Assembly: GCA_001462245.1 (NCBI GenBank)
Contig: LIUG01000158.1
Span: 401 to 59,921 of the forward strand
Direction of reading: 5' to 3'
Length of the DNA: 59,521 bases
Source: Candidatus Fibrimonas termitidis
GTDB taxonomy: Bacteria; Fibrobacterota; Fibrobacteria; Fibrobacterales; Fibrobacteraceae
Within the stretch, counting starts at the first letter, position 1. Every line of letters starts with the position of its first letter. The notes below the pieces were generated by a model. The model was not told the DNA's origin, searched no databases, and was given only the letters and a program-made list of their open reading frames with translations. The translations under genes were made by a program, and so were the position numbers. Below are positions 1 to 59,521 of the stretch, piece after piece.

Positions 1-357
1 AATATCACAGACAAGGAAAAACTATACCGGGAATATGCCAAAGCGAAAATTTTCGCTTTAACTTCCATAATTGAAGGAGGTGCGCCGAATGTAACCGCAG
101 AAGCGTTGTTCCACGGCTGTTACACAATTACCAGCAATATAGATGCGGCAAACGACATTACGGACAATGAAAATTGCGGTAGAATATTCCCTATAGGAAA
201 TTATAATGCTCTTGCAAAAATTCTTTTAGAAGTTTGCTCCGATAAAAAGCTTTTGCAAAACGCTCCGCAAAAATCCGTTCAATTCGCTAAAAGCCATTAT
301 GATTGGGATTTGATTGCAAATAGAATAAATCATTTATTGTTTGAGGTTCCAAAATGA
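1..357 (+). CDS. glycosyltransferase (GT-B, family-1/GT4-like), C-terminal part; 5' end outside window
   Basis: Frame of ORF 106..357 stays open back to nt 1 (NITDKEKLYREYAKAKIFALTSIIEGGAPNVTAEALFHGC...), resembling the C-terminal nucleotide-sugar binding region of family-1 glycosyltransferases. Stop overlaps the next start (ATGA). Confidence 0.55.
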   Translation, partial: NITDKEKLYREYAKAKIFALTSIIEGGAPNVTAEALFHGCYTITSNIDAANDITDNENCGRIFPIGNYNALAKILLEVCSDKKLLQNAPQKSVQFAKSHYDWDLIANRINHLLFEVPK

Positions 358-1301
358 AAATTATAAGAGACAATTTTAATTTTTACGCTTCTGAAACCGG
401 TGAAAACAAAGACGTATTATTGTTTTCGCTAAAAGATTACAACGAAAATTTAAGCGAGCTTCCCGTTGAAAATGAATTGAATTATAAAACGGAATCTATT
501 TTTAGCATTTTTAACAAAATTGCAACAGATTACGATAAGCTTTCAAAAATTCCACAAAACCCGCAGAGCCTCATTTCCATTTTGGAAGTTATAGGCAAGC
601 TGATAAAAAGCCTATGCCAAAAACACTGTCCGTATAATATTTTGGAGTTAGGCGCAGAGCAAGGATTGCTGAGTTATTTTTTAACAAGCGTAGCAAGGGA
701 TTTCAACAAAGAGAACACGGTGCACTGTGTTTCCAACAATTTATTGAGCAATGAATGGCTCTTGTTTTTGCAGGAATACGGAGATGCTGCGGAAAACTTG
801 AATTTGCACGTAATGCCGCCGCAAAACTCATCCTTGCAGGAAAATTATTTTGATTTTTGCATAATGAATAGTTCTGAAAATTTTTCAAATCCCGATGCGG
901 TTTTAAATAATGCTATTAGGCTATTGGCTACTGATGGAACTCTGGTTTTTATCTCTCAAGACGGCAAAGTTGTAGAACATAAAACTGCATTAAAAGAAAA
1001 GCAGGCTGCATACAGGCAAACCGAAGAAGCAAGCATAGATTTGCAAAAAGGCGAAATGGCAGTTCTTATACAGCAAACGGAAAAACAATTTGCGAAAATA
1101 GAGGTTTTAACCAAAGAAGAACTCTGCCAATTGGTAAAAGATTTGGCTTATCTCGAAAGATCAGCCGCAAGTTTATTCGCATACGTTGAAGACATGGATT
1201 TGAAAAACAAATTGAATACGGCAAAGGAAAATGTCTTAAATCTTCTCTATTCTCCGAGTGAAGAAATGAGGAATTTATTTATTTCCAAAATAAAAAACTG
1301 A
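354..1301 (+). CDS. hypothetical protein, possible class I SAM-methyltransferase fold plus C-terminal coiled coil
   Basis: 315-aa ORF translationally coupled to the upstream gene. Motif-I-like NILELGAEQGLLSYFL and later LLATDGTLVF; nothing stronger recognisable by eye. Confidence 0.4.
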   Translation: MKIIRDNFNFYASETGENKDVLLFSLKDYNENLSELPVENELNYKTESIFSIFNKIATDYDKLSKIPQNPQSLISILEVIGKLIKSLCQKHCPYNILELGAEQGLLSYFLTSVARDFNKENTVHCVSNNLLSNEWLLFLQEYGDAAENLNLHVMPPQNSSLQENYFDFCIMNSSENFSNPDAVLNNAIRLLATDGTLVFISQDGKVVEHKTALKEKQAAYRQTEEASIDLQKGEMAVLIQQTEKQFAKIEVLTKEELCQLVKDLAYLERSAASLFAYVEDMDLKNKLNTAKENVLNLLYSPSEEMRNLFISKIKN

Positions 1302-1302
1302 A

Positions 1303-1313
1303 ATTACTATATT
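1303..1313 (+). promoter_or_regulatory. extended -10-like element ATTACTATATT, 6 nt before ATG of dapA (leaderless-type)
   Basis: TATATT at 1308-1313, then CCCCCC, then ATG 1320. Same motif recurs before many genes and before the rnpB 5' end. Confidence 0.5.
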
Positions 1314-1319
1314 CCCCCC

Positions 1320-3426
<2,107 letters not shown>

Positions 3427-3437
3427 AAGAATAAAAC

Positions 3438-3453
3438 TGGCACGCTTTTTGCA
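3438..3453 (+). promoter_or_regulatory. sigma-54 promoter (-24/-12) for flgB operon
   Basis: TGGCACGCTTTTTGCA matches TGGCACG-N4-TTGCW perfectly, 21 nt upstream of the flgB ATG. Identical 16-mer at 54580-54595. Confidence 0.85.
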
Positions 3454-3474
3454 TACAATATCTATGAGGTTACT

Positions 3475-3903
3475 ATGCTCACAAAACTAGCCATTTTAGA
3501 CAAGACGAGCATCCCTGTGGCGAGCAAGGGATTGGACGCTTATACCCATAGGGGCAGGGCAATAGCTAACAATATCGCTAATGTAAGCACTCCGGGATAC
3601 CGCCGCATAGAGGTTTCTTTTGAAGAGCAACTTCGCAAAGCATTGGACAAGGAACTTAATTTGGCGGGCAAACGCACCGACGGCAACCATTTATTTTTAG
3701 GCCGCCCCGAACTGGAACATGTAAAAAGCGAAGGATATAGGGTAGAAGACCCCACAACCCCCGGCGAAATAAACAATGTGGATATAGATATTGAAATGGG
3801 AAAATTAGCAGAAAACGAGATCGCTTTTAATTTTGCAACTGCATTCATAAGAGACCGCAGCGGCACAATAGGCGAAGCTATCAAAGGAAGCAGAGGAGAG
3901 TAA
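3475..3903 (+). CDS. flgB: flagellar basal-body rod protein FlgB
   Basis: ANNIANVSTPGYRR rod-protein N-terminal motif; size and position before flgC; SD GAGG upstream. Confidence 0.9.
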   Translation: MLTKLAILDKTSIPVASKGLDAYTHRGRAIANNIANVSTPGYRRIEVSFEEQLRKALDKELNLAGKRTDGNHLFLGRPELEHVKSEGYRVEDPTTPGEINNVDIDIEMGKLAENEIAFNFATAFIRDRSGTIGEAIKGSRGE

Positions 3904-3906
3904 TTT

Positions 3907-4419
3907 ATGGCGATGGTAGGTTTATTTTCCGGCTTGAATATAAGCGCAACGGGCTTAAGGGCGCAGCGTGTGAGGCAAAATGTAATTGCCTCAAACATTG
4001 CGAACGTGGAAACAACCCGCACCCCGGACGGCGGCCCCTACAGAAGGCAGCACGTTATCCTAGAGGCAGACCCCCAGGAATTTGACCAATTCTTGGTAAA
4101 GGAGCAAAACAAAATCCGTGGCACAAAGACCGAACCCGGGCATATCCGCATTCCTCAACCCGAATGGCCTCTTTCTAGGGAAAACATAGGAAGCGGCGTA
4201 AAAATTCAGGAAATAAGGCAAGACGAAGGGCCGGACAAACTGGTTTACAACCCGGATCACCCGGATGCGGACGAAAACGGCTACCTCCATATGCCGAATG
4301 TGAATATAGTGGAAGAAATGGTGGATATGATAACGGCTACAAGGGCATATGAGGCAAACACAACGGCTTTCAACAGCACAAAATCCATGTTGATGAAGGC
4401 TTTGGATTTGGCGAATTAA
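3907..4419 (+). CDS. flgC: flagellar basal-body rod protein FlgC
   Basis: ASNIANVETTRTPDGGPYRRQ and C-terminal TATRAYEANTTAFNSTKSMLMKALDL. Confidence 0.9.
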   Translation: MAMVGLFSGLNISATGLRAQRVRQNVIASNIANVETTRTPDGGPYRRQHVILEADPQEFDQFLVKEQNKIRGTKTEPGHIRIPQPEWPLSRENIGSGVKIQEIRQDEGPDKLVYNPDHPDADENGYLHMPNVNIVEEMVDMITATRAYEANTTAFNSTKSMLMKALDLAN

Positions 4420-4436
4420 GGGCTTGAGGTAAGAAA

Positions 4437-4748
4437 ATGAAAATAGATGTTCAAAAATTCATGGAATTGCGGGACGGCGCAAGAGCTAGGCAAAGCAGCA
4501 CCGCAGCCAAAGACACGGCCCAAACTGACTGGCGTGCGCTTTTGGAGTCTAAAAGAAAGGATATGGGGCTGGGGCCTGCGGCTCCAACAACCGCTAAAGT
4601 TTCTGCCGTAAAAGCCGAAAATAGAACTAGGATGGTTGCCGCAGATTTTGACGGATCAATGGAAGAACGGGTAGGCGCTTTGCGTGAAAGGAGTGCAGAG
4701 GGCTTACCCGTTCGCGAACTTGGAAACTTCATAGATGTAAGGGCATAA
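4437..4748 (+). CDS. hypothetical 103-aa protein inserted between flgC and fliE
   Basis: Good SD (GAGGT) 7 nt upstream, same strand and tight spacing within the operon. No recognisable domain; locally GC-richer (equal-length antisense shadow ORF 4451..4732). Confidence 0.5.
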   Translation: MKIDVQKFMELRDGARARQSSTAAKDTAQTDWRALLESKRKDMGLGPAAPTTAKVSAVKAENRTRMVAADFDGSMEERVGALRERSAEGLPVRELGNFIDVRA

Positions 4749-4768
4749 TTTCTAACTTAGAGGTAGAT

Positions 4769-5101
4769 ATGTATAGCGATATAAGAACTCCTGTTTCAAA
4801 CTCAAAGCCGCTGAGCGATACGGTTCAGCCGCTGAATCCGGGTTTGGACCCTAAGCGCATGGGGCCGCAAAAGGCAGATGCTCCTAACTTCGGTGAAATG
4901 CTCACCGGTTTTTTAACTGATGTAAATCATATGCAGAACTACGCCGACCAGTCCATTCAAAAGATGGTAGCCGGAGAAATCAAGGATGTTCATCAGGTTA
5001 TGCTTGCAGTTGGCGAGGCAAAGGTCGCCTTTAACCTGATGCTGGAAATTCGCAATAAGACTATGGAAGCCTACAACGAATTGATCAGAATGAGAGGTTA
5101 G
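4769..5101 (+). CDS. fliE: flagellar hook-basal body complex protein FliE
   Basis: FGEMLTGFLTDVN...QKMVAGEIKDVHQVMLAVGEAKVAFNLMLEIRNK matches the FliE C-terminal domain. Confidence 0.85.
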   Translation: MYSDIRTPVSNSKPLSDTVQPLNPGLDPKRMGPQKADAPNFGEMLTGFLTDVNHMQNYADQSIQKMVAGEIKDVHQVMLAVGEAKVAFNLMLEIRNKTMEAYNELIRMRG

Positions 5102-6536
5102 CTCCGCAATAAAACCTAGTTCTGTTTACACCGCCAAAGTCAAAATCCTTATTGTTTTTAGAGAGGGCGTTCAGCCAAACCGCATAAAGCGAGGCGTTTA
5201 ATTTTGGAATTCTTTGCTCTATTTGGGCATTCCAGAACCACGTTGCAGGGTTGTCGCGATAAACCCATTCATGCGTAAGCATTAAATTTTCAAAGAAGCG
5301 GTATTTAAAGAATAACTTAGCCGAGTTCTCCACCGGCTCGGCTTCGTAAGCAATCCGTTCCCAGCGATGATAACCGAAGTATTCCTTTGAATACGCAGCC
5401 CCCGCCTCTGCTATACGGGATTTATAAGCTACCTCGCCATCAAAGCCTATGGATTGAAAATCATAGGCATAGTTTTGATATGCCCTTGTTTTCATAGAGA
5501 GAGGCTTAAATTCGTAACTCGTTTCACTATATAGCTTTACGCCACCTGTTCTAAGCAAAAGCCCTATGATTAAATCGGTAGTTTTAGTTATGCCTATTTT
5601 GTATTCCAAGCTATCGGTAATAGCAAATTCAAGGCTGTCTGCTCCGGTGCTTTGCCGGGAGTAGAATTCTATAACTCCTTCATTTGTAAAGTGTTGCAGA
5701 AAGCTATGATTGAAATCCAGCCAAATAATAGCGTTCTCATCGTCTTTGGTTTGGCTTGCGTATATGCCGGCACCGGTGTTTTTGCCTTTGACCCTCATTC
5801 CAAAGTTTTTGCGGTCTTCCGCAGCGGAGTCCTGAATTTGGAATTTTTCCGCAGCGGCGTGCAGTTCAACTTCTTTTTCCATAAAATAAAAACCGGCATT
5901 CGCTTCGGTTCTTGGGCTTATGCGAATAGGAACCCATTCTTTTTTGTTCCAAGCCCAGAGATACTCGGAACCGGTTAAAATAGATGCGTTTTTAAAGAAA
6001 TCTCCGGTGCCGCTATAGCCAAATCCGCCATAAATCCCGGAATATGCGGGCAAATTTTCCCCGAACCATGCAAATTTCTGCGAATTTATCCGCTCTTTGC
6101 GGGTATCAAAGGTGGCTTCGCTAAAATGGTCTATTTGATTGAACTGTGCCATGGTGTAAAAACCGCCGAAGGGTGGGGTAGCTATGCCTCCGTATAGCAT
6201 GGGAGTTCTATTAGGTTCGTTGTTTGTGCCGGCTAATTCTTGCCAAAGCTCGTCTCCAATTTCATTTCCGGTGTAAAACCAGATATTATTTTGCCTTGTT
6301 TCCCAATCCATTATCGGAACAAAACGATCGAAAATTCGTCGGTTTCTCCATTTATCGGGTCTCCAAATTTCTTCCTCCGCTAGCCACAGCGCTCCGGGCA
6401 TTCTGCTGTAAGTGTAGGTAGGCATTGCAATTAGGTGCGTTCCGAGTTCGTTAGCAAAGGGGGTTAAGGCAGGGGTTTCGCCTTGAACTTGAGCGAAGGA
6501 AGCTGCGCAAAGAAGCATAAGCAAAAGGAATGGCAC
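5085..6536 (-). CDS. hypothetical outer-membrane/secreted protein
   Basis: Signal peptide MPFLLLMLLCAASFAQVQG, Tyr/Gly/Phe-rich beta-strand-like composition, C-terminal ...GANLSF. 3' end overlaps fliE by 17 nt (convergent). Confidence 0.45.
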   Translation of the reverse strand: MPFLLLMLLCAASFAQVQGETPALTPFANELGTHLIAMPTYTYSRMPGALWLAEEEIWRPDKWRNRRIFDRFVPIMDWETRQNNIWFYTGNEIGDELWQELAGTNNEPNRTPMLYGGIATPPFGGFYTMAQFNQIDHFSEATFDTRKERINSQKFAWFGENLPAYSGIYGGFGYSGTGDFFKNASILTGSEYLWAWNKKEWVPIRISPRTEANAGFYFMEKEVELHAAAEKFQIQDSAAEDRKNFGMRVKGKNTGAGIYASQTKDDENAIIWLDFNHSFLQHFTNEGVIEFYSRQSTGADSLEFAITDSLEYKIGITKTTDLIIGLLLRTGGVKLYSETSYEFKPLSMKTRAYQNYAYDFQSIGFDGEVAYKSRIAEAGAAYSKEYFGYHRWERIAYEAEPVENSAKLFFKYRFFENLMLTHEWVYRDNPATWFWNAQIEQRIPKLNASLYAVWLNALSKNNKDFDFGGVNRTRFYCGANLSF

Positions 6537-6556
6537 GGGAGCGTAAGCTAGATAAT

Positions 6557-6567
6557 TTTTCTACATT
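6557..6567 (+). promoter_or_regulatory. extended -10-like element TTTTCTACATT, 6 nt before nrdR ATG
   Basis: TACATT at 6562-6567, TGTTGT, ATG 6574. Same TTTCTACATT motif before ppiB and serC. Confidence 0.5.
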
Positions 6568-6573
6568 TGTTGT

Positions 6574-7017
6574 ATGATTTGTCCCCAGTGCAAAGCAGAC
6601 AACGATAAAGTTATAGAAACCCGTACAAGTGGTGGTGCTTTGCGGCGGCGCCGTGAGTGCCTTGTATGTTCCCACCGTTTTACGACTTACGAATATGTGG
6701 AAAAAGCAAATTTAACCGTTGCCAAGCGAGATGGGAGGCGGGAGCCCTTTAAGCACGAAAAACTGATTTCCGGCATAAGGAGGGCCTGCGCAAAGCGTCC
6801 TGTGAGTTCCGAGAAAATGGAGGAGATTGCAAAATTAGTTGAAGGAAACCTTGTGCAATTTGACCATCAGGAAGTTTCTTACGCTATATTAGGCGATTTG
6901 GTTATGAAAGAACTTTTCAAAACAGATGCCGTAGCTTATGTTCGTTTTGCCTCCGTATATAAGGAATTCAGTGAGGTAGGGGAGTTCGTTAAGCTAGTTA
7001 TGGGGGAAAAGTTTTAA
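6574..7017 (+). CDS. nrdR: transcriptional repressor NrdR
   Basis: MICPQCKADNDKVIETR...RRRRECLVCSHRFTTYE zinc ribbon followed by an ATP-cone-like region. Confidence 0.9.
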   Translation: MICPQCKADNDKVIETRTSGGALRRRRECLVCSHRFTTYEYVEKANLTVAKRDGRREPFKHEKLISGIRRACAKRPVSSEKMEEIAKLVEGNLVQFDHQEVSYAILGDLVMKELFKTDAVAYVRFASVYKEFSEVGEFVKLVMGEKF

Positions 7018-7020
7018 CAA

Positions 7021-7050
7021 TGCCTTCAAAAAAAATGCCTTCAAAAAAAA
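7021..7050. repeat. perfect 15-bp tandem duplication TGCCTTCAAAAAAAA x2 abutting a -35 box
   Basis: 7021-7035 and 7036-7050 are identical; they end 2 nt before TTGACA. Confidence 0.95.
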
Positions 7051-7052
7051 TC

Positions 7053-7081
7053 TTGACAACGGCTCGAAAAAAATCTATATT
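7053..7081 (+). promoter_or_regulatory. consensus sigma-70 promoter TTGACA-N17-TATATT
   Basis: TTGACA 7053-7058, 17-nt spacer, TATATT 7076-7081. About 60-nt leader with SD AGAGG before ATG 7144. Confidence 0.7.
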
Positions 7082-7143
7082 AAACATACCCATTTTTTTC
7101 CCATCCATAAGTCCAGAATTTCCCCTAAACAAAGAGGTTCGTT

Positions 7144-8577
7144 ATGAGCTATAACAAATATGCTCTCGCTCTCGTTTTTGCCTGCTTTTTGAGCGCATTT
7201 GCGCAGGAGCAACCAGAAAAAATAGCCGTCTATGTGTTCGGCGCCAGCGAAGCCAACATAAACAAGTCCTTTGGCAACAAGCTGCTTGCGTCAATTACGC
7301 AAAGCGACAAGTATGCGGAGATAAAGGATTCGGAAACCTTTTACAAGGAGCTTGCGAAAAACAATGAGGAGGGTGTAAGCCAAATATCCCAGACGGGCAA
7401 GCGGCATGGCGCGGACTATGTTTGCGTAGTGAGCCTTACCGAGGTGTTTGGCTCCTATTCCATCTTTGCCCGCATAATAAAGACCTCCGATGCCGAGGCA
7501 ATCAGAACCGCCTCTTTGGACCGTTCTCTTAAATCCCTAGATGACCTCGCCCGTGCTTCCAATGAGCTTGTCAGCCAGCTTTTTCAATTGCAGCCCCAAA
7601 CGCCTGCGCCTCCTCCCGCAACTCCCGTGCCAGCCGTTGTTCCCCCAATGGCATTGGCAGCCCAAAAGGAGTGCTCAAACAAGCTGAACATCAACGAGAT
7701 TCTTTCCAAGATACAGAGCAGCATTCTCCCGCAGTTGAAGGATTGTTCGGGCACCTTGGCCAAGGATATGGCTTTGGCTATGTCTCCTTTTGGCAAGAAG
7801 GGTGCGGCACCGCAGCCTGTGCCGTTTATGAAGGAGTGCACGATTGACGGCATCAAGAAGAAATTGCCTGATGGCGCAGATGAGTATATTAAGCCCATTG
7901 AGAAATTTTTGCAGAATGTTATGAATGCGGCATCTGCTGGCGGCAGTTTGGATGTCAAAAAGCTTCCGGGCATTATCAGCGGGCTTAATGTGAATGATCT
8001 TATAAATGAGTTGAAGGCTAAGGCGGCTAATGATGAGTGTGTGGTTGATGAGCCTTATACGCAGCCGGTTGCCGATGAGGAAGAGGAAGGCGGTTCTGGT
8101 GATGAGGGAGGCAGGAAAATAGTGTCTCTGGGTTTTAGGGGTGGGTTGAATTTTTCGCATATGAACGTAGATAATAATCATTCTTATAATCCCACCTTGG
8201 GTTTTCAAGGGGGTTTGGTTCTTGACATAGCTTCTAACATAGCTTCTATTAGCTGGTTTCATATCCAGTTCGGTGTTATGTATATCCAAAAAGGAGCGAA
8301 AGATGACGCTGGCACAGTTGCGACTTTGCATAATATTGAAATTCCTTTGCTGCTATCGCCTAAATTTTCTGCGCTCAGGCTTAATGCTGGTCCGTATTTT
8401 GGCATATGCCTTGGCGGGGATATTGAATGCGACGATCTTGATATTGGTATCAGCACGGGCTTTGGCTTTGATATAGGCATGTTTTACATAGGTATGTTTT
8501 ATGACTATGGCTTGGTTAGACATTGGGATTATTTTTCCAACCGCACATTTGGCTTTAATTTAGGGGTAAATCTATGA
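7144..8577 (+). CDS. secreted two-domain protein: LpoB/CsgG/FlgO-like N-domain, Pro-rich linker, C-terminal OMP beta-barrel-like domain
   Basis: Signal peptide LVFACFLSAFAQE. N-domain ADYVCVVSLTEVFGSYSIFARIIKTSDAEAI, PQTPAPPPATPVPAVVPP linker, and Gly/aromatic-rich C-terminus ending FGFNLGVNL. Confidence 0.45.
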   Translation: MSYNKYALALVFACFLSAFAQEQPEKIAVYVFGASEANINKSFGNKLLASITQSDKYAEIKDSETFYKELAKNNEEGVSQISQTGKRHGADYVCVVSLTEVFGSYSIFARIIKTSDAEAIRTASLDRSLKSLDDLARASNELVSQLFQLQPQTPAPPPATPVPAVVPPMALAAQKECSNKLNINEILSKIQSSILPQLKDCSGTLAKDMALAMSPFGKKGAAPQPVPFMKECTIDGIKKKLPDGADEYIKPIEKFLQNVMNAASAGGSLDVKKLPGIISGLNVNDLINELKAKAANDECVVDEPYTQPVADEEEEGGSGDEGGRKIVSLGFRGGLNFSHMNVDNNHSYNPTLGFQGGLVLDIASNIASISWFHIQFGVMYIQKGAKDDAGTVATLHNIEIPLLLSPKFSALRLNAGPYFGICLGGDIECDDLDIGISTGFGFDIGMFYIGMFYDYGLVRHWDYFSNRTFGFNLGVNL

Positions 8578-9212
8578 AGAAGTTTTTGTTTTCAGTGTGT
8601 GCTGTTTTAGCGATTTTTGGTTGCGGCGGCGAGAATGTGGATGAACTTCCGCTGTTCATTAGCTGTCCCAATCCGTCCGTTTATGGTAACTCAATGTCTT
8701 GTGGCGGTCAAACCTATAGAACAGTTAATATAAATGGCCGAATTTGGATGGCTGAGAATTTGAATTACGACCCCGGTGCAGGCACTTCCGCCTGCTATGA
8801 TAACAATTCTTCCAACTGCGCTCAATACGGCCGCTTGTATGATTGGGCAACTGCTAAAGGCGTTTGCCCCTCTGGCTGGCATTTGCCCAGCCAAGCGGAG
8901 TGGAATGGGTTAGGCGACGACGCAACTAAGTTGAAGTCCACAACAGGCTGGTATGGTTGCGGTCCTTCTGGTTCAGGCAATTCATATTTGTGCGAGGACA
9001 CTTACGGGTTTTCGGCCCTGCCGGGCGGCTACGGCAGCTCTGGTGGCAATTTCCTCAGTGCCGGCAGCTACGGCATCTGGTGGAGTTCCACAGAGATCGA
9101 GGACACCGGCAACGACGCTTACCTCCGGGGCATGGACTACGACCGCGAGACCGCCGGTTGGTACGACTACGGTAAGGGCAACGTGTTTTCAGTTCGTTGT
9201 CTCCAGGACTAA
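8574..9212 (+). CDS. lipoprotein with Fibrobacter succinogenes major paralogous domain (TIGR02145-like)
   Basis: Lipobox LAIFGCGG; IWMAENLNYD...YGRLYDW...CPSGWHLPSQAEW...GFSALPGG...SVRCLQD. ATGA coupling to the upstream gene. 3' half is markedly GC-richer. Confidence 0.8.
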   Translation: MKKFLFSVCAVLAIFGCGGENVDELPLFISCPNPSVYGNSMSCGGQTYRTVNINGRIWMAENLNYDPGAGTSACYDNNSSNCAQYGRLYDWATAKGVCPSGWHLPSQAEWNGLGDDATKLKSTTGWYGCGPSGSGNSYLCEDTYGFSALPGGYGSSGGNFLSAGSYGIWWSSTEIEDTGNDAYLRGMDYDRETAGWYDYGKGNVFSVRCLQD

Positions 9213-9378
9213 GCACGGAGTGCCGCCGCTAGCCTTGGCAAGCGGCGAAACTTGGGGCAGTGAGCGTTTATTTGTGTCTTAGCGATGGGGCGTAGATTTG
9301 GGATTTTTTTTATGAAGAGTTATAGTATGCCGTGACTTATGGAATGTACATAAAGGGCATTTCTCTATAAATAAAAGG

Positions 9379-9609
9379 ATGATCCCCGATAGCCTTTTAT
9401 CAAAGAAAAAAATTCCCTTGTCATATAAGGGATACATCAATCGAACTATTGAGGATTATGGTGCCATGACAGGAGCCGAACTTAGCGAAAAGACCCATAA
9501 AGAAAAACCTTGGCTCGATGCTATCGGAGACGCAAATACACCGAAGAACTCAAATCGCATAATAACCCATCTGAAGCCAATGGTGCCTAGCACCGTGTGG
9601 TTTACATAG
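9379..9609 (+). CDS. 76-aa ORF resembling only the C-terminal part of a DUF4065/Panacea (SocA-like) domain; possible gene remnant
   Basis: GAMTGAELSEKTHKEKPW resembles the conserved ...L...TH...pW segment; the N-terminal half of the domain is absent. TATAAA 7 nt upstream of the ATG. 3' end overlaps the convergent ATPase gene by 8 nt. Confidence 0.3.
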   Translation: MIPDSLLSKKKIPLSYKGYINRTIEDYGAMTGAELSEKTHKEKPWLDAIGDANTPKNSNRIITHLKPMVPSTVWFT

Positions 9610-10798
9610 GGTTTGAAGTCAAAAAATCCAGAGCATTTATGGTTTTTATGCCGTTATCGTTGCTTGTGCCGCGGTCCATGGTTATTATGAATTTTTCGTA
9701 ATTGTCCTTTATTTTTTCCAATGGAGCCAGCTCCCGTTCAAGGGTGCTTTTTTCACGAACCGTATAAGCAACTTGATAATATGAAGGGATGCCATCTCTG
9801 AAAGCTATAAAATCTATCTCCAAATTTCCAAGCCTGCCTACAAAAACCTCATAGCCTCTTCTGATGAGTTCCAAATATACGATGTTTTCCAAAATTGAAC
9901 CGTAGTCCTTTCTCTTATCACCCCAAAGATAACGCCTAATCCCCAAGTCTGCAACAAAGTATTTATCATTTGCCTTTAAGTATTCTCTGCCGTTTACATC
10001 CAAACGGTTTACCTTGTAAATCACATAGCAGTCTTGCAAAGCTGCCAAGTAATTTTCAACCGTTTGCACGGAAATTTTGAAACCAAAGGTTTTCAGTGTG
10101 TCGGATATTTTTTTTGTTGAAGTTAAGAAGCCTATATTGCCAAAGATAAATTTTACAAGCCTTTCCAGAGCTGCAATTTCACTTATTTTTTTTCTCTGAA
10201 CCACGTCTTTCAGAATAACGGTATTCATTATGCCTGCCAGATAATCGTTTATCTTCTCTCTGTTAAAACCAAGTTCCATAGCATAAGGAAAAGAGCTGAA
10301 ATTTATGTAATTCTCAAAAAGTTTTTCGCGGTCAATATCCTTGAATGCAGAGCAATATTCCTTAAAAGAAAGCGGCATCATCTCAATTGAAACATAACGC
10401 CCAGACAGGAATGTGGCAAGTTCACCAGACAAAAAATACGCATTTGAGCCGGTTATGTATAAATCTATATTTTTTCGCAAGTTCAGGCTATTTATCACTT
10501 TCTCAAAACTCGGAACAACTTGAATTTCGTCCAAGAAAACATAGTGCGTTTTTTCTGCTCCGGTTTTTTCTGCAATGTATTTATGCAAAATTTTAGGGTC
10601 GGCAAGTTCTGAGTTTTCAAAATCCTCAAAATTTATGAATATAATCCTTTTTTGCGGAACGCCTATGGAATGCAGATAATCAATATAAAGTTTTAGCAGA
10701 GTTGACTTTCCGCAACGCCTTATACCCATTACAACCTTTATAAGCTCAGAATCCTTAAAAGCTATGAGTTTATTCAAATATTCCGTTCTTTGGATCAT
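9602..10798 (-). CDS. AAA+ ATPase of the AAA_14/DUF4143 type
   Basis: Walker A GIRRCGKSTLL, Walker B-like YVFLDEIQ, and a C-terminal region typical of DUF4143 proteins. Confidence 0.7.
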   Translation of the reverse strand: MIQRTEYLNKLIAFKDSELIKVVMGIRRCGKSTLLKLYIDYLHSIGVPQKRIIFINFEDFENSELADPKILHKYIAEKTGAEKTHYVFLDEIQVVPSFEKVINSLNLRKNIDLYITGSNAYFLSGELATFLSGRYVSIEMMPLSFKEYCSAFKDIDREKLFENYINFSSFPYAMELGFNREKINDYLAGIMNTVILKDVVQRKKISEIAALERLVKFIFGNIGFLTSTKKISDTLKTFGFKISVQTVENYLAALQDCYVIYKVNRLDVNGREYLKANDKYFVADLGIRRYLWGDKRKDYGSILENIVYLELIRRGYEVFVGRLGNLEIDFIAFRDGIPSYYQVAYTVREKSTLERELAPLEKIKDNYEKFIITMDRGTSNDNGIKTINALDFLTSNPM

Positions 10799-10805
10799 AA
10801 TTTTA

Positions 10806-10815
10806 AATATACATT
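10806..10815 (-). promoter_or_regulatory. -10-like element AATGTATATT, 7 nt before ATG of the ATPase gene
   Basis: Minus strand reads AATGTATATT-TAAAATT-ATG(10798). Confidence 0.45.
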
Positions 10816-10884
10816 AAATTTACAGAAAAAGTACAAAAAATTTAAGGTGCATGTGAAATTTTTTGTAATTTGAGAATATAATCC

Positions 10885-10912
10885 CTGTCGTTTTAGGGCT
10901 GTCGTTTTAGGG
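10885..10912. repeat. perfect 14-bp tandem duplication CTGTCGTTTTAGGG x2 abutting a -35 box
   Basis: 10885-10898 and 10899-10912 are identical; they end 1 nt before TTGACA. Confidence 0.95.
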
Positions 10913-10913
10913 G

Positions 10914-10942
10914 TTGACAAGCCACTTCTTTTTTGCTATATT
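10914..10942 (+). promoter_or_regulatory. consensus sigma-70 promoter TTGACA-N17-TATATT of the sulfur operon
   Basis: TTGACA 10914-10919, 17-nt spacer, TATATT 10937-10942. Confidence 0.7.
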
Positions 10943-10953
10943 TAAGCCTGATT

Positions 10954-11034
10954 ATGGCTTTGAGCAACAAAACATCGTTCTCTAAACACCTGTGCTGTCG
11001 AGTGTTCTCCAGCAACAGACTTTGTTGTTGCTAA
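10954..11034 (+). CDS. Cys-rich leader peptide (26 aa) MALSNKTSFSKHLCCRVFSSNRLCCC
   Basis: First ATG after the promoter, 11 nt from the -10. 5 of 26 codons are Cys (CC at 10993-10998, terminal CCC at 11023-11031), then TAA at 11032-11034. Lies in the roughly 150-nt leader of a sulfur-assimilation operon. Confidence 0.55.
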   Translation: MALSNKTSFSKHLCCRVFSSNRLCCC

Positions 11035-11041
11035 AATTTTT
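11011..11041 (+). terminator. candidate attenuator hairpin plus T-run overlapping the poly-Cys codons
   Basis: AGCAACA (11011-11017) pairs with TGTTGCT (11026-32), 8-nt loop, then AAAATTTTT. Competing pairing with AGCAACAA at 10963-10970. Stem is short (7 bp, 3 GC), so strength is uncertain. Confidence 0.35.
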
Positions 11042-11100
11042 CCAAAAAATCCGTATCTCACGGTGGCTTTCGCACCATAAAAGAAAGGTTCTAATAGGAG

Positions 11101-11967
11101 ATGAATATGGCAATTGATTATAAAGCGTTGAAGAATGGCGGTTTTATGCGGCAGGTGCAGAAAAATAATTTCTCCCTGCGGTTGAAAGTTGTTGGTGGCA
11201 ATCTGACGGCAGGCCAGTTGCTCGCCATTGCCGATATCAGCAAAAAATACGGAGATGGGCATATCCACTTGACCTCACGGCAGGGGGTGGAAATTCCTTT
11301 TATCAAACTGGAGGACGTTGAGCAGGTCAAGGCCGAACTGGAAGCGGGCGGGGTGAACACCGGCGTTTGCGGCCCAAGGGTGCGGACGGTTACCGCCTGT
11401 CAGGGCAATGCGGTCTGTCCTTCGGGCTGTATAGATACTTACCCGCTGGGGGTGGAAATTTCCGAGCGGTACTTTGGGAAGGAATTGCCGCACAAGTTCA
11501 AATTTGGCATTACCGGCTGTGCGAACAACTGCTTGAAAGCTGAGGAAAATGATTTGGGTGTAAAGGGCGGCTATACCATTGAATTTGTTAAGGAAAGCTG
11601 TTCCTTATGCGGCGTGTGCATCAAGGCTTGCCGCGAGGGCGCAATTGCCAAAATTGACAACGAAATTGTGCTTGATAAATCCAAATGCAATAATTGCGGG
11701 CGGTGTGTGAAATCCTGCCCCTTTGATGCATGGAAGGGCGAGCCGGGATACATTCTCTCTTTCGGCGGGCTTTTCGGCAACCAGATTGCTAAAGGCGAGC
11801 AATTTTTGCCTATTATCCGAGACAAGGAAATTTTGTTCCGTGTGGCGGATGCGGCACTCGCTTTTTTTGACAAGCACGCAAAACCCAGCGAGAGATTTCG
11901 CATAGCCATTGACCGCACGGGCTGGGATGCATTCAAAACCGAAATGGAGGTTGCTTATCATGGATGA
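11101..11967 (+). CDS. small assimilatory-type sulfite reductase (nitrite/sulfite reductase 4Fe-4S/sirohaem domain plus 2x[4Fe-4S] ferredoxin insert)
   Basis: HLTSRQGVEIPF, Cys clusters TACQGNAVCPSGC and GCANNCLK, and ferredoxin motifs CSLCGVCIKAC and CNNCGRCVKSCP. SD AGGAG favours the second ATG (11107). Confidence 0.75.
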   Translation: MNMAIDYKALKNGGFMRQVQKNNFSLRLKVVGGNLTAGQLLAIADISKKYGDGHIHLTSRQGVEIPFIKLEDVEQVKAELEAGGVNTGVCGPRVRTVTACQGNAVCPSGCIDTYPLGVEISERYFGKELPHKFKFGITGCANNCLKAEENDLGVKGGYTIEFVKESCSLCGVCIKACREGAIAKIDNEIVLDKSKCNNCGRCVKSCPFDAWKGEPGYILSFGGLFGNQIAKGEQFLPIIRDKEILFRVADAALAFFDKHAKPSERFRIAIDRTGWDAFKTEMEVAYHG

Positions 11968-12217
11968 TTTTGCCATAGATGAAAGCATAGACATCACCGA
12001 TGTGGTATGCCCCGTGACCTTTGTGAAAGCGAAGGTTGCGCTTGAAGAACTGGAAGAGGGTCAAGTTCTCTCTATTCGTTTAAACGATGGCGAGCCTGTG
12101 CAAAACGTGCCTCGCAGCATCAAAGAAGAGGGGCACCGGATTATCAAACTCGCAGACAACGGGGACGGAACCTATAATCTGATTGTTAAAAAAGTTGAAA
12201 ACCAAGGAGAAACATAA
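11960..12217 (+). CDS. TusA/SirA-like sulfurtransferase
   Basis: ITDVVCPVTFVKAKVALEEL (Cys-Pro motif); about 85 aa. ATG 11960 overlaps the reductase stop by 8 nt. Confidence 0.7.
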   Translation: MDDFAIDESIDITDVVCPVTFVKAKVALEELEEGQVLSIRLNDGEPVQNVPRSIKEEGHRIIKLADNGDGTYNLIVKKVENQGET

Positions 12218-12218
12218 A

Positions 12219-12434
12219 ATGAAGCTTACTGTATCGGGCAATGAAAAAGAATACGCCGATGGTCTGAGCGTTGCGCAGTTGATAGAACTGGAAAAAGTGG
12301 AAACGCCGCAGTATGTGACTGTTTCCGTCAACGATGAGTTTGTGGAGAGCGGGGCATTCGCCGAGACTTCTCTCAATGCCGGAGACATCGTGGAATTCCT
12401 GTACTTTATGGGTGGGGGGCAATATGGCTTTTAG
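12219..12434 (+). CDS. ThiS/MoaD-type sulfur-carrier protein with C-terminal extension after Gly-Gly
   Basis: 71 aa from ATG 12219 (SD AAGGAGA at 12204-12210). Ends ...VEFLYFMGGGQYGF, so the GG is masked by a short tail. Confidence 0.75.
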   Translation: MKLTVSGNEKEYADGLSVAQLIELEKVETPQYVTVSVNDEFVESGAFAETSLNAGDIVEFLYFMGGGQYGF

Positions 12435-13224
12435 CAATGAGCAGTTGGAGCGATATTCCCGCCACATAATACTACAGGAAGTCGGAGCGAAGGGGCAGAA
12501 AAAACTGATGGATGCCAAGGTTCTGATAATAGGCGCAGGTGGTTTGGGTGCACCCGCCGCCTTGTATCTTGCAGCCGCAGGTGTTGGCACTATCGGTATT
12601 GCCGATGCCGACGAGGTTGATCTTTCCAATCTTCAGCGGCAGGTGATCCACTCCACGCCGGATGTGGGCAAGGCAAAAGTTCTTTCCGCAAAAGAAAGCA
12701 TGAACGCCATAAACCCGGAAGTGACAGTCAACACTTATCAAGAGTTTGTGGATGCGAGCAACATCACGGATTTAATCGCCGACTATGATTTTATCATTGA
12801 CGGCACAGACAATTTTCCGGCGAAGTTCCTAATCAACGATGCTTGTGTTCTTTCAAAGAAGCCCTTTTCCCATGCGGGCATTATCCGTTTCAAAGGTCAG
12901 TTGATGACTTATGTCCCCGGCGCAGGTCCGTGCTACCGCTGTGTGTTCCGTGAGCCCCCTCCCCCCGAGGCCGTGCCAACGTGCAGGCAAGCAGGCGTTA
13001 TCGGAGCGATAGGCGGCATAATAGGTTCGCTGCAAGCGATGGAAACGGTAAAGTTCATAATCGGCAAAGGCGATTTGCTCACAGGCTCCCTGCTCACATA
13101 CGATGCGTTGAAAATGGAGTTCCGCAAAATCAAGCTTCCGAAAGCGAAGAACTGCGCAGTGTGCGGAGAAAGCCCCTCCATTCTAAAACCTTTTGACTAC
13201 GAACAGGCGGTGTGCAAATTATGA
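12424..13224 (+). CDS. ThiF/MoeB/HesA-family E1-like adenylyltransferase
   Basis: RYSRHIILQEVG, nucleotide loop IIGAGGLGAP, and zinc motifs CYRC...CAVC; no rhodanese domain. Start ATG 12424 overlaps the carrier tail by 11 nt. Confidence 0.85.
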   Translation: MAFSNEQLERYSRHIILQEVGAKGQKKLMDAKVLIIGAGGLGAPAALYLAAAGVGTIGIADADEVDLSNLQRQVIHSTPDVGKAKVLSAKESMNAINPEVTVNTYQEFVDASNITDLIADYDFIIDGTDNFPAKFLINDACVLSKKPFSHAGIIRFKGQLMTYVPGAGPCYRCVFREPPPPEAVPTCRQAGVIGAIGGIIGSLQAMETVKFIIGKGDLLTGSLLTYDALKMEFRKIKLPKAKNCAVCGESPSILKPFDYEQAVCKL

Positions 13225-13637
13225 TAACCATCCGTTTGAAACAGCAGGATTGCAAATCCATAATCGCTCATGCCAAAAACGGTTTGCCCAATGAGGCTTG
13301 CGGGCTGCTCGCAGGAAAAGCGGATGGCGATGTAAAAACGGTGGAGAAGGTTTATCTCTTATCTAACCCGGACAGCAGCCCTGAGCATTTCTCCATAGAT
13401 CCTAAGGAGCAATTGGCGGCGGTCAAGGATATGAGGGCGAATGGTTTTGTTCCTCTTGGGAATTTTCATTCCCATCCGTCAACTCCGGCGCGTCTTTCTG
13501 AAGAGGACATACGGCTTGCTTATGATGGGAAGGCTAGCTATCTCATTTTGTCGCTTGCCGGAGAAAGCCCTGTACTGAATGCGTTTGGAGTTGTGGGTGG
13601 TGAGGTTTTGCCGCAGGTAGTGGATTTACTAGATTAA
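13221..13637 (+). CDS. JAMM/MPN+ metalloprotease (Mec/HcyD-like)
   Basis: NEACG (Glu) and HSHPSTPARLSEED (H-x-H-x7-S-x2-D). ATGA overlap with the E1 stop; an alternative GTG start is at 13212. Confidence 0.8.
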   Translation: MITIRLKQQDCKSIIAHAKNGLPNEACGLLAGKADGDVKTVEKVYLLSNPDSSPEHFSIDPKEQLAAVKDMRANGFVPLGNFHSHPSTPARLSEEDIRLAYDGKASYLILSLAGESPVLNAFGVVGGEVLPQVVDLLD

Positions 13638-13644
13638 CAATCGG

Positions 13645-14037
13645 ATGAAATTCCTTGTTTTTATATTTGTGCTTCTTTTCTTAGCCTCCTGCACAACTAC
13701 TTCCATGGTGAGGGAAAATGCTTATGCACGCTATGAGGAGTATAAAAGCGCAGCAAAATACCATACAGATTCAGAAAAGGATTATCTGATTTTGCTTGAA
13801 AATTTGGAGAAATATCCTAAAGAACCATATCTTTTAACACGAAAGCAAATACTCCGCAGGGAAATTGAGCAAAACAGGCTGCTTATGCTGCAAGCTCGCT
13901 CCGAGTTTGAAAAAGCATTGCAGGAATGGGACTTAACGGTGCAAAAAATGGAAACCGGGTTGCCGAGAGATTCCATTGATTTAAGGCAAATCTTCGGACT
14001 GCCGTCCCCAAAGGATACGGTGCTGATTTATGAGTAA
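13645..14037 (+). CDS. small lipoprotein, unknown function
   Basis: Signal/lipobox FVLLFLASCTT; helical, charged remainder. Confidence 0.5.
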   Translation: MKFLVFIFVLLFLASCTTTSMVRENAYARYEEYKSAAKYHTDSEKDYLILLENLEKYPKEPYLLTRKQILRREIEQNRLLMLQARSEFEKALQEWDLTVQKMETGLPRDSIDLRQIFGLPSPKDTVLIYE

Positions 14038-14780
14038 ATTAGATTATACAATAACTTTAAAGCAAGTGAAATGCTTGCAATTTGAATAAACCTTTTTATC
14101 CAAATTTGATCGTGTTTGTGCTGGAATTTGCTACCCAGGTATCCGCCTAAAATTCCGCCTAAAGCCATGCAAAACGCAAGACTGAAGATTATTTTGCCGG
14201 CAAAAAACAGACCAACGGAGCTTATGAGCAAAAGCCAGATAGTTATGAAATTTTTAATGGCGTTCACATGCTTTAAATCCAGGCCGCTGTATTTACGCAG
14301 AGCGAAAATTTGAATAAAACCAACCCCCACCTGAAAAAGAGTGCCGTAAAAACCAACTGCTATAAACCCCAGAAATGCTTTTATGCCCGGTTTTGCGGGT
14401 GGAGCCTCGGGGGGTTTTCCAAAAGGATCTGTGCCAAGAGAACTCATAATTGCAACTGCAACCATAACAACGGCGAGCAAGCCTTGAAAGGTGGAATCAT
14501 CAATTGTCACAACGAGCAGAGTTCCGAGCAGAGCACCCATGATGGTAGGTGGCAAAAGCATTTTAGCGATATCCATTCGCAAATAGCCATAACGCCTTAA
14601 ACTGAATACGGAACTGAAAACCCCTATAAGCATTCCAAATCGATTTGTTCCGTTCGCAACGGTAGGCGGCAAACCGAGCAAAATCATAATTGGCAAACTG
14701 AGAGCACTAGCTCCACCGGCGATATTGTTTATAAAACCAACAATAAGGCCAAGAGCAAAAAAAATTAGACCTTCAAACAC
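14028..14780 (-). CDS. TauE/SafE (TSUP, DUF81) family anion/sulfite-type permease
   Basis: Polytopic membrane protein with GGASALSLPIMILLGLPPTVANGTNRFGMLIG and an internally repeated half. GTG start. Confidence 0.75.
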   Translation of the reverse strand: MFEGLIFFALGLIVGFINNIAGGASALSLPIMILLGLPPTVANGTNRFGMLIGVFSSVFSLRRYGYLRMDIAKMLLPPTIMGALLGTLLVVTIDDSTFQGLLAVVMVAVAIMSSLGTDPFGKPPEAPPAKPGIKAFLGFIAVGFYGTLFQVGVGFIQIFALRKYSGLDLKHVNAIKNFITIWLLLISSVGLFFAGKIIFSLAFCMALGGILGGYLGSKFQHKHDQIWIKRFIQIASISLALKLLYNLIYS

Positions 14781-14788
14781 ATGGAGTG

Positions 14789-14798
14789 AATATAGAAA
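14789..14798 (-). promoter_or_regulatory. -10-like element TTTCTATATT, 8 nt before GTG of the TauE gene
   Basis: Minus strand reads TTTCTATATT-CACTCCAT-GTG(14780). Back-to-back with the rnpB promoter. Confidence 0.45.
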
Positions 14799-14804
14799 CT
14801 TGGG

Positions 14805-14815
14805 TTTACTATATT
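14805..14815 (+). promoter_or_regulatory. rnpB promoter -10 element TTTACTATATT
   Basis: TATATT 14810-14815 ends 5 nt before the first base of the RNase P RNA P1 helix (14821). Confidence 0.6.
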
Positions 14816-14820
14816 TAGGT

Positions 14821-15178
14821 AACGGGTGGCGGGTTGTCGCTGTGCTTTTGCGCAGAGGAAAGTCCGGGCATCATAGAGCAAAGTGCCGGCTAACGGCCGG
14901 AACCGGTAACGGTATGGATAGCGCAACAGAAAACAAACCGCCGGCTTGAAAGAGCCGGTAAGGGTGAAAAGGCGAGGTAAAAGCTCACCGCGCTTTTGGC
15001 AACAAAGGCGGCAGTGCAAGCCCCACTTGATGCAAGACCAAACAGAAATGAAAGCGTTGCTCGCGCTTGCTTTTGCTGCATTTCGGGTAGGTTGCTGGAA
15101 GCCATTGGCAACAGTGGCTCAAGAGAAATGACAACCGCGCTTAAATGCGAACAGAACCCGGCTTACAGCCACCCGTTT
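14821..15178 (+). ncRNA. rnpB: RNase P RNA, bacterial type A
   Basis: GAGGAAAGTCCGGGC at 14855-14869, GGTAAGGGTGAAA, and ACAGAACCCGGCTTAC at 15151-15166. P1 helix AACGGGTGGC (14821-14830) is perfectly complementary to GCCACCCGTT (15169-15178). Confidence 0.93.
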
Positions 15179-15939
15179 CAAAATCCAAGCGCTGCTCCCA
15201 AAATTATATTGTGAATATTGATGTTTTTTTTGCTAACCGATGTTGAATATTCAAGAGATAACCAAAAATTTCTCGTATTCTCCTTTAATTTTTCAAACTG
15301 TTCCCTTAGATTAAAAGCTATTGAGGCGCTAAAAGAAGCTATAAAGGCTCCATTAAATGCCAAATCCAAATTATGTCCGAAATTTAAACCCCAATTTGGC
15401 GTTGCCAAAAAACCGACGCCGCTTTGGTAGCCAATGCTTGAACCTATTTCCCCATACAATTCATCGCAATGAGTTTTTACGTTTTCATTATGATTTCCCA
15501 TATTTGAAAATTCTCTTCTCAGATCGCTCAGTGTGGTATTTTCAAAAGAGAATACGGGGCCTATGAATAAGACGTATCTTGGCTGGCTGTGCGCAATTTT
15601 TGCATCTATTGAATATCTTTGGTTTATTATGTTACGCATGGAATCCGGTTCCCCGCCTAAAAATTTGATGCTCGCTCCGCCGGATAAATGGGAATTGTAG
15701 GAATAATTTCCGTGGCCTGTCCATGTCCATAAAGTTTTGCAATTTGTGCTGTTAATGGTACCCAGCCCCATTCCGGCGGTTAATCCTTTGTCTTGCGCTA
15801 TACCGTGCCCCGGCAGAGGAATGCCGATGGCATGGGAATTCACCGATAATATTAACAGCAGTAAAAGAAATTGAGAATAATCAGTAGCCCGCTTGAGCGA
15901 ATAATTTAGCCACTGACATGTTGTACTCATAGACCGCAA
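15178..15939 (-). CDS. hypothetical outer-membrane beta-barrel-like protein
   Basis: Hydrophobic signal FLLLLLILSVNSHA, Gly/aromatic-rich sequence, C-terminus ...LGAALGF. 5' end overlaps the TolC-like gene; stop abuts the rnpB 3' end. Confidence 0.4.
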   Translation of the reverse strand: MRSMSTTCQWLNYSLKRATDYSQFLLLLLILSVNSHAIGIPLPGHGIAQDKGLTAGMGLGTINSTNCKTLWTWTGHGNYSYNSHLSGGASIKFLGGEPDSMRNIINQRYSIDAKIAHSQPRYVLFIGPVFSFENTTLSDLRREFSNMGNHNENVKTHCDELYGEIGSSIGYQSGVGFLATPNWGLNFGHNLDLAFNGAFIASFSASIAFNLREQFEKLKENTRNFWLSLEYSTSVSKKNINIHNIILGAALGF

Positions 15940-17218
15940 AATAGTAATCTTTTTTCATGAGCAGATTTTTTTTGTATGCGCTAGCCAAAAGCCCGGTAGT
16001 TTTGCCCGGGTTTATATCGTATTGCAGCGCAGCGCCTTTTAGCATTCCCTCCGTTGCGCGCAGAGCGTTTCTTGCGCTTTCCAGTTTACCTTTTGCAACT
16101 AGAAAATCTTCGTATTTTTCTTCTATTTGCAACTCAATTCCTTTATTTGCATAGCTTTCGGTTTGCCGCAAAATGCGGTGTTCTATACGAGCTATCTTAT
16201 AATTTTCCCACTGGTTCCAAAAATTAAGTTTGTATCTTATCCCTACTCCAAATACGCCGGAAATCCTATTCACAGGGTCTTGCGCAAAGGCATCTTTTGA
16301 AATGCTGGTACGGTCTCCTGCCCATGATTTTGCGTATTCGAATTCTCCCATTATAAAGAATTCGGGTGCCAGCTTTGCAGAGGCCAGCTCCATTTGCATT
16401 TGTGTAGCTTCTAAACCAGCAGCCAGGCGGCGAATATCCGGGTGATGCGTATATGCCCAATTTTTCAAGGAATCCAAACCGGGTATAAAATCGCTTGCAG
16501 CTGCGAGTGCGCTGTCTAGGGGTTCAAACGAGGCGGAATCCGGCAGCCCAAGAATGAATTTTGCAATTAATTGCACCTTTTTCAAACCCACCTGCGCATC
16601 TAAAACAGCTTTGTCTATTTCAAAGAAGCCGGCTTTCAGTTCCAGCAAATCCATTTGCGAAACACCTTCTTCTTCATCGTCAAGGGCTTCTTCCAGTTTG
16701 TCTGCGGCTTTGCGCATTTGCTTTTGACCGTCCTGCGCAAGCTTATTCATTTCCATTGCCAGCAAGTAGCCGTAATAGTAGCTTAGAATTTCCGTTTTCA
16801 GGGAATGTTCTTTGCCTTCAATATCCATTTTCTTTTGCAGCAAGTCTGCTCTGGCGGCTTTTAAGCCCATTTGCAACTGTCCTAAATTCAAAGGTTGCGC
16901 CGCTTGTATATTCACTCCGGAATAGGGACCCATTTTGGTAAAATCCCAGGACTCAACTTCTCCATTATCGGTCATGCTTTTTTTTAATCCGGGAACAAGT
17001 CCCATTAGCATCGAAAATTCAAACTTTGGAAGCAAGGCTCCGGCTTTAATCTGTTCGACTTTCTCCTCTTTTATTAAAATCTCCATTCTTTTTTCTTTAA
17101 ATCGGGGTTCGTTTTTCAGGGCAATTTCAACAAATTCATCTCTGTTTAAACGAACTGTTCCGCCTCCATCCGCAAAAGAGAGAGAAATCAAAAGTACTAG
17201 GGGTAAAATGAAACGCAC
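15881..17218 (-). CDS. TolC-family outer-membrane efflux protein
   Basis: Signal peptide MRFILPLVLLISLSFA. Two-fold repeated helical/beta architecture with an N-terminal LNRDEFVEIALKNEP motif typical of OEP proteins. GTG start. Confidence 0.55.
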   Translation of the reverse strand: MRFILPLVLLISLSFADGGGTVRLNRDEFVEIALKNEPRFKEKRMEILIKEEKVEQIKAGALLPKFEFSMLMGLVPGLKKSMTDNGEVESWDFTKMGPYSGVNIQAAQPLNLGQLQMGLKAARADLLQKKMDIEGKEHSLKTEILSYYYGYLLAMEMNKLAQDGQKQMRKAADKLEEALDDEEEGVSQMDLLELKAGFFEIDKAVLDAQVGLKKVQLIAKFILGLPDSASFEPLDSALAAASDFIPGLDSLKNWAYTHHPDIRRLAAGLEATQMQMELASAKLAPEFFIMGEFEYAKSWAGDRTSISKDAFAQDPVNRISGVFGVGIRYKLNFWNQWENYKIARIEHRILRQTESYANKGIELQIEEKYEDFLVAKGKLESARNALRATEGMLKGAALQYDINPGKTTGLLASAYKKNLLMKKDYYFAVYEYNMSVAKLFAQAGY

Positions 17219-17234
17219 GGGGGTAAACTAGAAA

Positions 17235-17245
17235 TTTACTATATT
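17235..17245 (+). promoter_or_regulatory. extended -10-like element TTTACTATATT, 6 nt before fliN ATG
   Basis: TATATT 17240-17245, ACCCTC, ATG 17252. Confidence 0.5.
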
Positions 17246-17251
17246 ACCCTC

Positions 17252-17542
17252 ATGCTGAAAGATTATGCCAAAAGCAATCGCAAAAGCCTTGACATGGAGC
17301 AACTGCAAGATTTGCGCTTCCCTATGATCATGGAGCTAGGCTCAACGCTGGTGACGGTAAGAGATCTGCTCAACTGGCAAAAAGGCTCGGTAATAGAGCT
17401 AGACAGGGTGGCTGGCGAAAATGTTGATTTGCAGATCAACGGCAAAGTAATGGCAAAAGGCGAAGTTGTTGTTATGAACAATCATTTGGGATTTAGGCTG
17501 GTTACGCTTTTAAGCCCCGAAGAAAGGCTAAAGAGCCTCTAA
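17252..17542 (+). CDS. fliN: flagellar motor switch protein FliN (SpoA domain only)
   Basis: MELGSTLVTVRDLLNWQKGSVIELDRVAGENVDLQINGKVMAKGEVVVMNNHLGFRL matches the FliN/SpoA C-terminal domain. Confidence 0.8.
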   Translation: MLKDYAKSNRKSLDMEQLQDLRFPMIMELGSTLVTVRDLLNWQKGSVIELDRVAGENVDLQINGKVMAKGEVVVMNNHLGFRLVTLLSPEERLKSL

Positions 17543-18597
17543 TGAGCAAGAGACTCAAATTCCAAAAGTGGCACGTTCCGCCGCCTGTAATCCATGTTTT
17601 AGTGTGGCTTTTTATTTATATAGTTCCTGTGGTCTTAACGATTCCGAGCAACGAAATTACTTGGAAAGTTCGCTATTGGACAACCGTTCCGTTTTTGGCA
17701 ACGCTTATATCCTTTTATGTAAACTATTCTTTTTTAATCCCAAAATTTCTTTACACAAAGCGAATAATAATTTACACTATTATAAACCTATTTATGTTCC
17801 TGACTATATCTTACTTAATAGGGCTTTGGAAAAGCCATGCTGTAGATGTTGGGGTTATAGTAGCGCATCCGGAGCCGGAGATTCCTTTTTTATGGTTGAT
17901 GAAAAGCATTCTCGCTCTTATATTCGTAAATGGCATTGCTATATCTGTTCGTTCAACTTCGCTATGGTTCCATTCCAGAACGGCAGTGCAAAAATTGGAA
18001 CTTGAAAATATGCGTTCCGAGTTGTCGTTTTTGAAAATGCAAATATCGCCGCATTTTTTGTTTAACACCCTTAACAATATTTTAACCCTTATAGACGAAA
18101 ATAAAGAACTCGCCAAACAAACCGTGCAACAGCTTTCAAAACTGCTTCGCTCGGTAATTTACGACTCTGAAGCGGATTCTGTGACCATAAAACAAGAGGT
18201 GGAATTTTTAACCAGCTATTCGGATTTGATGAGGCTCCGCTATGGCCCGGAACTCGAATTTGATTTGGAAACGGATTTAAGCGAACCGGACGCTCCCATA
18301 GCTCCGCTCTTGTTGATACCCATGCTTGAAAATGTTTTTAAGCACGGCATAGGGCCTTCGGTGGAGGGTAGCTCCATAAACATAAAGATAACTTCCAAAA
18401 AAGGAAAAATTACTTTTGAAAGCGTAAACACATATTTCCCAAAGACCCACCAAGATAAAAGCGGAAGCGGGATAGGTATTGTGAATATGCAAAAGAGGCT
18501 GAATTTGCTTTACGAAAATCGCTATTTTTACGATTGCAAAATCGCAAACGGCAAATATATAACAAAACTTGAATTGCAATATGAGCCACTCAATTGA
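17542..18597 (+). CDS. LytS/YehU-type sensor histidine kinase
   Basis: N-terminal TM segments, QISPHFLFNTLNNI (His_kinase PF06580 motif) and a HATPase region (GSGIGIVNMQKRL). Start overlaps the fliN stop (TAATG). Confidence 0.8.
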   Translation: MSKRLKFQKWHVPPPVIHVLVWLFIYIVPVVLTIPSNEITWKVRYWTTVPFLATLISFYVNYSFLIPKFLYTKRIIIYTIINLFMFLTISYLIGLWKSHAVDVGVIVAHPEPEIPFLWLMKSILALIFVNGIAISVRSTSLWFHSRTAVQKLELENMRSELSFLKMQISPHFLFNTLNNILTLIDENKELAKQTVQQLSKLLRSVIYDSEADSVTIKQEVEFLTSYSDLMRLRYGPELEFDLETDLSEPDAPIAPLLLIPMLENVFKHGIGPSVEGSSINIKITSKKGKITFESVNTYFPKTHQDKSGSGIGIVNMQKRLNLLYENRYFYDCKIANGKYITKLELQYEPLN

Positions 18598-21355
18598 AAT
18601 ACGCAAAGCCAAAGAGCATAATCTAAAGAGCATAGATATAGATTTACCCAGAGATTCCTTTGTGGTAATCACGGGGGTCAGCGGTTCCGGCAAGAGCAGC
18701 TTGGCTTTTGACACGATTTTTCAGGAAGGGCAAAGACGCTATATAGAATCGCTTTCCGCCTATGCTCGGCAGTTCATAGGCACAATGAAGCGGCCCGATG
18801 CGGAGAGCATAAGGGGAATTTCGCCCACCATTTCCATAGACCAAAAAACCATAAACCGCAACCCTCGTTCCACGGTTGGAACGGTTGTGGAAATTTTTGA
18901 CCATTACAGATTGCTGTTCGCAAGGCTTGGCACCCCGCATTGCCCTAAATGCGGCAAGGAAATCAAGGCACAAACCACGGAGCAAATCGCAGACAACATT
19001 TTTCACGAAAGAGCAGGGCAGCAAGCAACGGTAATGGCACCCATCGTTAGGGAGAGAAAGGGCGAATACCGCAAGGAAATTGCGGAGCTTAAGGAAAAGG
19101 GATTTGCAAGGGTTAGGGTGGATGGGGAGATGTATGAGCTTAGCGGTCAAATTCCGGAATTAGCCCGTTATGAAAAGCATTCCATAGATGTTGTTATAGA
19201 TAGAATTCTGATTGAGCCGAAAAATAGAAGCAGATTAATAGAGTCTCTTGAACAAGCATTTAAAGCAAGCGACAGCAAATTGGTTTCGTTTATGTTTGAA
19301 GATTATGTTGTTATGAGCGCAGACTTGGCATGTGCGAAATGCGGAGTTTCTTTGCCGGAAATTGAGCCTCGGCTTTTTTCTTTTAACGATAAACAGGGGC
19401 AATGCCCGACTTGCAAAGGGCTTGGGAAAAGCTATCAGATAGAGGCTTCTAAATTGATAAACCCTGAACTTTCAATAGAGGGCGGTGCGATTTTGGCAAG
19501 CACAGCGGAAGGTCGGTTGATTTTCAGCAATCACGGCTTTGAGGAATATAGGGCTATCGCAAAAAAAGTTGGGTTTTCTCTTTCCGTGCCTTGGAAGAAT
19601 TTGCCGGAAAAAGCGCAAAATGCCATATTGAATAGCATAATTCCGATTTTACAAGGGCTTTGGGACCAGTGGCATATTCATCTATTGCAAAAGTATATGC
19701 TCATTGAGCCGTGCGGCGAGTGCAAAGGGGAACGGGTTTGCGCGGCTGCGAGGGCTATGAGATTTCACGGTAAGGGGATTAGCGAAATATCCTCTCTTTC
19801 TGTGGATGAGTCGGTTAAGTTTTTTGACGAATTGAATTTGAGCGAAAGGGAAAGGAGAGTGGGCAGGGAAATTTTCAGGGAGATAAAAGGGCGGCTCGGT
19901 TTTTTGCAAACTGTTGGGCTTGGATATTTAACGCTCAACAGAGGTTCGGCAACTCTTAGCGGCGGCGAGGCTCAGCGTATAAGGCTTGCCGGGCACGTTG
20001 GCGCGGGTTTGCAAGGCGTTCTCTATGTTTTGGACGAACCCAGCATAGGGCTTCACGCAAAGGACAATGAAAAACTTTTGGATATTTTGGAAAAATTGCG
20101 GGCACAGGGCAACAGCCTTATTGTGGTTGAGCACGATGAAGAAACCATGCACCGTGCGGACTGCATCGCAGACATAGGCCCCGGAGCGGGCAGCGAAGGC
20201 GGGCAAGTGGTGGCTATAGGCTCAATCAAAGATTTGCAGAAAAATCCGAAATCCATTACCGGGGCTTATTTGAGCGGAAAGAGGAGAATAGAAATTCCCA
20301 AGCAAAGACGCAAAGTGAGCAAAACAACTCCGAGAATAAAAATAATCGGAGCGAGAGCGAATAACTTAAAGAATATAGATGTGGAAATTCCGGTGGGAGA
20401 GCAGGGGATTTTCACCGTAGTGAGCGGTGTTAGCGGTTCGGGCAAAAGCACTCTTGTAAACCATATTTTAAAAAAGGCTTTGGCAAAGAAATTCCACAAC
20501 GCATTGGAGGAACCGGGTGCGCACAGAGCCATAGAGGGTTTGGAAAATATAGACAAGGTGATAGAAATAGACCAAAGCCCCATAGGGAGAACCCCACGCT
20601 CAAACCCTGCAACCTATACAAAAATTTACGATGATATAAGAAATTTGTTTGCTAGCCTTCCGGATAGCAAGGTCAATGGTTTTACGAAAAGCCGGTTCAG
20701 TTTTAATGTGCATGGCGGGCGGTGCGAAAAATGCTGCGGCGCAGGGGTTATAGAAATTGAGATGCAGATTTTGCCGAATGTGCAGATAACCTGCGATGAG
20801 TGCGGCGGCAAGCGTTTTAACGATGCAACGCTTGCTGTTTTTTACAAAGGCAAAAATATATACGATGTTTTGGATTTGAGCATAGACGAGGCACTGGAAT
20901 TTTTCAAGGATTTGCCGAGGATAGCAAAGCCCTTAACCGTTTTGCAAGATATTGGGCTTGGGTATGTTAAGCTGGGGCAGCCGAGCACGACGCTTAGCGG
21001 CGGCGAGGCGCAGAGGATGAAAATCTCAACCGAGCTTCGCAGGCCCGGCACGGGCAAAACCCTTTACCTGCTGGACGAGCCGACAACGGGGCTTCATTTT
21101 GAAGATATTCGCCGCTTGCTGGAGTGTTTGCAAAAATTGGTGGATAAGGGAAATTCAATGGTCGTTATTGAGCACAATTTAGATGTGATAAAATGCGCGG
21201 ACTGGGTTATAGACTTAGGCCCGGAAGCGGGGGAGCAGGGCGGTTACATAGTGGCAGAGGGGACGCCGGAGCAAATTGCAAAATGCAAAAAATCGCATAC
21301 GGGACGTTTTTTGGCTAAAATTAATCCTTTATGCACCGGACAGAAAGCGAGTTAG
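18581..21355 (+). CDS. uvrA: excinuclease ABC subunit A
   Basis: GVSGSGKSSLAFDTIF, two ABC modules (LSGGEAQR twice) and zinc fingers CPKCG/CPTCKG/CEKCCG. ATG 18581 preferred over TTG 18569. Confidence 0.97.
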   Translation: MSHSIEIRKAKEHNLKSIDIDLPRDSFVVITGVSGSGKSSLAFDTIFQEGQRRYIESLSAYARQFIGTMKRPDAESIRGISPTISIDQKTINRNPRSTVGTVVEIFDHYRLLFARLGTPHCPKCGKEIKAQTTEQIADNIFHERAGQQATVMAPIVRERKGEYRKEIAELKEKGFARVRVDGEMYELSGQIPELARYEKHSIDVVIDRILIEPKNRSRLIESLEQAFKASDSKLVSFMFEDYVVMSADLACAKCGVSLPEIEPRLFSFNDKQGQCPTCKGLGKSYQIEASKLINPELSIEGGAILASTAEGRLIFSNHGFEEYRAIAKKVGFSLSVPWKNLPEKAQNAILNSIIPILQGLWDQWHIHLLQKYMLIEPCGECKGERVCAAARAMRFHGKGISEISSLSVDESVKFFDELNLSERERRVGREIFREIKGRLGFLQTVGLGYLTLNRGSATLSGGEAQRIRLAGHVGAGLQGVLYVLDEPSIGLHAKDNEKLLDILEKLRAQGNSLIVVEHDEETMHRADCIADIGPGAGSEGGQVVAIGSIKDLQKNPKSITGAYLSGKRRIEIPKQRRKVSKTTPRIKIIGARANNLKNIDVEIPVGEQGIFTVVSGVSGSGKSTLVNHILKKALAKKFHNALEEPGAHRAIEGLENIDKVIEIDQSPIGRTPRSNPATYTKIYDDIRNLFASLPDSKVNGFTKSRFSFNVHGGRCEKCCGAGVIEIEMQILPNVQITCDECGGKRFNDATLAVFYKGKNIYDVLDLSIDEALEFFKDLPRIAKPLTVLQDIGLGYVKLGQPSTTLSGGEAQRMKISTELRRPGTGKTLYLLDEPTTGLHFEDIRRLLECLQKLVDKGNSMVVIEHNLDVIKCADWVIDLGPEAGEQGGYIVAEGTPEQIAKCKKSHTGRFLAKINPLCTGQKAS

Positions 21356-21836
21356 CCTTGCTATCTTGATAGCAGTAAAATTTATCATTGCAATGGCTCA
21401 TGCTCCAATTGTGCCCCAGGTCGCTTCTAAATTCGCTGGCAGCCCACCAATTAGCGTAGTAGCCTATGTAAACAATATCATCATCACCAAGGCAGCAACC
21501 GCCCGGCAAGCCGCAAAATCCGTAATTATCCGTGCCGTTCCCATTCTTTTCCCAATACATTTTCGCTTTGAGTTTCTGGCCGGCTATTTTAGTACCGCCC
21601 GCAAAAACGACCAATGTTTGCCATTCTTCATTGCTTGGCAAATGCCACCCTTTAGGGCAAATCTTATGAGCCGTTTCCCAGTCATATAAACGCCCGTATT
21701 TAGTAGTATAGAGTTTATTTTTATAACGTTTTCCATCATCAAAATTCAAATTTTCCGCCATCCAAATTTGAGTGCCTATCTGTACGGTTTTATATGAGCG
21801 TCCATTGCGCGGGTCGATAAAAATATCGTAGTTCAT
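21321..21836 (-). CDS. Fibrobacter succinogenes major paralogous domain protein without signal peptide
   Basis: IWMAENLNFDDG...YGRLYDW...CPKGWHLPSNEEW...SVRCIKD. Starts directly at the domain. 3' end overlaps uvrA by 35 nt. Confidence 0.75.
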   Translation of the reverse strand: MNYDIFIDPRNGRSYKTVQIGTQIWMAENLNFDDGKRYKNKLYTTKYGRLYDWETAHKICPKGWHLPSNEEWQTLVVFAGGTKIAGQKLKAKMYWEKNGNGTDNYGFCGLPGGCCLGDDDIVYIGYYANWWAASEFRSDLGHNWSMSHCNDKFYCYQDSKANSLSVRCIKD

Positions 21837-21906
21837 GCGGCTAAAGTAAAAAATTCAGCCACATATATTAATATTCAAGAAAAATTACTGTACGTTGCCG
21901 CGGCAG

Positions 21907-23187
21907 TTATTCCTCAATGGCCTCGATTTCCTTGAGAATCCCTACAGACAAGTTTTCACAACCCTTCTCCGTGACTAACAAATCATCCTCTATGCGAATA
22001 CCTATATGCTCACTATAAAGAACACCGCCTATCTCAAGCTCAAAATGCCCGTAAAGACCCGGCTCGTTTGAAATGAGCATACCCGGCCTTAATGGCTTCT
22101 TAAGATAGTCCTTGTTTTGAGCACCCTCGTGCACAATATCTCCGATTAAATGGCTAATACCATGAGGCTTCCCGATATAACGGCGCTTCATTTTTCCGCC
22201 TAGTCTCGTAAAACGCTCTCTCAAATTTTTTTCCAAAAAAGACCAAGCCTTTTTGCCAAGCTCCTTTAAAGTCAAACCGGCCTTGACATTTTTCTCATGA
22301 AATTTTTGCGTATCCAAAACAATACCGTAAAGCAGCTTTTGCAAAGGATTAAACTTACCGCTCGCAGGAATAGTGCGGGAAATATCACAGCAAACAGCAT
22401 TATAGCGGCAACCGAAATCCAAAAGAATCAAATCTCCTTTTTCAATAGGGCAGTCTCTTTTTGAGTAATGAAGAGTACACGCATTCTTGCCTGCAGCCAC
22501 AATGCTTGGGAACGCAAGCCCTGTGCTGGTTTGGCGCAACATAAGACATTCAAGCTCTGCAGATAAAACCTGTTCGTTTTTATAAACGTAAATGCGCGGC
22601 AAAATTTTCAAAAAAGCATCTCTTGCAATCTCCTGCGCTTTTCTCGCAAGAGCTATTCGCTCCGGTTCTAAAACCACCCTTTGCTCAAGATGAATCTTAG
22701 AAACGTCTTTGACATTCAATTTATAATACTGCAACTTGCGGCGTATTACCTCATTTGAAAAAATATGCTTCGCTTTTAAATTTGCAATCCGTTTTTTAAA
22801 CCAGGCATTGAAGGTTTTTATCGGGAGAATGGTCTCAAAACCTATGAGATCCTTTATGTCGGTATCCGGCAGTCCAAGCCTTATCCCGTTCCAAAATTCC
22901 TTTTTCCTGTTCTTCTCCGGCAAAAACAAAATTTCTCTCTCGCTTTGGTTCTTTGCCAAGGGGTCCAGTACCAAGATAGCCCCGCTTTGATTTATGCCCG
23001 TTAGGTATAAAAATTCGGGATTTTGGCAAATTCTCCTTGAATTCTCGCTCTGGACAGAAGCATAAACGCACAAAGAATCCAGTTTTTCTAAGTGAGCTTG
23101 CCTGCGCTTTGCATAAAACAACGGGGCCTCATTTCCCAAACCGCAGGAAAGAAACACTTGGGAATAATCTTCAAAGGGGTTTTCCAT
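21907..23187 (-). CDS. pepP: Xaa-Pro aminopeptidase (M24B)
   Basis: Pita-bread metal ligand context: DFGCRYNAVCCDISRT, HGISHLIGDIVHEG, SNEPGLY, GIRIEDD. Confidence 0.75.
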   Translation of the reverse strand: MENPFEDYSQVFLSCGLGNEAPLFYAKRRQAHLEKLDSLCVYASVQSENSRRICQNPEFLYLTGINQSGAILVLDPLAKNQSEREILFLPEKNRKKEFWNGIRLGLPDTDIKDLIGFETILPIKTFNAWFKKRIANLKAKHIFSNEVIRRKLQYYKLNVKDVSKIHLEQRVVLEPERIALARKAQEIARDAFLKILPRIYVYKNEQVLSAELECLMLRQTSTGLAFPSIVAAGKNACTLHYSKRDCPIEKGDLILLDFGCRYNAVCCDISRTIPASGKFNPLQKLLYGIVLDTQKFHEKNVKAGLTLKELGKKAWSFLEKNLRERFTRLGGKMKRRYIGKPHGISHLIGDIVHEGAQNKDYLKKPLRPGMLISNEPGLYGHFELEIGGVLYSEHIGIRIEDDLLVTEKGCENLSVGILKEIEAIEE

Positions 23188-23193
23188 TACAAG

Positions 23194-23203
23194 AATGTAA
23201 AAA
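23194..23203 (-). promoter_or_regulatory. -10-like element TTTTTACATT, 6 nt before pepP ATG
   Basis: Minus strand reads TTTTTACATT-CTTGTA-ATG(23187). Confidence 0.45.
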
Positions 23204-23205
23204 TA

Positions 23206-23215
23206 TTTCTATATT
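23206..23215 (+). promoter_or_regulatory. -10-like element TTTCTATATT for rpsO-pnp (33-nt leader with SD)
   Basis: TATATT 23210-23215; leader contains AAGGAAAAGAGG before ATG 23249. Confidence 0.45.
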
Positions 23216-23248
23216 TCTTCCAACACTAATTCAAAAGGAAAAGAGGTA

Positions 23249-23527
23249 ATGGCTACCATAACCAAGGAAAAAACTGCTGAGATTATCGCTAGACTGGGCA
23301 AAAATGCCGGCGATTCCGGCAATGTACGTTCACAAATAGGCATTCTTACGGAACGCATAGCTAGCTTAACCCAGCATTGCAGCAAAAATCGCAAAGATGT
23401 GCATTCCCTGCGCGGATTGCAGATGCTTGTGTCTAAACGCAAAAGGCTTCTTAAATACTATGCCCGTCAGGATTTGGAAGGCTACCGTGCCTTGTTCAAA
23501 GAACTCAATTTACGTGGCGGCAATTAA
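23249..23527 (+). CDS. rpsO: 30S ribosomal protein S15
   Basis: GDSGNVRSQIGILTERIASLTQH...KDVHSLRGLQMLVSKRKRLLKYY. Confidence 0.95.
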   Translation: MATITKEKTAEIIARLGKNAGDSGNVRSQIGILTERIASLTQHCSKNRKDVHSLRGLQMLVSKRKRLLKYYARQDLEGYRALFKELNLRGGN

Positions 23528-23544
23528 GCCGCTTGGGGAGCACT

Positions 23545-25704
23545 ATGCAAGAATTCAAGATGCTTAAAGCCGAAGAGGCTGTTGCTAAATTGCCGGATGG
23601 AAGAGAGCTTGTTTTTGAGACAGGCCGTTTAGCTAAGCAGGCCGCAGGCTCTGCTGTTGTTAAAATGGGCGATGCCTTTGTGCTCGCCACCGTATGCTAC
23701 GGGCCGGAAAAGGATACGGATTTCTTTCCGCTTACCGTTGAATACAGGGAAAAGGCTTACGCTGCAGGCCGCCTGCCGGGCGGTTACAAAAAGAAAGAAG
23801 GGCCGCCGGGAGACGAAGAGACCCTCAGGGCGAGGATCATAGACCGCCCGATTCGCCCCATGTTCCCGGAAGGCTTTACCCGTGAGGTGCAGTTAATAGT
23901 TCAGGTGCTGAGCGCAGACAAAAATTTTGAAGCCGATGTTCTCGGCGTTAGCGCAGCTAGCATCGCCATAGGGCTTTCCGAGCTTCCCTTTGAGGAGCAG
24001 GTTGCCGCTGTGCGCGTTGCCATTGTCGAAGGCAAGCCTGTTATAAACCCGACATTTTCGCAGTTGGATATTTGCGAGCTGGATATGGTGGTTGCCGGTA
24101 CGGAAAATAGCGTGTGCATGGTTGAGGGCGGAGCTTACGAAGTTTCCGAGCAAACCATGATAGATGCTATTCAGGCGGGGCACGAGGCGATTAAGGATTT
24201 GTGCAAAGCGCAAACCGAATTGGTTGCTCGCTTGGCAAAACCGAAAATGGCTTTGACTTCAAAGGCAGAAAACGAAAGCGCAGCTAAAATTGCAGAAGCG
24301 GTTAAGACTGCAATTTACGATGAGTTATATAAAACGCTTCACACCCCGATGGTAAAAACCGAGCATTACCCTGCAATGGCGGCTCTGGAAGAAAAAGCCC
24401 TTGCGAGTGAAGCTGTCGCTGCTATTATAAATGAAGACGAAGCGTTGAAAGCCCTTGCTAAGGCGGCATTCAAGGAAATTGAGCGCGATACAATGCGCAA
24501 AATGATTTTGGACAAAGGCGTGCGCATAGACGGCCGCAATACTACGGAAATTCGTCCCATTGAAATTCAACTCGGAATTTTGCCGCGTTCCCACGGTTCT
24601 TCGGTTTTCCAGCGCGGCGAAACGCAAGCGCTTGTGACATGCACTCTCGGCACAAAGAACGATGAGCAGCATATTGAAACCTTGCAAGGCGATGTGGCAA
24701 AGAGTTATATGCTGCACTACAATTTTCCGCCTTTCTCCGTTGGCGAGGTTAAAAAGCTCGGCACTTCAAGGCGTGAAATAGGGCACGGGCATTTGGCGGA
24801 ACGTTCTTTGAATGCGGTGCTGCCTACACCGGATGGTTTCCCATATACAATTCGCATTGTGTCGGAAATTTTGGAATCCAATGGTTCTTCTTCTATGGCT
24901 TCTGTTTGCGGAGGTTCGCTTTCTTTGATGGATGCGGGTGTTCCGATAAGCGGGCCGGTTGCGGGAATTGCTATGGGTTTGATTTCCGAAAAGGGTTCGG
25001 TAAATGAGGGCGGGAAAATTGAGATTCTCTCCGACATTACCGGCACGGAAGATCATCTCGGCGATATGGATTTCAAGGTCACCGGAACAGAAAACGGAAT
25101 CACCGCTTTCCAAATGGATATTAAGATAAAGGGCATTACTCCCGAGCTTATGGCCAAGGCTCTAGAGCAGGCAAGGCAAGGACGTTTGCACATTATCGGC
25201 AAAATGAAAGAGTCCATTCCCGAGCCACGTGCAAAACTTTCAAGGCTTGCTCCGACAATGCTTCAAATGCGTGTTCCAACTACCAAAATTCGCGACGTTA
25301 TAGGCTCCGGTGGGGCAGTGATTAAGAAAATCCAATCTCAAACCGGTTGCAAAGTGAATATAAGCGATGACGGCAGTTTAGAGATTGCTGCGCCGAGCGC
25401 AAAAGCCGGCGCAATGGCAAAGCAGATGATAGAGGAAATCACGAGCGAACCGGAACCGAACAAAATCTATAAGGGCAAGGTGAAATCCATCCAGCCCTTT
25501 GGCGCTTTTGTTGAAATTTTGCCGGGCAGAGATGGCTTGATTCATATTTCCGAAATTTCCGAGCAACGTTTGGAAAAGGTGGAAGAAGTTTTGCACATTG
25601 GAGATGAAGTCACCGTGCTGTGCCTGGGAGTTGATCCAAAAGGCAAAGTAAAGCTTTCGATGAAAGCCTTGCTGAAAAAACCGGCGGCGGAACAGTCTGA
25701 ATGA
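23545..25704 (+). CDS. pnp: polyribonucleotide nucleotidyltransferase (PNPase)
   Basis: Two RNase PH domains (GSSSMASVCGGSLSLMDAGVP, DHLGDMDFKV) plus KH and S1 domains. ATG 23545 has SD GGGGAG 4 nt upstream. Confidence 0.97.
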   Translation: MQEFKMLKAEEAVAKLPDGRELVFETGRLAKQAAGSAVVKMGDAFVLATVCYGPEKDTDFFPLTVEYREKAYAAGRLPGGYKKKEGPPGDEETLRARIIDRPIRPMFPEGFTREVQLIVQVLSADKNFEADVLGVSAASIAIGLSELPFEEQVAAVRVAIVEGKPVINPTFSQLDICELDMVVAGTENSVCMVEGGAYEVSEQTMIDAIQAGHEAIKDLCKAQTELVARLAKPKMALTSKAENESAAKIAEAVKTAIYDELYKTLHTPMVKTEHYPAMAALEEKALASEAVAAIINEDEALKALAKAAFKEIERDTMRKMILDKGVRIDGRNTTEIRPIEIQLGILPRSHGSSVFQRGETQALVTCTLGTKNDEQHIETLQGDVAKSYMLHYNFPPFSVGEVKKLGTSRREIGHGHLAERSLNAVLPTPDGFPYTIRIVSEILESNGSSSMASVCGGSLSLMDAGVPISGPVAGIAMGLISEKGSVNEGGKIEILSDITGTEDHLGDMDFKVTGTENGITAFQMDIKIKGITPELMAKALEQARQGRLHIIGKMKESIPEPRAKLSRLAPTMLQMRVPTTKIRDVIGSGGAVIKKIQSQTGCKVNISDDGSLEIAAPSAKAGAMAKQMIEEITSEPEPNKIYKGKVKSIQPFGAFVEILPGRDGLIHISEISEQRLEKVEEVLHIGDEVTVLCLGVDPKGKVKLSMKALLKKPAAEQSE

Positions 25705-27077
25705 TAAACTTGATTCTTTGCGGAGGTGCAGGCACAAGGCTTTGGCCTTTGAGCCGTACCTTGATGCCAAAGCAATTTGTGAAAATTTTCGGCGAGTATT
25801 CGCTGTTTCAACGCATTGTACTTGTGAATAGCAGCTTTTGCCCGGAACAGTGCATCGTTAGCAATGTTGAGCAATATTTTTTGGCCAAAGAGCAACTGCA
25901 GCAGGTAAATGCGAGCAAAGCGTCTTTTATGCTGGAGCCTGTTGGCAGGAATACTGCGCCTGCTATTGCGCTCGCGTGTTTGGGGCTGCCCGAAGACGAA
26001 GTTGTTTTGGTTTCTCCCAGCGATCATTTGATTAGGGATGCAAAGAGCTATTCCCAGGCGGTTGCGAGGGCAGCAGAGCTTGCCGGCGCAGGAAATTTGG
26101 TCACATTCGGATTGAAACCAACCGAACCTAAAACCGGCTATGGTTATATAGAAGCAGAAGGCGAACAGGTGAAAAGATTTGTGGAAAAACCTGATTTGGA
26201 AACTGCGAAAAAATACGTTGCAAGCGGCAATTTTTATTGGAACAGCGGCATATTCTGTTTTAAGGCAGGAGTATTTTTGGCCGAGTTGAACGAGTATGCG
26301 CCATCCATGCTGGCTGCCTGCAAAATTGCGTACGAAAAAGCTGCGAGGGAAAATTCGCTGGTCCGCATTCACCACGGAGATATGGCGGAAATTCCGGCAG
26401 ATTCCATTGACTACGCAGTTATGGAAAAATCAAAAAAGGTTTGCGTTGTTCCGTGCTCAATAGGCTGGTCGGATTTGGGCAGCTTTGAAAGCCTTTACGG
26501 CGAATTGCCACGTGATAAAAACGGAAACACGGAAGACAAAAACCTCACTGCTATAGATTCAAAAAATAATCTGATTATGAGTTCAAATAGGCAAATAACC
26601 GCAATAGATTTGAACGATATGATGGTTATCGATACCGCCGATGCTCTCTTGGTTGCGCCTCTTGCGAGCAACCAAAAAGTGAAAAACCTGGTTGAAATTT
26701 TAAAGGAAAAACGGCCGGATTTGCTGCACTCTCCGCAAACCGTTGTTCGCCCTTGGGGAACATACACCGTTATATATGAATATGCGTATTTTAAGGTTAA
26801 GTGCATCTCTGTGAATCCCGGGGCGAGAATTTCCCTGCAAAAGCATTTGCACCGCTCCGAACATTGGGTTGTTGTAAGCGGAATGGCAACTGCGACTGTT
26901 GGCGATAAAACCGTTTATGTTAGCCCCAACGAATCTATTTATATTTCTGCCGGCTCAATGCACCGTTTGCAAAACGAGGGCAAGCTGCCCTTGGTTATTG
27001 TTGAGGTGCAGGTTGGCCAGTACACCGGTGAAGATGATATTATTAGGGTGGAAGACGATTACAAAAGGCATGAATAA
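25701..27077 (+). CDS. manC: mannose-1-phosphate guanylyltransferase / mannose-6-phosphate isomerase (type II)
   Basis: LCGGAGTRLWPLSR, GYGYIE and a C-terminal cupin (HRSEHWVVVSG). ATGA overlap with pnp. Confidence 0.85.
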   Translation: MINLILCGGAGTRLWPLSRTLMPKQFVKIFGEYSLFQRIVLVNSSFCPEQCIVSNVEQYFLAKEQLQQVNASKASFMLEPVGRNTAPAIALACLGLPEDEVVLVSPSDHLIRDAKSYSQAVARAAELAGAGNLVTFGLKPTEPKTGYGYIEAEGEQVKRFVEKPDLETAKKYVASGNFYWNSGIFCFKAGVFLAELNEYAPSMLAACKIAYEKAARENSLVRIHHGDMAEIPADSIDYAVMEKSKKVCVVPCSIGWSDLGSFESLYGELPRDKNGNTEDKNLTAIDSKNNLIMSSNRQITAIDLNDMMVIDTADALLVAPLASNQKVKNLVEILKEKRPDLLHSPQTVVRPWGTYTVIYEYAYFKVKCISVNPGARISLQKHLHRSEHWVVVSGMATATVGDKTVYVSPNESIYISAGSMHRLQNEGKLPLVIVEVQVGQYTGEDDIIRVEDDYKRHE

Positions 27078-27088
27078 CGGAGTGCATT

Positions 27089-28048
27089 ATGCGCATAGCC
27101 ATGCTGTTTGCAATGTTCACCGCCACTCTTCTCTATTCTGCGGAAGACTTCTTTAAAAAAGCAAATGAGCTTTACGACGCCGGCAAATACGCAGAATCGG
27201 TTCCCATTTATAGAGCAGCGATAAAACACGGGCAGCTTGAGCCTTATGCTTGGTTCAATTTGGGGAATGCGCTTGTGCATTTAAAACAAAACCACGTTGC
27301 GATAGTCGCTTACAAAAGAGCGGCGGAACTTGCGCCTGATTTTGCAAAACCCTGGATGCTTTTAGGCGATATTTCGTATTCATACGGGGATTACGGGCAA
27401 GCGGCGGCGTATTACGGCAGGGCAGCGGAACTTGGCGAAAAAAACGAGCATTTGAATTATGCTATGGCTTCTGTGTATCTGAATTTAAAGTCTTATGTTT
27501 TGGCGGAGAGGTATTTTGAGCAAACGTTAAATGAAAATCCGGACAGGTTGGAAGCGTGGCTAGGGCTTGCGGAATGCGCCCGCAAAATAGGCGATTATAA
27601 GCAAGCAACAGAGGTTTTGCAAAAAGCCTTGCAAAAAAGCGTTAATGTTTCCCCGGATTTGTACTACACTTTGTCTTATTATTATTTGCAGCAAGATTCG
27701 CTTAAAGCGGCGATTCGCTCTATGGAGAACGGTTTATACTTGGATAGCAGAAATTTTAGCGCGCGCAGGTATTTATCCGGGCTTTACGAAAAAGAAAATT
27801 CGCCATGGATGGCCATTTGGACCCTGGAGCAAGGAATTGCCGTAGGAAACGGCCTTGCGGAATTGGAAATGGATTTGGCGGAAATTTATTTTAAACAAAA
27901 AAGACTGAGCGAAGCGCTTGAACATTACCAAAAAGCTATGAAGGCGGGAAGCGCTGCGGCACGAATAGGCGTAGAAAACGTTGGCCACGCCTTTTACAAT
28001 CAGGGTGATAGTTTGCAGGCAGAAGCTGCGTATAAAATGCTAAGATAA
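27089..28048 (+). CDS. TPR-repeat protein with signal peptide
   Basis: N-terminal hydrophobic MLFAMFTATLLYSA; multiple A..Y..A...P TPR units. Confidence 0.6.
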   Translation: MRIAMLFAMFTATLLYSAEDFFKKANELYDAGKYAESVPIYRAAIKHGQLEPYAWFNLGNALVHLKQNHVAIVAYKRAAELAPDFAKPWMLLGDISYSYGDYGQAAAYYGRAAELGEKNEHLNYAMASVYLNLKSYVLAERYFEQTLNENPDRLEAWLGLAECARKIGDYKQATEVLQKALQKSVNVSPDLYYTLSYYYLQQDSLKAAIRSMENGLYLDSRNFSARRYLSGLYEKENSPWMAIWTLEQGIAVGNGLAELEMDLAEIYFKQKRLSEALEHYQKAMKAGSAAARIGVENVGHAFYNQGDSLQAEAAYKMLR

Positions 28049-28049
28049 T

Positions 28050-29753
28050 TCACTGCGCCCTTGGCATTCTCGATTTTTCCGTAGCCATAGCTACGTATGA
28101 GCATAGATTGCCTGTGTCCGGGAAACGTTTTGCGTGCAGCCTTATTATAAAAATTTTGCGTGGGTTTTGGGAACTTTTAAGGAGTACTTCAAAGTTATCT
28201 CTTGATGCCCATATAACACCGCTCCATTCGTCTCCGTAGCATTGCGAAGATTCTACGGCAACACCTTCGCCCAAAACTCCGGTTTCCTTTTTTAAAAAAT
28301 GCCCGAATAGATCCTGAATATAATCGTAAAAATCCGGGTTTGTGTTATCTGTAATAATGGAACGAACCGCATAAAATTTCTTATTTGAATCAAAAAAAAC
28401 CGTGTTATTGTAGGCGAAAGAACCTATTACGTATCTTTCGTCAAATGTTATTTCGTTCTGTTTTTTAAATCTGTTTATTGAGTATTTTGAAAAAAAATCC
28501 TTGAATGTTGCGTCGTAGTGTACCAGATAACGGCCAAGGTCATCATAATAAATATTTTCGCTTCCACGCAAGGCCGCATACGTTTTGGCAAGCGAGTCCG
28601 CTAAGTTTCTGCTGTTCGGTGGAGGCGGCACGAATTTCGGTTGTTCTTCCGCAGATTCGTTCAAGAGTTTTCTTATGTTCGGGTATTCGGAATCTTGGGC
28701 GTGGATTTCGGAAAATTGCTGGCGAGCCTCTTTCATTAGCCTTGCTCTGAGATAAATTTTTCCGAGAGCTTCGCGAAGCGGCAAGTTTTCCGGGTATTCT
28801 TCTATTAAGGGCAAAATTATTTTTGCGGTCTCTTTAGCCTGGTCCCTTAAAGATATGCTGCCTTTGGAGGGAATTGCTCTTGTTGCAGGCGGTGTTTTTT
28901 CTCCCAGAGTAGCTATGGCATTTGAGGCGTTTATATCGTCCGGTTTTAAGGCTAAAATTTTTCTGTAATTGCTCAAAGCTTTATCAAAATCTCGGGAATA
29001 CTCGCTTAAATAGCCTTGCAAAAGCAATAATCCGGTTTGCGAGGGAAATCTGGGCAAAGCGTAATTCACAAGCTCGGCGCACTCGTCCAAGCTGCCCATT
29101 TTATGCAAAGCGAAGGCTAGGGTAACGTAGGCTCTCGCATCTGCGCCTGCGGATATTGAAATTGCGGCTTTAGCTTCTTCAGCGGCTTTTGCGGGTTGTT
29201 CTGTTTTCAAAAGCAAATCTGCGTGTCTAAGCCTTGCTTCGGAAAAAGCGGGAGACTTTGCGGCAAGTTCAGCCGCCATATTCAATGCTTCGTTCAGATT
29301 TTCATCATATTCTCTGGTAAAGGTTAAAAGCAATTGAACCCAAACGGAACCCGGCATTTGCTGCGCTAGGTTTTCAATTAGATTTTTGGTTTTGGCTATT
29401 TCTTCCGAAGAAATAGTTTCTTTAGACATAATGGAATAAGCTTCCCCAAAAAGCGCAACCGGCATATTAGGATATTTAAGCAAAATAGTTTCGTAATTAT
29501 CCCGAGCGGCCTGGAGCGCGCCGGCTATTCGCAAATCATTAGCTCGCCGCAAAGCCGCTTCAGCGGCAATTGGCGTGGATGGAAATTTTGCTTTTTCACC
29601 GATGAGTATTTTTGTTCCGGCTCGTAGTCCAAAAGGCACGGCAGGAACGTTTATTGAACTTCTGGAATGAACAAACATCGCAGCTACAATCAGCAAAACT
29701 CCGATTGCAAGAGCAATTTCCATTGAATGTTTTTTTAAACGGTTCTCTTTCAC
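28050..29753 (-). CDS. membrane-anchored TPR-repeat protein
   Basis: One N-terminal TM (IALAIGVLLIVAAMFV), TPR-like helical repeats, and a distinct C-terminal domain. Start overlaps the sigma gene stop by 4 nt. Confidence 0.55.
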   Translation of the reverse strand: MKENRLKKHSMEIALAIGVLLIVAAMFVHSRSSINVPAVPFGLRAGTKILIGEKAKFPSTPIAAEAALRRANDLRIAGALQAARDNYETILLKYPNMPVALFGEAYSIMSKETISSEEIAKTKNLIENLAQQMPGSVWVQLLLTFTREYDENLNEALNMAAELAAKSPAFSEARLRHADLLLKTEQPAKAAEEAKAAISISAGADARAYVTLAFALHKMGSLDECAELVNYALPRFPSQTGLLLLQGYLSEYSRDFDKALSNYRKILALKPDDINASNAIATLGEKTPPATRAIPSKGSISLRDQAKETAKIILPLIEEYPENLPLREALGKIYLRARLMKEARQQFSEIHAQDSEYPNIRKLLNESAEEQPKFVPPPPNSRNLADSLAKTYAALRGSENIYYDDLGRYLVHYDATFKDFFSKYSINRFKKQNEITFDERYVIGSFAYNNTVFFDSNKKFYAVRSIITDNTNPDFYDYIQDLFGHFLKKETGVLGEGVAVESSQCYGDEWSGVIWASRDNFEVLLKSSQNPRKIFIIRLHAKRFPDTGNLCSYVAMATEKSRMPRAQ

Positions 29754-30589
29754 GAAAAAAAGTCCTTCAAATTCTCATGCAATTCCTTATTTCTCTGCAT
29801 TCGGCGAAGGGCTTTATTTTTTATCTGCCTCACTTTTTCTCGAGAAAGCCGCATATCTTCGCCAATGTCGTGCAGGGTGCTGTCTCCTGCGGAATCTATG
29901 CCGTAAAACATGCGGAGAATATCGCTTTCCCTTCTCGGCAGTTTAGCCAGCACGGCACTCACCATATTTTGCAATTCGGTCTCTCTCTGATGCTCATCTT
30001 GAGAGTCTGCGCTTCCTTCCAAAACATCCAAAAGCGTTCCTACGCTGTCTGAAGTCGGGTCATCGTTGGCGGGGGAGTCAAGAGAAATCTCCATCATTTT
30101 TTCCATTATATCTATTATGTCTTTTTCGTTGTCTTTAAATTCCGGCATGTTGAATGTTTTGTCATAATCGCCGAGATTGCCGGATAAAGCTTTTTTGAAG
30201 CGGCTCACAAGAGTTAATTTATTCGGTGGAATTCTCATTGCGCCAATTCGTTCAAAGATGGCTTTTTGTATGGCCTGCCTTATCCACCAGACCGCATAGC
30301 TTATAAAGCGAACATTTTTTGCGCAATCAAAACGGAGCGCAGCTTTAAAAAGCCCGAGATTGCCTTCATTTATCAAATCCAGCAGGCTAAGGCCGCGTCC
30401 TTGGTATTTGCGGGCAACGCTTACAACAAAGCGCAGGTTGCCGCATATGAGTTTGCGAAGCGCAGCATTGTGTATGTTTTTTTTCTTTTCGTCTCGCAGA
30501 ATTTGTATAAGAGCCTGCTCCTCTTGCGTGGAGAGAATTTGATAATGGTTCAAATCCTTGAAGTAAAGAGTTTCTACAGGCGTAATCAC
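29750..30589 (-). CDS. rpoD: sigma-70 family factor, short FCB-type RpoD-like (regions 2-4, no region 1.1)
   Basis: NLRFVVSVARKYQGRGLSLLDLINEGNLGLFKAALRFD...FISYAVWWIRQAIQKAI and region 4 LSREKVRQIKNKALRRM. A paralogue rather than the primary sigma cannot be excluded. Confidence 0.6.
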   Translation of the reverse strand: MITPVETLYFKDLNHYQILSTQEEQALIQILRDEKKKNIHNAALRKLICGNLRFVVSVARKYQGRGLSLLDLINEGNLGLFKAALRFDCAKNVRFISYAVWWIRQAIQKAIFERIGAMRIPPNKLTLVSRFKKALSGNLGDYDKTFNMPEFKDNEKDIIDIMEKMMEISLDSPANDDPTSDSVGTLLDVLEGSADSQDEHQRETELQNMVSAVLAKLPRRESDILRMFYGIDSAGDSTLHDIGEDMRLSREKVRQIKNKALRRMQRNKELHENLKDFFS

Positions 30590-31026
30590 TATCTAACCCC
30601 GCTGAATTTGGCAAGTACTACGCTAGCGCAATGTTCCAGTACCACAAATGTTTCAAAAAGTTTTGCTTCGCGCCATTTAATTGCATATTCGGCTTGCCAT
30701 TGCTCGGCTATGTATTGGGGATTTTGGCTGTGGTTTTCCACTTCGCCTTTGTACCAAATTTCCTTATTGATTTCCTTTATCATGTCTGCAAGCTCGGCTG
30801 CCGGTTGTATTGAGCCTCGCGCCAGTATTTCACCTTTAACGGCATTTAAAATGTCTTCGTCTCTTGCTTCGCCGTCTTCGTTTGCTATGTCTATAATTTC
30901 TTCCAAATGCCTTTCTACGAAATCCAGCAAGTAAGTTTCCGTTTGTTTCAGGGCCCCTTCCCGATATTTTCTTTCGGCCTCTTCAAGCGGGTAATATATG
31001 TGAACGGGATAGAAGTCTATCATCAT
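30589..31026 (-). CDS. hypothetical acidic 145-aa protein, translationally coupled to the sigma gene
   Basis: Stop TAG shares its G with the GTG start of the sigma gene. No recognisable domain. The antisense 222-aa ORF 30266..30934 is judged a shadow. Confidence 0.5.
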   Translation of the reverse strand: MMIDFYPVHIYYPLEEAERKYREGALKQTETYLLDFVERHLEEIIDIANEDGEARDEDILNAVKGEILARGSIQPAAELADMIKEINKEIWYKGEVENHSQNPQYIAEQWQAEYAIKWREAKLFETFVVLEHCASVVLAKFSGVR

Positions 31027-31031
31027 AAGGA

Positions 31032-31041
31032 AATATAGAAA
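31032..31041 (-). promoter_or_regulatory. -10-like element TTTCTATATT, 5 nt before ATG 31026
   Basis: Minus strand reads TTTTTTCTATATT-TCCTT-ATG. Confidence 0.45.
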
Positions 31042-31057
31042 AAACTATTTTCTTGCG

Positions 31058-31950
<893 letters not shown>

Positions 31951-31966
<16 letters not shown>

Positions 31967-33522
31967 AAAACCCTATCCTTATAGTTTTGAGGCAAAGGAA
32001 CGTGGGTTGACATCATCCACCATTGCTTGGTTTCTGTTGTGGCATTCCAAAAAGCGTTGAAAATGGGTTCTTGCATACTTTGGGAAATATAAGCGAAAGG
32101 TTCATCTAAAAACAAAAACGGCATATCGCTCACAATGGCCCACGCAAGGCCTATTCTCTGCAATTCTCCATATGAATGCCCGTTCTTTTTCAAAAGATTT
32201 TCCAGACCTAAAACTTCAAAGAAGTGCCGTATGGTTGTGCTCCATGTCTTTTCTTCTATTGCCTGTTCAAGCCAAAAAATAGGCGGCAAAAACAATCTTT
32301 GCGAAAGATAAAATGAATTCGATTTGGTTTTGAACGGTACATAAATATTGCCCTCTTGAGGGATTTCCAAACCCGATAAAATACGAAGCAGAGTGGTTTT
32401 TCCGCTTCCGTTTTCGCCTTGCAGTATCAGCGGGTGGTTTAGCTTGATTGTATTGTTTAAAAGCCGGAATATCCAAGGTTCGTAATCCCCGTACCTAAAA
32501 GCCAGATTTTCGATTTTAATGCACTTCTCTTCTTTTTCCTCAAAAAAATCCGTGGTGCGTTCCGTTTGCTCCAAACGGATAAGCCCTGCGTATGATCTTT
32601 TAAGATCTACTAAATTGGAGAACAACTGGGAACATTCTTTCAATGGTTTATAGCATATAAAAAGCGCTGCGCAGAATAAAATTATTTGAAAAGGTTCCAT
32701 CATTTCCCTTTTTATTAAAAAGGCGCATATAGCCAAAAGAAAGCACATAATGGAAATTGAAAGAGTTTCTATGCTTTGCGTTATGGTCACTTCTCTAACG
32801 CTTACCTCTGCGGAGGCGTTTCTCAAATTGCGGATTTTTCTAAAAAGCAGAGATAAATATTTTGAAAGTTCGGCTTGATTATTCCAGCATTTTCGAATAG
32901 CCGCCCATCGCCATAAATTTGAATCATAATCACCTGAAAATAGGTTAAAATCATCAATATTCTTGCCGATTTTTTTTAAATTTCTTTGCAAATAAATAAC
33001 AATCGGAGCAAAAACAAGCAGCAGCACAAAGGTTAACTGCCAAGAGATAAGAAACAAAATAGGCACAAAGAACAGCAATTGCGAAACTGCCTGAATGGAC
33101 TGGGTGACTATTTTACAACCTTTAGACATTGCGGAAATGGACTGGTTTGCATCGTGCAGAATACCGTTCATTTCAGGTTTGTAAAACTGTATGGGGTGTA
33201 AATTTTTTACCACACGTATCCACCATGCTCGCAAATGGCTCTCCAGTTTATAGTAGAGTCTTTCTTCCGAACGCATTCTAAGCGTGGTAAATAGATAGCG
33301 CATGGCTATTATTACAAGCATTATAATTATCCAACTCAGAACATCAATGTGTGTTACCCACTTAAAATCGAAAATAAATTTCCATGAATCGGATAGCATG
33401 GACAGGAATAGGCGAATACCGCCCAGCAAGAGCAAATCTGTAAAACTGGCCAAAACGGCAAGGGGAACGATTAATACCCAGCTATATAGCCAAGCGTTCT
33501 TTAGAAGTTGTTTTAAAGGCAC
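31951..33522 (-). CDS. ABC transporter, fused permease/ATPase (exporter type)
   Basis: N-terminal TM domain, Walker A GENGSGKTT, signature-like SYGELQR and Walker B FLFLDEP. 3' end overlaps miaA by 16 nt. Confidence 0.75.
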
Positions 33523-33531
33523 AACGTTAAT

Positions 33532-34392
33532 CTAGAAAATTACGTTCTGTCCGTTCACTTTGCATTTACCTTGCATTTCCAGTTCCGTTAGTATGGCTAA
33601 AACTTCATTTACAGGTTTTTTGCTTTGCTCGCAAATATCGGTTATTTGCATAATGGTTGCTTTTGCGGCCCAACTTGGGAGGGAGGGTTCGTCTTTGAGA
33701 GTATGGGGTATAGGGTATGGGGTATGGGGGAATAAGGAATTTAAACCCAGTATTTCCGGTAGTTCGTTTGTGCTCCAGACTATTTGCGCTTGTTTTTCGT
33801 AGATTAGCCGGTTGCAGCCTTCCGAGGTTGGAGTCATGGGGGAACCCGGAACGGCAAATAAGGGTTTGCTTTCTCTAAAGCAAAAATTAGCCGTGTGCAT
33901 TGCTCCGCCTTTTATTCTGCTTTCAACAACCAGGGTGGCATCTGACATTCCGGATATTATTGTGTTTCTTTTAACAAAGTACCCCTGATAGGCTCTTGAA
34001 CCCGGGGCAAAGGGCGAAATTATATTGCCTCCGTGTTCTAAAATTTTTTCAGCCAAAATTTTTTGGCTGCTCTGCAAAGGCATATCCAATCCCTGAGCTA
34101 TAACGGCTGTGGTTGGCAAATTATTTTCAATGGCAGCCTCGTGGCAGAGCGAGTCTATGCCCTGGGCCAGTCCGCTAATTATGCGAACTTTATAGGCCTT
34201 TAAAGCTTTAACCATGGATTTTACCGTATTTGCCGCAATGCCGCTCGGGCTTCTGGTACCTACCATCGCAAGGCAAAATTCATCGCCAAAATTCACCGCA
34301 CCGGCAACCCAAAGTTTAGAAACAGCATACCTGGACTTCGCCAACAAAAGCGGATACCCATCCCCATTAATATCCAAAACATCAACTCTCAA
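33532..34392 (-). CDS. dprA: DNA processing protein DprA (Smf)
   Basis: MVGTRSPSGIAANTVKSM...IISGLAQGIDSLCHEAA Rossmann core plus a C-terminal winged-helix region. Predicted TTG start lies inside the heptamer array, so it is uncertain. Confidence 0.85.
   Translation of the reverse strand: MRVDVLDINGDGYPLLLAKSRYAVSKLWVAGAVNFGDEFCLAMVGTRSPSGIAANTVKSMVKALKAYKVRIISGLAQGIDSLCHEAAIENNLPTTAVIAQGLDMPLQSSQKILAEKILEHGGNIISPFAPGSRAYQGYFVKRNTIISGMSDATLVVESRIKGGAMHTANFCFRESKPLFAVPGSPMTPTSEGCNRLIYEKQAQIVWSTNELPEILGLNSLFPHTPYPIPHTLKDEPSLPSWAAKATIMQITDICEQSKKPVNEVLAILTELEMQGKCKVNGQNVIF
33701..33730. repeat. G-rich heptamer array GTATGGG/GTATAGG x4 translated in-frame inside dprA
   Basis: Units 33701-07, 33708-14, 33715-21 and 33722-28, then GG. 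Encodes FPHTPYPIPHT in the linker before the C-terminal domain. Four G-runs lie on the plus (template) strand. Confidence 0.95.
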
Positions 34393-34417
34393 CTCTCAAC
34401 TCTCCACTTTCAACTCA
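34383..34417. repeat. heptamer array (CAACTCT on plus = GAGTTGA in gene direction) at the folB/dprA junction
   Basis: 3 perfect units 34383-34403 plus degenerate CCACTTT and CAACTCA. Supplies the folB stop (34396-98) and the dprA TTG (34390-92). Confidence 0.95.
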
Positions 34418-34749
34418 ATCTCCACCTTCGGCTTCAAATCATTCAACTTTACGCAATAAACTTTTGCTGTTATTATTTTTTGGGAAAATGCCAGGATTTT
34501 TTTCGCTATTTCTGCGGTTAATGTTTCCAAGAGGCTGAATTTGCTATTTGAAACAAAAGCTTTCAATTCTTCCGTTAAAACTGCGTAGTCCACGGCATTC
34601 TCTATAGAATCGGTTGCTATAGCCTTTTGAGAGTCATATTCAAAGGAAAAACCAAACTCCGCCTTTTGCGGAGCAGATAGCTCATCGGGATAAATCCCGA
34701 TGATGGTTTCGCATAAAATGTTATTTACAGAAATCCAAGCCCTTACCAT
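34396..34749 (-). CDS. folB: dihydroneopterin aldolase
   Basis: IIGIYPDELSAPQKAEFGFSFEYD...VDYAVLTEELKAFV...SLLETLTAEIAKKIL resembles FolB. The last residues and the stop are encoded by the repeat. Confidence 0.65.
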   Translation of the reverse strand: MVRAWISVNNILCETIIGIYPDELSAPQKAEFGFSFEYDSQKAIATDSIENAVDYAVLTEELKAFVSNSKFSLLETLTAEIAKKILAFSQKIITAKVYCVKLNDLKPKVEIELKVES

Positions 34750-36752
34750 ACAAACAGAGTTATACTAAGAGCGGCAGAAACTCCGGCAGCGCTAAACCAG
34801 ATAATACGATTCGTGTTCCGTTTATCCCTAGCAGCTTCGTTTGTTTTTTTCCTTGAGTCCAGATCATAAAGCAATTTTGCTGCCTTATTTAAATCCGGAT
34901 CTGTTATTTGTTCGTATCCACCTGGTTGAGAAAAATGGTTTCTATTTTTTTGAAAACATTGTTCATCATAATCACAGACAATTCTTATACCCTCTTCTAC
35001 TCTGCCAATAGCGTCACTTACACTGGTTAATGCATCATCTGCTTTCTGCCATTCTTTGTGTTCCAAGAAGCCAACAACGCCGGAGCCTACTGCGGCTGCG
35101 GCAAATACCACACCTGCCCAGAATAGATATTCGTCTGTGTTACCGAAGATATCCGTTGCGCTGCCAGCCGCTCCATGGCGGGAATAATCGTATTTCTCCT
35201 GTTCTTCCGCTCCTTTTTCAAATTCCTCTTCATCCTCTTCTTCATCGTAGTAAGCTTCGGCAGGTGGCGGTTTCGCAGCTAATGCGGGGTCTGGAATTTC
35301 ACCGGCACGGAGTGCCTCAAGGGTTGCAGCTTGGTCTTTTTTATCCCATGCGGCTTTGCCCGGAAATTTAGCGATGCGTGCGTTCAAATCTTTTTCTGTG
35401 TTGCGAGAGCCGGTTGTGGCATCGCTTGAAGTAAAGGTTCCTTTGGATAAAACCTGCAACGGAGTTTCATCATAGAAAAATGCCGCATCGTAAATGGAAG
35501 CATATTTTCCATTTTCCGGAGCATCCCAAATTTTAAGCACGCCATGAACTCTATCCTCATTTTGCGCCACTTCGTTGCGAGGTATGGAACCATAGCCAAG
35601 CTTGGCTTTTGAGTATTTAAAATTGACTCTGGAATTTTTAAGTTCGGCATCTATGGTAAAGTCTCTTACGCCCATATTGGTAAAAGATATCGCAGAAGAA
35701 GGAATATACTCGTATTTTAGAGCAAAATCCATCTCTCCGGCGGCTCCATCCGCTTCGGCAGCAAGTTCCTTGAGTTCGTTGAAATAATTTGCGGCATCCT
35801 TATTTAAGGCATCTCTTTCCCTGGCTTGCGTATTAGTCCACAAATTCTGGCGGTTGGAATAATCGGTTGCGCTTTCGTTTGTGGCTTTCGGCGGGTTTTG
35901 CGGGAATTTTGACATTACAGCGTCTATGGATTTTTTGCTGGAGGTATTATAGTCTTTTAGGGCTTGCTGAATCTCGTTTTTAATGGTTTTTATCGCATTT
36001 CCGTCTTTGGCAGCACGCAATTTGGTTCTGAAAACTTCCGCCGGATTTTCCAAAGGGAGCCTTGCCGTTAAGAGAACGCCTTCCTGAGTGACCCCTTTGT
36101 CAGAGGGTGTAATGGGTTTGATTACCGTATAGTAGCCTTCTTTGGTTACAACAACGGCTATGGTCTTGTTAGAAGAAGCGGTGAATGTCGCCGGAGTTTC
36201 GCCTTTGCTGTTACCGCCAACGGTTACCGTTGCGCCCGAAGGCTCGGAGGTTATGGAAATTTTGTAATCTCTCAAGACCATAGGTTTTAGCTCTTCCATC
36301 TTGCCGTTGAGGTTTATGTAAACGGGGTCTTCTCCTTCAACAAAAATGTCTTTTCCGTCAAAATACACGGTTTCCAAATCATCGTTGCCGGAGGCTGTTC
36401 TGCTATAAAAAAGCTTCATTTTCAAAAGCGTTGTATATGGAATGCCATCCAAGCTGATTTTGCCTAAATCCTTTGCGGCTTCCTTGGGGCGTCCTTGGAA
36501 AATCTGGTAGGTTGCCTCTTCGTCTCCAAAGGGGTCCTCAAACTTTTGCCGAACATAAAGGCGACCGCCTTGCTGGGTAACCTGCTCAGGCTTAACGGGT
36601 TTCAATCCGCCGGCGAATTCTTCTGCTATGAAGTTGTCCGGCTCGCCCGGATCCGAAGAATCATCAAAGGAATCAACAGCCCACTTGCCTGCCCATACTG
36701 AGGCTGCAAGCAATAAAGAAATCGCGACCAAAAAGCCAAGTTTAATTTTCAT
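34743..36752 (-). CDS. secreted PEGA-domain protein with acidic tract and C-terminal TM segments
   Basis: Signal peptide LVAISLLLAASVWA. PEGA-like ISITSEPSGATVTVGGNSKGETPATF...VVVTKEGYYTV, the DEEEDEEEF tract, and two hydrophobic C-terminal helices. Confidence 0.5.
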   Translation of the reverse strand: MKIKLGFLVAISLLLAASVWAGKWAVDSFDDSSDPGEPDNFIAEEFAGGLKPVKPEQVTQQGGRLYVRQKFEDPFGDEEATYQIFQGRPKEAAKDLGKISLDGIPYTTLLKMKLFYSRTASGNDDLETVYFDGKDIFVEGEDPVYINLNGKMEELKPMVLRDYKISITSEPSGATVTVGGNSKGETPATFTASSNKTIAVVVTKEGYYTVIKPITPSDKGVTQEGVLLTARLPLENPAEVFRTKLRAAKDGNAIKTIKNEIQQALKDYNTSSKKSIDAVMSKFPQNPPKATNESATDYSNRQNLWTNTQARERDALNKDAANYFNELKELAAEADGAAGEMDFALKYEYIPSSAISFTNMGVRDFTIDAELKNSRVNFKYSKAKLGYGSIPRNEVAQNEDRVHGVLKIWDAPENGKYASIYDAAFFYDETPLQVLSKGTFTSSDATTGSRNTEKDLNARIAKFPGKAAWDKKDQAATLEALRAGEIPDPALAAKPPPAEAYYDEEEDEEEFEKGAEEQEKYDYSRHGAAGSATDIFGNTDEYLFWAGVVFAAAAVGSGVVGFLEHKEWQKADDALTSVSDAIGRVEEGIRIVCDYDEQCFQKNRNHFSQPGGYEQITDPDLNKAAKLLYDLDSRKKTNEAARDKRNTNRIIWFSAAGVSAALSITLFVW

Positions 36753-36808
36753 AACTACTCCAACCCTAAATATACATAAAAAAATGAAAATAGTAAAAAA
36801 AAAAACAA

Positions 36809-37276
36809 TTATCTGTAATCTAAAATCTCCAGCTTTATCACCTTCTTAGGTGTTTGAACCTGAACCTTGTCGCCTCTGGCTTTGCCTATCAAGGCTTTTC
36901 CTATGGGGCTTACCGAGCTTATTTTCCCGTTTACGGGGTCTGAACCCTCCGGTGAAACCAAGGTGTACTCGTGTTCTTTGCCGGTCAATAGGTCTCTCAC
37001 CTTTACCGTGGCCCCAAACAGAATACGGGTTGCAGATGCGGTATCGTGCTCAATAATAACGGATCTGGCAACTCGGTCCTCCAAAAATTGAATTCTAGCT
37101 TCAATTTTCCCCTGTTGGTCCTTGGCGGAATGATATTCAAAATTCTCGCTTAAATCCCCCTGCGCCCTAGCCTCTGCGATTTCCTGCAAAATATGCGGCC
37201 TTTCAACTTTTTTCAAACTATCAAGCTCCTGCACCAGCAGCTCGTAAGTTTCCTTAGTAACCGGAATTGTGTCCAT
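36809..37276 (-). CDS. greA: transcription elongation factor GreA
   Basis: RPHILQEIAEARAQGDLSENFEYHSAKDQQGKIEARIQFLEDRV and a C-terminal FKBP-like domain. Confidence 0.92.
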   Translation of the reverse strand: MDTIPVTKETYELLVQELDSLKKVERPHILQEIAEARAQGDLSENFEYHSAKDQQGKIEARIQFLEDRVARSVIIEHDTASATRILFGATVKVRDLLTGKEHEYTLVSPEGSDPVNGKISSVSPIGKALIGKARGDKVQVQTPKKVIKLEILDYR

Positions 37277-37285
37277 ATCAAGATA

Positions 37286-37296
37286 AATATAGTAAA
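37286..37296 (-). promoter_or_regulatory. extended -10-like element TTTACTATATT, 9 nt before greA ATG
   Basis: Minus strand reads TTTACTATATT-TATCTTGAT-ATG(37276). Confidence 0.5.
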
Positions 37297-38490
37297 CTAC
37301 TCCCTAAGCCACCTAATCGGATCTTGCGTTTGGGTGCCCTTGTACACTTGGAAAAAGAGCTTGTAGCCGTTTGTGGATTCTGCGTTGCCTACGGTGCCTA
37401 TTTCCTGGCAATTCTTTACGGATTCGCCTTCTTTTACCTTTATTGCGGCCAAATGACCGTAAACACTGTAATAGGAACCCTTGTGGTCCAAGATTACCGA
37501 GGGGCCGTGCCCGGGCAGATTTGTTGTCATAACAACCGTGCCTGCAGCGGCGGCTCTAATGCCTTCCCCTTTTTGCCCCCTTATCTCCGTGCCCAGGTGC
37601 ATAATTTTTATATCCAGCACCTTATTCACATGATAGCCGTATTCGCTTATTATTTCGCCCTTTAAGGGGGTGCATTTAGGGCCTATTGCAACCGGGGTTT
37701 CCTTAACGGCTACCCCCTTTTTTTCCGCTTTCTTCTTTGCTGCAAGCTCCGCTTGCCGTTTTTTTTCAAGGGTCGTTATCAGCGCAGCCAGGGTTTGCTG
37801 GTTTCGTCTGTATTCTTCAATAGCCCTTTCCTGAGTTGATTTGTCTCTTTTTACCTTTGTCAAAACCTCGTTTTGGAATAACAACTGGTTTTGGAGTTTT
37901 TGTTCCTCTTTTGCCTTGCTTTCGTGGAGCGCAACCATTTCTCTTTGCTTTGCTCCCAGTGCCTGCTTTTTTTCTTTTTGCTTGTTTATAAAGGCTAAAT
38001 AGCTTTCAACTATGGTTCTATCGTTTTCCAGCAGCCTCTGAACCCAATAAACCTTGCGCTCCGGGTTTTCGTTTTCTTTCAGAAGGTTGAATAAAAGCTC
38101 CCATTCCTCCCGTTTGCCGTGAATGTATAAATTCCTTAGCCTTGAGGCTATGGCTTCTCTTTGTTCATTTATGCTTTGTTGCAAAAGCCCCATCTCTTTT
38201 TCTATACCCGTTATCGCAAGCTTGAGCGAGTTTTCTTTTTTTTGCAGATCGGTCAAATGCTCCCGTGTTCGTGTTAAACCGCCGTCAATTTCCGCAATGC
38301 TCTTCAACACCCCGCTTTCCTTGCTTTCCAGCTCTTTTACTTTTGCCTCCGCTTTTTTCATATCCTTTTGGATCTTCTTCAAAGCGTCTGCATTGCTCCT
38401 GAGTTCCTTATCCACAGAAGTTGCGGGCGCAGCGAATGAATTGAGAAAAGCGAAAATTACGGCGATTATTAAGCAGTTGAGAATTTTCAA
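37297..38490 (-). CDS. coiled-coil M23/LytM-domain protein (EnvC-like)
   Basis: Signal peptide, long heptad-rich region, and C-terminal LytM domain (GTEIRGQKGEGIRAAAAGTVV, LDHKGSYYSVYGHL). Confidence 0.7.
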   Translation of the reverse strand: MKILNCLIIAVIFAFLNSFAAPATSVDKELRSNADALKKIQKDMKKAEAKVKELESKESGVLKSIAEIDGGLTRTREHLTDLQKKENSLKLAITGIEKEMGLLQQSINEQREAIASRLRNLYIHGKREEWELLFNLLKENENPERKVYWVQRLLENDRTIVESYLAFINKQKEKKQALGAKQREMVALHESKAKEEQKLQNQLLFQNEVLTKVKRDKSTQERAIEEYRRNQQTLAALITTLEKKRQAELAAKKKAEKKGVAVKETPVAIGPKCTPLKGEIISEYGYHVNKVLDIKIMHLGTEIRGQKGEGIRAAAAGTVVMTTNLPGHGPSVILDHKGSYYSVYGHLAAIKVKEGESVKNCQEIGTVGNAESTNGYKLFFQVYKGTQTQDPIRWLRE

Positions 38491-38491
38491 G

Positions 38492-39367
38492 TCAAATTCC
38501 TCTCGCCAAAAATTTTCTCACGGTAAAGAAACAGGCTGCGGCTTCGGATACCGCTACAAACAGCAGAACAAAAACGCTTGAAAGCCGGCTTTTTTGCGTG
38601 AACTCCAAAAGGATTGGAAAATATTCAACAATCGGCTTTTCAATAAAGTGAAACAAAAGGGCAGCCAGACCTGAGCCTGCAAGCCCTTGCAGCAAGCCCT
38701 CCAGCACAAAGGGAAACAATATAAAAAAGGGAGTTCCGCCGGAATATTTTATGTTGCTCACCAACTCTTTTCTTGAAATTAAAGTTAAGCGCATGGAGTT
38801 CCACATAATAAGCCATAAGATAACCAGCATAAACGCAGACACAGAAATTGGAATTGCAAAAAAATGCCACTTGAAATCTTCCCATCGCTTAATCCATTCG
38901 GTGGGGGCCTGGACAACGGAAATTTCCGGCATGGCGAGCAGCAGCTCCGATGTTTTTTGAACGGCTTCAAGATTTTGCGAATTAGCTCTTATTTGTATGC
39001 GCAGAGATGCCGGCAACGGATTTCCCTCAACGAGGTATAGCATATCTTCCGGAAAACTCAATTTAAATTCTTCAAGAGCCTGCTCATCCGAAACATAAAC
39101 CAGCGAACTCACGTTTTCAAAAGAAGCCACCGCTTCCAAAATAGAATCCGCTTCCACCGGCCCCGGCGTGTTCAAAAAAAACGCTTCTATTCTGTACAGC
39201 GAGGCAGAGCGCATGGAAAGCGAAACCGCAAAGCTCAGAGCGTTCATGCTTGTGATTAACAAAAACGAGCATAAAAATGTAGTAGCAAGCGAAGGGATTA
39301 TCACAAGGCGATGCCTTAAAAGCCCTCTAAAAGCCTCTGCCGTTAAATATGGAAGTCGCTGCAGCAT
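38492..39367 (-). CDS. ftsX: FtsX-like cell-division permease
   Basis: N-terminal LTAEAFRGLLRHRLVIIPSLATTF, a large extracytoplasmic loop and three C-terminal TMs. Positioned directly before the EnvC-like gene. Confidence 0.7.
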   Translation of the reverse strand: MLQRLPYLTAEAFRGLLRHRLVIIPSLATTFLCSFLLITSMNALSFAVSLSMRSASLYRIEAFFLNTPGPVEADSILEAVASFENVSSLVYVSDEQALEEFKLSFPEDMLYLVEGNPLPASLRIQIRANSQNLEAVQKTSELLLAMPEISVVQAPTEWIKRWEDFKWHFFAIPISVSAFMLVILWLIMWNSMRLTLISRKELVSNIKYSGGTPFFILFPFVLEGLLQGLAGSGLAALLFHFIEKPIVEYFPILLEFTQKSRLSSVFVLLFVAVSEAAACFFTVRKFLARGI

Positions 39368-39368
39368 T

Positions 39369-39396
39369 CAACCCTCAACTCTCAATTCTCAACTTT
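39369..39396. repeat. degenerate heptamer array (CAACCCT CAACTCT CAATTCT CAACTTT) at the DUF1343/ftsX junction
   Basis: In the gene direction it reads GAGTTGA-type units and encodes the last residues (LRIES) and the TGA stop (39375-77) of the upstream gene. The ftsX ATG follows 7 nt later. Confidence 0.85.
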
Positions 39397-40466
39397 CTTA
39401 AACTTCCATTCCCAAGCAAAATATCAATAGGCAGTTTTTCAAATTCATACTCGTAAGGCGGCGGTTTCCATTTAAAATCGTTTTGGTAGCGGTGAAATAT
39501 ATATTTCAGAATTTGGATTGTTGTTTCAAAGGGCAAAAATTCTTCCCGTTCCAAAACGTGGATTTGCACTCCGTGGCAAATTTGCCCTGCGTATTTGTGA
39601 AATGTCGGTTGAAAATGGCTTTCCCTAAAATAAACTCCGGGCAGTTTTAAATTGTTGAGGTATTCGCTCATTTCCGGGGCATCAATCCAAGGAGCGCCAA
39701 AGAGTTCAAAGGGCTTTGTTGTGCCGCGTGCCTCACTGATATTTGTGGCTTCCAGCAGGCATTGTCCGGGATAGACTATTGCGGTATCTAGGGTAGGCAT
39801 ATTGGGAGATGGCATTACCCAGGGCAAGCCCGTTTGGTCAAACCACATATTTTTTTTATAACCCTGCATTTCCAAAACATGAATTTCCGCGCTGGGAAAG
39901 CATTCCTCTTTGAACTGCAAAGCGAGTTCGCCTATGGTTTTTCCGTGCCGCACCTGAATCGAGTGCAAACCCACAAAGCTTTTGTATTCCAAGTCCAAAA
40001 CAGGGCCTTCCGTTATGTGGCAGCCTATAGGGTTTGGTCGGTCTATTGCAATAACGGGGATGCCGCATTTTTCTGCGGCTTTTATGCAGAGATAAAGAGT
40101 CCAAATAAAGGTGTAATACCTTGCGCCTATGTCTTGCAAGTCAATTAAGAGCATATCAAGATTTTTCAGCATTTCCGGAGTTGGTTCTCTGTGCTCGCCG
40201 TATAAGCTGTAAACCGGGATGCCGAGGTGCGGGTCTGTGAAGCCTTCCCATTCTATCATGTTGTCTTGGGTGTGCCCTAAAATTCCGTGCTGCGGGCCAA
40301 AAAGCGCAGCGAGTTTGAAGAGGGAGCCGCTGTGCCTTTCCAGCGTTGCAATGGTGTGGCGGAGGTCTTTGGTTATAGAAGCTGGGTGCAAAACCGCCCC
40401 CATCCGCTTTCCCTTTAATTTTTCCGGGAAGTGCTTTTCCAAATTTTCAAGGGCTAAGGTTAGCAT
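39375..40466 (-). CDS. DUF1343 family protein (NamZ-like exo-beta-N-acetylmuramidase)
   Basis: GKRMGAVLHPASI...LAALFGPQHG...DLQDIGARYYTF are typical of DUF1343. ATG 40466 (MLTLALENL) preferred; the ORF track extends to 40544 inside the hemerythrin gene. Confidence 0.6.
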   Translation of the reverse strand: MLTLALENLEKHFPEKLKGKRMGAVLHPASITKDLRHTIATLERHSGSLFKLAALFGPQHGILGHTQDNMIEWEGFTDPHLGIPVYSLYGEHREPTPEMLKNLDMLLIDLQDIGARYYTFIWTLYLCIKAAEKCGIPVIAIDRPNPIGCHITEGPVLDLEYKSFVGLHSIQVRHGKTIGELALQFKEECFPSAEIHVLEMQGYKKNMWFDQTGLPWVMPSPNMPTLDTAIVYPGQCLLEATNISEARGTTKPFELFGAPWIDAPEMSEYLNNLKLPGVYFRESHFQPTFHKYAGQICHGVQIHVLEREEFLPFETTIQILKYIFHRYQNDFKWKPPPYEYEFEKLPIDILLGNGSLRKLRIES

Positions 40467-40857
40467 TGGCGAATATCCGGTCTTTTTTGCAAATATGGTC
40501 AATCCACCAGTTTTTGAGGAACTCCAGAAATTTTTGCGGATCATCTTTCCATAAATTTTTGTTCTCGGTATTGGAGAGAGTGCGTCTTAATTCATTGTGC
40601 AATTCACGATGGTTTTCAAAATCGGTGAAACCACGTTGCCTAAGAAAGTTCTCTTCAAGCTCAAAATGGATGTGCGTGTATTCGGTGACCATATTGAGCA
40701 CCGAGTCGAGTACTTTTACGCCATGCTTGTTCTGCATAGCATAAAAAAGAGAATTGATGGTGGTCACAATTCCCCGATGCTGCTCGTCAATGATAGGTAT
40801 TCCCAAATTGTATTCGGGTTTCCAAACAATAAAGAGATTGTGTTCATTTTTTTGCAT
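40447..40857 (-). CDS. bacteriohemerythrin
   Basis: VWKPEYNLGIPIIDEQHRGIV...HFELEENF...HRELHNEL...WWIDHICKKD (His/Glu/Asp iron ligand pattern). Start ATG 40857; the upstream ORF extension is only translated repeat. Confidence 0.8.
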   Translation of the reverse strand: MQKNEHNLFIVWKPEYNLGIPIIDEQHRGIVTTINSLFYAMQNKHGVKVLDSVLNMVTEYTHIHFELEENFLRQRGFTDFENHRELHNELRRTLSNTENKNLWKDDPQKFLEFLKNWWIDHICKKDRIFANANLSP

Positions 40858-40864
40858 ACTTGTA

Positions 40865-40875
40865 AATTTAGTAAA
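40865..40875 (-). promoter_or_regulatory. extended -10-like element TTTACTAAATT, 7 nt before hemerythrin ATG
   Basis: Minus strand reads TTTACTAAATT-TACAAGT-ATG(40857). Confidence 0.45.
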
Positions 40876-40892
40876 CGCAGATTTATTCGCTT

Positions 40893-40934
40893 GGGTATAG
40901 GGTATAGGGTTCAGGGTATAGGGTATAGGGTATC
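40893..40934. repeat. G-rich heptamer array GGGTATA x6 (one unit GGGTTCA, last GGGTATC)
   Basis: Units every 7 nt from 40893. Lies where a -35/UP region of the hemerythrin promoter would be. Six GGG runs with 4-nt loops on the plus strand. Confidence 0.95.
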
Positions 40935-40963
40935 TTACCTTTACCCTCAATTCAACACCTAGA

Positions 40964-40994
40964 CCTTGGACAAGACACGCATTGCCTGTCCAGG
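40964..40994 (-). terminator. candidate stem-loop after the three-gene secreted operon
   Basis: CCTTGGACA (40964-72) / TGTCCAGG (40987-94) form an 8-bp stem with one bulge, just downstream of stop 41000. No clear U-run. Confidence 0.3.
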
Positions 40995-40999
40995 CCTGC

Positions 41000-41473
41000 T
41001 TATTCCCTGATTACTGGAAAAACTAGGTTGTCTCCATGGGTATATGTGTAAACAACGTATTTAATACTCTTGCCTGTGGATTCATAGGGTAAATTCAAAG
41101 TTAAATCCCAAGATGAATTGCAACTGCACGCTGTCACAAGGGAACCCTCATCAGGCCAATACTCTTCAAGTTTCAAAGTATCAATAGCTTGGCTGGCTTT
41201 AATTCTAACGTTGCTTGAGCAATACAACCCAATCGAATTCAAATGAACATGTGTTTTGCCATTAGAATTGGTTATTACTGCAAATTTTTCAACTTCACTG
41301 AACGGTTCAAATGGTTCATCGTTGATTTGTTTATGCAGTCTATCCAAGCATTGCGAAGAGCCTACATAACCATCTTCGTCGGAAGTATCTTCATCTGAAG
41401 AATTACAAGCGTTCAAAAAAAACGCTAGCAGAAGGGAAGCTATAGAAATTTTAAGCATAGTTTTACACCTCAC
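41000..41473 (-). CDS. small Cys-containing lipoprotein, unknown function
   Basis: Lipobox LAFFLNACNSS followed by the acidic linker DEDTSDED. GTGA overlap with the upstream gene (alternative ATG at 41458). Confidence 0.5.
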   Translation of the reverse strand: MRCKTMLKISIASLLLAFFLNACNSSDEDTSDEDGYVGSSQCLDRLHKQINDEPFEPFSEVEKFAVITNSNGKTHVHLNSIGLYCSSNVRIKASQAIDTLKLEEYWPDEGSLVTACSCNSSWDLTLNLPYESTGKSIKYVVYTYTHGDNLVFPVIRE

Positions 41474-42486
41474 TTACGGTTAATAAATGATTGAGCGATT
41501 CCCATAAATTCTTCTTCTTTTTTATAGTTAATTGAATAAGGCGCATCTACAACAGTATGTCTAATTTCTCCATTGGATGCTTCAACACTCACAGAATACG
41601 ACAAGCATGGAGATAAAGCATTTTCAGTTGCTGTTTTGCACCATGCCTTGGCTACACCGTTTACATCAAAACTTCTAATTGATAAAGTGTCTCCTGCTGC
41701 AATCACATAAGAATAACCCGAATTTATAACCGATTCTAAAGCTTCAGTAATATCGGTTACATTATTACTTATATTTGTGAATTTTTCAGTTGAAAATAAA
41801 TCCTGCCAAGCCATGTCCATATTTTTAATACGTCCATCTTTATCTATAACTACGGTTAAGTAATTACTGGTACCTCTAACTATTCTGCCTTTATATATGC
41901 GTTGGAAGAATAATGTATAGCCATTTTCAGTTCCGGTATGCGCATTTGGAACGGTTTTAGTTTGCGAAATTGTTTTGCCGTTAATATATTCACTGTAACT
42001 ATTTTCGATGGTTTGCGGAACCGCTATGCTTTCAATATACTCTGTGCCTATTATGAATAAATCAAATTGCTTGGCAATTGTATCAGAGAATAAATGTTTA
42101 AGCAATTTTTTGGACTCTTGATTTTGATTTTTCTTTAAATTATCAATATTTAATTTAAAGGTGCTTTTGCACGAATCAAAATAGGCAATATTTTCATAGT
42201 GGATGACAGACAAGAAACTTTTCTCAGCACTCTTAGAAATATCTTTTATTTCTTGAAAAGATTCTTTTCCTAACAAAGAGGGATTTTCGGAGGATACTAT
42301 CTGTATGCGTTCTCTTTCTTGGAACTTTTCAAAATTAGAACCATAATCCATCGCAAAAAACAACCCGGAACGATGCCTGTCGCTATTTTCTCGCAAATAC
42401 GATTGTACATGGGATTGCATTTTGACTATTGGTTGAGCACTAGCAAAAAATGCGAATGCCAAGATAAATATTGAAGTGTATTTCAT
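41470..42486 (-). CDS. secreted protein, unknown function; possible PepSY/FTP-like propeptide-type modules
   Basis: Signal peptide FILAFAFFASAQP. Segment NGYTLFFQRIYKGRIVRGTSNYLTVVIDKDGRIKNM resembles PepSY/FTP-type beta-hairpin modules (weak, by eye). Confidence 0.4.
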   Translation of the reverse strand: MKYTSIFILAFAFFASAQPIVKMQSHVQSYLRENSDRHRSGLFFAMDYGSNFEKFQERERIQIVSSENPSLLGKESFQEIKDISKSAEKSFLSVIHYENIAYFDSCKSTFKLNIDNLKKNQNQESKKLLKHLFSDTIAKQFDLFIIGTEYIESIAVPQTIENSYSEYINGKTISQTKTVPNAHTGTENGYTLFFQRIYKGRIVRGTSNYLTVVIDKDGRIKNMDMAWQDLFSTEKFTNISNNVTDITEALESVINSGYSYVIAAGDTLSIRSFDVNGVAKAWCKTATENALSPCLSYSVSVEASNGEIRHTVVDAPYSINYKKEEEFMGIAQSFINRK

Positions 42487-42500
42487 TGTGCTTCTCCTAA

Positions 42501-43352
42501 TTAATATTGGGGTTTGCCATATTTGTAGCTAAGCCAATTTATTGTAAGGTTGGTTGCTCCATACTGATAACTAAAAGGACCATTATAAACATTTTGCAGA
42601 CGTTCATTAGAAAAGTTTACATATTGCCCATTATCTGCATTACCAGCCCAAAAAGCAATAGCGGGCTCTATTCCAAGTCCAGCATTTATATAGATGGCAG
42701 CAGCATCTTTAACAGCAGAGTTATGCGAAGACCAAATTGTATTTCCGACAATCACATAACGTGTAGTAAATTTCTTAAACTGGTCTTCGGTTCCGCTTCC
42801 TTGAGAAGGAGAAAATTGCCAAGACATTGACCTGACTCCCAAAATAGCATGAGCACCTCCCATTAACCAGCTGGCGAGATACAAAGGGGAAGCATTAAGT
42901 GTTAAACAAGCATCAAAAATTATCCATCGCGTATAATTGCCAAAAGTTTTTGTAGGAGTAGGTGCAGTAGCTTGAAGCGGGAAATCATAAAATGCCAAAG
43001 TGTTATAATTACCATGTCCGGAAAAAAATACAAATTCACTTAAATCAGTATTATCGTTTAAAAAATTTGCTCTAGTAGCCGTTGAGTTTTCTCTATTATA
43101 CCTTACGGTTGAGGAAGTATTCGGGTATTTTGCGTTCAATTTTCCTTGTAAATGGCCAATAAATTCATTTTTATGAATAATAGAGCGAGGAAGATTGCTA
43201 GCTGTTGAATTATTATTAATGTTGTATTGTGAATAATCATTCACTGCATAAGCTGCAATATCCACATATGCTGGTACACCCCACGGCGTTAGCGCATAGC
43301 AAGAAAACGCTAGCAAAAGAAAAATTATTGAAAATAAATTTAATCTTTTCAT
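42501..43352 (-). CDS. secreted protein with clan-CD-like (caspase/gingipain-type) His-Gly...Ala-Cys dyad; candidate cysteine peptidase
   Basis: Start ATG 43352 (MKRLNLFSIIFLLLAFSCYA). EFVFFSGHG, then RWIIFDACLT with the Cys 36 residues after the His, each preceded by a hydrophobic strand; followed by GGAHAILG. Confidence 0.45.
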   Translation of the reverse strand: MKRLNLFSIIFLLLAFSCYALTPWGVPAYVDIAAYAVNDYSQYNINNNSTASNLPRSIIHKNEFIGHLQGKLNAKYPNTSSTVRYNRENSTATRANFLNDNTDLSEFVFFSGHGNYNTLAFYDFPLQATAPTPTKTFGNYTRWIIFDACLTLNASPLYLASWLMGGAHAILGVRSMSWQFSPSQGSGTEDQFKKFTTRYVIVGNTIWSSHNSAVKDAAAIYINAGLGIEPAIAFWAGNADNGQYVNFSNERLQNVYNGPFSYQYGATNLTINWLSYKYGKPQY

Positions 43353-43374
43353 GGTATTTCTCCATTTACTCACA

Positions 43375-43403
43375 AATATAGAAATTTTTCTCAATTGTGT
43401 CAA
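43375..43403 (-). promoter_or_regulatory. consensus sigma-70 promoter TTGACA-N17-TATATT (minus strand)
   Basis: Minus strand: TTGACA (43403-43398), 17-nt spacer, TATATT (43380-43375). 22-nt leader with GGAG before ATG 43352. Confidence 0.7.
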
Positions 43404-43437
43404 GGGTTTTTCTCAAAAAAGGGTTTTTCTCAAAAAA
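43404..43437. repeat. perfect 17-bp tandem duplication GGGTTTTTCTCAAAAAA x2 abutting the -35 box
   Basis: 43404-43420 and 43421-43437 are identical, with 0-nt distance to TTGACA. Confidence 0.95.
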
Positions 43438-43452
43438 TATTTTTTGCCAAAT

Positions 43453-43476
43453 GTCCTACAATAAGTCCTACAATAA
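43453..43476. repeat. perfect 12-bp tandem duplication GTCCTACAATAA x2
   Basis: 43453-43464 and 43465-43476 are identical. On the minus strand preceded by another TTGACA (43485-43480), 16 nt from a TATTGT created by the second copy. Confidence 0.9.
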
Positions 43477-43487
43477 CATTGTCAAAA

Positions 43488-45505
<2,018 letters not shown>

Positions 45506-45514
45506 CTAACAATC

Positions 45515-47113
45515 CTAAGCCACATCCAGTCTCTTTTGGTAAGAGCTTAAGGATTCTATAGCATTTGTGAGAACATGAATAAAATCCTGCGCTCCGGCCG
45601 CTTTTAAATCTTCGGCTTCTTTGGGATTTCCGGCGACTATGCGTATAATGTTGGGGAATTCCTTTTCGAGAACCGGGAAAATTTCCTTCGCTAGCTCTAA
45701 GTATTCTTCGTCTTTGGAACAGAGAACAACAATTTGAGGAGCATTCTTTTTCACAAGCTCAATGCCTTCCGCAACGCTGGGGATACCATTGGTATCTATA
45801 ATCGTGTAGCCTGCGCAGCCAAAGAAGTTTTTGATGAATGTCGCACGTGCAAGGCGCATTCCCAAATCTCCGGCAGTCCATAGGAATACCTTTGGCGTTT
45901 TTCCGCTTCTTTCCGTTTGCAAGCGAAGTTTCTCAAATACCTCCGGCCCGCGGCGAATGTTCAAGGTTGCAGTGATTTTCTCGCTCATCTTTTCTTGCAA
46001 ATTCGGATACTGGTTTGTGCCTATGAATACTTCACGGCGTTGCATAATCAGTTTTTCCTTTTGCTTCCAGCTTTCATCTATGGCTTTTTGAATAGAACCG
46101 TTCTGAAGAGCAGCTTTAAAACCGCCTTCGCTCTCCAATTTTTTGAAGGCTTCCAGAGATTTGGAGGCGACCTGCTCTGTGAGAGTCTCTATATAGTAAG
46201 AGCCTGCGGAAGGGTCAACTATTTTATGGAAGTTGCATTCGTTTTTTAGGAGCAACTGGATGTTGCGGGCTATGCGGCAACTGAACTCATCGGGCTTTTT
46301 GAACACCGCATCGTAGGGGATTACGGTAATTGAATCCGCACCGGCGATAGCGGCGCTCATGGCTTCGGTTGTTGCACGGAGCATATTCACATTCGGGTCA
46401 AATACGGTGGCATTCCACATGGATGTGCTTGCGTGGATTTTTGCTGTTGCGGTCACTCCGTATTCTTTTAGCACGTTTGCCCATAAAATGCGCAGAGCAC
46501 GGATTTTTGCAATTTCAAGGAAATATCTTGAGCCAACGCTTATGCCAAATGTTATCTGCGAGGCTGCCTGTTCTGCGGTTTGACCTGCCCCTGTAAGGGC
46601 GTCCATCTGTTCCAAGCCTGCGGAGAGGGCTATGCTGAGTTCCTGAATGATGTTTGCGCCCGCATTGTGGTAGCTGTGCACTTTAATGGCAGAGTTGTTT
46701 TCTATAAAGTCAAAATGAACTTTGCTTTTGTCTATGCCGGCAGCGAGAGCCTGTGTGTCTGCCTTGGTTCCGTGCAAAAAGCATACTGTGTCTGCGCCAC
46801 GTTCCAAAGCGTGTTTGGCAGCGGCGTTTGCGGCAGCGATATCCTCTTCGTAGATATTTTCCCTGATTTCCCAGTTATTGTCCGTTTTCTTTGCGCCACG
46901 GGCAAAGGGGAACTCGCCCGGCAGGTTATCCAGAAGCCAGGATATGCCGTCTGTATCGGCTTTGCGGTAGTAGGGTTTAACAGCTATGCCCTCTAGGGTT
47001 TTCCAGATGAGTTTTTTCTCGTAATCTGCCCCCTTAAGGTCTGCTTGTATAGTAGCTTCCCACTCCTCGGTGGAAACATCGGGGAATTCTGCGAACAATT
47101 TTTCCTGGCTCAT
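45515..47113 (-). CDS. mutA: methylmalonyl-CoA mutase small (beta) subunit-like protein
   Basis: LFAEFPDVSTEEWEATIQADLKGADYEKKLIWKTLEGIAVKPYYR matches Bacteroidetes-type MutA N-termini. The C-terminal Rossmann-like domain has AGDLGMRLA instead of the cobalamin DxHxxG. Confidence 0.65.
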   Translation of the reverse strand: MSQEKLFAEFPDVSTEEWEATIQADLKGADYEKKLIWKTLEGIAVKPYYRKADTDGISWLLDNLPGEFPFARGAKKTDNNWEIRENIYEEDIAAANAAAKHALERGADTVCFLHGTKADTQALAAGIDKSKVHFDFIENNSAIKVHSYHNAGANIIQELSIALSAGLEQMDALTGAGQTAEQAASQITFGISVGSRYFLEIAKIRALRILWANVLKEYGVTATAKIHASTSMWNATVFDPNVNMLRATTEAMSAAIAGADSITVIPYDAVFKKPDEFSCRIARNIQLLLKNECNFHKIVDPSAGSYYIETLTEQVASKSLEAFKKLESEGGFKAALQNGSIQKAIDESWKQKEKLIMQRREVFIGTNQYPNLQEKMSEKITATLNIRRGPEVFEKLRLQTERSGKTPKVFLWTAGDLGMRLARATFIKNFFGCAGYTIIDTNGIPSVAEGIELVKKNAPQIVVLCSKDEEYLELAKEIFPVLEKEFPNIIRIVAGNPKEAEDLKAAGAQDFIHVLTNAIESLSSYQKRLDVA

Positions 47114-47142
47114 TGTGTCCTCTTTAGGTTTGCGGTAGGGGT

Positions 47143-47153
47143 AATATAGTAAA
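47143..47153 (-). promoter_or_regulatory. extended -10-like element TTTACTATATT upstream of the mutA-like operon (about 23-nt leader with SD)
   Basis: Minus strand reads TTTACTATATT-ACCCCTACCGCAAACCTAAAGAGGACACA-ATG(47113). Confidence 0.45.
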
Positions 47154-47163
47154 TTTCTACATT
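47154..47163 (+). promoter_or_regulatory. -10-like element TTTCTACATT, 6 nt before ppiB ATG
   Basis: TACATT 47158-47163, CAAATA, ATG 47170. Directly adjoins the divergent element at 47143-47153. Confidence 0.5.
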
Positions 47164-47169
47164 CAAATA

Positions 47170-47721
47170 ATGTCTGATTTCAACCAAACCGATGCGCCGC
47201 AGGACGGCGAAACTATTGCTGTTATTTCCACAAATCATGGGGAAATGAAACTTCGCTTGTTTCCTGAAATTGTAGGGGAAGCTGCGGAGAATTTTATTGA
47301 GCTTGCTCGGCAAGGTAAATATAATGGAGCGCCTTTTCATAGGATTATAAAGGATTTTATGATTCAGGGCGGGGATTTTGTAAATGGAAACGGCACCGGC
47401 GGCCATGCTGCAAAGGGTGAAGACTCTACTATAGGCGATGTTTATGACCTCCGTTTGAGGCATATCAGAGGGGCCGCTTCTTGGGCTAAGTCCAGTGCGC
47501 CGAATTCCATAGGCAGCCAGTTCTTTATTGTGCATGCAAAAGACGGAACGCATTTTTTAGACCATCCGATAGACGGTCATTCCCACGAAGGCTACACGGT
47601 TTTCGGGCAACTCTACGAAGGTTTTGAAACCCTAGACTCCATAGCAACCGTTAAAACAGACGGCCGCGACCGCCCCAAAGAAGAAGTTGTGATAGAGAGC
47701 ATTGTGGTGGAAATTGTGTAG
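47170..47721 (+). CDS. ppiB: cyclophilin-type peptidyl-prolyl cis-trans isomerase
   Basis: FHRIIKDFMIQGGD...GSQFFI...GYTVFGQ. Confidence 0.88.
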   Translation: MSDFNQTDAPQDGETIAVISTNHGEMKLRLFPEIVGEAAENFIELARQGKYNGAPFHRIIKDFMIQGGDFVNGNGTGGHAAKGEDSTIGDVYDLRLRHIRGAASWAKSSAPNSIGSQFFIVHAKDGTHFLDHPIDGHSHEGYTVFGQLYEGFETLDSIATVKTDGRDRPKEEVVIESIVVEIV

Positions 47722-47724
47722 TGT

Positions 47725-47734
47725 TTTCTACATT
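47725..47734 (+). promoter_or_regulatory. -10-like element TTTCTACATT, 7 nt before serC ATG
   Basis: TACATT 47729-47734, CCCCCTC, ATG 47742. Sits just after the ppiB stop. Confidence 0.5.
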
Positions 47735-47741
47735 CCCCCTC

Positions 47742-48842
47742 ATGAATAAAATAGTTTACAATTTTAGCGCGGGTCCCAGCACCCTTCCTAAGCAGGCTAC
47801 GGCAGAAGCTGCTGCGGCTATTGCGGATTTTGCCAGTACCGGTATCGGTATTATGGAGATGAGCCACCGCACCAAGCCCATAGAGGGAATGGTGGCAGAA
47901 ACCGAGTCTCTTTTGCGAGAACTCTTGTCAATTCCTTCGGGTTATGAAATTCTGTTTTTGGGCGGCGGGGCTTCCTTGCAATTCTGTATGGTGCCAAGTA
48001 ATTTGCTGGACTCAAATGCAAGCGCAGATTACACAGATACGGGCGTGTGGGCTAATAAGGCGTTAAAAGAGGCTAAAAAATTCGGTAAGGTAAATGTGGT
48101 TTGCTCTTCCAAAGAAAGCGTATATAACCATATTCCAAAAAACTTTGAACAAACTTCGGGCGCAACATATTTGCACGTAACAAGCAACAATACAATTTAC
48201 GGAACGCAATGGAAGGAATTCCCTAAGGCAAATACCTATTTGGTTTGCGATATGAGTTCGGATATTTTGAGCCGCCCTATAGATGTTTCCAAATTCGGGC
48301 TTATATATGCAGGTGCGCAAAAAAATATGGGGCCTGCAGGCGTGGCTGCCGTTATAGTTCGCTCCGATATTCTCGGCAAAGTACAGCGCGATATTCCAAC
48401 AATGCTGGATTACCGCACTCACATTCCCGAACACTCGATGTTCAACACCCCGCCTGTGTTTTCCATTTATGTGGTGAACAGGGTTTTGCACTGGCTCAAA
48501 AATCTTGGCGGAGTTGCCGCTATGGAAAAAATAAACATCAAAAAAGCGAACCTGCTTTACGATGCTTTGGATAATTCAAAATTATTCAAAGGCACCGCCG
48601 CAAAAGAAGACCGCTCCACGATGAACATTCCTTTTGTGTTCAGAGAAGAAGCCGTTGCCGCAGACAAAAAAGAGGCGGTGGAAAAAAAGTTCCTCGCTAT
48701 GGCACAGGAGAAGGGTTTGGAGCAGTTGAAAGGGCATCGCTCGGTAGGCGGGTTTAGAGCCAGCATTTACAATGCGATGCCGATAGAAGGTGTTGAAGCG
48801 TTGGTTGGATTTTTAGGCGAATTTGAGAATCTCGCTCATTAA
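47742..48842 (+). CDS. serC: phosphoserine aminotransferase
   Basis: YNFSAGPSTLP, and GAQKNMGPAGV (PLP Lys). ATG 47742 preferred over GTG 47721. Confidence 0.92.
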   Translation: MNKIVYNFSAGPSTLPKQATAEAAAAIADFASTGIGIMEMSHRTKPIEGMVAETESLLRELLSIPSGYEILFLGGGASLQFCMVPSNLLDSNASADYTDTGVWANKALKEAKKFGKVNVVCSSKESVYNHIPKNFEQTSGATYLHVTSNNTIYGTQWKEFPKANTYLVCDMSSDILSRPIDVSKFGLIYAGAQKNMGPAGVAAVIVRSDILGKVQRDIPTMLDYRTHIPEHSMFNTPPVFSIYVVNRVLHWLKNLGGVAAMEKINIKKANLLYDALDNSKLFKGTAAKEDRSTMNIPFVFREEAVAADKKEAVEKKFLAMAQEKGLEQLKGHRSVGGFRASIYNAMPIEGVEALVGFLGEFENLAH

Positions 48843-49418
48843 ATCCTTATAGGTTTCCACAGCTCTAAACTGTGGAAATTCTTTTTTCACAGTGTCGGGG
48901 GCGCAGAATAAACATGCCTTGTCTGCGGCTTTTAGCATTTCAATATCGTTATAAGAATCTCCGGCGGCAAACACACTGAATTTGAGCGATTTAAATGCCT
49001 CCACCGCGTGCTGCTTTTGATTTTTTTGCCGCAATTTGTAGCCGGTGATTTTATCATCTTTTGTTTCCAGATTATGGCAAAATAGGGTAGGGTAGCCTAA
49101 TTTTTTCATTATCGGGTTTGCAAATTCGGCAAAGGTATCCGATAAAATTATCACCTGATAAATAGAACGGAGTTCGTTTAAAAATTCCTTTGCGCCTTCT
49201 AAGAGCGGCATATTCTCTATAACATTTTGAATGTCCGGAAGTTTTATGCCTTGCTCATCTAAAATTTTCAGGCGATGCAGCATTAATTCATCGTAGTTGG
49301 AAATGTCACGAGTTGTTAGGCGAAGAGCGTCTATTTTTGTTCGCTCGGCAACGGAAATCCAGATTTCCGGCGAAAGAACGCCCTCTAAATCAAGGGCTAT
49401 GATACATGGATTGGGCAA
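48813..49418 (-). CDS. thrH: phosphoserine phosphatase / homoserine phosphotransferase ThrH (HAD)
   Basis: IALDLEGVLSPEIWISVAERTKIDALRLTTRDISNYDELM...VIILSDTF...AAGDSYND closely resembles Pseudomonas ThrH as I recall it. TTG start; 30-nt convergent overlap with serC. Confidence 0.8.
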   Translation of the reverse strand: MPNPCIIALDLEGVLSPEIWISVAERTKIDALRLTTRDISNYDELMLHRLKILDEQGIKLPDIQNVIENMPLLEGAKEFLNELRSIYQVIILSDTFAEFANPIMKKLGYPTLFCHNLETKDDKITGYKLRQKNQKQHAVEAFKSLKFSVFAAGDSYNDIEMLKAADKACLFCAPDTVKKEFPQFRAVETYKDLMSEILKFA

Positions 49419-49429
49419 AGCTTACCTCT

Positions 49430-52060
49430 TTATTCTGCTTCTTGTTCTGCGGCAGTATTGTCAAATGCGTGCCATGCGGAATTGCAAGCCGAGTTAAAAC
49501 GTTTCCATAAGGCTTTAGCCAGATGCATGGAAACATTGCCGGATTCTCTCCACGCATTCCTCAATGCATTTGTTTCGGAAGCAACTTCTGCACGAGTGAG
49601 GGATTGGCTCTGCGCCTTTATCAAAAGCGCCTCTGCCTGCCTGCACAATTCCTCTTTCTTTTGCGCATTTATTTTGTCCAAATTGCCTCTGATTTCCTTT
49701 TGATCATTGTAAAGGGAGAAAAAGGAACTTACGAGTTCGGAAAATTTACCGGATATTTCGGTTTCCGCTACTCCGCAGCGGCCTGTTTTTTCCCACTCCG
49801 CTTGCAAGTTGCGAACCGTTTGCAGGGTTTTGAATTTAAAGTTGCCTTGTTCCAGAATATTTTTCAACTGCTCCATTAAGCCATGCTTTACTTCCCAGTT
49901 TTTATCCAGTTCCTTTGTGATTTCCGGGTTGCTTTTTGAAGCAGCTTCCCATATACGGTCGGAAACGGTATAATATCTTTCGTTCAATTCTCTGGAAAAA
50001 CCGTTGTTTTCAAGTGCCTTCCATTCTTCTTCTATAGCCTTCCATGCTGCGATGGATTCTGCGCTTGAGGCATCAAAATTCAGATTTTCAAGTTTTATGC
50101 ACACTTCTTCCCGAGTTTTTCTGGAATTGTCAAAAAAGGCGTTTCTGTTTTCAAAGAATGTATCGCTCGCTTTCTTAAACCTTTGCAATAATTTCTCGTA
50201 CTGTTCAACCGGAACGGAACCTGCGGCTTTCCAGTCTGCGCTTAATTTTGTGAATGTCTTTGGGGTGTTTTTCCAGTCGGTGGAATTTGCAAGAGCTTCT
50301 GCCTCTTCGCAAAGTTTTTCCCTTGCCGCAATGCGCTCGTTTATCTGTTCGCTAATGCGTTTTTTATACGCTTCCTGTTTTTTGAAAAAGGCATTTACCG
50401 CTGTTTGGTAGCGTTCCCAAATAATATGGTTTTGTGTTTTGGGAACATAGCCGGTATTTTTCCATTTCGCTTGCAATTCCTGAATTTTCTTTAATTGCTC
50501 TACCCACTCGCCTTCTGCTCCGGCAAGTTCCTCTATTTGAGCGCATATATCTTCCTTGATTTTCAGATTTTCTTCTTGACCCTTTTCCTGCTCTTTTAAT
50601 AAAGGCGCAACGGAATCCATAATTTTGTCCAGCCCCTCTTTGAAGCGCGGCCAAAGTTCTTGAATTTTTGTTGCTGGCATATAGCCCGCCGTTTTCCATT
50701 GCTCAAGCATGGCAAAGGCCTTGGTTCTGTTTTCCAAAACAACAGGAGCATTTGCAAGTTCTTCAATATCTTTTATCAATTGATCTCTTATTTGCTCGGC
50801 GTGCCAAGATGCCCATTCCTGCAAGTTTTGGAAGCGGCTTGTCGCTGCTCTGAATTCCTTGTAAATATTTTTGAACTGGGTTTTCTTTTCGCCTACAACT
50901 TCTTTCCAGTCGTAAAAAGCTTGCCTTATGCTTTGGGATATTTCATTGAAATCGCCGTTTTCATCCAACTCATTTACCCTATCTATTATAGCTTGCAACA
51001 GCGGCAGTTTTGCGCCGTATTCCTCTTCGCTTAATTTATCTTCTCTATCCTCCTTGTCATCTCTGTCTTCTTTAAGCTCGGTGGATTTTTCTGCGCCTTC
51101 CGGGGCTATGCTTGCGTTTGAAGCTTCTTGTGCTTTTCTTTCCATCTCTTCTTCCTTCATTTTTGCTTCTTGTGCTTTTCTCTCTTCTTCTGCTCTTTTC
51201 GCTTGTTCCTCTGCTTCCCGTTTGGCTTGTTCTTCTGCGATGCGGGCTTTTTCTGCGGCAACATTTTCTTTGTGTTTTTCAAAGACAGAATTTAAATCCG
51301 AGTTTTGCTCCAAGCCTAGGGCAGAGGCTTCTTTGCCAAGATTTTCCGCTTCTGCGCAAAGCCTTTGCATTTCAGGGTCTATAGATAGAGTATCCTTGTT
51401 TTCCAATAATCTTGCGGCGTGGGAGAGCAGTGCTTTTTGTTTTTGAGCCAGCAAGTTTGCCTGTTCCTTTGCCGGATCTATTTTTGAAGCCTGTATTGCG
51501 CCATAAATTTCTTTTGCTTTGTTGCGCACAGATTCGAACTTTGAGCTGTCCTTGCTGTTTGCAATTTCTTCAAGGAGGCTTTCGCTTTGCAATTTTGCGA
51601 GGGCAGCTAGAGCTACCGACTCTTGCTGGTCTCCTTTTGCCACTGCTGCCAGCACCCCTTGCTTGGAGCAACTGTTCAGCAATTCCATGCGAACCTCCGC
51701 AGATTTCGCTGAGGTGAGCAGCTCGTCTTTGTCTTTTGCTTGCAATTCCTCTAATATTTTGCGAATTTCTTCGGTTAATTCGCCGCTATGGTTTTTTACC
51801 GTTTTAAGCCAGAATTTTCTCAGAGTTTCTTTTATCGCATTTTGCACAGAAACATCCTGCTCCGTTTTCAATAAATCGCTCAAATGCGAAGATGAAGATA
51901 TTTTTTGAACAGCTATTTTTCTTATATCTGCGTCTTCATCATTTTTAGCTACATCCAAAAGAGCATCTAAATCCGTAGAACCCAAACTTTGAACCGCCTG
52001 CCTGCGTACAACCAACTCTGAACTTTGCCATTTTGGCTTAAATACATCCAATAAACTCAT
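49430..52060 (-). CDS. DUF349 repeat protein with N-terminal HEAT-like region and Glu/Lys-rich coiled coil
   Basis: N-terminal FKPKWQS. Repeated W..W...G..P......LW.RF...D.FF modules; EEQAKREAEEQAKRAEEERKAQEAK tract. Confidence 0.6.
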   Translation of the reverse strand: MSLLDVFKPKWQSSELVVRRQAVQSLGSTDLDALLDVAKNDEDADIRKIAVQKISSSSHLSDLLKTEQDVSVQNAIKETLRKFWLKTVKNHSGELTEEIRKILEELQAKDKDELLTSAKSAEVRMELLNSCSKQGVLAAVAKGDQQESVALAALAKLQSESLLEEIANSKDSSKFESVRNKAKEIYGAIQASKIDPAKEQANLLAQKQKALLSHAARLLENKDTLSIDPEMQRLCAEAENLGKEASALGLEQNSDLNSVFEKHKENVAAEKARIAEEQAKREAEEQAKRAEEERKAQEAKMKEEEMERKAQEASNASIAPEGAEKSTELKEDRDDKEDREDKLSEEEYGAKLPLLQAIIDRVNELDENGDFNEISQSIRQAFYDWKEVVGEKKTQFKNIYKEFRAATSRFQNLQEWASWHAEQIRDQLIKDIEELANAPVVLENRTKAFAMLEQWKTAGYMPATKIQELWPRFKEGLDKIMDSVAPLLKEQEKGQEENLKIKEDICAQIEELAGAEGEWVEQLKKIQELQAKWKNTGYVPKTQNHIIWERYQTAVNAFFKKQEAYKKRISEQINERIAAREKLCEEAEALANSTDWKNTPKTFTKLSADWKAAGSVPVEQYEKLLQRFKKASDTFFENRNAFFDNSRKTREEVCIKLENLNFDASSAESIAAWKAIEEEWKALENNGFSRELNERYYTVSDRIWEAASKSNPEITKELDKNWEVKHGLMEQLKNILEQGNFKFKTLQTVRNLQAEWEKTGRCGVAETEISGKFSELVSSFFSLYNDQKEIRGNLDKINAQKKEELCRQAEALLIKAQSQSLTRAEVASETNALRNAWRESGNVSMHLAKALWKRFNSACNSAWHAFDNTAAEQEAE

Positions 52061-52111
52061 AATAACCTCTTTTTTTTCAAAAATATATTTGGAAATTTAA
52101 TTTAGAAAAAT

Positions 52112-52729
52112 TCAGCACTTCCTAATGACTCCTGCTAAAATTCCCGCTATGGAGAAATCTTCGCCTTTGCTTACGGTAATCGGGTGGTATTTGGGGTTGG
52201 ATGCCCTAAGCTCTATTCTGTTCTCTGCGGGGTAATAGCGCTTTAACGTGGCATCTCCGTCTATTATGGCGGCTATTATTTGCCCTCGCTCTGCGTTTTT
52301 TTGCATCCGGATTATTGCGATATCGCCGTTTAAAATGCCGTCTCCGGTCATGGAATCGCCTTGTACCCTAAGGGCGAAGATTTTGGAACTGCGAGGAAGC
52401 ACAGACTCATCTATGGTAAGGGTTTCTTCTATGTTTTCTTCTGCCAAAATGGGTGTGCCTGCCGCTATGCGACCTATTACAGGCAACCTTGCGGTATTGG
52501 CGGGCGCAGGGAACACGCTTTGGGGGAGTGCTATTCCCCGAGCCTGCTTAGAGAGCTTTTTTATGAACCCTTTTTTTTCAAGGGCATTTAGGGCATCTCT
52601 AACCCCATTGGTGCTTTTTATGCCGAATTCATCGCCTATTTCGCGAATTGTCGGCGGGTATTTACGCGAAAGAATAAATTCTTTCACGTAATTGTAAATA
52701 TCCAACTGCCTAGCTGTAACTTTTTTCAT
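52112..52729 (-). CDS. lexA: LexA repressor
   Basis: LTARQLDIYNYV...YPPTIREIGDEFGIKSTNGV wHTH, with cleavage/catalytic motifs ALRVQGDSM and ATLKRYY. ATG 52729 preferred; the MYIYY extension is translated promoter. Confidence 0.92.
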   Translation of the reverse strand: MKKVTARQLDIYNYVKEFILSRKYPPTIREIGDEFGIKSTNGVRDALNALEKKGFIKKLSKQARGIALPQSVFPAPANTARLPVIGRIAAGTPILAEENIEETLTIDESVLPRSSKIFALRVQGDSMTGDGILNGDIAIIRMQKNAERGQIIAAIIDGDATLKRYYPAENRIELRASNPKYHPITVSKGEDFSIAGILAGVIRKC

Positions 52730-52735
52730 ATAGTA

Positions 52736-52745
52736 AATATACAAA
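52736..52745 (-). promoter_or_regulatory. -10-like element TTTGTATATT, 6 nt before lexA ATG
   Basis: Minus strand reads TTTGTATATT-TACTAT-ATG(52729). Confidence 0.5.
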
Positions 52746-52777
52746 AATACTGAACAAAAAGGCAGAGAAAATTCGGC

Positions 52778-53596
52778 TCAATTAAATAGGCATTGATTAT
52801 CGAAAGAAACGTTTTCGCTGTTTTCGATTGGTTCTTCGGTTTCGTTGCCGCTGAAGGTTGAGCTTTTTACGGAAACATCTCCGTCAGAAACGGAGAACAT
52901 TTTTCCCCCGCTATTGTTAAGGAACTGGCAGTTCTCAAATGACAGATTCTGTGCATCAGAGACGTAGACTAGGCTATACCACCCCTGATTGTCGTAAAAC
53001 CGGCATCTTTCAAAAGATATGTCCCGGCTGCCGTTGTAAATGCTCATGATAGCCTCTGTGCATTCGTAAATATGGGAATCAGCAACCTTCACGTCGGAAA
53101 CATTATTGAGCATAATCCCTTCCGTGCCACTGCCATACATATAGGTGCCGGTTATTTTTATGTGCTGCGAGTTTTCAAAATAGAAGACTCCGCCCGAACA
53201 ATAGCTATCCCCGGTATGTCCCGCTCTCAGGTTCTCAATTGCAATATCGCTGCTTTCGAAGAAATTGAACACATTGTTCCAGGGCGGATCTATGACTATC
53301 TCGGTCATCTTGCTGCCGCTGGCGCCTGCGCCGCGAATGGTGAGATTCTGAACCCCATCAATAATGAGTGGGTCATCCCCAATCACTTCTGACAGATTGT
53401 AATAGCCCGGCGCTATCTCTATAATTCGGTCTGAGCCTAAGGCTTCCAGAAATTGCTGTGCGTTCGACACGGTTATGACGTCACTTTTGGAATCACCGCT
53501 TGACGAGGATCCAAAAATGTCATCAATAATTGAATGATCGCCGCAGCCTATAAGCACGAAAAACAGCGGAATAAAAAAGAGTTTTTTCATTGCCAT
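52778..53596 (-). CDS. lipoprotein with right-handed parallel beta-helix repeats
   Basis: Lipobox FFVLIGCGD. Periodic repeats NLTIRGAG / SSDIAIENLRAGH / SQHIKITGTYMYG / VSDVKVADSHIYE / ISFERCRFYDN / NLSFENCQFLNN. Confidence 0.55.
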   Translation of the reverse strand: MAMKKLFFIPLFFVLIGCGDHSIIDDIFGSSSSGDSKSDVITVSNAQQFLEALGSDRIIEIAPGYYNLSEVIGDDPLIIDGVQNLTIRGAGASGSKMTEIVIDPPWNNVFNFFESSDIAIENLRAGHTGDSYCSGGVFYFENSQHIKITGTYMYGSGTEGIMLNNVSDVKVADSHIYECTEAIMSIYNGSRDISFERCRFYDNQGWYSLVYVSDAQNLSFENCQFLNNSGGKMFSVSDGDVSVKSSTFSGNETEEPIENSENVSFDNQCLFN

Positions 53597-53711
53597 ACCT
53601 CTTGGTTAGATTTATTAGGAGTAAATATAGAAAACGTCAACATATGTTTGCAAAATGATGTTTTGAAAAATTTTTTGCGGGATTTTTCCCTTTTTTTGCG
53701 TCTAATGGGGC

Positions 53712-54572
53712 ATGGATAAAAATTTGAATTTTAGGCAAATGCTGCAAATAGCGGCACAGTCGGATTTACCTGCTTTAATTACGGGTGAATCCGGTACAGG
53801 GAAGGAACTTGCTGCAAGGGAGCTTCACTCTTTGGGTATAAGAAGGGCCAAGCCCTTTGTGGCGGTTAATTGCGGAGCGGTTTCTGCCGGTATTGCGGAA
53901 TCGCTTTTTTGCGGCCATGTGCGGGGCGCATTCACCGGAGCGAACAGGGAGCAACTGGGTTTTGTTAGGGCGGCAAATGAAGGAACTCTTTTTTTGGACG
54001 AGGTGGCGGAACTTCCGCTGGAAGTTCAAAAGTCTCTTTTGCGCATTTTGCAAGAAAAAACCGTTATGCCCGTTGGCAGCCAAAGAGAGGTTCGGGTTGA
54101 TTTCAGGTTGATTTGCGCAACTCACAGGAATTTGCCGGCTATGATTGAAAGAGGCTTTTTCCGGCAGGATTTATATTTTAGGCTGGCTACCTTGCCGATA
54201 AAAATCCCTCCCTTAAGAGAACGGGACGATTTGCAACGCATAGCGCAGTCTCTTTGGCGTGGGCAGGAGCCATTGACGGAACAAAATTTCAAGACTTTGC
54301 AGAGTTATTCTTGGCCCGGAAACATAAGGCAGTTGAAAAATATTTTGGAGCGTTATGCCCTTTTCAAAGAGCACGGCTATAATTTAGAGTCCTTGATAAA
54401 ATCGGAAATTCAGCAAAATCTGAAAGAGCCGCCCCCGCCGCAATACAAGCCAAGCGTCGATAAAATTAACGAGAAAATACAAGACTGCAATGGCAACAAG
54501 AGCCATGCGGCTAAGGGGCTGGGAATAAGCAGGGGGAGTTTGTATTATAGGCTGAGGAGATTTAGGGAGTAG
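53712..54572 (+). CDS. sigma-54-dependent activator (bEBP) consisting only of AAA+ and HTH domains
   Basis: ITGESGTGKELAAR (Walker A), GAFTGA, EGTLFLDEVAEL (Walker B) and a C-terminal Fis-type HTH (HAAKGLGISRGSLYYRLRRF). The ORF begins about 20 residues before Walker A; there is no receiver or sensor domain. Confidence 0.85.
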   Translation: MDKNLNFRQMLQIAAQSDLPALITGESGTGKELAARELHSLGIRRAKPFVAVNCGAVSAGIAESLFCGHVRGAFTGANREQLGFVRAANEGTLFLDEVAELPLEVQKSLLRILQEKTVMPVGSQREVRVDFRLICATHRNLPAMIERGFFRQDLYFRLATLPIKIPPLRERDDLQRIAQSLWRGQEPLTEQNFKTLQSYSWPGNIRQLKNILERYALFKEHGYNLESLIKSEIQQNLKEPPPPQYKPSVDKINEKIQDCNGNKSHAAKGLGISRGSLYYRLRRFRE

Positions 54573-54579
54573 AAAAAAC

Positions 54580-54595
54580 TGGCACGCTTTTTGCA
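54580..54595 (+). promoter_or_regulatory. sigma-54 promoter (-24/-12) for flgE
   Basis: TGGCACGCTTTTTGCA, identical to 3438-3453 (shared context AAAACTGGCACGCTTTTTGCAT). 53 nt upstream of the flgE ATG with SD AGAGGAG. Confidence 0.85.
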
Positions 54596-54648
54596 TTACC
54601 AAAAAATATGAGAAGTAGTCTCAAAAAGCTTAACCAGAGGAGTTAACA

Positions 54649-56967
54649 ATGCTAAGATCCCTAAATTCCGGTGTAACCGGGTTGGTGAACCACCAAACGC
54701 GCATGGATGTTATAGGTAATAACATCTCAAACGTCAACACAACCGGCTATAAAGGCCGCCGTACAACATTTACGGAGAGCTTCAGCCAACTCGTTAAAGG
54801 AGCGAGTAGGTCGGATAGCAAGGCTGGCGGCACGAACCCTATGCAAGTGGGTCTTGGCATGGGCGTAGGCTCCATAGATATGATAATGGGGCAGGGTAAT
54901 TTGCAGAATACCGGTCGTATTTTTGATATAGGCATAGAAGGAAATGCCTTTTTTGGCGTTTCGGACGGTGTGGGTACATATTATACCCGTTGCGGCGCTT
55001 TTCAGTTGGATTCCGAAGGCTATATAATTTTGCCTACAAACGGAATGGTGTTGCAAGGCAGAATGGCAGATACCATGGGCAATTTTCCTCCGGGCACAGC
55101 GATAGGCAATTTGCAAATTCCGCTGAACCAACAATCTCCGGCAAAGGCAACAACCCAAGTGGACATAGCACGCAACCTAAACTCAGACGGAGATGCAAAA
55201 GGCTCCGTTTCCAGCACCCAAAGACTACTGCACCCGGCAGATGGCAACCGTGCAGCAGGTTTTAATAGCGTTAATGATCCTGGGCGCACTTTAGACGATA
55301 CAAAACTGACTTCTTTATATGACGGCAATGGCGATGCGCTCAACATTAAAGCCGGGGATACTTTGAATTTATATTATTACTACGATAAATCGAATCCTCC
55401 GGGCACCGAGATAATACCGGGGGGCAATGGAGAAACACTTTCGCTTACAGTGATGGACTACACATTAGTGAATGGTGTTTTGCCGCCGCTAGGACCAAAT
55501 GAAGTTCGCAATTTAGATGATTTGATGCAGCAGATGGAAACTTTTTTGAATCGGAGAGCCCCCGGTGCTTCCCTCGGATTAAATGAAAGAGGAGAAATAG
55601 AAATAAGTGGCGTAGATGCAGATATTTATAATTTTACAGTTGGAAATCTGGATTCTCCCAAAAGCAATCCTCAGACGATGTGGTCATTTTTATCTTTTGG
55701 TTCCTACTTAGGACCCGGTGCCGGCAATGATGCTCCAAATGGCGATGTTGCTGGCAATGAAGCCAGATCAGGTGTTTTGCTACGCCCTGCGGAACAATAC
55801 GACATTTTGGGTAGAATTCTTGACAATCACGGAAAAGAACTGAACCTGGTGGACGGCGCAGCAATAAAAATTAACGGTTCGGTAGGCGAGAACAATATAG
55901 AATCCAATCCATTAATATTTTCAATAGGAACTGACGGTGACCTTGACGGTTACCCCGATCCTGATACAGCTACTTTGCTGGATGATTTAATATCTGAACT
56001 TCGCAACAGTTTAAGATTGCCTTATGATTTTGTGGATAAAGACAATCTATATTATCCAACCGTAGGACTAAAAACACCTAGCATCGGTGAAGACAGCATT
56101 CCGGAAGGAGCACTTGTAATTCGCGGCTTGGCCGGAAAAGCATTTTCTATCAATAATCTTACCATCACAGCAAAAAATCCCAACGGATCATCAATAACTC
56201 CGAATAACTTTATTTCGGTGATGGGCATAGATGTAAAAAGAGAAGCGAAAGATGTGGAAGAACCGCATACCGATATTACCGTTTACGATGAAAGCGGGGC
56301 AGCGCACGTGTTAAAGATGACTTTTGTGCATACCGGAAAAAACGGAGAATGGAGATGGCAAGCGAGTTTTGGCGGCAAAGAGATTATCACCCCGGGCACC
56401 GGTTCCGGAAGAGTGACCTTTGGGCAAGATGGCACAATCAGTTCTTGGACCTTTGACGATGGCGGTTCAACACTCCTTGTAGAGCCTGCAAACGGCGCAA
56501 AGCAAATGCGTATAAAGCTCAATGTGGGCGGCCCCGGCAATTGGAAGGGCATAACCCAAACGGATAACCCCTCAACCGTAAGCGCCCAAGGGCAGAATGG
56601 ATATTCGTCAGGCAACCTGATTGAGATAAGCATAGATGAGTTCGGTCTCATAGAAGGAGCTTTCTCAAACGGAACCTCCAAAAAGATAGCCCAAATTGTG
56701 GTTGTTGACTTTGCGAACCCCGGCGGTCTCTTAGACGTAGCGGACAGCATATTCACCACCTCAGGCAATTCCGGAGATCCGGTATGGGGCAATCCCGTAA
56801 ACCAGAGTTCTTCAAAATTAAGACCGGGCGCATTGGAAATGTCCAACATAGATTTATCCAACGAGTTCACCACCATGATAACCACCCAAAGAGGCTATCA
56901 AGCAAACAGCCGCATAATCACGGTTAGCGACTCATTGCTGGAAGAGTTGGTGAATTTGAAGAGATAA
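54649..56967 (+). CDS. flgE: flagellar hook protein FlgE (long form, 772 aa)
   Basis: N-terminus MLRSLNSGVTGLVNHQTRMDVIGNNISNVNTTGYK and C-terminus TTMITTQRGYQANSRIITVSDSLLEELVNLKR, with a large central insertion. Confidence 0.9.
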   Translation: MLRSLNSGVTGLVNHQTRMDVIGNNISNVNTTGYKGRRTTFTESFSQLVKGASRSDSKAGGTNPMQVGLGMGVGSIDMIMGQGNLQNTGRIFDIGIEGNAFFGVSDGVGTYYTRCGAFQLDSEGYIILPTNGMVLQGRMADTMGNFPPGTAIGNLQIPLNQQSPAKATTQVDIARNLNSDGDAKGSVSSTQRLLHPADGNRAAGFNSVNDPGRTLDDTKLTSLYDGNGDALNIKAGDTLNLYYYYDKSNPPGTEIIPGGNGETLSLTVMDYTLVNGVLPPLGPNEVRNLDDLMQQMETFLNRRAPGASLGLNERGEIEISGVDADIYNFTVGNLDSPKSNPQTMWSFLSFGSYLGPGAGNDAPNGDVAGNEARSGVLLRPAEQYDILGRILDNHGKELNLVDGAAIKINGSVGENNIESNPLIFSIGTDGDLDGYPDPDTATLLDDLISELRNSLRLPYDFVDKDNLYYPTVGLKTPSIGEDSIPEGALVIRGLAGKAFSINNLTITAKNPNGSSITPNNFISVMGIDVKREAKDVEEPHTDITVYDESGAAHVLKMTFVHTGKNGEWRWQASFGGKEIITPGTGSGRVTFGQDGTISSWTFDDGGSTLLVEPANGAKQMRIKLNVGGPGNWKGITQTDNPSTVSAQGQNGYSSGNLIEISIDEFGLIEGAFSNGTSKKIAQIVVVDFANPGGLLDVADSIFTTSGNSGDPVWGNPVNQSSSKLRPGALEMSNIDLSNEFTTMITTQRGYQANSRIITVSDSLLEELVNLKR

Positions 56968-56972
56968 TTTTT

Positions 56973-57000
56973 AGTGGTTAGTGATTAACCACTAACCACT
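56973..57000. repeat. 28-nt palindrome built from four heptamers (AGTGGTT AGTGATT AACCACT AACCACT); candidate bidirectional stem-loop
   Basis: AGTGGTTAGTG (56973-83) pairs with CACTAACCACT (56990-57000), with a 6-nt loop. Lies between convergent flgE and the radical SAM gene (whose stop 56992-94 is inside the 3' arm). No U-run on either strand. Confidence 0.6.
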
Positions 57001-59478
57001 CCCTAACTTCACAACGTTCAACGTCCTCGCCTCCTGCTCGCTAATTCCCAAAAGCCCGCCATAAATAGTAAACGGGCTAACTGTTACGCCTTGCTCATTG
57101 CATTTCACCGTGATATGCAAAGCATTCTCCGCTTCGTTTATTGAAAGAATATGCTCGTTTAGGTTTATGCTGTTGCCTCTGTGGTTTTGCACGGTGGGCA
57201 GTTCGTTTTTTTCCTTCTTCTGCGGCAAATCGCTTGGGTATTCGCCTAACATGCAGTAATTTATGGATTTTGGAACCTGCGCGGAAAGTTTTTCTTTGAG
57301 CGGTTCTATCAGGACAATCTCCAAGCCTTTTGGGAAACATGCGTTTATGGATTTGAATAAGTCCGCTTTGCCGTTTTCCAAATCGAGTTTTTCCAAAAGT
57401 TCAATTGAAATAACCTCGCAAAGGGACTCCAAGCCTAAGGGCAAAGCACCTGTATTTGTAATGCGGGGTTTGGGGCTAAAACCTTCGCTGAACTTGATTG
57501 GGATGCCGAGCCGGACAAAGGCTCTCTCAAAAAAAGAAAGGGTGTTTTGATGGGGCAAAAAACGGCTGTTGCCCATTTTTCTGAAAACAATTTTGTAGGC
57601 AAAAATTTTAGTTGCCGTGTGTATGCGGGCTTTTTGCAAAGCTTCTATTTCCTGCGGAGTTCTGGAAGGAGCGGCGTATTTTTCCGGAATTTTGCCGATT
57701 ACAGTGTCTTTTCCGTTTCCCGGAATTCCGCACGCTTGGCACTTACCGTGTTTGCAATTTTGCACCCATTCCGAATTGTGTGCGTTTTCCCACTCCCTCT
57801 GCAAAAATTTTTTGCTCACCCCTGCATCTATAATATCCCAAGGCAAATTTTCTTCCAAAGTAAACCCGTCAAAAACCCATTCATCGCTATAACCAAAATC
57901 GCTGCGAATTTTTTCCCATTCATTTGGGTTTAGATACTTGCTATCGCTCTCAAAAACAAGCCCTCTTTTGTATGCCTCGTAAATCAATGGTGCCAGATTG
58001 CGGCCGCCTCTGCTGTAAATCGCTTCTAAATGCGCTGTTTCCCAAGAGTTCCACGAAACTCGGACATTTTTATATTTGAATAAATTGTCCCTTAAAATTT
58101 TTATGCGGGCTATGGCGGTTTCCTTTTTTACAAAAGGTGCCCACTGGAGCGGAGTCCATGCCTTTGGAATAAAAATACCTACGCTCAAATTTATTTGGCA
58201 TTTTTTATTGTATCGCTTCCCGATTTCCAAAAGTTTTTCCGTGAGTTTCACCAATGCTAAAATATCTTCATCGGTTTCGGTTGGAAAACCTATCATTATG
58301 TACAGTTTTATTTTGTTAAAGCCGTTTTGAAAAGCACTCTCGGTCGCTTGCTCAATGTCGCTATCCGTGATGGTTTTGTTTATGAATTTGCGGAGCCGCT
58401 CCGAGCCTGTTTCCGGTGCGAATGTCGCGCTGCGCCCGCCCTTTAAAGCGTAAACCTTGTTCGCCAAACTCCCGCCAAAACTGCTAACCCTAAGCGACGG
58501 CAAAGATACATCGATGTTATCAAAAAAAGAATCGTCAATAAAGGCATCCAGCATATTTTCGATAGGGGAGTAGTCCGCTGTGGAAAGGGATAGAAGCCCG
58601 AGTTGGCGGTCTCCGGTTGCTTTGAGGCCTTCTTTTGCGATGTCTAAAACGTCGTCTGCGTTGAGTTCTCGTGTTGGTCTGTACCAATAACCCGCTTGGC
58701 AAAAACGGCAGCCTTGGGTGCAGCCTCGCATTACTTCTATGCAAAAACGGTCGTGCACAAGCGGCATATTCGCTATTAAATTTTTTGTCGGCAAAAATTC
58801 CCTTGTAAGTTTTTCAACGAAAATTCTTTTAACGGATTTTATTTCCTTGTGAATTGCCGGTACATAAAAACCATCCAGTTTTGCTATTTGCTCCAAAATT
58901 TCCGCCCTGTTTTTTTTCGCATTTTTCGCCTCGCCAATCAAGCGCAAAGCCTTTGGAGTTGCGAGTTCGCCATCACCTATGCAAAGGCAGTCAAAAAAAT
59001 CTGCGATGGGTTCGGGGTTTGCCATCGCCGGGCCTCCCCCTATGACTATCGGTTCGTTTTCCTTTCTATTTGCGGCAAAAGCGGAAATCTCTGCTAATTC
59101 CAAGATGTATGGAATATTTGTAAAATTGAGTTCGGTTTGCACGGTAATGCCAACCGCATCAAAGCTTTTCACTTCGCTGAAAGAGGCGTGTGTGTAAAGA
59201 GGGATGGAGTTTTCCTTCATCAATTTTGCTATGTCGTGCCAGGGTGCAAAAGCGACTTCGCACAGTAAATCCGCCTCTTTGTTTATGGCATTGTATAAAA
59301 CTCGCATCCCGTTATGCGACATTCCTATTTCGTAGAGATCGGGAAAAATCAAAGCCACGCTCGCAAGAACATCGGCCTTATCTTTTACCACGCTGTTCGC
59401 CTCGCCTCCCATATAGCGAGCCGGGCTTTCTGCAAAGGGCAAAATTTTGCCCAATTTCTCAGTTATTTGCAACGACAT
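56992..59478 (-). CDS. radical SAM protein, fused B12-binding-like/radical SAM (TIGR03960-like) and DUF2344 (TIGR03936-like) domains
   Basis: MRGCTQGCRFCQAGYW (CX3CX2C), an N-terminal flavodoxin-like region and a long C-terminal extension. ATG 59478 preferred; the MYIVPQ extension is translated promoter. Confidence 0.75.
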   Translation of the reverse strand: MSLQITEKLGKILPFAESPARYMGGEANSVVKDKADVLASVALIFPDLYEIGMSHNGMRVLYNAINKEADLLCEVAFAPWHDIAKLMKENSIPLYTHASFSEVKSFDAVGITVQTELNFTNIPYILELAEISAFAANRKENEPIVIGGGPAMANPEPIADFFDCLCIGDGELATPKALRLIGEAKNAKKNRAEILEQIAKLDGFYVPAIHKEIKSVKRIFVEKLTREFLPTKNLIANMPLVHDRFCIEVMRGCTQGCRFCQAGYWYRPTRELNADDVLDIAKEGLKATGDRQLGLLSLSTADYSPIENMLDAFIDDSFFDNIDVSLPSLRVSSFGGSLANKVYALKGGRSATFAPETGSERLRKFINKTITDSDIEQATESAFQNGFNKIKLYIMIGFPTETDEDILALVKLTEKLLEIGKRYNKKCQINLSVGIFIPKAWTPLQWAPFVKKETAIARIKILRDNLFKYKNVRVSWNSWETAHLEAIYSRGGRNLAPLIYEAYKRGLVFESDSKYLNPNEWEKIRSDFGYSDEWVFDGFTLEENLPWDIIDAGVSKKFLQREWENAHNSEWVQNCKHGKCQACGIPGNGKDTVIGKIPEKYAAPSRTPQEIEALQKARIHTATKIFAYKIVFRKMGNSRFLPHQNTLSFFERAFVRLGIPIKFSEGFSPKPRITNTGALPLGLESLCEVISIELLEKLDLENGKADLFKSINACFPKGLEIVLIEPLKEKLSAQVPKSINYCMLGEYPSDLPQKKEKNELPTVQNHRGNSINLNEHILSINEAENALHITVKCNEQGVTVSPFTIYGGLLGISEQEARTLNVVKLGSG

Positions 59479-59487
59479 TTGAGGCAC

Positions 59488-59497
59488 AATATACAAA
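59488..59497 (-). promoter_or_regulatory. -10-like element TTTGTATATT, 9 nt before ATG 59478
   Basis: Minus strand reads TTTGTATATT-GTGCCTCAA-ATG. Confidence 0.45.
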
Positions 59498-59521
59498 CTG
59501 TTTGTCTGAACCCCGATACCC

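Follow-up and report, generated by a model that had tools for sequence, protein, structure and literature searches.

Upstream of a sulfite reductase/sulfur-carrier operon in Candidatus Fibrimonas termitidis lies a tiny, previously unannotated leader ORF that is unusually rich in Cys codons. It is found in the 59,521-nucleotide stretch of DNA analyzed here (the window). The ORF evolves as a translated gene under protein-level purifying selection, with its Cys codons conserved. Together with its promoter, it belongs to a module of ~185 nt that is present 13 times among related sequences. On the basis of these sequence comparisons we propose, with a probability of roughly 0.6, that the promoter and leader form a portable module that makes sulfate-assimilation operons answer cysteine supply via the ribosome.

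The leader ORF and its coding signature

The promoter occupies positions 10914–10942 of the forward strand and consists of a −35 hexamer (TTGACA, 10914–10919), a T-rich spacer of 17 nt, and a −10 hexamer (TATATT, 10937–10942), with a TG at 10935–10936. It scores 11/12 in a promoter scan, and just two sites this good occur within the first 20 kb of the window. Both hexamers, as well as the TTTTTC immediately 5′ of the −10, are kept in 11 of the 12 full-length copies. The promoter is probably strong, constitutive, and of the sigma-70 type, and transcription is expected to start near 10949–10951. The leader ATG at 10954 is located 11 nt past the −10, a spacing that is conserved across the copies, and is not preceded by a Shine-Dalgarno (SD) sequence. 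The 5′ UTR would probably be only ~3–5 nt long, which makes the transcript near-leaderless, as the initial annotation had described it, rather than one with the ATG at +1. A 14-nt tandem repeat beside the −35 in the window was considered as a shared operator and rejected, as it is missing from every other copy.

Read directly from the sequence, the leader ORF (10954–11034, forward strand) comprises 26 codons and a TAA stop (ATG GCT TTG AGC AAC AAA ACA TCG TTC TCT AAA CAC CTG TGC TGT CGA GTG TTC TCC AGC AAC AGA CTT TGT TGT TGC TAA), with the predicted product MALSNKTSFSKHLCCRVFSSNRLCCC; across the copies it spans 26–28 codons. An internal Cys pair (TGC TGT, codons 14–15, 10993–10998) is invariant in all copies, and a terminal Cys run (TGT TGT TGC, 11023–11031) adjoins the stop codon. 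This reading bears out every coordinate that the initial annotation had assigned to the promoter, ATG, ORF, Cys clusters, hairpin arms, and small stem. In 12/12 full copies, CCC, CCCC, or CCCR is found immediately 5′ of the stop codon, the run varying between three and four Cys (plus the CCCR form) through in-frame indels of TGT or CGC. It is built mainly from TGT, the rarer Cys codon of the genome (34 TGT vs 141 TGC). The codon that follows the internal pair is CGA, the rarest Arg codon in the long ORFs of the window (31/633), in nine of the 12 full-length copies and AGA in the other three.

Cys makes up 19–22% of the leader residues vs 1.2% of residues genome-wide. The probability of five Cys in 25 codons is ~1e-5 at the genome frequency, and ~1.4e-3 for random sequence. 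As 5 of the 1536 small ORFs in the window carry CCC or two CC by chance, one leader sequence alone is not decisive. The finding is raised above chance by its conservation in 12 further copies in related sequences, where coding-type substitutions and indels show that the short ORF is real and that its Cys richness is retained, as had been supposed.

The peptide pattern M-x3-N-K/I-x3-S-KHLCCRVFSSNRLCCC(C/R) is kept at 12 other loci. Codons 2–10 vary freely, with 14 nonsynonymous and 4 synonymous changes against a neutral expectation of ~22% synonymous. By contrast, all 6 changes seen within codons 11–25 of four unbiased copies, meaning those found independently of the peptide sequence, are synonymous (neutral synonymous fraction 0.20; p ~6e-5), though the copies are closely related and partly paralogous, and the change counts therefore do not represent independent events. 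The nine metagenome copies were retrieved by a pattern that forces VFSSNRLCC and the TG of the next codon, which makes them uninformative on those residues. Among the silent changes are the sole first-position changes that the code permits (CTG to TTG, CGA to AGA, and CTT to TTG). Indels within the ORF are limited to +3 nt and all fall at the terminal Cys run, vs indels of 1 and 8–9 nt in the non-coding part. As a benchmark, identity at four-fold sites of sir is only 54% for the window vs locus L086 and 48% for L002 vs L086, compared with 86–93% for leader codons 11 to stop, with indel columns scored as mismatches. We infer that the leader is translated, that its transcript starts near 10949–10951, and that ribosomes stall on it in a Cys-dependent manner. 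The invariant non-Cys residues, K-H-L..R-V-F-S-S-N-R-L, exceed what a plain hungry-codon sensor would need.

Distribution of the module and the genes it precedes

The module comprises the promoter, the ATG spacing, the 26–28-codon ORF, and a conserved 3′ block. Its 13 copies are those in the window and at L002, L081, L086, and L089–L097, all of which are from termite-gut Fibromonadales MAGs or metagenomes. The nhmmer match across the copies covers 10950–11089 and homology stops at the end of the 3′ block; directly 3′ of CACCATAAAAGAA the copies diverge according to the downstream gene. Seven sulfur-related contexts are headed by the module: sir, cysD, cysN, a cysD′-cysN fusion, tusA-thiS-thiF, the sulfate-binding sbp, and one chemoreceptor locus. 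The first gene is sir in the window and L002, whereas the cysD′-cysN fusion precedes sir in L081. The order cysD-cysN-sir-tusA-thiS-thiF-JAB is seen in L086 and L094, cysN follows the leader in L092 and L093, and tusA-thiS-thiF-JAB-hemA follows it in L095. In L090, L091, L096, and L097 the module precedes the gene for a sulfate ABC binding protein and then a putative permease gene (assigned by eye), and L089 is the chemoreceptor locus.

In the window, the predicted regulated operon extends from 11107 to 14037 on the forward strand, on the basis of Pfam, NCBIfam, the sequence, and orthologous clusters. It consists of sir (11107–11967), tusA (about 11962–12217), thiS (from 12220), thiF/moeB (to 13224), a JAB peptidase gene (13212–13637), and an unassigned ORF of 130 aa (13645–14037). 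The identification of a sulfite reductase/sulfur-carrier operon downstream of the leader is thus upheld, with Sir, TusA, ThiS, ThiF, and JAB all recognized. No exact match to the window's Sir protein is on record, whichever of its two start codons is used. Taking the copies together, we conclude that the leader defines a small regulon, in which the module appears to head the whole sulfate-assimilation gene set of the clade. Such a placement is what a cysteine-responsive leader predicts, and it parallels the mycobacterial "Cys ribulon" (10.1101/834739).

In the search of relatives for Cys-rich short ORFs that the initial annotation had suggested, only L002 qualifies when such ORFs are sought upstream of sir in 80 species-representative genomes. 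Across all searches, 13 copies of the module are known. By eye and by nhmmer, the leader is missing upstream of the more distant Sir orthologues L001, L087, L088, L098, and L099. As Sir orthologues in other Fibrobacterota and in other phyla occur without it, the device is clade-restricted and dispensable. Cys-rich ORFs encountered in Ruminococcus were rejected as out-of-frame artifacts within the upstream gene (L041, 1748–2995), which, judged from its sequence, resembles an O-acetylhomoserine sulfhydrylase gene (metY). Gene callers sometimes place a 43-aa antisense ORF over the leader, as is the case in L081; a protein database queried with this 43-aa ORF returned no candidates.

RNA pairings and the region downstream of the stop codon

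Four segments of the leader, all on the forward strand, account for its alternative pairings. Segment A (10963–10973, AGCAACAAAAC) covers codons 4–7 and the first two bases of codon 8; segment D (10990–10997, CTGTGCTG) holds the internal Cys pair; segment B (11010–11018, CAGCAACAG) covers the last base of codon 19, codons 20–21, and two bases of codon 22; and segment C (11022–11032) consists in bulk of the terminal Cys run. In the consensus fold of the 12 copies, A pairs with C, which closes the entire uORF into one hairpin, and D pairs with B. The AACA core of segment A is invariant while the codons that flank it vary. Segment B can pair either with D or with C, and B:C is the hairpin that the initial annotation had described, formed by AGCAACA (11011–11017) and TGTTGCT (11026–11032) and followed by AAAATTTTT. 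The competing second AGCAACAA at 10963–10970 is likewise read in the sequence. The mutually exclusive pairings of 10963–10973 or 11010–11018 with the Cys run are therefore real, and the first of them belongs to the consensus fold. The small third stem (AACAC, 10985–10989, with GTGTT, 11002–11006) has been placed correctly as far as its pairing coordinates are concerned, but it is one among several alternatives and lies outside the consensus fold.

The potential for B:C pairing is retained, with 97.5% of cells paired and the hairpin formable in all 12 copies. No compensatory change is seen at any base pair in the aligned copies, which are too similar for covariation. The B:C stem is 7–9 bp long and A/U-rich, with 3 G-C pairs, and is followed by AAAA and then by a non-conserved UU[U/C][U/C]C (UUCCCC, UUCUCU, and UUUC among the copies). 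Folding in silico, one of the checks suggested for the leader, supports structure locally but not over the whole: the local hairpin (−8.6 kcal/mol) is more stable than shuffled sequences (z = −2.8, 5/200) and the whole uORF modestly so (z = −1.2 to −2.0), but the whole leader from 10949 to 11110 is no more stable than its shuffles (z = −0.04). In constraint folding, a ribosome on the internal CC promotes the B:C hairpin and one on the terminal CCC prevents it. The two sets of pairings, A:C with D:B and B:C, are exclusive, and that a stall at C14–C15 favors B:C complicates a simple on/off logic. A long-range helix between CACCUGUG (10988–10995) and CACGGUG (11059–11065) was also considered by eye and rejected, as it shows no compensatory change and is absent from the consensus fold. 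Finally, an Rfam search of the whole window at gathering score, and of 10780–11130 at E ≤10, found no family that reaches the gathering score, the best E-value being 0.56, to an unrelated Vibrio sRNA. Scanning twelve loci with Rfam, including L001, L087, L088, L098, and L099, revealed no riboswitches.

Directly 3′ of the stop codon is an A/U-rich, G-free spacer (11035–11050, forward strand, AATTTTTCCAAAAAAT), the character of which is conserved in all copies. The first ~30 nt after the stop contain 0–2 G and scattered C, while the C/G ratio of the whole spacer is only 0.7–1.6. The G-poor stretch makes the spacer a candidate entry region for Rho or an RNase. The conserved 3′ block follows (11051–11089, forward strand) and contains a hairpin without a U-tract (CCGT, 11051–11054, with ACGG, 11060–11063), an overlapping pairing of GGTG (11062–11065) with CACC (11073–11076), and then ATAAAAGAA (11077–11085). 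Within the block CTTTCGCACCATAAAAGAA is nearly invariant, with indels of 1 and 8–9 nt around it. Neither the 3′ block nor the opposite strand contains a second conserved ORF, the frames being broken by 1-nt indels. The SD sequence of sir (AGGAG, 11096–11100, forward strand) is outside the conserved module, which stops 10–90 nt upstream of the SD, and the SD region varies from one to another of the seven gene contexts. When a stalled ribosome is imposed by constraint folding on the 12 full leaders, accessibility of the start region shows no consistent change; unpaired probabilities go from 0.36 to 0.37, 0.42 to 0.42, and 0.50 to 0.50, and in the window from 0.50 to 0.35.

Proposed mechanism, rival explanations, and known leaders

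In the mechanism that we propose, the transcript would begin 3–5 nt upstream of the SD-less AUG, from the strong promoter, and ribosomes would translate the 26–28-codon leader, where Cys would be met at codons 14–15 and again as the last 3–4 sense codons. When Cys-tRNA(Cys) is plentiful, the ribosome would complete the ORF and depart, and the leader RNA would fold, its Cys run pairing with AGCAACA segments of the uORF itself. Both the G-poor spacer and the 3′ block would be left bare, and most transcripts would be lost ahead of the first structural gene. When Cys-tRNA(Cys) is scarce, the ribosome would instead stall on the terminal Cys run beside the stop codon, which would keep the leader unfolded and cover the first 10–15 nt of the spacer, such that full-length mRNA would be made. 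As to the output step, we tentatively prefer premature termination of the Rho type, gated as in the tna operon, though with well under even odds; stall-dependent protection from decay and a weak intrinsic hairpin are each considered unlikely.

An elaboration that we also hold to be unlikely is that the invariant 16-residue C-terminus, KHLCCRVFSSNRLCCC, acts as a nascent-chain module that cooperates with the hungry Cys codons, the peptide in the tunnel prolonging or tuning the stall at the poly-Cys/stop and thereby gating Rho- or RNase-dependent loss of the transcript. Were this reading true, a cysteine-responsive arrest peptide would govern a whole sulfate-assimilation regulon, and it would be carried on a self-contained promoter-plus-leader cassette that would have reached the heads of seven or more operons within Fibromonadales.

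As an alternative, a TnaC/SecM-like arrest or sensor peptide, or a free Cys-rich micro-protein, that senses free cysteine, sulfide, or redox state through the 16-residue C-terminus would explain why this part is invariant at the protein level while the N-terminus varies freely. The segment has about the length held in the exit tunnel, and no variation is seen either at K11-H12 or at the loops and bulges that the consensus fold leaves unpaired. The rare CGA after the CC pair would also fit, and Canestrari et al. raise the same possibility for the conserved non-Cys residues of the mycobacterial leaders (10.1101/834739). However, the distance from peptide to stop is variable (CCC, CCCC, CCCR), which disfavors TnaC-like arrest specific to the stop codon, and constraint on many nucleotides could come from the overlapping, alternative RNA pairings. 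A micro-protein, moreover, would have no need to be re-encoded with its promoter ahead of seven operon heads, and no homologous protein is on record, the query being the antisense frame. We consider this explanation rather unlikely. A non-coding element with an incidental ORF, whether a riboswitch, a protein-binding leader, a small RNA, or a duplicated strong-promoter cassette, is the least likely of those considered. It would agree with the copying of the module, promoter included, as one unit, with the conservation of a 3′ block whose frames are broken by 1-nt indels, and with the retained pairing potential. It is difficult to reconcile with the synonymous-only pattern and its silent first-position changes, with indels that are in-frame only inside the ORF, with the conserved ATG and stop codon, and with a folding energy that is unexceptional and a sequence that matches no Rfam family.

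Classical attenuation of the trp/his type, as originally put forward for this leader, holds that the AGCAACA/TGTTGCT hairpin and its U-run form an intrinsic terminator, blocked by a CCC-stalled ribosome or by pairing with 10963–10970. A terminator of this sort serves the cysS uORF of Rhodobacterales (PMC8632094). The hairpin here is flagged by the terminator scan, exceeds its shuffles, can form in all 12 copies, competes with a segment A pairing that is in the consensus fold, and is abolished in constraint folding by a ribosome on the terminal Cys codons. Nevertheless, a stem of just −8.6 kcal/mol with 3 G-C pairs is weak, four A residues separate it from U's that are not conserved, covariation is absent, and terminator-like sites are not enriched in the genome (32 found vs 25.4 expected). 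In published expressomes, the ribosomal P site trails the RNAP active site by at least ~34 nt. With RNAP at 11041, the lead ribosome would have reached at most about codon 18, and the terminal CCC would be unable to act. A fast ribosome would be expected to cover B and block termination at high Cys, while one stalled at C14–C15 would free B and allow termination at low Cys. A hairpin that terminates under Cys starvation has the wrong sign for an assimilation operon, and we regard this model as improbable. Translational attenuation of the mycobacterial type, in which the Cys tract masks a downstream SD, is very unlikely, even though the mechanism has been shown experimentally for Ms5788A in M. 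smegmatis and the layout is shared, with a leaderless-like start and poly-Cys at the 3′ end of an sORF upstream of cys genes (10.1101/834739). In the present case the complements of the Cys tract sit inside the uORF rather than at any downstream SD, the module ends before SD regions that vary among the seven contexts, and the stall leaves accessibility of the start region practically as it was at most loci and shifts it in no consistent direction at the others.

The proposed ribosome-read module would stand beside several known leaders. To our knowledge, no leader-peptide attenuator was known for cysteine for a long time, and the mycobacterial case alone has been studied experimentally. In mycobacteria, poly-Cys leaderless sORFs such as Ms5788A control cys operons (Canestrari et al. 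2020, 10.1101/834739; Mol Microbiol 114:93). The present leader resembles them in being an unannotated ORF at the extreme 5′ end of its transcript with consecutive Cys codons beside the stop, in heading different cysteine/sulfur operons in several copies as a ribosome-read regulon, and in conserving some non-Cys residues. It differs in belonging to another phylum with no sequence similarity, in an ATG that is probably 3–5 nt from the 5′ end, in its second, internal CC pair, in the copying of promoter and leader together, and in a Cys tract that pairs within the uORF in a module that ends before the SD. The supposition that no such leader was known outside mycobacteria needs qualifying, as Cys-codon leaders had been predicted in Propionibacterium and Bifidobacterium (PMC1262725) and for cysS in Rhodobacterales (PMC8632094). 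Seliverstov et al. 2005 (PMC1262725) predicted Cys-run leader peptides upstream of cys/cbs operons in Mycobacterium, Propionibacterium acnes, and Bifidobacterium longum, and proposed that those without a terminator act via Rho in a tna-like manner, the output preferred here as well. Those leaders share with ours Cys codons near the stop and the lack of a convincing intrinsic terminator, but they are confined to Actinobacteria, occur at one locus per genome in that study, and were predicted without a test for a coding signature. Brewer et al. 2021 (PMC8632094) read the uORFC-8-2 motif, a tandem-Cys uORF upstream of cysS in Rhodobacterales, as ribosome-mediated attenuation. Tandem Cys codons within a stem, coincidentally also at positions 14–15, are common to both, but uORFC-8-2 controls a tRNA synthetase gene rather than assimilation genes, lacks a poly-Cys run at its end, includes an evident terminator complete with U-run, and is unrelated in sequence, with no relevant Rfam match in our region.

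Attenuators better known from Proteobacteria offer partial parallels. Like the trp/his/leu/thr leaders, the present one is enriched in its cognate amino acid, and in both cases the regulatory codons lie within sequences that can pair in alternative ways. Those systems, however, carry these codons in segment 1, far 5′ of a strong U-tract terminator, whereas in the present leader the last segment is formed by the main Cys run, with no canonical terminator beyond it. In tnaC-Rho of the E. coli tryptophanase operon and in mgtL/Rho of mgtA, whether Rho gains access to the RNA just downstream depends on a ribosome held at the end of the short leader ORF. The regulatory codons of the present leader similarly abut the stop, and a G-poor stretch follows. 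In TnaC, it is the nascent chain at the stop codon that senses free tryptophan, and the operon induced is catabolic, whereas hungry Cys codons would here induce an anabolic regulon, with a Rho dependence that is putative. The kind of leader is already known from Actinobacteria and Rhodobacterales cysS, and this one would be a non-homologous variant in a new phylum, apparently with different wiring.

An independently evolved version in Fibrobacterota would mark the reading of sulfur status through Cys codons as a recurrent solution. The strict conservation of its non-Cys residues makes the leader a candidate system in which to examine the influence of nascent peptides on stalling at hungry codons, and the compact ~185-nt promoter-plus-sensor cassette may be usable as a cysteine-responsive part. 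In the organisms themselves, the leader would control the genes for transport, activation, reduction, and sulfur carriage jointly, and it would both define a regulon and offer a handle on regulation in the uncultured fiber degraders of the termite gut.

The promoter, the short ORF and their surroundings

All on the + strand, the region upstream of the small sulfite reductase gene (sir) carries a -35 element TTGACA (10914-19), a 17-nt spacer, and a -10 element TATATT preceded by TG (10937-42). An ATG at 10954 opens a 26-codon ORF, MALSNKTSFSKHLCCRVFSSNRLCCC-TAA (10954-11034), with an internal Cys pair (10993-98) and a terminal Cys triplet (11023-31). The hairpin arms AGCAACA (11011-17) and TGTTGCT (11026-32) are followed by AAAATTTTT, and a second AGCAACAA lies at 10963-70. 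Reading of 10600-11400 confirmed every coordinate that the initial annotation had assigned to the promoter, ATG, ORF, Cys clusters and arms. The promoter scores 11/12 in a promoter scan, with one other equally good site in the first 20 kb. Since this second TTGACA-17-TATATT copy lies at 7053-7081 (+), upstream of an outer-membrane beta-barrel gene (7144-8577), the organism seems to use this type as its standard strong promoter. The ATG stands 11 nt past the conserved -10 and has no Shine-Dalgarno sequence (SD); if the ORF is translated, as its coding signature implies, ribosomes would have to start on a 5' UTR of roughly 3-5 nt. A 14-mer, CTGTCGTTTTAGGG, forms an exact tandem duplicate at 10885-10912, abutting the -35 box. 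Because this duplication was not found in the other 12 leader copies, it falls outside the shared module; local slippage may have produced it, or it may serve as a protein-binding site peculiar to the window.

The probability of five Cys among 25 codons is about 1e-5 at the genomic Cys frequency and about 1.4e-3 for random sequence, and 5 of the window's 1536 small ORFs contain CCC or two CC pairs by chance. The codon choice is suggestive, as the Cys run uses TGT, the rarer Cys codon, and R16 is encoded by CGA, the rarest codon for Arg. No Rfam family matches the leader region. Considered in the window alone, without relatives, the ORF is suggestive but short of compelling.

The downstream genes encode the small sulfite reductase, TusA, ThiS, ThiF/MoeB and a JAB peptidase, in agreement with the sulfite reductase/sulfur-carrier operon described initially. 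The true start of sir is 11107 rather than the ATG at 11101, because its SD, AGGAG (11096-11100), is too close to the latter. The operon ends with a 130-aa ORF without a Pfam match (13645-14037, +), where relatives carry hemA and siroheme genes. Just downstream of the sulfur cluster and a divergent TauE/SafE exporter gene (14028-14780, -) lies a full-length bacterial class A RNase P RNA (14821-15181, +; 312 bits). Directly upstream of the leader, and divergent from it, is an AAA_14/DUF4143 ATPase gene (9602-10798, -), adjoined by a 76-aa ORF (9379-9609, +) whose match to the SocA/Panacea antitoxin domain is weak (24.6 bits, slightly under the Pfam cut-off of 25.7). This pair may be what is left of a defence or toxin-antitoxin system and has no apparent link to sulfur metabolism.

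Leader copies in termite-gut Fibromonadales

A Sir scan of species-representative genomes groups the window with termite-gut Fibromonadales, the closest being the MAGs GUT31 (95%) and GUT307 (93%) and Candidatus Fibrimonas. GUT31 and GUT307 are probably the population genomes IN01_31 and IN01_307 of PMC4704652, judging by their GenBank accession prefixes LIUH and LIUI, next in series to the LIUG given there for IN01_221. Three further copies were reached through Sir rather than through the leader peptide. In GUT307 (L002) the same leader stands upstream of sir. In L081, found via further Sir homologues, it precedes a cysD'-cysN fusion and then sir, and in L086 (annotated Candidatus Fibromonas) it heads cysD-cysN-sir-tusA-thiS-thiF-JAB. 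The L081 fusion gene (837-2483) joins a CysD-like N-terminus, MPLTHFDKLEAEAI, directly to a full CysN, which looks like deletion of most of cysD with fusion of the remnant to cysN.

A metagenome scan with back-translated VFSSNRLCC extended by TG, which begins the following Cys codon, yielded nine more copies, all from termite-gut metagenomes. Downstream of them lie cysD, cysN, tusA-thiS-thiF-JAB-hemA, a gene for a sulfate ABC-transporter binding protein (NF008022, 477 bits) with a putative permease, identified by eye, next in line, and, in one copy, a small membrane protein plus chemoreceptor. A leader HMM run against 99 loci and the window recovered exactly these 13 copies. Sir orthologues outside the clade (L001, L087, L088 from another Fibrobacteres MAG, L098 and L099) lack the leader. 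The copies share sequence from a point shortly before the -35 (CCCTTGACAA) as far as CACCATAAAAGAA and then diverge according to the downstream gene; the module is therefore a portable promoter-plus-leader cassette at the head of essentially the whole sulfate-assimilation pathway.

The window Sir is 71-85% identical in protein sequence to copies in termite-gut Bacillota, Planctomycetaceae, Spirochaetia, Synergistaceae and Desulfovibrio MAGs (L003-L019). This cross-phylum identity is higher than expected and suggests horizontal exchange of sir, perhaps of the cluster (11107-13637), within the termite gut. In L088 (Fibrobacteres bacterium R8-0-B4), two 'Termite-leu' RNA motifs (RF01730; 1108-1176 and 10719-10787, 56.8 bits each) flank a sulfate-assimilation cluster that has no poly-Cys leader. 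The orthologous L098 cluster comprises an arylsulfotransferase, an NMT1-family binding protein, an ABC-transporter permease and ATPase, sir-tusA-thiS-thiF-JAB and hem genes; promoter-proximal palindromes, ACATACTAAA...TAGTATGT (about 420-470 and 1840-1870), stand in place of the leader, which suggests repressor/operator control in that lineage.

Coding signature and RNA structure

The codon tally of the alignment divides the ORF in two. Codons 2-10 carry 14 nonsynonymous against 4 synonymous changes (about 22% synonymous expected under neutrality), and codons 11-25 (KHLCCRVFSSNRLCC) show zero amino-acid changes. The nine metagenome copies are uninformative on residues forced by the search pattern; among the four peptide-independent copies, all six changes in codons 11-25 are silent, against a neutral silent fraction of 27/135 = 0.20 (p about 6e-5, the copies being related and the changes not independent events). 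Three of the six are first-position changes (CTG/TTG, CGA/AGA, CTT/TTG), the only kinds the code leaves silent. Within the ORF, indels are confined to 3-nt gains in the terminal Cys run, whose variants are CCC, CCCC and CCCR; those outside are of 1 nt and 8-9 nt. Identity over leader codons 11-stop is 86-93%, and at four-fold degenerate sites of sir it is 54% (window vs L086) and 48% (L002 vs L086). Taken together, the alignment gives a clear coding signature, which would imply translation.

Only the local hairpin of the AGCAACA and TGTTGCT arms stands out against shuffles (z = -2.8); the 162-nt leader as a whole folds no better than they do (z = -0.04). In the consensus fold of 12 copies, segment A (AGCAACAAAAC, 10963-10973; codons 4-7 plus two bases of codon 8) pairs with segment C, the Cys run (11022-11032), enclosing a hairpin between D (CUGUGCUG, 10990-10997, including the internal CC pair) and B (CAGCAACAG, 11010-11018, overlapping codons 19-22) plus GAG/CUC. 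Pairing potential is kept in 97.5% of cells, with no compensatory change at any pair among the copies. Because the arms are triplet repeats, about 77% of cells still pair when the register is shifted by 3 nt. The consensus fold alone does not explain the conservation, since the unpaired positions (K11-H12, loop, bulges) are invariant too. Farther downstream, a block at 11051-11089 contains overlapping hairpins CCGT/ACGG and GGTG/CACC, then ATAAAAGAA; it is under selection, and candidate roles are a pause site, a termination site or a protein-binding site.

Proposed cysteine sensing and its possible outputs

We favor ribosome-mediated cysteine sensing, with a probability of roughly 0.6. The initial annotation proposed trp/his-type wiring, with intrinsic termination at a B:C hairpin, an alternative to the consensus fold. 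Constraint folding shows that a ribosome on C14-C15 frees B, whereupon B:C forms, and that one on the terminal Cys run makes B:C impossible; the two Cys clusters thus have opposite outcomes for this hairpin. As an intrinsic terminator, B:C is unlikely. Its stem, at -8.6 kcal/mol, is weak, the U-run lacks conservation and comes after four intervening A residues, and terminator-like sites are not enriched in the genome. At published distances between RNAP and ribosome, some 34 nt or more, the lead ribosome would not yet have reached the terminal Cys codons with RNAP at 11041, and these codons would be unable to act on a B:C terminator. The one stall that could then have an effect, at C14-15, would favor termination when Cys is scarce, which is the wrong sign. 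SD masking by the Cys tract, as in mycobacteria (10.1101/834739), also fits poorly, as nothing near any SD is complementary to the tract, the conserved module ends upstream of the SD, and predicted start-site accessibility shows no consistent response to a stalled ribosome in 12 loci.

The conserved K-H-L..R-V-F-S-S-N-R-L is more than a plain hungry-codon sensor would require. This stretch is about as long as that held in the exit tunnel, which leaves room for a nascent-chain contribution; a TnaC-like, stop-specific arrest is disfavored by the variable distance to the stop (CCC, CCCC, CCCR).

Within ribosome-mediated cysteine sensing, a Rho-type output is the most likely step but is unproven. 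Stalling at the terminal Cys run, beside the stop codon, would leave a ribosome over the initial 10-15 nt of the G-poor spacer and prevent the uORF from folding. Normal termination of uORF translation would let the RNA fold, exposing the spacer and 3' block. Such a late-acting output on the completed leader would fit Rho-dependent attenuation as in tna, and also stall-dependent protection from decay.

Cys-codon leaders have been studied experimentally in mycobacteria (10.1101/834739) and predicted in other Actinobacteria (PMC1262725) and ahead of Rhodobacterales cysS (PMC8632094). Where Cys leaders have no terminator, Seliverstov et al. proposed Rho-dependent, tna-like control (PMC1262725). 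Full-text searches of a paper library, none pairing Fibrobacterota terms with leader-peptide terms, turned up no description of one in Fibrobacterota. The Fibromonadales leader shares the logic and regulon-like deployment of these leaders but is unrelated to them in sequence, lacks the SD pairing that defines the mycobacterial mechanism and, unlike classical attenuators, has no canonical terminator. It is a well-supported comparative finding rather than a new principle, and its candidate mechanism can be tested.

Follow-up and report, generated by a model that had tools for sequence, protein, structure and literature searches.

In staphopain–staphostatin operons, a cysteine protease gene is co-transcribed with the gene of a dedicated small partner; the staphopains belong to clan CA (papain-like), and the staphostatins are cytoplasmic β-barrel inhibitors that carry no signal peptides. 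Within clan CD, some members are transamidases or pseudo-enzymes and not hydrolases. A trans-acting PepSY-like partner of a caspase-fold enzyme has, to our knowledge, not been described. Fibrobacterota, which secrete many surface enzymes, matter for fibre degradation in the rumen, the termite gut and the human gut. The dyad of clan CD enzymes is located on the loops L3 and L4, after strands β3 and β4 (PMC4357240), and pseudo-enzyme variants are known among other bacterial caspase homologues (PMC6426788). PepSY-type modules are extracytoplasmic α + β modules which bind and regulate a partner, and YycI was termed a PepSY protein in one paper (PMC4282423). A protein with a DUF6345 domain was listed in a vesicle proteomics table of Tannerella forsythia (PMC10682907). 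A literature search turned up no functional work on DUF6345 or on caspase-like enzymes of Fibrobacter.

The window, i.e. the whole stretch of DNA that was analysed, comprised 59,521 nt of Candidatus Fibrimonas termitidis (GCA_001462245.1, LIUG01000158.1, positions 401–59,921). Three genes, here termed gA, gB and gC, and their flanking elements were annotated as follows, with positions counted in the window:

42501–43352, minus strand: gA, 283 aa, Sec-exported protein assigned marginally to the DUF6345 family
41470–42486, minus strand: gB, 338 aa, Sec-exported putative partner protein
41000–41458, minus strand: gC, predicted lipoprotein of about 152 aa
43375–43403, minus strand: promoter-like site TTGACA-17 nt-TATATT, 11/12, first base 51 nt upstream of the gA ATG
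43402–43437, minus strand: perfect 17-bp tandem duplication, two copies of TTTTTTGAGAAAAACCC, which cover 43402–43435
43453–43476, minus strand: perfect 12-bp tandem duplication, two copies of TTATTGTAGGAC
43458–43485, minus strand: second, weaker promoter-like site TTGACA-16-TATTGT, 10/12, overlapping the 12-bp repeats
about 40962–40996, minus strand: imperfect stem-loop of about 15 bp, directly past the gC stop codon

An earlier note, made from the sequence alone, had described three minus-strand genes separated by a 14-nt gap and a 4-nt overlap. The three open reading frames and the 14 nt between the gA stop (42501) and the gB start (42486), with AGGAGA inside this gap, were found as described; gB and gC overlap by 4 nt (GTGA) only if gC starts at an alternative GTG, at position 41473. 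The ATG at 41458, which leaves a gap of 11 nt after gB, is the likelier start, as it is preceded by GAGG and yields an N-terminus (MLKI...) in common with the L002 homologue. Export of all three products could be read from the sequence as claimed. The signal peptide of gA would be cleaved between MKRLNLFSIIFLLLAFSCYA and LTP and that of gB between ...FFASA and QP, and the N-terminus of gC is MLKISIASLLLAFFLNA followed by C, with the lipobox FLNA directly before this Cys. For gA, a lipoprotein assignment was rejected, given that AFSC is a poor lipobox and its Cys is not conserved among homologues.

The motifs EFVFFSGHG and RWIIFDACLT, in which a His/Cys dyad with a spacing of 36 residues had been proposed, were verified at the codons of gA: the former holds His113 (codon 43016–43014), the latter holds Cys149 (codon 42908–42906), 36 residues past His113, and GGAHAILG is also present. 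Cys149 is the sole Cys of mature gA. The claim that gA has no nameable family had to be revised, as hmmscan gave a marginal match to the Pfam family DUF6345 (PF19872; 27.2 bits at a gathering cut-off of 26.9, E 3.3e-6), spanning gA residues 49–217 and profile positions 9–165 of 221. Assignment of gA to this uncharacterised family, marginal by its own score, is backed by the DUF6345 annotation of several gA homologues and by the strong DUF6345 matches (E down to 1.5e-57) of distant relatives recovered with the gA profile. Together with its Fibrobacterota relatives, many of which score below the Pfam cut-off, gA stands at the edge of the family; these proteins are short and single-domain, whereas P0155, P0177 and P0180, the three strong DUF6345 matches that were checked, comprise 527–685 aa with long N-terminal extensions. 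The gA family is small; clustering at 50% identity yields no more than 172 clusters for it, out of 1.84 billion representatives. Laminin_G_3 or PKD domains are present in distant members, which suggests extracytoplasmic proteins. As a side observation, the relatives fused to lectin-type domains (LamG, PKD) also included a weak β-trefoil-like match.

Searches of gA against the named clan CD families (Peptidase_C14, C13, C25, C11, C80 and CHAT) in Pfam/NCBIfam returned no match at E ≤ 1, other curated peptidase families of these two collections were not matched either, and PDB sequence searches with gA alone or with a 27-sequence alignment (A1) gave none at E ≤ 10. With a broad family profile, PDB sequences were matched below threshold (best E 0.46); 13 of the 14 matches were GPI-anchor transamidase or caspase-1, and in the alignments the GHG of gA, with His113, falls on the residue that serves as catalytic His in GPI8 and in caspase-1. 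Using hhalign, H113 of the gA alignment was placed on the catalytic His of human legumain (E 0.058), and H113/C149 on SHG and QACRG of caspase-3 (E 0.25); neither value is significant, and these alignments serve as a consistency check only.

For gA, an AF2 model of high confidence (pLDDT 91.9, pTM 0.88) was obtained, in which the protein adopts the caspase-hemoglobinase fold of MEROPS clan CD, in line with the fold expected from the dyad motifs. The top 50 matches listed by Foldseek against the PDB were all clan CD, among them caspase-3, -6, -7, -8 and -9, gingipain R, metacaspase Yca1, MALT1 and separase, with a best E of 2e-4 and a probability of 0.84–1.0, about 1.0 for most matches listed; the TM-scores were modest (0.40–0.53; 0.18–0.53 when target-normalised), and so were the E-values (only about 1e-4). 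Along the chain, the elements of the model follow the order β-α-β-α-β(His)-small hairpin-β(Cys)-α-β-α-α-β. Strand 107–111 is followed by G112-H113-G114 and strand 143–147 by A148-C149, so that His113 and Cys149 are each found directly after a buried hydrophobic core strand, and these two strands are consecutive; element order and dyad placement fit the description of clan CD (PMC4357240). Both residues would hence lie close to each other at the same edge of the sheet, consecutive core strands of gA being taken as neighbours, as in clan CD. An α/β/α sandwich with a mostly parallel six-stranded sheet is indicated by both the model and the Foldseek results, and His-Gly followed by Ala/Ser-Cys was found with each pair at the C-terminal end of a strand; a significant sequence-profile match of gA to a named clan CD family was not obtained.

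H113, C149 and H168 are invariant in 27 gA homologues. H113 and C149 were both kept in 150 of 158 family members (95%; family of 172 clusters), in the contexts hydrophobic strand-GHG and hydrophobic strand-[AS]C, and both were lost in three. This conservation lifts the two motifs beyond chance resemblance. If gA is a peptidase, the lack of a significant match to the named clan CD profiles would make it a separate family within the clan, and the gA family is a credible new bacterial cysteine peptidase family with predicted activity.

Homologues of gA, gB and gC were found together in every Fibrobacterota locus with enough flanking sequence, so that the co-occurrence asked for in the earlier note was borne out. 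In one related locus, the order is A-C-B, and in a distant MAG, a LamG–gA fusion precedes gB and the gene of a small lipoprotein. The three genes stay together even where identity has fallen to about 25% for gA and gB, and lower still for gC, and the neighbouring genes vary among the three loci whose flanks were read. Most likely, gA-gB-gC is a self-contained, separately promoted envelope module typical of Fibrobacterota.

The earlier note had found no nameable family for gB and gC, and this stood: Pfam and NCBIfam searches returned nothing meaningful for gB, for gC no match was obtained in Pfam, NCBIfam or PDB sequences, and the gB and gC alignments (A2, A3), when compared with PDB sequences, yielded nothing or chance matches. 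Chance-level RAMP and zinc-ribbon matches were the only ones seen in Pfam/NCBIfam for the two proteins. The PepSY/FTP-type modules proposed for gB were weakly supported, by fold comparison. The gB model is of low confidence (pLDDT 61), with long disordered stretches at residues 35–74 and 149–186 (pLDDT below 50) and helix-plus-four-strand units at about residues 121–226 and 243–315; in Foldseek, this low-confidence model matched B. subtilis YycI (E 2.8e-4), 5coz (E 6.3e-4) and the vibriolysin MCP-02 propeptide chain (E 0.016, probability 0.41). By this resemblance to YycI and the vibriolysin propeptide, gB possibly has a PepSY/YycI-like α + β fold; in PepSY-type folds, one helix packs against an antiparallel sheet of four strands. 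At the sequence level, no match at E ≤ 10 to the PepSY/FTP Pfam profiles was obtained for any of 12 gB homologues, and no internal repeat or duplication was detected in gB. A second gB profile search retrieved only five further Fibrobacter-type homologues, and gB homologues were found only beside gA homologues. Homology of gB to the N-terminal extensions of the long DUF6345 proteins would provide a fusion link and thus support a role as trans-acting prodomain; hmmsearch found nothing, hhalign gave only a 30-residue match (E 0.074), and this candidate homology was set aside as unproven.

In gB, the Cys283/Cys294 pair is invariant among homologues. An acidic linker is present in gC, along with three conserved cysteines (Cys80, Cys111 and Cys113); across 11 aligned homologues, the lipobox Cys never varies, nor do C80 and C111, and C113 hardly does. 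Such conserved Cys pairs are expected for exported, disulfide-bonded proteins, and the signal peptide and lipobox with an invariant Cys, by sequence reading, assign gC to the lipoproteins.

Upstream of gA, a perfect consensus promoter within the most elaborate control region of the window had been postulated. The site TTGACA-17-TATATT agrees with the consensus in 11/12 positions and is one of only three in the window with at least 11/12; the claim on the control region was overstated, since the two other sites share its build of repeats followed by TTGACA-17-TATATT. Both tandem duplications were confirmed as perfect, and the second TTGACA is present at 43485–43480. The proximal copy of the 17-bp unit shares positions 43402–43403 with the −35 hexamer, whose first two bases these are, and a third copy of TTGAGAAAAA lies inside the promoter spacer (43385–43394). 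Neither the 17-bp nor the 12-bp unit occurs elsewhere in the window, and both are absent upstream of homologous operons; they are thus regarded as lineage-specific, and a conserved operator was dismissed. At the end of the operon, the stem-loop noted earlier does fold (ΔG −20.2 kcal/mol, z −2.1; 9 of 200 shuffles fold as well), but it lacks a U-tract and was not called in the terminator scan, and is therefore not a canonical intrinsic terminator.

These data show the fold of gA, the conservation of its dyad, the export signals and the joint inheritance of the genes; that gA is a peptidase, what it would cleave, and how gB and gC would contact and serve it are predictions. We consider it probable that the operon encodes an envelope cysteine peptidase (gA) with a dedicated regulator, inhibitor or folding helper (gB) and a lipoprotein partner (gC). 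After removal of its signal peptide, gA would be a single-domain clan CD enzyme with a putative His113/Cys149 dyad, most probably a periplasmic or surface-located cysteine endopeptidase. The exported gB most probably binds gA in trans, and gC, as a disulfide-containing lipoprotein, most probably anchors the complex to a membrane or fixes its position there. It is unlikely that gA is instead a clan CD transamidase or sortase-like enzyme that works like GPI8/PIG-K or like PorU, the sortase of type IX secretion, and not a degradative protease. Such an enzyme would cut envelope or secreted proteins at a sorting signal and pass them on to an acceptor, with gB and gC as subunits of a membrane-associated machine. 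A machine of several subunits would account more readily than a free protease for the two dedicated envelope partners, one a lipoprotein, with which the enzyme is always inherited, and the top PDB sequence match of the broad profile was GPI-anchor transamidase, aligned on the catalytic His; however, this match lacks significance (E 0.46), gA is a small protein of one domain, neither a sorting signal nor a substrate candidate emerged, and the neighbours of the module differ between loci with no tie to secretion systems.

That gA is inert, i.e. a binding, scaffold or metal-binding (His113, Cys149, His168) protein with a caspase-like fold, appears very unlikely, although the third histidine is as conserved as the dyad and pseudo-enzyme variants occur within the gA family. 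The canonical strand-GHG and strand-[AS]C contexts are kept with both dyad residues in 95% of members, and in the three members without the dyad both residues are gone, a joint loss that speaks for the pair as a functional unit. H168 is found at the N-terminal end of strand 169–173 in the model; by clan CD topology, this would place it across the sheet from the dyad, at the opposite edge, and make a joint metal site unlikely. A different objection concerns gB and gC, whose roles rest on co-occurrence and a low-confidence fold match: they might be substrates of gA, with the disordered stretches of gB (35–74, 149–186) as processing sites, or independent envelope proteins that merely share the operon. 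We regard this as improbable in view of the co-inheritance down to about 25% gA/gB identity through changed gene orders and neighbourhoods, and of gB homologues being confined to the vicinity of gA homologues.

Beyond the preferred reading of a peptidase with two dedicated partners, gA-gB-gC could form a membrane-tethered machine of Fibrobacterota, proteolytic or transpeptidating and not described before, in which a clan CD enzyme is under PepSY-type control in trans and is positioned by the lipoprotein, and which processes or attaches envelope or secreted proteins. We hold this wider proposal to be rather doubtful; the surface polysaccharide-degrading apparatus may be given as an example of possible targets. 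If it were true, the enzyme would define a new MEROPS family, and gB would be the first PepSY-type protein to regulate a cysteine peptidase. If the peptidase reading were confirmed, DUF6345 would be assigned a fold and its likely chemistry, that of a new cysteine peptidase family in clan CD, and a fixed three-protein envelope module of Fibrobacterota would come to light. The lectin-fused relatives and the natural pseudo-enzyme variants offer handles on specificity and regulation.

Compared with the described clan CD families (C13 legumain/GPI8, C25 gingipain, C14 caspase/metacaspase, C11 clostripain), gA shares the α/β caspase-hemoglobinase fold, as judged by Foldseek, and likewise has His before Cys, each straight after a hydrophobic core strand, at a spacing of 36 residues; like gingipains, clostripain and legumain, it is exported. 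It differs from these families in having no significant sequence match to any of them, no cis prodomain and no caspase-type inter-subunit linker, in an extra C-terminal β subdomain ending in a conserved YGxPxY-COOH, and in being always accompanied by two separate partner genes. The best fold matches of the low-confidence gB model, YycI and, more weakly, the vibriolysin propeptide, belong to the PepSY-type regulators YycH/YycI and to the PepSY/FTP propeptide modules of M4 metalloproteases. Whereas the partner of those proteins is a histidine kinase or a metalloprotease in cis, that of gB would be a separately encoded clan CD cysteine enzyme. The operon logic of gA-gB-gC is like that of staphopain/staphostatin, with putative partner roles; unlike staphostatins, both gB and gC are exported, the latter as a lipoprotein.

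Three closely packed open reading frames, termed gA, gB and gC, run from 43352 to 41000 on the minus strand, with tsaD upstream of gA on the same strand and a hemerythrin-domain gene and namZ downstream of the module:

42501-43352, minus strand: gA, 283 aa, GGAGAA ahead of the ATG
41470-42486, minus strand: gB, 338 aa, start 14 nt past the gA stop, AGGAGA within the gap
41458, minus strand: likelier ATG start of gC, a small lipoprotein with an acidic linker, GAGG ahead of the ATG

This layout, including the 14-nt gA-gB gap, agrees with an earlier note made from the sequence. The 4-nt gB-gC overlap (GTGA) described there exists with the alternative GTG start at 41473 of the ORF listing and disappears with the ATG at 41458, which is the likelier start, since it is preceded by GAGG and gives an N-terminus (MLKI...) common to the closest homologue; mature gC is identical from either start. 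Sec or lipoprotein signals had been proposed for all three proteins, and the N-termini were read in the same way: MKRLNLFSIIFLLLAFSCYA/LTP as a type I export signal in gA, whose signal-peptide Cys is not conserved in 27 close homologues, MKYTSIFILAFAFFASA/QP as an export signal in gB, and MLKISIASLLLAFFLNA/C in gC, where 11 homologues keep the lipobox Cys, C80 and C111 without exception and C113 almost without exception.

The tsaD-gA gap (135 nt) was inspected for control elements:

43403-43375, minus strand: promoter-like TTGACA-17-TATATT, 11/12 consensus positions
43402-43437, minus strand: 17-bp perfect tandem repeat in two copies, TTTTTTGAGAAAAACCC, overlapping the first two bases of the -35 hexamer

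A third copy of TTGAGAAAAA sits in the promoter spacer, and the gap also holds a perfect two-copy 12-bp repeat and a weaker upstream site, TTGACA-16-TATTGT. Both duplications and the second TTGACA were thus found as described earlier, and the supposedly perfect consensus promoter is one of 11/12. No further occurrence of the 17-bp and 12-bp units was found within the window, and the units are absent ahead of homologous operons, where AT-rich promoter-like sites lie 30-75 nt ahead of the start. The stem-loop past gC was real by folding (dG -20.2 kcal/mol, z -2.1), though without a U-tract.

Exactly three sigma-70-type matches of 11/12 or better were present in the 59.5-kb window, all TTGACA-17-TATATT, each with a different perfect two-copy tandem duplication (14-17 bp) directly ahead of it:

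7019-7085, plus strand: 15 bp in two copies, AATGCCTTCAAAAAA (duplication 7019-7051), OMP beta-barrel gene downstream
10885-10948, plus strand: 14 bp in two copies, CTGTCGTTTTAGGG (duplication 10885-10912), sulfite-reductase-like gene downstream
43375-43437, minus strand: 17 bp in two copies, gA downstream

The gA control region, earlier rated the most elaborate in the window, therefore exemplifies a local promoter style. The three sites look like a recurrent strong-promoter build, in which the duplications occupy the position of a putative UP element. Separately, a TTGACA at 8222-8248 (plus strand), inside the 7144-8577 ORF, is overlapped and trailed by a perfect two-copy 12-bp duplication, ACATAGCTTCTA. 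Heptanucleotide tandem arrays (AGTTGAG/CAACTCT, 4-7 copies; GGGTATA, 4-6 copies) also recur:

2268-2300, 31545-31594, 34382-34416, 39368-39394, 44106-44148, 44518-44550: heptanucleotide arrays
33701-33729, 40893-40933: further heptanucleotide arrays

Those at 39368-39394 and 40893-40933 lie within intergenic gaps. The array at 44106-44148 is inside the ORF of tsaD, a housekeeping gene of tRNA t6A modification, where its translation reads ...STLNSQLST...; adding or removing a single 7-nt unit would be predicted to shift the tsaD frame. Another array overlaps the tsaD start region. The sole Rfam match at gathering score in the window was a class A bacterial RNase P RNA (14821-15181, plus strand, 312 bits), and no tRNA genes were found in the window.

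In gA, EFVFFSGHG holds His113, RWIIFDACLT holds Cys149, 36 residues on, and GGAHAILG, further downstream, holds His168, all as reported earlier; H113, G114, C149 and H168 are invariant across 27 close homologues. An AlphaFold2 model (input of 27 homologues) was confident (pLDDT 91.9, pTM 0.88). Foldseek of this model against the PDB, as a check on the proposed caspase-like fold, returned clan CD peptidases only among the top 50 matches listed (caspase-1/-3/-6/-7/-8/-9, gingipain R, metacaspase Yca1, MALT1, separase), with a best E-value of 2e-4, probability about 1.0 for most matches and TM-scores of 0.4-0.53 for the caspase matches. The modelled similarity is distant but specific. The predicted order is strand 29-36, helix 57-75, strand 80-88, helix 94-99, strand 107-111, G-H113-G, small hairpin 118-127, strand 143-147, A-C149, helix 156-163, strand 169-173, two helices and strand 230-238. 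R56 and H60 past strand 1, D147 two residues ahead of the Cys, and a conserved S-x-S-W-[EQ] past strand 5 may be candidate S1 elements.

The earlier note could name no family for gA. Pfam DUF6345 was barely reached (27.2 bits; gathering score 26.9), and the NCBIfam search gave no match. When all 1.84 billion representative proteins were searched with a profile, only 172 clusters came up at E <= 1e-3; the family is therefore rare. Distant members match DUF6345 strongly, down to 1.5e-57, and the Laminin_G_3 or PKD domains of some of them are what extracytoplasmic proteins would be expected to have. In other relatives, PKD domains or a weak, below-cut-off FRG1-like (beta-trefoil-like) region lie N-terminal to the gA domain. 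The family ends in a conserved YGxPxY-COOH (42501-42530 in gA). Two of its residues, G279 and P281, show no change among close homologues and stay at 90% or more in the broad family. The motif might serve in sorting, in partner binding or as an autoinhibitory tail.

We favour, with some reserve, a module in which gA, from the DUF6345 family, would be exported and act as a clan CD cysteine peptidase, with gB as a regulator or chaperone in trans and gC as a lipoprotein tether. A rival reading makes gA an inert or metal-binding derivative of the caspase fold. A 96-sequence alignment (mean column identity 13%) shows almost no variation at H113 and C149, and both are kept in 150 of the 158 family members covering the two positions. 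One is lost in five (His to Tyr in P0070 and P0096). Both are lost in three (P0058, P0082 and P0109; Q/P, L/P, Y/P), and such rare joint loss is what one would expect where a catalytic pair has given rise to a few pseudo-enzymes; the family contains such natural variants. Cys149 is the sole cysteine of mature gA, and conserved cysteine pairs occur in both gB and gC, a combination that would suit a free nucleophile where the compartment is oxidising. In another rival reading the module would be a transamidase machine like GPI8 or PorU. As to a link to clan CD in sequence, the broad family profile gave only sub-threshold PDB sequence matches (E 0.46-2), 13 of 14 to GPI-anchor transamidase or caspase-1, and the family GHG falls on the catalytic histidines of both.

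Alternatively, gB and gC may be substrates or unrelated co-transcribed proteins. No sequence family was found for gB in Pfam, NCBIfam or PDB sequences, and its homologues were found only adjoining gA homologues. The gB model, of low confidence (pLDDT 61), has two disordered stretches besides two helix-plus-four-strand units, and its best fold matches were B. subtilis YycI (E 2.8e-4), 5coz (an uncharacterised Eubacterium protein) and a vibriolysin propeptide chain (E 0.016). One paper counts YycI as a PepSY protein and PepSY-type folds as partner-binding or inhibitory modules (PMC4282423); given these matches, a PepSY/FTP-type gB, as first suggested, is plausible but unproven. All fetched loci were translated in six frames, and their ORFs were searched with profiles of the three proteins. 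The annotation of close homologues as Fibromonadaceae and Fibrobacter places the window in a Fibrobacterota genome. The three genes adjoin one another in each Fibrobacterota locus whose downstream sequence is long enough (L001/L007, L002, L003-L005, L006/L009, L010-L014), the co-occurrence that the earlier note named as a check. Flanking genes were read from the called genes of three loci and differ among them (LPG synthase and PDZ protein; cation efflux and aldo-keto reductase; RNase T and topoisomerase). In a Fibrobacter MAG (L008, 1712-3928) the order is gA, gC-like lipoprotein, N-terminally shorter gB, instead of gA-gB-gC. In an unclassified bacterial MAG, a contig of 925 kb (L016) has a distant version at 4344-7274: a Laminin_G_3-like N-terminal domain is fused to the gA domain (FVFFAGHG, VVYCACQT), and a gB homologue (E 4e-21) and a lipoprotein of 165 aa that bears an MCC motif follow. 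Even at identities of about 25% and below, the three genes are thus inherited together, an argument that their proteins depend on one another functionally.

In searchable literature, neither the placing of DUF6345 in the caspase fold nor the fixed three-gene module seems to have been described. gA itself lies within a known Pfam DUF and a well-known fold class. The published description of clan CD has a central sheet, a small beta section past beta3 and a dyad placed on the loops that follow beta3 and beta4, and the element order predicted for gA matches that description, including the dyad position (PMC4357240).
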